This document shows positions 1 to 27,317 of a stretch of 27,317 nucleotides of DNA, one piece after another. A program made the position numbers and the translations under genes. Numbering within the stretch: position 1 is the stretch's first letter; every line of letters starts with the position of its first letter. The notes below the pieces were generated by a model, which did no database searches, was not told the origin of the DNA, and saw only the letters and a program-made list of their open reading frames with translations. This DNA is from a virus (Duplodnaviria; Caudoviricetes): positions 1 to 27,317 of IMG/VR virus record IMGVR_UViG_3300046779_001651. One strand, given 5' to 3'.

Positions 1-2116
1 CGATACCTAATAGAAGACTGCCTACGCCACTAAGTAAACTACCAAGGAAGCCAAGAGCAAGGAAGAAACCTTGCAGGTAGCCGACTATCTTAATAATCCA
101 GCCGCCAAACTCGCTTTGAGCGATATTTGCGATAACTCCAGCGACTGTGTTTAAGATTCCAAAGAATGTCTTGAGTGCGCCTGCGTCTAGGATTGCCGCA
201 AAGATCTTTGCTAGGTTGACAAGAAGCTCGGCAAACACTGGGCCAGCCTCAGTACCTGCTGAAAGAATCTGCTGTAGATACGGAAGTGCGCCCTTGAGTG
301 TATCCCAAAATACCTTAACGTTTGGATCTGCGCCAAGCTGAAGAATCATCTTCACGAGTTCGCCAAAGAAACTTAGAATTGACTTGGTATTTTCAGCCGC
401 GTCAGCAAAATACTTCTTTAAGACGTTTTGACCAGATGCCGAGCCGGAGAACTCCTTAAAGTTGGCCGTGATCTCCTTGAAGTAGTCAAGAAGAATCTGG
501 CCGCCTGTGCCTGGTCCGGTGTTTGCCTTGATGATGTTGAATAGACCACCAAAGGTGTTTCCAAAGATCGTGCCGAGCTCACCTGCAACGCGGCCAGCCT
601 CATTAAAGAAGTCTGTTAGCTTCTTCTTGCCTTCCTCGGTGTCGAGGAACGACTCCCACTTTGAGGTGGAGCTGTCGAGCCAACCGATAAACTTCTCAGT
701 AAGTGGCTGCGCTGCGTTTAGAACACCAAGCGCGATTCCCCAGACATTTCCAATCACGGAACCGATGCCTTCGATGTTCTTTGCGGAGTCGCTGAATAGC
801 TGCCCTAGATCCTTTAGGTTACCTGCATCACGAATCGCGTCGGCGATCTTGATTGACGCATTGCCTAGTGCGTCTCCAACCTCGCCTAGTCCCTTCTTCC
901 AGACACCAAATGTTGGTCCAGAGAACAGACTGTCAAGTGCCTGCTGAAGCTTAGGCAGGAACGTCGCCGCAGCGGCTTCCTTTAGCTCGTCGATCTTTGG
1001 CTTTAGTCCCGCAAGGAACTTAGCAAATGTTTTTTGTGACTCAGTTAGACCAGCGAGTGGATCTGTACCACCTGCACCTGAATCCTTCTTAGCCAAGTCT
1101 TCATTGGCGCGCGCAAGCTCACGTCGTGCGTCACCCTCACGCTCTGCCGCGTCAATAGCGGTCTTTTCACTTTCCTTAAGCGCGTCCTGGACATCTGTCT
1201 CAGCATCAGCAATATCTTGACGTGCCTTGATAACGACGTCTGTGCCTTCGACTCCTGATTTAGCTAGTCTCTCCTGCTCTGCGCGTAGATCAGCGTTCTT
1301 GTCCTTTGCACGACGTAGGTTGAGATCAGCCTCGCGGTATGCAAGCTCAGCCTCACGACGGGCACGGGAGTTTGGTGGAAGATCTTGAACACGAGCGAGT
1401 GTCTTACGTGCGTCCTCGAGCTCCATGGCAGCTTTTTGCTCAGCGAGAGCTGCGTCTTCAGCGTCAAAGTTGAGCTGCTGAAGTTCTTCAGCGCCTTCCT
1501 TCAGTGCTTTATTGAGAGCATTCTGCGCATCTGTGAGTTTGTCCTTTGACTTTGTGATGTTGTCCTCGGCGTCAAGAACAGCCTCTTCATTATCTCGGAT
1601 TACTCGTAAAAGATTACGCTTAGCATCTTCAACACGACGGATAGCCGCAGTGTTGTCAGCCGCACCTTTTGTTGCATTTTTATTTAGCGCTGATACCGCT
1701 GCACCCACTCCACCTAGGGCAAGTCGCGCAGTTATCATACCTACAGCAAGCGACGCAAACGCACCACCAAGTGCCATAACGGCTGGAACAGCTGAAAGCG
1801 CAGCTGAGCCTAATGCGACTAAGCCACCACCAAGCGCACCCAGGCTAGAGACAAGTGTACCGGCGACAGTTTGGAGTGAGAAGCCAGTTCTTTGCAAACT
1901 AGCCCATGCCTTTTGAGTTGAAAGAGCCTTCGTGATTGTGTCATCAGAGAACAGCTTCATTCCCTTTGAGCCAAACGCCTTGTGGAACGCAGTTCCAGCC
2001 TTACGTCCAGCAGAACCGGAGATGCCAGTCAGCTTGTTCATGTCTCGTGCGACTGCACGTTCAAATCCCGCCGTGATAGGGCGGATGATTATATGTGCCT
2101 CACCGACAATTGCCAT
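1..2116 (-). CDS. Tape measure protein, N-terminal part (runs off the left edge)
   Basis: ATG at 2116 with GAGGAGG RBS; reads MAIVGEAHIIIRPITAGFERAVARDMNKL, then Ala/Gly-rich hydrophobic and coiled-coil segments. Lies directly after the tail chaperone genes. Probably missing from the ORF track because its stop lies outside the window. Confidence 0.88.
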   Translation of the reverse strand, partial: MAIVGEAHIIIRPITAGFERAVARDMNKLTGISGSAGRKAGTAFHKAFGSKGMKLFSDDTITKALSTQKAWASLQRTGFSLQTVAGTLVSSLGALGGGLVALGSAALSAVPAVMALGGAFASLAVGMITARLALGGVGAAVSALNKNATKGAADNTAAIRRVEDAKRNLLRVIRDNEEAVLDAEDNITKSKDKLTDAQNALNKALKEGAEELQQLNFDAEDAALAEQKAAMELEDARKTLARVQDLPPNSRARREAELAYREADLNLRRAKDKNADLRAEQERLAKSGVEGTDVVIKARQDIADAETDVQDALKESEKTAIDAAEREGDARRELARANEDLAKKDSGAGGTDPLAGLTESQKTFAKFLAGLKPKIDELKEAAAATFLPKLQQALDSLFSGPTFGVWKKGLGEVGDALGNASIKIADAIRDAGNLKDLGQLFSDSAKNIEGIGSVIGNVWGIALGVLNAAQPLTEKFIGWLDSSTSKWESFLDTEEGKKKLTDFFNEAGRVAGELGTIFGNTFGGLFNIIKANTGPGTGGQILLDYFKEITANFKEFSGSASGQNVLKKYFADAAENTKSILSFFGELVKMILQLGADPNVKVFWDTLKGALPYLQQILSAGTEAGPVFAELLVNLAKIFAAILDAGALKTFFGILNTVAGVIANIAQSEFGGWIIKIVGYLQGFFLALGFLGSLLSGVGSLLLGI

Positions 2117-2148
2117 CGGTACACCTCCTCTCTAATACTCGACTGTGA

Positions 2149-2567
2149 CTATCCTAGTGGAGCGTCTAGGACGCTTCCAAAAGGTTTTGCCGCGCCTGGA
2201 TTAAACTCCGTCGGCGGCGTGTACGGCTTTATCTTTTGTGCTGGGTTGAACGGTTCGATTGGAGCTTCCGCCTGGAAGCCTGGGTCATCGTCCCAGGTTT
2301 GCGCTGCACCTGCCGTGCTTGGTCGTGCATGCGCATACTCTCTCTTGTAAAGGTTTCTATAGATAGATGACCTTGTCTTGTCACGCGCGTCTGCCTCCTC
2401 GGCAGTTGCAACGTGCAGGTCCTCCTCAAAGAAGTAGTGAAGGACGTCAAGCATGTCCCTTGCGGGCATTTCTGCTAGTTGTAATCCGTTCACTAAACCT
2501 TTTCCATTCACGTAGGGCCAGACGTCAATTCCCCAGCTTAAGAGAGATCTGGCTGCTGTTCCGGGCG
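2149..2567 (-). CDS. Tail assembly chaperone, frameshift-extended (G-T type) C-terminal part
   Basis: ORF 2149..2511 has no clear RBS; its frame stays open upstream across the end of the previous gene in the -1 frame (..PGTAARSLLSWGIDVWPYVNGK..). Located just before the tape measure gene. Confidence 0.72.
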
Positions 2568-2879
2568 GCCAGTGTACTCCTCTACAAGCCAGCCTGTAAT
2601 TTCAGCTAGAGTCTCAACTGAAACGATACGGTGCTTATCCTTTAGAAGTGCATCAAAACGTGTCCAGCTTTCATCCTGAAGAACGAGCTCAAAGAACTCG
2701 TTTACCATTGCCGCTGCCTTTGCTGGATCCTCAGTACTTGAGTTGGCAATCATGTCAAGCATGAGCTTTCCTTGTACCTCAGGTACGCAGTTAAATTCCT
2801 CGCCGTGGATCTTGAATGATAGCGGAGCTTTTTCTCCTGCTCCACCGCTTCCAAAGTCCTTGAATCTCTGGTTTGTCAT
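2538..2879 (-). CDS. Tail assembly chaperone (G type)
   Basis: 113 aa, AAGGA RBS, ends EEYTGRPEQQ; position in the tail module before the tape measure gene. Confidence 0.78.
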   Translation of the reverse strand: MTNQRFKDFGSGGAGEKAPLSFKIHGEEFNCVPEVQGKLMLDMIANSSTEDPAKAAAMVNEFFELVLQDESWTRFDALLKDKHRIVSVETLAEITGWLVEEYTGRPEQQPDLS

Positions 2880-2909
2880 GGTTTCCTTTTCTCTTCCTTC
2901 ATGTGTCTT

Positions 2910-2940
2910 AGAGATGCTTATCTCTGGAGTTATCCTATCA
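2910..2940 (-). promoter_or_regulatory. Possible extended -10 promoter (TGaTAGGAT) and small leader hairpin upstream of the chaperone gene
   Basis: TGnTAGGAT at 2940-2932; hairpin AGAGAT-aagc-ATCTCT at 2925-2910. Confidence 0.3.
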
Positions 2941-3324
2941 AATGATTGCTAGGTATAGGTTGTCTTTAAGGTACCGGTTAGGACGTGTACCTGGGTGCAT
3001 AACCTTGCGTGTGTAAACGACGCGAGCGCCTGCTGTAAAACGCAAGACCTTTGCCTTATTAGGTGTGATGACGTGCGGACGTGTACCTTCGTGGTGCATT
3101 AGCGCGTAGTCACGACTTGATCCTACCTTGACAAACTGTCCACGCGCGTCAACACCATGGCGCATGTGAATTGACGCACGGAGCATGCCAGTCTTTACAC
3201 CAACCTGCCCTTTTGCTGCCATCATCACGATACGTCCACGCTTGGCGATGTGACGGCCAACCATGCCCGTTGGATGGTTGAGCATGTGATCCATTGTTGG
3301 ATACGGCTTAAAGACCACAGGCAT
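2938..3324 (-). CDS. HK97 gp10-like tail completion/neck protein
   Basis: Motifs VKTGMLRASI, YALMHHEGT and HPGTRPNRYL are typical of the family; head-tail module position. Confidence 0.75.
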   Translation of the reverse strand: MPVVFKPYPTMDHMLNHPTGMVGRHIAKRGRIVMMAAKGQVGVKTGMLRASIHMRHGVDARGQFVKVGSSRDYALMHHEGTRPHVITPNKAKVLRFTAGARVVYTRKVMHPGTRPNRYLKDNLYLAII

Positions 3325-3827
3325 TATGGCACCACCAAAGAGATCTGCATGTTGACGACGCTAAATCCACCCTCAGGTTGAGGAGCATCGACGGTGGCAA
3401 TAACGCCAAGACCTAGTGATGTCTCGTCCCAAGGTTCAAGCTGTTTCATTGACTCCATAAGTACCCATGCGTCTACCGCTGAGATGGCCGAGCCTTCCTC
3501 GATCTTGTCAGCGGACGGTGCACGTCCATTTTGTCCAACGACTGGAACTGGTCGTGCAACTGAGATTGTTAGTACCGCAGTGCGCGGTACTTCACAACGT
3601 TGCGGGGTTGCTGCCTGATCACCAGGGGTGCCTAGATACATCTGAATAAAGCTCACAACTAACTGCTCACAGTCGATTACTGGAGCACCCATCGTCCAAT
3701 ACCTACGGGTAGGAAGTGGTACGCTGTAGGATGTAAACACTGACTCAACACGCTCAAGTACGGTGTCCATCATGTTCTTAAGATTTAGTGCGTCTTCATT
3801 GACGTCGGCGATATCTATGATTGGCAT
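3324..3827 (-). CDS. Tail terminator-like protein
   Basis: 167 aa with DCEQLVV and terminal P-x-GG motifs, as in actinophage tail terminators; synteny. Confidence 0.6.
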   Translation of the reverse strand: MPIIDIADVNEDALNLKNMMDTVLERVESVFTSYSVPLPTRRYWTMGAPVIDCEQLVVSFIQMYLGTPGDQAATPQRCEVPRTAVLTISVARPVPVVGQNGRAPSADKIEEGSAISAVDAWVLMESMKQLEPWDETSLGLGVIATVDAPQPEGGFSVVNMQISLVVP

Positions 3828-3829
3828 GG

Positions 3830-3919
3830 CTAGATTGCCTCATTTAGGCCCATGGAAACACCCAGGTCCATGTATGAAAGTGTCTCTACGGGCGTCTGAG
3901 CGCCTCGGTTTTTCGTCAT
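3830..3919 (-). CDS. Small ORF, 29 aa (MTKNRGAQTPVETLSYMDLGVSMGLNEAI)
   Basis: AAGGAG RBS well spaced from the ATG at 3919; TAG stop 2 nt before the next start; fills the intergenic gap. Confidence 0.5.
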   Translation of the reverse strand: MTKNRGAQTPVETLSYMDLGVSMGLNEAI

Positions 3920-3938
3920 TTTGACTCCTTTTGTCTTT

Positions 3939-5081
3939 TTATTCCGCACCGATGGTAAATGCGGTAACACTTGATGATGCTAGGCTAAGTGCAATGTTGC
4001 CGTCACAGACAAACACCGTCTCCGTTTCTTCAGGGTCTAGTGGGTTTGGTCGTGACACATATAGATCCCATGAGCCAGGGTCTACCATGCCAAGGACTGT
4101 CTTAGCATCTGACCAGCCAACTGTAAAGGTGATCTTTTCTGTGGTCGAGTTTATTGACACGCCGTCTGTAATCACGGCGGACTTTGTCTCGCCATAGTTG
4201 CGGATTGTAAGTTCTGTCGTCCACTCGTCATCAAGTAGGAAGTCAGCATTTAGATATTCAAGGGTAACTGTAGATGATCCAGCACCATTTGCGGCAACGC
4301 GAATGTCTAGCTCGCTTGTTCCAACCTTTGGAGGTTTTGGCGTGTAGCGACGACCGCGTGGAACGTCAGGACTAAATACACGAGCCTTTGCGCGTGCCTT
4401 GTCAGGGTTTACTGACTTCAAGAATAAGTCTACCGCATAGATACCTGTGCGCAGGTCGTCAATGAAGTCCTGGCTGTCTAGCAAGGTGTATGAAACACCC
4501 TGGCGGGTGATAGACGTTACACGTTGTGGAAGGGCACAGTCATCGTCACCGTTCCACAGCTTACAGAACTCCAAGGCCAGCGTGCGTGCTGCCATCTTTC
4601 CGGCTGTAGGGACGTATGAACCGTATGAATAGGTAATCTCGATGTTGCATGGTGTCCAAGGAACACCAGCGGCTGCCTGGATCGTGGAGTGATCTACTAG
4701 GTAGTAGCTCGATGGATCGACAACGTTTCCGTTACGGTCGCGGATTGTGTGGATTCTAGTTACTGGTCGTCCACGAAGCTTGATACGTGAATTAGGCGAC
4801 ATGCCGTCAGAGACGATGTCAGAAAAATCGTCAAACTCCTCAGTCGGGATGTTGTAGACATCACCGTCTAGAAGTGCGGGTGTGTATGTCCGGGAGGAGG
4901 CGCCAAGTCGATATGAACGTTGAGCACAAACGTAGCGCTCAGTTACTGTTGTTACGCCGCTGTATTTGCGGCCTGAAAGTGCCCAAAGAAGGTTAGACGC
5001 AGTCTTGCAGGCTTCGTACGCAAACTCTGTATCAGAGTATGTACTGCCAAGCTCTTCAGGTGTAATCCATAAATTGCTCAC
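3939..5081 (-). CDS. Head-to-tail adaptor with C-terminal beta-rich extension
   Basis: LLWALSGRKY, C-x-LP-x-RVTSITRQGVS and TGIYAVDLFL..NP motifs of actinophage adaptors. Confidence 0.78.
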   Translation of the reverse strand: MSNLWITPEELGSTYSDTEFAYEACKTASNLLWALSGRKYSGVTTVTERYVCAQRSYRLGASSRTYTPALLDGDVYNIPTEEFDDFSDIVSDGMSPNSRIKLRGRPVTRIHTIRDRNGNVVDPSSYYLVDHSTIQAAAGVPWTPCNIEITYSYGSYVPTAGKMAARTLALEFCKLWNGDDDCALPQRVTSITRQGVSYTLLDSQDFIDDLRTGIYAVDLFLKSVNPDKARAKARVFSPDVPRGRRYTPKPPKVGTSELDIRVAANGAGSSTVTLEYLNADFLLDDEWTTELTIRNYGETKSAVITDGVSINSTTEKITFTVGWSDAKTVLGMVDPGSWDLYVSRPNPLDPEETETVFVCDGNIALSLASSSVTAFTIGAE

Positions 5082-5114
5082 TGCGCGTCCTTCACTACTA
5101 GTCCGTTTTTAGTA

Positions 5115-5168
5115 AAACGGGCGACGTACCTGTGTATAAATTCTTACACATCGGCACGCCGCCCGTTT
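5115..5168 (-). terminator. Long hairpin (terminator or processing site) after the major tail gene
   Basis: 22-bp stem with a 2-nt bulge; two G-U pairs form only on the minus-strand RNA; ends in UUUU. Confidence 0.7.
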
Positions 5169-5176
5169 AAGCTAAA

Positions 5177-6220
5177 TTAGGCTGTTGGGTCCTCTGTCGA
5201 CGCGATGATGAAGTCGATGTCCTCATCTGCGTTGTAGTTCTCGTTACCAGGTACGTTGTACGCGGTAGTTGAACCTTCCGATGTGAAGTCGGTAACTGCA
5301 CGGCTGTTAGCTGCAACAAGTGCTGTACCGCTGTCGCTTGTCGATGAGATCGAGGCGCTTGTCTTAGTGAAGGTGAACGTTGTTGTTGTCGGAACAGACG
5401 CGATTGTCCATGTACCGTCAAGTGCATCGTTGGTCAGACCATCGATAACAACTGTATCTCCAGCAGCGAAGCCGTGGGCTGTCGATGTGGTGATTGTAGC
5501 TGTTGTGCCAGTCTGTGCAACGTTCGATACAGTCTTGGAGATGTCTCCGTGCCATGTGTAGAAACCGTTGCGGCCAGTTGGTGCCCATGTGGTACGTGCA
5601 TATGAATATGGACGCTCTGTTGCGATTGGGAATTCCCAACGCTCATCTAGACCAGAACCAAAGTTTGTGTTTCCTAGGCCGTAACCCTCGAAGGTGTTAG
5701 CAAGTAGGCCGTTTTCAATAACACGGTCACCTGACTGACGAACCTTAACGTATGGGAATACCCAGTGGAAGTAAGGAAGAGTAGCGCTCTTCTTACCGTC
5801 CTTGATTGCGTGTGACCATGTCTCGATTGCAACACCGTTAGCTGCTGGGTCATCACCAACTGCTGGTGAAGACCAACCGATTGACTTGCGGTCTGGGTCT
5901 GCGTATGTACCAAGGTTCTTGCGAAGAAGTAGACCACCTGAAAGAAGCTGTGTTAGCTCTGGGTCTGGCTCACAAATTGCAAGTTCCATTGTAATGCGCT
6001 TCAATGTGTCCGGTGACTTGTAAACCACACAAACGGTGCCATCGGCAGCCTTCTCTGTGATCTCGTCGCCTTCTTCGTATTCAGGGGTGAATGACACACG
6101 AATGAACGCTGATGTGGTGTAGCTATCGCCTGGTTCATTCAGAAGATTACCTGCCGCATCGAGGCGAGTAACTCGAATGGACACACCTTGAATGCTCGCG
6201 GCGTAATCTTGAGTTGCCAT
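5177..6220 (-). CDS. Major tail protein with inserted Thr-rich accessory domain
   Basis: IRVTRLD..G, EEGDEI..K.A.G.VC and YFHWVFP motifs; TAAGGAG RBS. Confidence 0.85.
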   Translation of the reverse strand: MATQDYAASIQGVSIRVTRLDAAGNLLNEPGDSYTTSAFIRVSFTPEYEEGDEITEKAADGTVCVVYKSPDTLKRITMELAICEPDPELTQLLSGGLLLRKNLGTYADPDRKSIGWSSPAVGDDPAANGVAIETWSHAIKDGKKSATLPYFHWVFPYVKVRQSGDRVIENGLLANTFEGYGLGNTNFGSGLDERWEFPIATERPYSYARTTWAPTGRNGFYTWHGDISKTVSNVAQTGTTATITTSTAHGFAAGDTVVIDGLTNDALDGTWTIASVPTTTTFTFTKTSASISSTSDSGTALVAANSRAVTDFTSEGSTTAYNVPGNENYNADEDIDFIIASTEDPTA

Positions 6221-6254
6221 GTCTACTTTCTCCTTATGTTCCTGTTAGTTATGC

Positions 6255-7133
6255 TTATACGTTTGGTAGTGTAATCTGTGCAGAGTAATGACATGAAGGG
6301 TCAAAGTACACCGCAGCAGCGCGAACTGCCTTGATCAGCATATCGTTAATACTAACATTAGCTCCTTGGGCCAGACTGTCGTTTACGACCTCTGGCTTGG
6401 AGAGGTGCACAGACACTGGGCCTGTTGCAAACATCCACTTGTTAGTTAGTGATGCTGTTGCTGCGCCATCTCCAACTGGTCCGTTACCTGAGTAACCTGA
6501 ACCAATGACTACGTCAGTTCCAAGACGTGTCATAACACGCGCCTTCTTATCATCAGAACCTGGAACGTATACGAGACGCGAACCTAGAAGTGATGCAACG
6601 TCGCGAGTCATGTGGATAACGCCATTTGCGCCAACCGGTGAATTCGCTAGTGCTCCTTCTAGAAGATATAGTGCTTCAGAAGCGTTGTGAACGCCGTTGC
6701 TTACCTCTGTTGCCGCACCTGTTTTTGTCAGGTATGGGTTACCGGTTGCCTCACCTTGTGCAGCAACACCGTCCCAGAGTTCTAGCTCAACGGCTTTTTG
6801 GCTTGCAGCTTCGAGCTGGGCTAGAACCTTTGAAAAGCGGTCCTCACCAGGAAGACCAAAAGCTGAGCTTAGATCTTCAACCTCGATGAAAAACGGGGTG
6901 TAGTCCTCGTAGTTGCTGCCATGTGAGCCGTCGTAGATTTCTCCACCAGTGACGGTCTCATCATTGACTGTAAGAAGACGCACGGTTGGGCGTGAGTCAA
7001 ATTCGTGTGAGAAACCACGAACCCAGCGCTCGTCATACTCGCGCGCTGTGTGAGTCATCACATCAGCGACGCTAAAAAGGCCTACTGGAGAAGGGACCAG
7101 CTTAGGGGCTGGGTAAATTCCACGGAATGCCAT
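6255..7133 (-). CDS. Second capsid protein (major capsid pentamer-type)
   Basis: 292 aa directly after the major capsid gene; GLFSVA, E..LW, G.IH, T..GT.VV.G.GY and W.FATGPV motifs resemble pentamer proteins of cluster B-like phages. Confidence 0.68.
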   Translation of the reverse strand: MAFRGIYPAPKLVPSPVGLFSVADVMTHTAREYDERWVRGFSHEFDSRPTVRLLTVNDETVTGGEIYDGSHGSNYEDYTPFFIEVEDLSSAFGLPGEDRFSKVLAQLEAASQKAVELELWDGVAAQGEATGNPYLTKTGAATEVSNGVHNASEALYLLEGALANSPVGANGVIHMTRDVASLLGSRLVYVPGSDDKKARVMTRLGTDVVIGSGYSGNGPVGDGAATASLTNKWMFATGPVSVHLSKPEVVNDSLAQGANVSINDMLIKAVRAAAVYFDPSCHYSAQITLPNV

Positions 7134-7170
7134 GTTCTTTTCTTTCTCCTTTGTACCTTTTTAGCGTCGC
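7066..7170. repeat. Perfect 15-bp inverted repeat enclosing the RBS and start of the pentamer gene
   Basis: gcgacgctaaaaagg (7066-7080) and cctttttagcgtcgc (7156-7170). Confidence 0.9.
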
Positions 7171-7200
7171 CTAGTGATTGACTACTTGTTACCTATCGGC

Positions 7201-9240
7201 TTAGTACTCGATAGCAGCAGCTGTAGCGCCACCAGTTGTGTCACGGAGTGCAGCAGCAACACCGTTAACGTTGATGGTTGATGTGACCTTGAGAGACTCA
7301 ATGCCAACCTTTGCTACACCTTCGAAGGTCTCAACGAACATCTTGTAGTCGTTGGTTCCAACTAGTGTGCTGTCGCGGATAACACCTAGGTCTAGAGTTC
7401 CGCCGTCAAGGAACAAGAATGTTCCCTCAGCGAAGATGTACCAGACGAATGTGTCACCGAACTCGTTCATCGCGCCAGAACCCTGTGCGTCGTCGAATGA
7501 GTCGATGTGCCATGTTACGTTGATTCCGCGGCTAGCGATGTAGCCCTCGATCTCAGCGTAAGCATTCATGGTGTTGTCGCCAGGAGCTGCTAGAGTTAGG
7601 TCAGCTGCCATTGCGTCCTTGACCCATGCAGGTGCAATTACGCGTAGTGGAGCGTCTGCCTCTAGGCGGTGACGGCCACGGTAGTTTGCAGCAGCGCGAC
7701 CTAGCTGAACTAGGAAGTCGCGGCCCATACCGATAAGGCTTGTTGATGTCACAGCTGTTGAAAGCGCTGTTAGGCGAGTAAGGATCTGACCTTCAGCCTC
7801 ACGTGCGTGCTGTACCAAACCAAGCTCGTTGTGGCGAGCGATTAGTTCTGGGTAAGCGCGTGACATAAGGTTACCGAACTGCATCTGTAGAGTTACAGCG
7901 TCTGTTGCTACTGTTGTCTCTGAAGCTGCTGATACGGTCAGGCTAGACTTTGAAGATGGGCTTGGTGTCTCAGCAGAGTCGTTCGCTGCTGTCCAAACGC
8001 CAACTGCGTCGCCGTAGCTTGAAAGTGCAGGTGGGGTAATGAAACGGATACCACCACGATCAGCCTGGAAGCGAGGAAGTGAGTCGCGGATTGGGCGAGC
8101 TGTTGTTCCTAGTCCGAAGATGTCGTACTTGGTAGCGAATGGAGCCTGGTGGCCACCAGCAGCAACAAGTGCCTCTGGGCCGACTACATTCTGGATTTTT
8201 GCCCAGTTAGATTCAGCATCTGTTGTAAGGATGCGCTCCTCTGGGAACTGTGTTGAGATGCTAGCAACGATGTGCTGCTCTCCGTCTCCACCGTTTACAC
8301 GGCGTAGACCGTGAAGGCGCTTCTCCATAAGAGATGCAACTTCCTTCATGTCTGTTACTGGGCTGCCTGCTGTGTAGCCAGGGATGTCAGCGCCCGCAGT
8401 GATTGCCACTGTAGCAACTGGTGCCTGAGCTACCGGGCGACGGTCAGCCGGGGCTTCGAAAGCCTCTTCTGGTGATGCGGCGGCGGTCACTGGTGCCTCC
8501 TGCTCCTTCTGCTCTGGTAGAGCTGTTGTTTCTTGATTTGTTGTTGATGCTTCTGCGTCGGTGTCAACCTCGGCAGCTGCGTCAGCATCAGCGGCAGCGT
8601 CAGCTTCAGCTTCAACAGCTTCTGCCTCTGCGACCTCAGCCTCTACGGCTTCAGCCTCTGCTGGTGCCTCTTCCTCAGCAGCTGCAACTACAGGTGCTTC
8701 TTCAGCAACTGCTTCTACAACTGGTGATTCTGCAGGCTCTTCAGCTGAAAATTCTGCGGGTGCAGCCTCTTCAGGTGTTGATGTTTCTTTTGATTCAATA
8801 GAGAGTTCTTCGTTTGTTGTGAACTCAGATTCCTCATTCGCAGTTGCGGATGCTTCTGCCATTGGCTTTTTCTCCTCTTCTTCTTCTTCAGGGGTTGGAA
8901 CCACTGGAGCTTCTTCTTCCGAAGGCTCTTCGGTTTCTTCCTCTTCAGCAGGAACAGGCTCGCCTTCTGGCATTTCCTCCTCTGCTTCAACGCCCTTTAC
9001 GCGCATCGCGGCTTCAGCAGCACGTGTTGCAAGCTCTTCAGCCTGCGCCTCACGGCGGCTTACTTCACCACGAACGGTATCTAGCATGTCAGCAAGAGTC
9101 GTCATAGCATCTACTGTCTGCGGAGTAGGATCTTCTTTCTCAACCGACTCGAACTCAGCCACGATCTCACCTTGCAGTTGCGCGATGGCTTCATCGCCCA
9201 GCTCTGCAAGCTGGTCTAGCTGTTCTTTGATTCGATCCAC
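7201..9240 (-). CDS. Major capsid (hexamer-type) protein with N-terminal scaffold region
   Basis: Helical N-terminus, long acidic Glu/Ala/Pro linker, then ALVAAGG, LP.F.A.RGG, FGN..SRAYPE and LDLGVIRDSTL..TNDY..F.E.FE motifs; GGAGG RBS, GTG start. Confidence 0.9.
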   Translation of the reverse strand: MDRIKEQLDQLAELGDEAIAQLQGEIVAEFESVEKEDPTPQTVDAMTTLADMLDTVRGEVSRREAQAEELATRAAEAAMRVKGVEAEEEMPEGEPVPAEEEETEEPSEEEAPVVPTPEEEEEEKKPMAEASATANEESEFTTNEELSIESKETSTPEEAAPAEFSAEEPAESPVVEAVAEEAPVVAAAEEEAPAEAEAVEAEVAEAEAVEAEADAAADADAAAEVDTDAEASTTNQETTALPEQKEQEAPVTAAASPEEAFEAPADRRPVAQAPVATVAITAGADIPGYTAGSPVTDMKEVASLMEKRLHGLRRVNGGDGEQHIVASISTQFPEERILTTDAESNWAKIQNVVGPEALVAAGGHQAPFATKYDIFGLGTTARPIRDSLPRFQADRGGIRFITPPALSSYGDAVGVWTAANDSAETPSPSSKSSLTVSAASETTVATDAVTLQMQFGNLMSRAYPELIARHNELGLVQHAREAEGQILTRLTALSTAVTSTSLIGMGRDFLVQLGRAAANYRGRHRLEADAPLRVIAPAWVKDAMAADLTLAAPGDNTMNAYAEIEGYIASRGINVTWHIDSFDDAQGSGAMNEFGDTFVWYIFAEGTFLFLDGGTLDLGVIRDSTLVGTNDYKMFVETFEGVAKVGIESLKVTSTINVNGVAAALRDTTGGATAAAIEY

Positions 9241-9360
9241 TGCTGTCCCTCCTCCGGGCCAGTCATGATGAACGAGTTGTTCATTCGCTAATCAGTCCAA
9301 GGCCGAGGGACTCCGCTTGAAAACAAGCGTGGAGGCACTCCACCCAGAATGAATAATACA
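9241..9360 (-). promoter_or_regulatory. Putative late promoter (-10 TATTAT) and structured 5' leader of the major capsid gene
   Basis: TATTAT at 9358-9353; several hairpins; GUCCCUC in the leader is complementary to GAGGGAC beside the start codon. Confidence 0.55.
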
Positions 9361-9367
9361 TTAGTTT

Positions 9368-12300
9368 TTAGGTTAATAACCGGAGAAGTTTACTCAATTC
9401 GGAGCTAACTTGGCTCTGATTAAGGTAATCTCCACCGGCCATGAATTTGCGGATGTTCTCTGTGGCAACGTCCGCCTCGTCCTTACCGATCTTCTCTTCA
9501 ACGCGAGAGATCATGTCATCGACAAGATCTTTAAGCGCTGGAGGTAGGTCGCTAAAGCGAACCTTCTCGGCGTCAGCTCCGAAGGGAAGAGGTAAGTTGG
9601 CGATTGTCTCGCCGAGCTGCCTCGCTGACTCACGGACGTTTACCAGTGCGTCTGGGTTTAGCGCCCTTGAGTCAATTCTGTCTACGATTCCGATTAGATC
9701 GGTGGCTGAACGTGCAGCCTCAATGTAGTTACCCGCGTCGTCTAGGTTCTCAGTGTCCTCGATCTTCTTGACCACATCGTTCAAGCCAGAGTCACCAAGA
9801 TCCTGCTTTAGACGGGCTAGTACCTGACGGAACTTGCCTTTTGCGTCGCGCGGTTGAGTCTTACCAGAGATGTATTTAGCCTCTGGTTCCGCAAACTCAA
9901 CCGCTGATACTTTTCCCAGGCCTTCAGCCTCCTCAGCTGTAGGTGCTGGTGCATCAGTTGTAAACGTTGCGATCTTCTCTCGAATCGTGCTTAGCTGCGC
10001 GCTGATTTCATCAGACGCCGCTGTCTTCCACTGATCAGGGATAAGCTCAGGTTTACCAAGTTGGCGAGCACGCTTCATGATGTGACGGCGGATTGCCGCA
10101 CGCTTGCTCTTCTTGCCTCGTCCGTAGGCCTGGATTGAGTCCTTTAGAGAATCTAAGTTTGTGATTGGGAAGCTACCGTCTGGAAGTGCCTTACCTTCCT
10201 TTGCTAGCTTCTGGCGAGTCTCGCGTGATACGTAACCAAAGCCATCTTCATACTCGACGTCAGCGAATACTCGATTTGAAAGTTCAGCCGCACGTGCCTG
10301 TAGTTCAGCGCGACGCTCAGCGCGGACGCCTTCAAAACGTGCGCGTGCTGCGTCAGCCTTTACAGAAAGTGCCTGATCTTCCAACTGCTCCAGTTTTTGT
10401 ACACGAGCGGTAAGTTCTGCCACTGGATCACTCTTCATGCGAGCAAGGGTGTTTGCGCCAGCGGCAACAAGTGCCATAACCTGACCAGACGCAACGCGTG
10501 CTCGGGCAATCGGGAATCCAGGTACGTTCACCTGGCAAACCGCAACCAGCTCCAAGCTGCCCTTGATTGGGCGCCAGTCGCCGGAAGGGGCAGATGCGCG
10601 CAGAGCGCGGACCTGCTCCGGTGTGGTGCCAGGGCGTAGTGCGCCCGCAACCCAGATGCCATAAGCATCTTCACCGGCGTGGACATCAGCGATAGCCGAG
10701 GCGGTGTCGTCATAGTGACGTGCGGCTTCAACCGCAGATGCCTCAAGGCTCGCATGTCCACCTGCGAGGGTAAGTTGACCGACTGGAATATCCGTGCTGT
10801 CGTCAGTGCGGATTACGCCAGTGTGGAAATACGCGTACTTGCTCTTTGAGCGAGGTGGCTTTGTTCCATATGACATGCCAATGTGATCTACATGCCATGC
10901 AGCAATGTGACCAAATACTTGACCGTCATCTGTAACGGTAAGTGGTGTTGCCTTCTTTAACTCTGGGTTGTCAAACCAACCACGTGGTGGAACGACAGGA
11001 ATTGCGCCAGCGACAAAACCGCAAGCAACAAGTGCCGCAGCCTCCACCGGGTCCACATCTTCCACATAGACTCCGTCTGGAATCACGCTATCCTCCTGCT
11101 CTTGGGTTTCTTCATTATCTTCGACAATAAAGATGCTGCATTCTTGGAACGCAGGCTTAGGTACAATAGTAACTCCCATTACTCGAGCCTGAGTAATGTT
11201 CAGTTTACCATTTACCACCTTTTCATTGTCGTCCTTTGCGGCCTCTTCTTCCTCGGCCTCAAACTTGTCCATATCAGCGGAAACACCGCGGATAAATCCA
11301 TTACGTACTAGACGCTCTGCCTCCTGGCCATAAGCACCCTTGTCAAAGACGCCTGTTGCGTTTCCAATGCCGTCCTCAGTACGCTCCATGTGGTCGATAC
11401 GACCTACAACTACTGAGCCTGAGTGACCGTCGCCAGTCTTGATCTGCCACATCAAAGGAAGTGGTAGCTCACGGATGTCGATAACGCCACGCTCAAAGAT
11501 GCGTCCGTCGCCAGATTCAATGCCTTCAGGAATAACCAATGGAATACGGAACTTAGCGCCGCATTCTTCGGTGGCTCCAGCTGTCATGCCCATACGTGCA
11601 CGTGCGTCATTTGCACGGGCAATCATTACTGCATGCTCAATTACATTTTCCATAGGTGCAATCATGTCTGAGCTAAATGAGTTACGTCCACCCTTACGTC
11701 CGTAAAGCTGACGGTGCATCTTGTCTCCTGTCCAGAGACCAGTTGCCTCCTTGTGACGTAGCGCACAGTATCCCTTTGAACGTGGACCCATGTACTTAGA
11801 TAGGTAGCGAACACAACGTGTCCAGTCACCGTTGGTGTTCCAGCGGATCTTTGCCGCGCCCTTGCCGTATAGCCAGTAGCGACGAAGTTTTTCAGCCTGA
11901 CCGCGATTACGGTCTAGTCCACCAGCAGCGAACAGGCCGTCAAGTTCGTCCTCGTTCTCGTCTGAAGCCTCAAGGTCATCGCCATCAAGAAGCTGCTCAA
12001 TAAGCATACGCTTGCGAGCCTCTGGCTCGATGATTGAAGCCTTTGGTCCCCAAAGAACCATAAGCATCTGGTCCATTGAAAGTTCGACTGATGCAAGAAC
12101 TGGTGCCTCATCAGACTTTGTCTCCGTGGCAGGTGCCTGCTCATCAGCGATTGGCGCTGTTCCATCGACCTGCTCTAGAACGTTTGCGTATGTCTCGCCG
12201 TCAAGTGGAACTACAGGCGGAGGAGTCGCTGAGTTTAGATCAGCAAGGATACCTTCGTCCTTTACCCACTTGCCTTCAACACGCTTGAATGTCATTGGCG

Positions 12301-14188
12301 CATTTAGCTTTGTTCCAGCAGGAACAAGAGACACTAGATCAAGTACCGCGCGTGGATCATCTGGAGAGACGATTGCCATGAACAATGGAACGACGTCACT
12401 TGTGTCCGGAGTAATCTCCTTATTGTCGGTCGCAGCGGCTGTGATCTCCTTGAGAACACTTGTCACTGGCTGATACCAAAGGCGATTTGGATATGTGGTT
12501 TTTCCGTCCTTGCCAACGACCTTCTTGTTTAAGAAGCCCTTTAGGTCTGGATCAGTGTATGCGTCAAGCGTAAGTTTTGCACCAATGCTCTTTAGGAACG
12601 CGCGTGTGGTTTCTGAGATCTGCGCCTGACGTGTCTTGAATGGTGTTGCCTCATCACCAACTGGACGTGTAGGCGTGGCTGTCGTTGAAGCCGCAGGAGT
12701 TCCAAGTGGAATGTAGTTATCACGCTGGTTCTTTACCCAGGCTGGCCAGTTGTATAGAACTGACTGCAGGTCATTTGCTGTAAGCGCTGGAAGTGTTCCA
12801 GGAATCTGAGCGTTTGGACGGTCAATTGGCACGCGAGGTTGTCCAAGGATACCTGTTGTATCTAGTGGTGGAACGTCCGCTGTGTCATACACAAGCTCTG
12901 GGATGTAGTTGCTTGCCTTCTCAGTGGTGTTACCTGCAACCTCAACGGTGTTTCCATTGTCAAGTAGAACTGAAACCGTTTGCGTGTCTGGGTTAATCGC
13001 GCGAATGTAGCCGATACCAGCAGATGATGTGTCACCATTGATAACAACGCGTGAACCTTGTGCGGCAAAGCGACCATTAGCGTCACGTACCTGACGGGCT
13101 GCGTTTTCCGCGCGCTCCTCGGGAGTGTACCCATCAGTTGGTGTCGTTGCATCGGCAAACTCAGCTGACGCGGTCATCGCGTAATCAACCATGTTCCAGT
13201 CAACCTCGGAGATTGCATTGGCAACAAGCTCGGCTTCATCTTGGTCGATGTCAGAGATAGACACGCGGTCAAAAGGTGTCTGTTGTAGACGGGCAGAGAT
13301 GATAATCGCTGACGCAGGGTCAATGATTATGTGATCTTTTTGGGTTGTGTCGTATGGGTCATCTAGTGCACGGTCATACGCATAGATGTCACCATCGACG
13401 TGTCCCATGTCGTCCCAGCCTTGTCCATCCCATAGATAGACCATGCCGTCAAAGTCAACCTTGTATAGACGGTCAATACCTGAACCATCAAGGCGTACAC
13501 GACAGATAAACTCTGGACCTTGATTCTCATCAAGTTCAAACGCAAGCTTGAATGCGTCTAGATCCGCGCCATCACGTGGAGAAGTTTCATAGTCTCCGTA
13601 GTTAGCCTCATATCCATACGCGGCGTATCCATCAGCTGTTAGTGACTTCTTGTTCTCGCGCTCAACGATTGCCTGTGCCCAACGCCATCCAGCGTCGCCA
13701 CCCCAAAGCGCCCAGGCGATACGACCATTTGATGGGAAGTTATCCTCACCTGGTTCCCAGCCTTTGCCCTTCTTGTCAACCTCGTGACGAGGGAAATACT
13801 TTGCGATGTGACGAACCTTTTGTAGACCAATCTGTCCACCAGCTGCAAGTGTGCGAGCGGTGTTTAGACCTACAGGTGTTCCACCGCGCTTTTCCTCCTT
13901 GCGCCATTCCAAAGCCTTCTTGGCTTCGTTCTGTACGCCCTTAGGAATCGTGTATAGACGACCAGCGGATGCAACGATCTTGATGTCTAGACTTGTTAAG
14001 GCTCCGTGCGCTAGGTCAGTAACTGACGCGGCAAGCTCTTCCTTGCACTCAAGCCAACGGCGTGATGCCAGAAGCGTTGTTGCGTCACCTGTCTCAACGA
14101 TTAGGTTTACATCCTTGTCAATGACCACACCGTTGGTGTCGTCAGCAAAAAGAACGAGTGACTCATGGACGCCGTAAACGTTCATCAT
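9368..14188 (-). CDS. Capsid maturation protease polyprotein (1606 aa)
   Basis: Protease-like block (PEG..SGDGR.F, PLPL.WQ, H.G.VVVGRID, RGVS.D.D, T.V..PAF), a second block (GHIAAW, SGDWR, VNVPGFP) and several small head-associated modules; directly upstream of the capsid gene. Confidence 0.82.
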   Translation of the reverse strand: MMNVYGVHESLVLFADDTNGVVIDKDVNLIVETGDATTLLASRRWLECKEELAASVTDLAHGALTSLDIKIVASAGRLYTIPKGVQNEAKKALEWRKEEKRGGTPVGLNTARTLAAGGQIGLQKVRHIAKYFPRHEVDKKGKGWEPGEDNFPSNGRIAWALWGGDAGWRWAQAIVERENKKSLTADGYAAYGYEANYGDYETSPRDGADLDAFKLAFELDENQGPEFICRVRLDGSGIDRLYKVDFDGMVYLWDGQGWDDMGHVDGDIYAYDRALDDPYDTTQKDHIIIDPASAIIISARLQQTPFDRVSISDIDQDEAELVANAISEVDWNMVDYAMTASAEFADATTPTDGYTPEERAENAARQVRDANGRFAAQGSRVVINGDTSSAGIGYIRAINPDTQTVSVLLDNGNTVEVAGNTTEKASNYIPELVYDTADVPPLDTTGILGQPRVPIDRPNAQIPGTLPALTANDLQSVLYNWPAWVKNQRDNYIPLGTPAASTTATPTRPVGDEATPFKTRQAQISETTRAFLKSIGAKLTLDAYTDPDLKGFLNKKVVGKDGKTTYPNRLWYQPVTSVLKEITAAATDNKEITPDTSDVVPLFMAIVSPDDPRAVLDLVSLVPAGTKLNAPMTFKRVEGKWVKDEGILADLNSATPPPVVPLDGETYANVLEQVDGTAPIADEQAPATETKSDEAPVLASVELSMDQMLMVLWGPKASIIEPEARKRMLIEQLLDGDDLEASDENEDELDGLFAAGGLDRNRGQAEKLRRYWLYGKGAAKIRWNTNGDWTRCVRYLSKYMGPRSKGYCALRHKEATGLWTGDKMHRQLYGRKGGRNSFSSDMIAPMENVIEHAVMIARANDARARMGMTAGATEECGAKFRIPLVIPEGIESGDGRIFERGVIDIRELPLPLMWQIKTGDGHSGSVVVGRIDHMERTEDGIGNATGVFDKGAYGQEAERLVRNGFIRGVSADMDKFEAEEEEAAKDDNEKVVNGKLNITQARVMGVTIVPKPAFQECSIFIVEDNEETQEQEDSVIPDGVYVEDVDPVEAAALVACGFVAGAIPVVPPRGWFDNPELKKATPLTVTDDGQVFGHIAAWHVDHIGMSYGTKPPRSKSKYAYFHTGVIRTDDSTDIPVGQLTLAGGHASLEASAVEAARHYDDTASAIADVHAGEDAYGIWVAGALRPGTTPEQVRALRASAPSGDWRPIKGSLELVAVCQVNVPGFPIARARVASGQVMALVAAGANTLARMKSDPVAELTARVQKLEQLEDQALSVKADAARARFEGVRAERRAELQARAAELSNRVFADVEYEDGFGYVSRETRQKLAKEGKALPDGSFPITNLDSLKDSIQAYGRGKKSKRAAIRRHIMKRARQLGKPELIPDQWKTAASDEISAQLSTIREKIATFTTDAPAPTAEEAEGLGKVSAVEFAEPEAKYISGKTQPRDAKGKFRQVLARLKQDLGDSGLNDVVKKIEDTENLDDAGNYIEAARSATDLIGIVDRIDSRALNPDALVNVRESARQLGETIANLPLPFGADAEKVRFSDLPPALKDLVDDMISRVEEKIGKDEADVATENIRKFMAGGDYLNQSQVSSELSKLLRLLT

Positions 14189-14877
14189 TATGCCTCCACA
14201 GCTTCCTCGGCTAGTGCGCCGCGAAACTCAACCTCGTATTTCTTAACATCGTCAGATAGCAACATGTCATCATTGCCCTGTGCCATGTCATAGATCTTGA
14301 TAAACTTTGGATCTACCTCTAAGACAACAAGATCATCAAGTGATTCGTCGTCCTTAGGTAGCTTAAACCATGCGCCGTTGTCACGGATGTAGAGACCAGA
14401 GGCTGTCGAGTAGACGAGGTTCTTTACCTCATTGGTGTCTTCGTCTACCGCTGCGTATAGATTTTCATCAGCCGCTGGAGCGTCAGGCGAAAATGCGTTC
14501 TGTACCTCTGTCATGTAAAGCTCCTCTAGTGCCTCGGCTGGAACATTTGAGGCAAGTTGCGATGCCCAAACTCCGTCAGAGTCGTTGAATGCTCGTATTG
14601 TATAAATCCTACCGTAACTCGAGAATGTTATCTTACCCTCGGTCTCATCTACGACCAGTTCATCCTCACCTTCGAGAGGGTACATCTTGCTTCCAGACGC
14701 GTTTCCGATTGCGACATGTGGCACACCGTCAAGTTTCTCTAGGTAGACGCCATAGGTCGCCATGTAGATCGGAGAGTTGTCGTCAGGGTCAACGGTTTCG
14801 ACTACCGCAGGTGCTGCGATGTAGCCGTCTGAGTCACGCATCTCAGGTTCAGTAAAAACTAGCTTACGTTCGTCCAT
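14188..14877 (-). CDS. Acidic hypothetical protein of the head module
   Basis: 229 aa, AGGAG RBS, TAATG coupling to the next gene. Confidence 0.75.
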   Translation of the reverse strand: MDERKLVFTEPEMRDSDGYIAAPAVVETVDPDDNSPIYMATYGVYLEKLDGVPHVAIGNASGSKMYPLEGEDELVVDETEGKITFSSYGRIYTIRAFNDSDGVWASQLASNVPAEALEELYMTEVQNAFSPDAPAADENLYAAVDEDTNEVKNLVYSTASGLYIRDNGAWFKLPKDDESLDDLVVLEVDPKFIKIYDMAQGNDDMLLSDDVKKYEVEFRGALAEEAVEA

Positions 14878-14887
14878 GTGTATTCTC

Positions 14888-17800
14888 CTAAACCGATACG
14901 TTCGAGCCGATAAGAATCATTGCCTCGAGTGGACGACCACCGATCTCGGTGATTCCCTTCTGGCGAAGCTTCTGGATAACAGCGGTACGCGTTGCCTGGT
15001 TGTTCACGATGATACTATCAAGGTCATCGAATGAAACGCGGTGTTTGAACATAAGTTCGTAGGCACCAACCTTGGCGGCGTTGATAACATCCTGGTTTGA
15101 CACGCGCTTACCGAATGAGTCATATGAGTTGGCGTAGAAGTCTAGACGCTGGTAGAGCTTGACTGGGTCAAAGTACATGACCATGCCGCTTACGCCGTAG
15201 GTCTTTCCGTCAGCAACCTTTACGGGCTTTGTAAATACATAGTCAGCTCCGCCAGTGCCGACGTCAGCTGCGCTGGACATGCCCGATGTTCCAATACCTT
15301 CAGTCCAACGTGTGGTTGTAGACAGCAGGCCTTCCTGTGGAGTTGCAAGTAGATTTGTTATCCAATCGGTGCGACTTTCAAACTCGTCACTCTTACCGTA
15401 GAAGCCAGGGACTGAGATGTTGTGCTGGATTGCCGTTGGGCTTCCTGTAGCCTCGACAATCTTCTTTGCACCTTCCTCAGACAGGCGTGTTTCGATACGA
15501 CCAGACGCACCAGTTGAAACGACGACGTCATCGGCTGTAATTCCATACTTGTCCTTGATGCGCTGCAAGCTTGCCTCGCGATCAGCACCCTTTGGGTTCT
15601 TGGTTGCGTCGACCTTGCCGTCAAAGATACTCATCAGGCGGTTCTCAACTAAGATACGGGCATCAGCCTGTGTCGCAGGGCGAACGTCTGAAACACCGGC
15701 GACCTTTAACGCCTCGGTGATCTGTTCGTTCGTTGCGTCTGCAGGCGCCTGGATCTGAACGAGGTTGTGGAACGCGGTAGGTCGTCCGTACTTGCTTGTA
15801 GAAAGTTTTGCCGTTGCGTCATAGTTAGCACGGTTGAACTTGATGACGATTCCGTCCTTGGTTGTGATTGTCCAGGTTAGACCCTCGCCGTGGTACGCGT
15901 TCTTGTCCTTAGAGATCTTTCCTGTGCCATCAGGTCCGATGTCGATACGGTCAATGGATAGGCTGTCCTTCTTGATTCCGTTTGCCTCGTATTGATCCTG
16001 TGGAATGTTTAGAAGTTCCTTGGCCTTCTCATTTCCGGCCCATGAAGTTAACTTAAACTTTAGGCGGATGCCATCGTTTCCTTCAGCGTCTTGTACGCGC
16101 ATGATGCGAACGTCAAGATCCTCGATTGAGTCTGAGTCAATCGCCGCAGACGCACCCTTCATACCAGCAGACGTGATGTCTGGGTTTTGAACAAGCGCGA
16201 TTGCGTCAGATAGTGAAGGTACATCTGGGAAGTCACTGCTGTCCCATTCGGCAGGGTTCTCAACGAACACCGCTGACACACCAGCGGGCGTGATCTTGCC
16301 CTTTGGTGCCTTCTTTGTTGTCGGCTTCTTATAGGTGTTGTTGAACTCGCCTGTTGTCGATACCGATCCAACTGAGCGCCAGCCCTTTGTACCATCATCA
16401 AATTCTACGTAGACGTAGTCGTCCTTGTTTGGACCCTTGACGATTGTTCCGGTCTTGCCCTTCTTGTCGGTAACCTTTGCACCAGGTGCGATTGCAGGTT
16501 CCTCGATGGTTTCAGGAGCTTCAGGCTCTGCGTCAGGCACGTCAGTGATCTGTTCCTCGGTCGTTGCAGGATCTACACTTGATTCAGGCGCAGGTGCAAG
16601 CTCGTCGTCAGTTAGATCTGGACCGAGTACCTCGGTAATCGCGTCAATGACGTCTGCATCATCAGCTGATGACCACTTTTCAATTAGACCGTTTTCCTCG
16701 ATTAGGTCACGGATCTTAATTGCCTGCTCATCCGTAATTTCATTGCCCTTTTGAGCCATCAGGTCCTTGATCCACTGCGCGTGAAGCTGAAGTGGCTTCT
16801 CTGCGGCAGGAGCCTCTGGTTTCTGAGCACTTACGGACTCTTCACCCTCAGGGATTGCCTGCATGTTTTGAACGGTAAAGTTCTTTACCTTGTTCTCATC
16901 GCCAAGGTCAACCGCATAGACGTTAATCTTGCCATTCTTAGGGTTTTGCCACACGCTTTGTGGCTTTACATTGCGAAGCTTGCCGTTGTAGTAGAACGAG
17001 ATCTCCTTGCCATCGGCAATTGCCTGCTCAATCTGGCTAACCGCGTCCTCGACTGACTTACTGGTGTCAATGACGACAGGCCCTTCAGGAGCGTTAGAAG
17101 CCTCAGGAGCGGCTTCTGGCTCGGGTTCAGGTATAACCTCAGGTTGAACTTCTGGAGTCGTCTCGGGTGCGCTAGGCGCCTCTGGTGTAGGCTCCTCTGG
17201 GCTACCACCGCCGCCACCATTGACTGATTCAAGTTGCTTGGTTGACTTATTCTTGATGGTGCCGTCATCACCTTGCACGTAGACGTAGTTTGAGTTGCCC
17301 TTGTCGTACTTGACGACAGTTCCGACCTCGCCGGTCTTCTTGTGGCGAACCTTCATTCCTGGTTCGATAGGTACACCGTCGCTTGTGACATATGGGTTGC
17401 CTGGAGCGTCAGATGGAACCTCTGGAGCTGGAGGAGTTGGCTGCTCTGGCTCAGGAGTCTGCGTTTCCTCGTCCTCGACCTTTACGTTCTCAACGATAAG
17501 TGATGTGTCCTCACCAAGAAGGTCATATTTCTCAAGGATGAAGTTACGACGTGCCTTTAGCGTGTCCTTGAGCTGGGTCGCTGACTCCTCGTCGGCAACA
17601 AGCGAATCAACTAGGTTGTCGATGTCATCGTGACTGATGTCCAAAAGCTTAGAGGCAGAGTTCTTGATGTCCTCGTCGGTCATGTCACCGAACAGTGCAG
17701 CGCTAGCTGCATTCTTCTTAGGGTCGCGTAGCGTTTCAAGCTCGGTAACCTCGCCACCAAATGCTGAACCCTTAGGTGCACCCATGGCGCGGTACAGCAG

Positions 17801-20800
17801 TGAGCCTCCAGTGTCAATACGGAAGGCGTTTCCATCCTCGTCAATGATGATGTTGTCGTTTACCAGACCTGCGACGTCCCAGTTTGCCAGCCATGCGTCA
17901 ATGGCAAAGCCTTCTTGGATTTGTTTCTTTGTCTCAGGGGTTAGCTCGACGTCATTGAGTACATTTCCTGGAAGTATCTCTGAGAAGATCTTGCGCTTTC
18001 CGTCATCAGCGGAGCCAACCTTCATCTCTGCTGCATTTACACCTGCAAGCTTGTAAAGTGCTGACGCAAGTACCTCGTTGTCAGCGTGGTTATCTGACTT
18101 AGGAGTCTTAACGTAGTACTCAGTGCCTTGGGCATCCTTGTAAGTACCGCCCTGGTTTGAACCTTGCTGTGGACCAACCTGCTCAAAGCCCTCAAGGTCG
18201 TATTCCTGACCAAAGCCATTGATGATGTCGTTGATTGGATCCTCGACAACTGATTCAGCTGGCTCGTCAATTGGCTCTGATGCCTCGATGTCGTCAGCTG
18301 TGCTTGCAACGTCCTTTAGGATCTGATTTGTGTCAACACCTTGAATCTGCAGTGCATCACGTACAGCCTCGATGTCTACGGTTGCCTCAAAGCCATCTTC
18401 AATCGGGTACTCAAGGAGAGCCTTACCTTCGCCGTCCTCAACACCACCAATAAAGACGTTAACCAAGTCATCAGTTGCCCACATACGTGCGATGTACGCA
18501 GGTGAGTCAGTGTACTCAGGGTGTACCTCGGCGTTTTTCTCATCGTCAACAACGTAAGGTTCTGGAGACGGAGTGTAGTAGCTGCCTGGAAGGTCAACTT
18601 CCTCGTTTGTAAGAAGTAGATCTTGATAATCATCATCTAGACCTTCAAGAACCATGCCGCGCTTGTCTAGTTTTTCAATGTCAACGTTGTAGAGTGTCTT
18701 TCCAGCGGCGTTCACGCTCTCACGAACGTCTACGATCTTGAAGTCGCCCCAGCCGAGGAACTCGTTCTCTTCACCAAACATTGAGATGTTGCTGATTGGT
18801 GAAACGCTGGCCTTTCCAGCCTTAACGTTGAAGATTACAGCCGCATGGTCAGGGTTTCCACCAAACGCTCCTGCAAACTTACCAGCCATTGCCTTGTCGT
18901 TTGAGAAGCTGCGTGCATCAAGAGATATCACGCCATCTTTCTCGGTGTAGGACGCGAGTTGATCACTGCCTATAGCAAGTGGAACACCACGATACATCGT
19001 GGTGGTGTTTGGCTGAGAAGAAGCAACGACTAGTCGATAGAACGAACCGGCAAGTGAGTTCTTGTCATCGATGCTTTCACTGCCGTCGGTGATCTTCTTC
19101 TTGCTGCGAACTAAGTCTGAGTAATATCCAAACTTCTCAAATACAGCGTCGATCTCTTCAGGGGTTGGCTCTGATCCGTTGTATGACTGGATAGCAGTGC
19201 CAATTGCCTCCCAGAGCATGGTCTCGTCACCCTTTTGGGTTAGACCACCATCTGCTGATAGCAGCATTCCATGAAGCGCACGGTATGCCTGCTCCTCGTC
19301 ATCAGAGCCGTTTAGTGCCCAGCCGATGTATTTGCCAAGGAACTCTCCAAGGTTATCGTTCTTGCCACTAATTAGATCCTTCGCGATGTCGCGAATAAAG
19401 ACGTTGTCCTCACCATCATTGGCAAGTTGCTGCATCTGTGATGTTGCAAGAACGGCTGCGTCTGGTTGAGCAACCTCCTCGTTCAGCGCAACGATGTCCA
19501 TTGAGTCCTTGTCGAAGTCGTCAATAAGAACTGAAGGCTCCTGTGCCTTGACGTCCTCGCCCTTGCGAAGTGATTCAACCATGTCCTGGTTCTTAGACTC
19601 GCCTGTGCCAAGGTCGTAAAGCTCAGCGGTAATTAGTTCCGCGTCCTCGCCCTGTTCCTTGAGCGCGGTATAGATCGCCTCAGCTGGAACGTACTCGTCG
19701 CCCTCGCTAAACTCAAGTGAGCCATAGCCTGATGCGTTCTTTACCTTTGCTTGTGGCTTCTTTTTCTTTGGACCTGGCTTGGACTTCTTCTCGCCCTCCT
19801 CCTCATCTTCGAGGTCATCGTAGAAGTCGTCCATAAACTCTGTTGCGAAATCCTTGATTCCACGAAGTGCCTGCGCGAGAGCGGCCTTGAGATCCTCTGA
19901 ACCAAATCGGTTGGCAAGAACCTTAGGGTCATCAGTATAGTCAGGGCTATCCTGTCCAGTTGGTCCCTCTGGCTCGTAGTCCTCAGGCATGTAAAGCTTG
20001 TATGCACCTTCTGGTGTTGTCCAGTCTATATCGCCTGTTGGTGTTGCCGCCTTTGGAGCTTCAACTGGTGCTGGAGCCTCTGGCTCTGGTGCTACCTCTG
20101 GCTCTGGAGCGATCTCCTCGGCTTCTGGTGCAAGCGCAACGTCCTCGTTTGGATCTTCAAAGATCTTGAACTTCTTTTTCTTGCCTTCACTCCACTCAAC
20201 CATGTCGCCGGAGTCTGTGGAGGAGATCTTTTCAATTGTCTTAGGCTCACCCTTGACAAGAATCTTGTCGCCAACCTCAAGATCACTTGCCTTCTTGCTG
20301 TCTGGCAGTGTTGCCTTTATCTCGTCGGCTGAATCTTGCTTGCCAAATGGCTTAAACTCAGCTGGAACGTTTCTGATGGCGTTAAGTTTCTTCTCAAACG
20401 CAGCCCAGGCACTTTTCTGCGCAGGCTGTGGAAGATCAACGTAACCGCGAGTCTCGTAGTCCTCAAGCGCACTTGCCCAGTCCTTGTCCTCCTTAAGCTT
20501 CTCAAGAAGTTCCTCACCTGTGGCACCGTTATCAAACATGTCGCGAAGTTCACCGTCGGTGTCAAATGGCTCAAGCACATCGAGTGCAGCCTCGCGACGC
20601 GCGTTGACGTCTGCTTCTACTGTCTCAGCAAAACCTTGCTCTGCGTCGGCCCAGTTATCAAACTTTTGGTTTTGGTATAGACCTTGAAGTCCACCGTCCT
20701 TGGTGTGAGTGAGGGTTCCAGTGTATCCTTGCTCAGTGCGCTTGTATGACGCAACGTCCTCTATGCGTGTTTCAAAAAATTGGATTGGGTTACTGCTTGG

Positions 20801-22345
20801 CGTAAGTGCAGATTCATCTACTGAGATCTCCCAGCCTTCTGGAATCTCATTGCCAAATGGATCAAGTCCCTTGTCAAGGTTGGCACGGATCTCTGCGATC
20901 TGTTGTGCCTGTTCCTTTTCCTGCTCGGCAACCTTGATCTTTACAGCTTCCCAGTACGCCTTGTTTTCCTCTGAAGCCTTATCAGCAAGTTGCTTCTTTT
21001 CAGCTGACTTTGTCTTAACCTCGTCGTAGTAGTCTTGGTCATTCTCGATGAAGTCAATCGTGTCAGCCCAGCTTTGAGAAAGACCGACTGTCTGTTCTTT
21101 AACAATGCCATCTTCATCGTCACGGCGTAGGAACATCCATGGGGCATTTTCCTTATCCCATGCGTGCTTCTTTAGACGGTATCCACCAGCCAAATCCTTT
21201 GTTGCGATGTTTCCATCAAGAACCTTTGGTCCAGCTATCGGCGAGTTTGCCTTGTTTTGGTTGTTGGCCTTTACGAACGCATCGTTGAGAACCTGCATGT
21301 CAGTGCCTGGCGCGTACCAGTCAACGCGGTAGCCGTCGTCTGTCTTGAAAACCTTGTCAGGACCATCCTCGCCGTCCTTCTTCTCGGAGACAAGTGTCCA
21401 ACCGGCAGGAACGTCAATTGGCTGCAGGCTTGAAAGCTCAACCGCGTCAACGTCAGACGGAAGTGTTACTTCTGCTGAATCATCAGGAAGTGCTGAGTCA
21501 GGAAGGATTGCCTTGATTGCCTCAACCTGAGACGCAGGGACGTCATATAGACCATCCTTGAGTGTTGGGTCGTTACGAACCTCGATTTGGAAGCCATCAG
21601 TCTTGTCAGAGTTTGCAACGAACTTGCCGACGATTGACGAGATCTTTCCGTCAAGACCCTTTAGGAAGAACTGCATTCCTCCACCCTGCTCAGCAAATCG
21701 ACCCTTACGGTCACGACGCTGCGCACGGGCACGGGCTGAGCGGGAGGCGGAGTCATTTCCACCTGCTGCAATGATTGCAACGACCGTCTCGAGCTTCTCC
21801 GTGGTTGAGATAAGAATATCCTGTGGAACAAGTCCAGCTGCAACCATGCTAAGTCGTGCAAGTGCGTGCTGATGCTCTACTGAGCCAGCCTGTGATCCAT
21901 ATACTGATGCAACGATGCCACGCACGGAGTCATCAATGCGTGGATCAGCGGCAATCCATCGGGCAACAACATTTGAGTACGCTGAGGCGGTCATGGAGTG
22001 CCCACGAGTTGACAGTGGGTGACCGATTGGCAAAAGGTCACGGTGGTTTGTTACACCTACAGGTACGTTTCCATCAACTGCAAGAGTTAGGAATGACGCT
22101 ACCTCCTTGTAGGCGGCAAAAAATCGTGATTGACGGTCTAGGCCAGCCGTCTTGTTTAGTGAGCGTGACGCAACGGTCTCGATGTCACGTTGGGTGACGC
22201 GTCGTTCTGCTGGAACACGTCCGTTTTGCTCAGCGGCAAGCTCACTAATAGCCTTACGTAGACTTTTAGCGTTCCTTGGCTTTACCTTTGAGGCAACGGA
22301 TGCTTTGTCCTGCTGCGCAATTAGGTCGTTTAGATACGACAGCAT
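14888..22345 (-). CDS. 2485-aa multidomain head-associated effector protein (R-S-E ADP-ribosyltransferase, kinase-like, WYL, SH3-like, C-terminal ART-like)
   Basis: MYRGV..RSFS..EENEF; YYVK..NEVLA..DAWLANWD..NII..RIDTGGSL; AI..G.EISF.Y..R.V.P; QHN..GLLS..DYVF..YELMF. Lies between portal and protease, where MuF-toxin fusions often occur. Confidence 0.75.
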   Translation of the reverse strand: MLSYLNDLIAQQDKASVASKVKPRNAKSLRKAISELAAEQNGRVPAERRVTQRDIETVASRSLNKTAGLDRQSRFFAAYKEVASFLTLAVDGNVPVGVTNHRDLLPIGHPLSTRGHSMTASAYSNVVARWIAADPRIDDSVRGIVASVYGSQAGSVEHQHALARLSMVAAGLVPQDILISTTEKLETVVAIIAAGGNDSASRSARARAQRRDRKGRFAEQGGGMQFFLKGLDGKISSIVGKFVANSDKTDGFQIEVRNDPTLKDGLYDVPASQVEAIKAILPDSALPDDSAEVTLPSDVDAVELSSLQPIDVPAGWTLVSEKKDGEDGPDKVFKTDDGYRVDWYAPGTDMQVLNDAFVKANNQNKANSPIAGPKVLDGNIATKDLAGGYRLKKHAWDKENAPWMFLRRDDEDGIVKEQTVGLSQSWADTIDFIENDQDYYDEVKTKSAEKKQLADKASEENKAYWEAVKIKVAEQEKEQAQQIAEIRANLDKGLDPFGNEIPEGWEISVDESALTPSSNPIQFFETRIEDVASYKRTEQGYTGTLTHTKDGGLQGLYQNQKFDNWADAEQGFAETVEADVNARREAALDVLEPFDTDGELRDMFDNGATGEELLEKLKEDKDWASALEDYETRGYVDLPQPAQKSAWAAFEKKLNAIRNVPAEFKPFGKQDSADEIKATLPDSKKASDLEVGDKILVKGEPKTIEKISSTDSGDMVEWSEGKKKKFKIFEDPNEDVALAPEAEEIAPEPEVAPEPEAPAPVEAPKAATPTGDIDWTTPEGAYKLYMPEDYEPEGPTGQDSPDYTDDPKVLANRFGSEDLKAALAQALRGIKDFATEFMDDFYDDLEDEEEGEKKSKPGPKKKKPQAKVKNASGYGSLEFSEGDEYVPAEAIYTALKEQGEDAELITAELYDLGTGESKNQDMVESLRKGEDVKAQEPSVLIDDFDKDSMDIVALNEEVAQPDAAVLATSQMQQLANDGEDNVFIRDIAKDLISGKNDNLGEFLGKYIGWALNGSDDEEQAYRALHGMLLSADGGLTQKGDETMLWEAIGTAIQSYNGSEPTPEEIDAVFEKFGYYSDLVRSKKKITDGSESIDDKNSLAGSFYRLVVASSQPNTTTMYRGVPLAIGSDQLASYTEKDGVISLDARSFSNDKAMAGKFAGAFGGNPDHAAVIFNVKAGKASVSPISNISMFGEENEFLGWGDFKIVDVRESVNAAGKTLYNVDIEKLDKRGMVLEGLDDDYQDLLLTNEEVDLPGSYYTPSPEPYVVDDEKNAEVHPEYTDSPAYIARMWATDDLVNVFIGGVEDGEGKALLEYPIEDGFEATVDIEAVRDALQIQGVDTNQILKDVASTADDIEASEPIDEPAESVVEDPINDIINGFGQEYDLEGFEQVGPQQGSNQGGTYKDAQGTEYYVKTPKSDNHADNEVLASALYKLAGVNAAEMKVGSADDGKRKIFSEILPGNVLNDVELTPETKKQIQEGFAIDAWLANWDVAGLVNDNIIIDEDGNAFRIDTGGSLLYRAMGAPKGSAFGGEVTELETLRDPKKNAASAALFGDMTDEDIKNSASKLLDISHDDIDNLVDSLVADEESATQLKDTLKARRNFILEKYDLLGEDTSLIVENVKVEDEETQTPEPEQPTPPAPEVPSDAPGNPYVTSDGVPIEPGMKVRHKKTGEVGTVVKYDKGNSNYVYVQGDDGTIKNKSTKQLESVNGGGGGSPEEPTPEAPSAPETTPEVQPEVIPEPEPEAAPEASNAPEGPVVIDTSKSVEDAVSQIEQAIADGKEISFYYNGKLRNVKPQSVWQNPKNGKINVYAVDLGDENKVKNFTVQNMQAIPEGEESVSAQKPEAPAAEKPLQLHAQWIKDLMAQKGNEITDEQAIKIRDLIEENGLIEKWSSADDADVIDAITEVLGPDLTDDELAPAPESSVDPATTEEQITDVPDAEPEAPETIEEPAIAPGAKVTDKKGKTGTIVKGPNKDDYVYVEFDDGTKGWRSVGSVSTTGEFNNTYKKPTTKKAPKGKITPAGVSAVFVENPAEWDSSDFPDVPSLSDAIALVQNPDITSAGMKGASAAIDSDSIEDLDVRIMRVQDAEGNDGIRLKFKLTSWAGNEKAKELLNIPQDQYEANGIKKDSLSIDRIDIGPDGTGKISKDKNAYHGEGLTWTITTKDGIVIKFNRANYDATAKLSTSKYGRPTAFHNLVQIQAPADATNEQITEALKVAGVSDVRPATQADARILVENRLMSIFDGKVDATKNPKGADREASLQRIKDKYGITADDVVVSTGASGRIETRLSEEGAKKIVEATGSPTAIQHNISVPGFYGKSDEFESRTDWITNLLATPQEGLLSTTTRWTEGIGTSGMSSAADVGTGGADYVFTKPVKVADGKTYGVSGMVMYFDPVKLYQRLDFYANSYDSFGKRVSNQDVINAAKVGAYELMFKHRVSFDDLDSIIVNNQATRTAVIQKLRQKGITEIGGRPLEAMILIGSNVSV

Positions 22346-23016
22346 TAGTTTTCCTCTCGCACAGACTTAGGAAGTAGATCCGCGTCCTTTGACATGTGTA
22401 ACGCCGATGCTAGGATCATCGCACGCTTAAAAGGTGATTCGTTTTCACGTACGCCACGCAGCCAAGCCGCGCGAAGTGCTGGAATGATCTCATAGCCTTG
22501 GCCAGAAAGTTCCGCAAACGCAAGAAGTGCGTGCTCTGGCGAGTCATACTCGTGTTCTGGTCTTAAAAATACATGTGTGCTTGCAACTAGAGCAGCTGAA
22601 TACGCCAGCGAGTTCTCACCGTGCGTTGAGCGTGGGTGTCCTGACGGCAAAAGATCGTTGTCCTGCTTGTAGTTTGCGTTTGCAGGGCGACCAGACTTTA
22701 AGAGACGCAGGAACGCATTCACACGCGCTAGTGCCCACTGGTCACGGGTTTTACCGGGACGGTGTGAGCTTGAATACGCTCCTGCGCCACGACGGTATAC
22801 CGCCTTAAGCATGGAGAGTGTTGCCTTGCGGCCTTCAGGAGCCTTCTTGTTGTGCTCCTCCATCTTGTTACGAAGAGTTTCCTCGGTCTTCTTGGAGAAA
22901 GTTATCTTTCCCTTGCCGTCAGCACTGCCAGGCTTGTTCTTATCAGAGCCGTAGATCTTGTCCTTTGCAGGTGCAGGGCGTGATGACGCAAACTCGCTAG
23001 GCTGTTGGTTGCTCAT
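22345..23016 (-). CDS. Basic hypothetical head-module protein (VYRRG.GA..SHRPG..QW..ARV domain)
   Basis: 223 aa overlapping the portal stop; the motif recalls DUF5824-like viral domains (from memory, unverified). Confidence 0.7.
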   Translation of the reverse strand: MSNQQPSEFASSRPAPAKDKIYGSDKNKPGSADGKGKITFSKKTEETLRNKMEEHNKKAPEGRKATLSMLKAVYRRGAGAYSSSHRPGKTRDQWALARVNAFLRLLKSGRPANANYKQDNDLLPSGHPRSTHGENSLAYSAALVASTHVFLRPEHEYDSPEHALLAFAELSGQGYEIIPALRAAWLRGVRENESPFKRAMILASALHMSKDADLLPKSVREEN

Positions 23017-24721
23017 TTGCCTCTTCCTCTACTGGCTGTGTCTCAGCGGGAGTCTCACTAGGTCCCTTGAGAAGTCGTTCAACCTCAGGTGGAATTGGCG
23101 CAACGCTTGACGCCTGCGACGCAAGACGTGTTGCCTTCATGACCTCAGGAGCGACGGCGTTGAGCATCGCCTCAGTAAGTTCTGGTGTGACTGAGCCCTT
23201 CTCAATGAGAAGACGCAGCGCAACTTCCTTAGCCTCTGGAGCATCGGACTCAGAGAATCCGTGTGCACGACGCCAGGTGTCGAATGAAACGGCCATGCGG
23301 TCGAAACCAGAGTCAGCGTCTGCCGCACGGTCATTACGTGTTGCAACCTGGCTTGGGTCGTACCAAACGCATACGCGGTCAACGTCAGCTGGGTTAAATC
23401 CATTTGCCAACAGGTAAGGACGTAGGTACACGATTGTCAATGCGTCTGAGATGAGAAGCATCAACGGCTCGATGTGTGCCTTGTATAAGGACTCGTCAAT
23501 CTGTAGGGCGTTTGAGTACTTGACATTTGCAAGACCTGTAACGACATCCTTTGGAACGTCTAGACCCTGCAGGATGCGCTCAAGCACGCGATCCGCGCGT
23601 TCAGCAAGGGAAGGGTCGAACGAGCGCTCAAACTTGAATTGCTTGATCTTGTCACCAAGCTCAGCAGGACCGCGAATAATCAAAGGAACAACCGCACTGG
23701 CTGAGTCCTCGTCACGAATCGGCGTGGTCATCGCGTCGATAAGCTGGTCTTCAAACTCGTCGGCTGCCTCCTCAGGAGTCATCTCCGTTGAGGTAATGTC
23801 CGTCTCATCATCAAATGGATAGTCAGAGTCGGCTGAACCAGCGACTGACAAACCATCTGGAAGGTAAAGTGCTCCAGCGTTGAGGCGTGAGCGTGCGGTC
23901 GCACGGAACGTACGGTTTAGAAGTAGAAGCTCAGCGCAAAGATCGAGGATACCGCGAAGGCTTGAATCCGCCTCATCGGAGAAACGTGGGTGTGCCTTCC
24001 AGATACGTCCAACGAACGCACCCTTTGGAATGTTGATGCCACCCTTTGAGTTTCCGCCGCCTGACGCAAACGCAAGCTCGCGACGTGGAAGGATCGAGTA
24101 GTTACCCTTTGCGTCAATCTGAAGCTCATCAGTTGAGCGAATATCCCATGACTCTGGAAGACCAGAACCAGGACGCTCGGGGAACTGAACGAGGTAGCAC
24201 TCGCCGGTGACTGAAAGATTTAGTGCCGCATCCTTGAGCATGCCAGCCTGGCCACCGTATGCGGAGTCGAGGCGGGAGATGGCGCGTTCTGCCGCGCTGG
24301 CAAGACGAGCGTCAACTGAATCAGAGTTGCGGATTGGAATAGGTGCCTCAGTTGGATCCTGAACGATAGCCGCGTAAAGACGGATACGGGATACAACGGA
24401 TGCAACAAGGTTAAAGGCGTACTTGATTTCGCCGATCGCGTCGTAGTATTCCCACGCCTCGTTTTGCCACGCAGCGGAACCAGACATGCGTCGGTTCTTG
24501 AACTGCTCAGCCTCGCCCTTATCGTTAAGCTTTACCTGTGCGGCAGCGGCAGTTAGAGGGCGTGGTGATGAGTACGCGCCGGACTGTGCAGGTGCGACAC
24601 CTGGACCGACAAACTGAATACTTGGATTAGACAGACGAGTCTGCGAACTAGCTGATGCGCGAAGTGCCGCGCGGCGGGCTGCTCTATTTGTTGGTTGAGG
24701 TTCCTTGCGGAAGATGCCCAT
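22997..24721 (-). CDS. Portal protein
   Basis: WQ.EAW.YYD.IGE, L.V.GE.Y, RIW..HP...EADS, SA.VP and GLD.P motifs of cluster B-type portals; GAGGAG RBS. Confidence 0.88.
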   Translation of the reverse strand: MGIFRKEPQPTNRAARRAALRASASSQTRLSNPSIQFVGPGVAPAQSGAYSSPRPLTAAAAQVKLNDKGEAEQFKNRRMSGSAAWQNEAWEYYDAIGEIKYAFNLVASVVSRIRLYAAIVQDPTEAPIPIRNSDSVDARLASAAERAISRLDSAYGGQAGMLKDAALNLSVTGECYLVQFPERPGSGLPESWDIRSTDELQIDAKGNYSILPRRELAFASGGGNSKGGINIPKGAFVGRIWKAHPRFSDEADSSLRGILDLCAELLLLNRTFRATARSRLNAGALYLPDGLSVAGSADSDYPFDDETDITSTEMTPEEAADEFEDQLIDAMTTPIRDEDSASAVVPLIIRGPAELGDKIKQFKFERSFDPSLAERADRVLERILQGLDVPKDVVTGLANVKYSNALQIDESLYKAHIEPLMLLISDALTIVYLRPYLLANGFNPADVDRVCVWYDPSQVATRNDRAADADSGFDRMAVSFDTWRRAHGFSESDAPEAKEVALRLLIEKGSVTPELTEAMLNAVAPEVMKATRLASQASSVAPIPPEVERLLKGPSETPAETQPVEEEANEQPTA

Positions 24722-24762
24722 GAATTAGTTCTCCTCGTCGTGTAACGGAACGTGTTGATTCA

Positions 24763-25059
24763 CTAGCCATCAACCCGTGCAGCTATAAGACCAACAGCGG
24801 CGGATAGCGCTAAGACAAGCATAATCGCGATTGTTGGTACAGGTACTATAGTATACAGGATCACGGTAAGTGATGCGACCCAAAAGCTTGTACACCAGTA
24901 GCAAGAGATCAGATAGCCGATTCCCTTTTCATATCCCCAACGGTCCCATATCCAGTTTCGGATGCCCTCGGTGATGGTGTCTTGAATAATCAGGCGGGTC
25001 AGTCGATAGACCCCCAGTATGAGAATTATCAGATGTGATAACTGTATGTCCATGTCCAT
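24763..25059 (-). CDS. DUF1360-like membrane protein
   Basis: L..YRLTRLI..D.I and L.SC.WC.S.W motifs with hydrophobic helices; AGGAG RBS supports a start at 25059 rather than 25164. Confidence 0.75.
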   Translation of the reverse strand: MDMDIQLSHLIILILGVYRLTRLIIQDTITEGIRNWIWDRWGYEKGIGYLISCYWCTSFWVASLTVILYTIVPVPTIAIMLVLALSAAVGLIAARVDG

Positions 25060-25066
25060 GTGTCTC

Positions 25067-25432
25067 CTATTTCCCTGGGTCCTTGCTTGAATAAACGTGT
25101 CGATATGGATTCCAACTACGTAGGCGTGAGCCACAGCCGCAGTTTTCGTCCTTCTTGTAGGCAATCATCTTGCCTGTCTTGGTTACGACGTGCGAGTCCT
25201 GGGTACGAGACCCTGACTTATTAAACTCCACGTGTTCCTCGTTAAATACGATTACTGGTCCCTGTGGACCGTCATGGGCAACGATGATACGCTCAGGCGT
25301 TACGACAACGCGTGCCTTCGTGAGCTGGTAGGCTCCAGCCGTCACGGGGCTTGAGTGTAGATCAGCTAAAACCATTGACTCCGGAGGAGCCACGGCGATA
25401 AAGGCCGGGAAGACATCGTGAATGATCTGCAT
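25067..25432 (-). CDS. Hypothetical protein with C-terminal CGCGS motif
   Basis: 121 aa, TAATG coupling to the upstream gene. Confidence 0.7.
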   Translation of the reverse strand: MQIIHDVFPAFIAVAPPESMVLADLHSSPVTAGAYQLTKARVVVTPERIIVAHDGPQGPVIVFNEEHVEFNKSGSRTQDSHVVTKTGKMIAYKKDENCGCGSRLRSWNPYRHVYSSKDPGK

Positions 25433-25923
25433 TATTTTCCTAGCCTTCGTGCCATCGCGCGATACGTAACTCCGGCGGCCTCGGCAAGCTCCTTGACCGT
25501 CACGTTCTTTTCATTAAGTGCAATACATATTTCAGTTAATGAAAGGTTGGCACGTGCCTGAGGTGAATCGGGGTTCATCTTCGATCGGTATGTTCTGGCA
25601 AGCGGAGCGTGTAGGCGAATCTGCGCAAGCTCGTCGGCCGAGATCCCTGGCGACACTGGACGACGGGATACATACCCTGTACGAACACGTGGTTTAGGAA
25701 TCGGTGTCTCTAGAGGCGACTGAGTGTATCGACGAACCATCCACGAGCGAACGGTTGAGCGTCGGCGTGGTGGATTAAAGGCATTGCCCATGGACTGCAG
25801 CGTCCAACCTGCGTTAAACAGGTCGTTTAGTCGCGTGGCAAGTTCATCATCGAAAAGCTTGTTGAGAATCGCCGCCTCAGTTGCGGGTAGGCTCTGTTGA
25901 CGAGCCGGGCGACGTTTTTCCAT
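25432..25923 (-). CDS. Helix-turn-helix DNA-binding protein (two HTH-like segments)
   Basis: GWTLQSMGNAF..RRSTVRSW and VTVKELAEAAGVTYRAMARRL; likely leaderless start at 25923 (alternative 25935). Confidence 0.72.
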   Translation of the reverse strand: MEKRRPARQQSLPATEAAILNKLFDDELATRLNDLFNAGWTLQSMGNAFNPPRRRSTVRSWMVRRYTQSPLETPIPKPRVRTGYVSRRPVSPGISADELAQIRLHAPLARTYRSKMNPDSPQARANLSLTEICIALNEKNVTVKELAEAAGVTYRAMARRLGK

Positions 25924-25949
25924 GTGTACAACCATAACACAAATTGTAC
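25924..25949 (-). promoter_or_regulatory. -10 element TATGGT inside a GTACAA-N12-TTGTAC inverted repeat
   Basis: TATGGT at 25936-25931, 7 nt before the ATG; repeat arms at 25926-25931 and 25944-25949. Confidence 0.45.
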
Positions 25950-25957
25950 TTTATGAG

Positions 25958-26030
25958 TGCGCCAAGTAGGATTCGAACCTACAACACCTAGTTCCTAAGA
26001 CTAGTGCCTCTACCGTTGGGCCATTAGCGC
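25958..26030 (-). tRNA. tRNA-Leu(TAG), short variable loop, no encoded CCA
   Basis: Acceptor GCGCTAA/TTGGCGC, discriminator A, anticodon arm CTAGT-ctTAGga-ACTAG, T arm GTAGG-TTCGAAT-CCTAC. Confidence 0.92.
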
Positions 26031-26036
26031 GTGGAA

Positions 26037-26603
26037 CTACCTTACGCTACCTGGAACCCAAAGTACATCACCGCGTGAGCGATTTTCGTGGCGGGCAAGA
26101 ACGAACAAAAGATCTGACAGGCGATTTACGTACTTGACCGCAAGTGGGTTTATCGCGTCGCCGTGTTCCTCAATGGCAACCCAGATGCGAAGCTCAGCCT
26201 GGCGAACGCTCGTGCGTGCGATGTGCAGGAGTGACGAACTTGGGGTACCCGCAGGTAGAACAAATGAGTGAAGTGGCTCGAGCGTCTCATTAAAGAGATC
26301 CGTCATCTTCTCAAGGTAGTTGATGTGCTTATCGGTGATGCGAAGCTTAGGCTGGTCCGTCACTGGCGTCGCAAGATCGGCGCCAACGTCAAACAGGTCG
26401 TTTTGCACCTGTTGGATAACGGTGACGATCTCCTCATTTACCTCATAGCCAAGCGAGACAACGAAGCCGATGGTGGAATTTGCCTGGTCAATCGCCGCAA
26501 GTGCAAATATGCGGGAATCCGTCTTGGAGGTGCGGGATAGATCACCGAGTGACGTGGTTCCAGTGTCACCGGTCTTGGTGTATATGCGTGTTAGGTGTAC
26601 CAT
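26037..26603 (-). CDS. pduO: ATP:cob(I)alamin adenosyltransferase, PduO type
   Basis: IYTKTGD.GTT.L, QNDLFDVGADL, L.SFVLP, LH.AR..VR.AE and Y.NRLSDLLFVLAR signatures; ATG at 26603 (the 26612 start lies inside the tRNA). Confidence 0.92.
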   Translation of the reverse strand: MVHLTRIYTKTGDTGTTSLGDLSRTSKTDSRIFALAAIDQANSTIGFVVSLGYEVNEEIVTVIQQVQNDLFDVGADLATPVTDQPKLRITDKHINYLEKMTDLFNETLEPLHSFVLPAGTPSSSLLHIARTSVRQAELRIWVAIEEHGDAINPLAVKYVNRLSDLLFVLARHENRSRGDVLWVPGSVR

Positions 26604-26604
26604 G

Positions 26605-26677
26605 CTGGACACCCTGGACTCGAACCAGGAACCTACGAGTTAACAGCTCGTTGCTCTGCCTATTGAGCTAGTATCCA
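26605..26677 (-). tRNA. tRNA-Asn(GTT), no encoded CCA
   Basis: Acceptor TGGATAC/GTGTCCA, discriminator G, anticodon arm ACGAG-ctGTTaa-CTCGT, T arm CCTGG-TTCGAGT-CCAGG. Confidence 0.93.
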
Positions 26678-26682
26678 AAACT

Positions 26683-26710
26683 AATAAACCCCGCTTGCGC
26701 GAGGTTTATT
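26683..26710 (-). terminator. Terminator-like hairpin with GCAA tetraloop
   Basis: AATAAACCTCGC-GCAA-GCGGGGTTTATT followed by AGTTTT. Confidence 0.75.
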
Positions 26711-26896
26711 GTGAATGGGTGGATTGCCTTTTACCACCACGGTCTAGTCAGCAATACCAGTGTAGTACCGCTTTGAACCGACCACCAGTTTATCCCGCTA
26801 AGGATTAGCCGCTAAGCCCCAGTGTGCTATCTCGCCCCTTGCTGACAAAGAGCTTCGTATCAGCCACATTCCACTTAGCCCGTCGGCCTCGTGTTA
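26711..26896 (-). ncRNA. Candidate structured non-coding RNA of unknown family
   Basis: Bounded by a promoter and a terminator-like hairpin, no ORF in the track, several complementary segments. Confidence 0.6.
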
Positions 26897-26902
26897 GATA
26901 TA

Positions 26903-26931
26903 ACTATACGTGGTACTCCAAAGAAAGTAAA
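26903..26931 (-). promoter_or_regulatory. Sigma70-type promoter TTTACT-N17-TATAGT
   Basis: -35 at 26931-26926, -10 at 26908-26903, exact 17-nt spacer. Confidence 0.7.
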
Positions 26932-26935
26932 CTAC

Positions 26936-27316
26936 TTACGCAGATTCTTTTTTGAGAACGTTGATTGTGTATTGCTTGTTAAACTTACCCGCAACGATGT
27001 ATTGCTGTCTACGTCTCCACCTACGGGCTGCCTTCTTGATGGCAAACTGCGCACCAACGTGGGTAATCGCATATCCGTGGGTAACACGTCCCCAGCGAAG
27101 TGTGCCATCTGGGTAGCGCTTCTCGTGCGGGTAGTCAACGTCATAGAACCAGCCGGAGTAGCCCTTGTGTCTTTCAAGCTTAACGCGAAGTGTTCCCGGC
27201 TCAGGCATCGGCTCCTCGATAAGCTTTGGCACGATGGGTGCACGACCAAGCACGATGTCAATATCGTCCTCGTCGGTTAACGCGTTGGCGATGTGCTCAC
27301 GCATGGCATCAATCTC
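26936..27316 (-). CDS. Hypothetical protein, possibly 5'-truncated by the window edge
   Basis: ORF 26936..27304; the frame remains open to the right edge; same strand as all other genes. Confidence 0.6.
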   Translation of the reverse strand, partial: EIDAMREHIANALTDEDDIDIVLGRAPIVPKLIEEPMPEPGTLRVKLERHKGYSGWFYDVDYPHEKRYPDGTLRWGRVTHGYAITHVGAQFAIKKAARRWRRRQQYIVAGKFNKQYTINVLKKESA

Positions 27317-27317
27317 A

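Follow-up and report, generated by a model that had tools for sequence, protein, structure and literature searches.

The manA motif (RF01745) was described in 2010 with an alignment of which 36 rows are considered here (PMC2864571, Additional file 5), and that description lists it as probably cis-regulatory and a candidate riboswitch, commonly found 5′ of metabolic genes. In the text of a preprint (10.64898/2026.07.01.735769), five manA RNAs assemble in vitro, at about 3 mg/mL, into pentamers, octamers, decamers and a 60-mer through L5-L7′, L8-L9′, L3-L8′ and L6-P6′ contacts; A0F1 forms the 60-mer, 67AA, pho_A28C and pho34_A767 form decamers, and 6FAB forms an octamer or decamer. Besides these two sources, manA is treated in passages of the Rfam 14 update, the CaCoFold work and the report of cyanophage S-CREM1, and a paper on a Bifidobacterium megaplasmid notes manA beside tRNAs. 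Our literature search, which had most subscription journals outside its reach, found no paper on twin-loop contacts or on manA in actinophages, and the supplement of the preprint may cover the form described here.

The locus and its source phage

The window, the whole stretch of 27,317 nucleotides analysed here (IMG/VR record IMGVR_UViG_3300046779_001651), is a virus fragment with an estimated completeness of 16% that carries a head-and-tail operon. Its capsid protein is nearest to that of the Actinomycetia phage DSL-LC01 (76% over the covered part), with other matches in Microbacterium, Arthrobacter, Gordonia and Streptomyces phages (110 records). Because this protein is closest to those of actinobacterial phages, we infer an actinobacterial host, and the source is likely a large phage infecting freshwater Actinobacteria. 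Two other genes on the minus strand stand out in size. One encodes a 2,485-aa protein of no clear family (22345-14888), where DSL-LC01 has a gene of 3,289 codons; the other encodes a 1,606-aa fused capsid-maturation protease (14188-9368) between the portal and capsid genes, where DSL-LC01 has three separate genes.

The RNA and its neighbors are collected in Table 1. A promoter-like site, an RNA of about 185 nt and a hairpin behind it had been pointed out in the earlier note, and all three are confirmed in the sequence of the minus strand. The absence of an open reading frame, also claimed there, holds as well: no ORF of at least 50 aa was found on the RNA strand across the 185-nt element, and the lengths of the 78 relatives introduced below are spread over all three frames (30, 16 and 32), on which grounds a small ORF was rejected. 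The same note called the RNA stand-alone, which is right as far as its own promoter goes. The tRNA-Asn begins 6 nt past the hairpin, however, and the promoter scan found no promoter-like site between the two, so that read-through into the tRNA is likely.

Table 1. Predicted features of the RNA and its surroundings, in window coordinates; helix numbers were assigned by us, by order, to match Rfam
Feature	Position	Strand	Remarks
Promoter-like site, sigma-70/sigma-A-type	26903..26931	-	-35 TTTACT 26931-26926, 17 nt, -10 TATAGT 26908-26903
Predicted transcription start	26895	-	7 nt past the -10 box
manA-family RNA, two-hairpin (trimmed) form, 185 nt	26711..26895	-	Rfam match, relatives, covariation
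P1 hairpin	26872..26893	-	loop GACG 26884-26881; GACG in 74/78
P2 closing helix, 5′ strand	26867..26871	-	pairs with 26717-26713; 98.7% of cells paired, double changes in 4/5 pairs
P3 arm	26826..26864	-	loop L3 26846-26841, pairing with 26752-26747 in L8
P4 three-way junction with hairpins P5 and P6	26781..26825	-	P5 loop 26815-26810, P6 loop 26801-26796; both UUAGCG
P8 arm	26740..26780	-	outer helix; GC 26771-26770; inner hairpin 26769-26753; L3 partner 26752-26747
P9 hairpin, 11-nt loop L9	26718..26738	-	GC 26727-26726 pairs with 26771-26770
12-pair hairpin, weak U tract	26683..26710	-	probably a leaky terminator or 3′ processing hairpin
tRNA-Asn(GTT)	26604..26677	-	ARAGORN/Rfam; likely second RNA of the manA transcript, presumably co-transcribed
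Cob(I)alamin adenosyltransferase gene	26037..26603	-	PF01923, E 2e-54
tRNA-Leu(TAG)	25957..26030	-	ARAGORN/Rfam

The cob(I)alamin adenosyltransferase gene fits tightly between the two tRNAs: its likely ATG lies within two bases of the tRNA-Asn CCA end, and tRNA-Leu follows 6 nt past its stop codon. With both tRNAs abutting the gene, tRNA processing would free a leaderless mRNA. A PHROG match was not found for the protein. In the fetched flanks of the relatives, which vary from less than 0.1 to about 2.5 kb, only one other contig (L021/L081) carries such a gene, 49% identical and upstream of manA, and a general linkage between manA and the adenosyltransferase was rejected on this count.

Seven sequencing runs were found with the window stretch itself. 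The DNA run X1, possibly the source, covers all of it, and over 19.9 kb of the phage the DNA run X4 has three exact pieces scattered elsewhere. In X5, a freshwater metatranscriptome, the sole wholly aligned contig of seven is a 154-nt contig at 26719-26872 with 3 differences, the other six pieces being partial matches of 31 to 41 nt. In X3, labeled RNA-seq and flagged as "probably DNA", the only contig on the 19.9 kb is a 165-nt one at 26712-26875 with 1 difference. Both contigs lie inside the RNA, at low depth (8.9 and 3.7) and with no loose end, and give a weak hint of a discrete transcript. They both end at 26872-26875, the border of P1 and P2, as P1 removal, a reverse-transcription stop or an assembly break could produce. 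No piece of the RNA run X6, which comes from the study of the likely source sample, falls on the RNA, an absence among contigs that proves nothing.

Relatives and family assignment

Relatives were collected by pattern scans on the P9 region, which gave 31 and 69 viral loci, at least 119 metagenome loci and 44 genome loci. From the 267 matches listed (186 distinct), we kept 78 distinct sequences, the window copy included, that were full-length and scored at least 40 bits against the profile of the first set. Left out were duplicates, five truncated or partial matches, one variant with three hairpins (L053) and roughly 100 sequences with low scores, which include canonical manA copies and chance matches. 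Only one of the 44 matches in GTDB genomes (L225) scored as a member, several of the others being chance matches in coding sequence. With three queries against 50,697 phage records, BLAST turned up the RNA nowhere but in 13 Corynebacterium phage records and in Rhodococcus phage Francesca, always unannotated and between tRNA genes, and plasmid BLAST gave no match. The unannotated copies include those of C3PO (L001:2453-2639; NC_042085.1 at about 43197-43011), Francesca (L002:2437-2619) and Darwin (L003:936-1124); in the C3PO and Darwin records, several tRNAs are annotated on the strand opposite to the Rfam calls.

The carriers are not one phage lineage. The window capsid protein matches 5 of 30 carrier contigs and 2 of the 5 near-complete ones, so that they span more than one phage group. 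In a loose first look, DSL-LC01, the closest cultured phage by capsid protein, had no match with either model, and the RNA is thus not essential to its group; Atuin and Sixama, two further capsid-related cultured phages, likewise gave no match. The sole match among the four capsid-related cultured phages is in the Microbacterium phage Pumpernickel (L273:1444-1680, NC_073468.1 at about 83.9-84.1 kb), a divergent and longer manA-like RNA between two tRNAs that reaches a weak 28.7 bits with the model of the 78 sequences and was unfound by the Rfam model.

The earlier note had taken the RNA for a member of an unrecognised family, with an Rfam search as the check on its novelty. At the curated cut-off, Rfam reports two tRNAs only in the window, which is why the RNA looked unrecognised, but a permissive scan matches it to the whole manA model (model positions 1-192) at 38.8 bits (E 1.6e-8), 16 bits short of the gathering score of 55.2. 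The remaining permissive matches, besides tRNA and manA, are weak (E ≥0.04) and lie on the tRNA or the 3′ hairpin; among the nine Rfam matches at E ≤10 there is no ribozyme or riboswitch family other than manA, and a tRNA or tmRNA identity was rejected for want of any call by ARAGORN or Rfam.

Most of the relatives first scanned score higher than the window copy itself. The nearest of them (L018, 81% identical) reaches 62.1 bits on the manA model and passes the cut-off, as do 17 of the first 20 relatives scanned, all 20 of which match manA; the copies in Francesca, C3PO and Darwin score 72.9, 47.2 and 37.1 bits. A second, more divergent set of 20 contains 19 that match manA, among them eight loci of other manA forms that pass the cut-off, while of its 11 two-hairpin relatives 3 pass, 7 fall below and one (L041) is unmatched. 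The matching is reciprocal, since a covariance model built from the 78 finds three-hairpin manA RNAs over their full length at 45-65 bits (L040, L067, L069, L098, L162 and L211).

Continuity with the founding members is also visible in the rows of the 2010 alignment (PMC2864571, Additional file 5). The two-hairpin form makes up 2 of the 36 rows considered; the row JCVI_SCAF_1101668133563/1274-1446 is by eye of the same type as L109, L115 and L155, and the row BABC01000017.1 resembles L116. The core manA fold (P1, the closing P2, P3, the branched P4, P8 and P9) is present, with compensatory changes in every helix. The trait of the majority form, three P4 hairpins with a 4-bp L5-L7 pseudoknot, is absent and replaced by two hairpins and a 2-bp kiss, but the structure line of the 2010 alignment has separate columns for two short hairpins, so three hairpins are not required of all manA RNAs. 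An L8-L9 pseudoknot is present with a compensatory change, but it is 2 bp long and uses another L8 site than the one annotated. The position in the 5′ UTR of a metabolic gene that underlies the "cis-reg" label is not shared: an ORF led by a Shine-Dalgarno (SD) sequence comes first downstream in only 5 of the 78.

Because the relatives pass the cut-off, the founding rows match and the models find each other's members, membership is secure despite the low score of the window copy, and the RNA is almost certainly a manA RNA. The family is already catalogued, and the trimmed form already stands in its founding alignment; the earlier observation was thus largely right and its novelty wrong, the RNA being a new member of manA.

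Several further variants turned up in the scans. L053:988-1230, about 240 nt long, is an enlarged manA whose additional P4 hairpins make it a bridge between the two forms (100.8 bits on the model of the 78 sequences, 37.5 on that of Rfam). L106, L157, L165 and L203 represent a further compact form (69-75 bits; 55.7 for L203) in which the partners of L9 and L3 lie side by side in L8, and another conserved structured stretch lies just upstream in L106, L157 and L165. L216 consists of the P9 end only, behind a promoter-like stretch, and is possibly a deleted copy.

Fold and loop contacts

Over the 78 sequences, 89.7% of 4,099 cells of a 54-pair model are paired, and 46 of the 54 pairs show double changes. 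Covariation amounts to 0.499, against 0.167 in shuffled and at most 0.12 in slid controls (33-43% of cells paired in the latter), a comparison in which the model had been drawn up from the same data, by mutual information and inspection, and the shuffle control is therefore not independent. The search pattern fixes most letters of P9, and those columns count as no evidence; four loop positions, including the L9 partner, are free in the wider pattern. On its own the single sequence folds only modestly better than its shuffles (z -2.40, with 1 in 200 as good), its minimum-energy fold misses the P4 junction, and RNAalifold recovers 30 pairs only, owing to alignment slips in the variable arms.

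These data support the earlier picture of a conserved, covarying and pseudoknotted non-coding RNA with its own promoter beside tRNAs, and they sort the pairings proposed with it. AUCC/GGAU and GGUGG/CCACC are P6 and P9, the core of GUGGAAUG/CAUUCAC is P2, and all three hold. The pairing GCGGUACUA/UGGUAUUGC corresponds to the inner hairpin of P8, which is variable and competes, through its outer two pairs, with the contacts of L3 and L9. Two others are not conserved: GGCCGAC/GUCGGUU is paired in 55% of cells, with 326 of 500 shuffles as high, and GCUAAGU/GCUUAGC in 40%, with 70 of 500 as high. The proposed long-range pairing of 26846-26839 with 26754-26747 survives in its 6-bp core, the L3-L8 contact, where all six pairs show double changes. 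A run of at least five pairs is found in 48 of 50 distinct L3-L8 loop combinations and the contact is weak in three of the 50 (L109, L186 and L155), figures to be read beside cross-pairings of which 64% also reach five pairs, the relatives sharing loops.

The L8-L9 contact has two base pairs, GC/GC in 74 sequences and GG/CC in 4 with none half-changed, which takes 3 parsimony steps on a weakly supported tree. The two identical UUAGCG loops covary as well: the L5-L6 combination is GC/GC in 63 and AC/GU in 14, with L041 doubtful (raw columns, G-C 63 and A-U 10), and on a tree built without those columns the switch from GC/GC to AC/GU falls in at least three places, a clade of eight, a clade of five and L116. 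From this pattern we infer a 2-bp kiss between the twin loops, G26812-C26797 and C26811-G26798, bearing in mind that covariation is blind to pairing within versus between molecules and that two base pairs make a weak interface. The two pseudoknot lines of the 2010 alignment (PMC2864571) mark contacts of the three-hairpin loops and of L9 with the tip of the inner P8 hairpin; the twin-loop kiss, the relocated L8-L9 contact and L3-L8 are therefore not annotated there.

The P4 junction has 0, 1 and 3 unpaired bases, with 0-1 nt between the two hairpins. Of the junction strands, the one that returns to P4 is longest in 43 of 55 distinct P4 domains, and 10 yielded no junction. The unpaired junction bases U34, G35, G39, A40, A72 and G128 (alignment A2) are invariant, and the 3′ end reads ...CAC in 74 of the 78. 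A conformational switch, with L3 competing against the 5′ strand of L8, was considered; in the window no contact of the L8 3′ strand excludes another, and two alternative pairings are open to the 3′ part of L8 in some relatives.

Genomic context, proposed assembly and comparison with known systems

Upstream of the 78 starts there is a tRNA T-arm motif in 50, a -10-like hexamer in 21 and neither in 7, and 36 of the RNAs start 0-2 nt behind a tRNA called by ARAGORN. The hexamer, 4-9 nt upstream, occurs in 21 of the 28 copies without an upstream tRNA arm, versus 3 of the 50 with one. Taken alone, the window promoter does not exceed chance (3 matches found versus 3.4 expected in 22000-27317); it is credible because relatives without an upstream tRNA carry a -10-like hexamer at the same spacing. 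Copies led by a tRNA and copies led by a promoter share their start point (AAC in most), which suggests a defined mature 5′ end produced either by initiation or by cleavage at the tRNA 3′ end. A terminator-like hairpin comes next in 16 of the 21 promoter-led and 15 of the 50 tRNA-led copies, and a tRNA lies within 60 nt downstream in 44 of the 78. The same arrays contain elements that resemble tRNAs and have a T-arm but go uncalled by ARAGORN, three of them with Rfam tRNA scores of 43-44 bits, as well as further unannotated hairpin modules (100-240 nt); such elements or modules lie upstream of the RNA in L010, L016, L020, L023, L027, L031, L043, L066, L084 and L149 and downstream in L024, L107 and L178.

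This context bears on the cis-regulatory label. A riboswitch would control tRNA-Asn and the adenosyltransferase gene through the 26710-26683 hairpin, and the 2010 listing, the metabolic gene 108 nt beyond that terminator-like hairpin and the alternative pairings of L8 could all be read that way. Yet the hairpin does not overlap the conserved fold, the adenosyltransferase recurs in a single contig, upstream of the RNA, and with tRNAs flanking the RNA and an ORF first downstream so seldom, a 5′-UTR switch does not fit the two-hairpin form; we regard this reading as improbable. Still less credit goes to a self-cleaving or processing ribozyme cutting tRNA precursors, which the earlier note had raised and for which the position between tRNAs and the invariant junction bases would speak. 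The permissive Rfam scan offers no such family, the 21 promoter-led relatives include many without a nearby tRNA, and the manA transcripts that were purified and imaged for the preprint (10.64898/2026.07.01.735769) were full-length, with no mention of cleavage in its text. The RNA is instead probably a discrete trans-acting RNA, and in the window it likely heads a manA-tRNA transcript.

The preferred reading, to which we give a probability of roughly 55%, is that copies of the RNA join, by pairing of their loops, into a closed multimer free of protein, by analogy with the cage-forming manA RNAs. Transcription from the promoter in Table 1 would read through into tRNA-Asn and be followed by 3′ trimming, and relatives within tRNA arrays would obtain the same 5′ end through cleavage behind the upstream tRNA. 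The core closed by P2 would fold with its L3-L8 and L8-L9 contacts, and the twin UUAGCG loops may then join by their two base pairs. As only 0-1 nt separate the hairpins and the longest strand runs toward P4, an intermolecular kiss is likelier than an intramolecular one. By the rule for family C junctions, as set out in passages of PMC3575829 and 10.64898/2026.09.15.751775, the second hairpin would lean toward P4 and away from the first loop. The self-complementary GACG loop of P1, which shows no covariation, may contribute a further contact of two-fold symmetry; loops of this sequence assist the dimerisation of retroviral RNAs (PMC516450), and the reference list of that paper cites a kissing complex of two G-C pairs.

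A monomer is the main competitor, possible though clearly less probable: a compact trans-acting RNA with all three contacts within one molecule, perhaps a mimic or decoy in the shape of a tRNA, a substrate of tRNA-processing enzymes that also binds a protein of the host or phage. It has four arms around P2, with P9 (5 bp) placed like a T-arm and carrying a loop, opening U...AAU before CC, that we take to resemble a T-loop; the start flush behind tRNAs in 50 of the 78 would suit a mimic, as would the stop of both RNA-library contigs at the P1/P2 border. Against mimicry, an acceptor end is lacking because P1 abuts P2, the RNA closes with CAC in place of CCA, and neither ARAGORN nor Rfam calls a tRNA. 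The junction geometry disfavors an L5-L6 kiss within one molecule, and all five manA RNAs in the text of the preprint (10.64898/2026.07.01.735769) oligomerised.

For the self-assembling RNA, we would guess, tentatively, at a stable multimer that serves the infecting phage in trans, as scaffold or decoy alongside its tRNAs, with no part in switching the next gene. Equally speculative is the idea that the twin UUAGCG loops and the GACG loop, at two base pairs each, make this a minimal self-assembling cage subunit whose shell or lattice is abundant in actinophage-infected cells; if so, C3PO (Corynebacterium vitaeruminis) and Francesca would offer the first in vivo test of manA cages. If they hold, the results add a contact map of the trimmed form (the 2-bp twin-loop kiss and the relocated L8-L9 contact) that predicts assembly interfaces, counts showing that the "cis-regulatory" label is unfit for the two-hairpin form, and cultured phages, growing on laboratory hosts and carrying an unannotated copy, in which manA function and cages in vivo become testable.

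GOLLD is associated with phage tRNA arrays. Like the assembly proposed here, GOLLD and ROOL are protein-free multimers of structured RNA, as described in PMC12286853, but they are several hundred nt long, with an unrelated fold and no Rfam match in the window. Closer at hand is the manA of PMC2864571, whose alignment has in its majority three hairpins (with GUGGUG, GNRA and ACCA loops) where the window RNA has two with identical loops; the window RNA has neither the GNRA hairpin nor the 4-bp kiss of the GUGG/ACCA type. The L9 partner sits at the base of the inner P8 hairpin in the window RNA versus its tip in the 2010 annotation. Settings differ too: those manA RNAs come from cyanobacteria and Photobacterium and occupy 5′ UTRs, whereas the form in the window belongs to phages of Actinobacteria and has its own promoter and a downstream tRNA. 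Compared with the cage-forming manA RNAs, which may be of either subtype (two- or three-hairpin), the window RNA would make no L6-P6′ contact, having no GNRA hairpin, and its predicted kisses are shorter. If our order-based mapping of the helices is right, the same named loops touch in both: L3 with L8, L8 with L9, and L5 with the last hairpin of P4.
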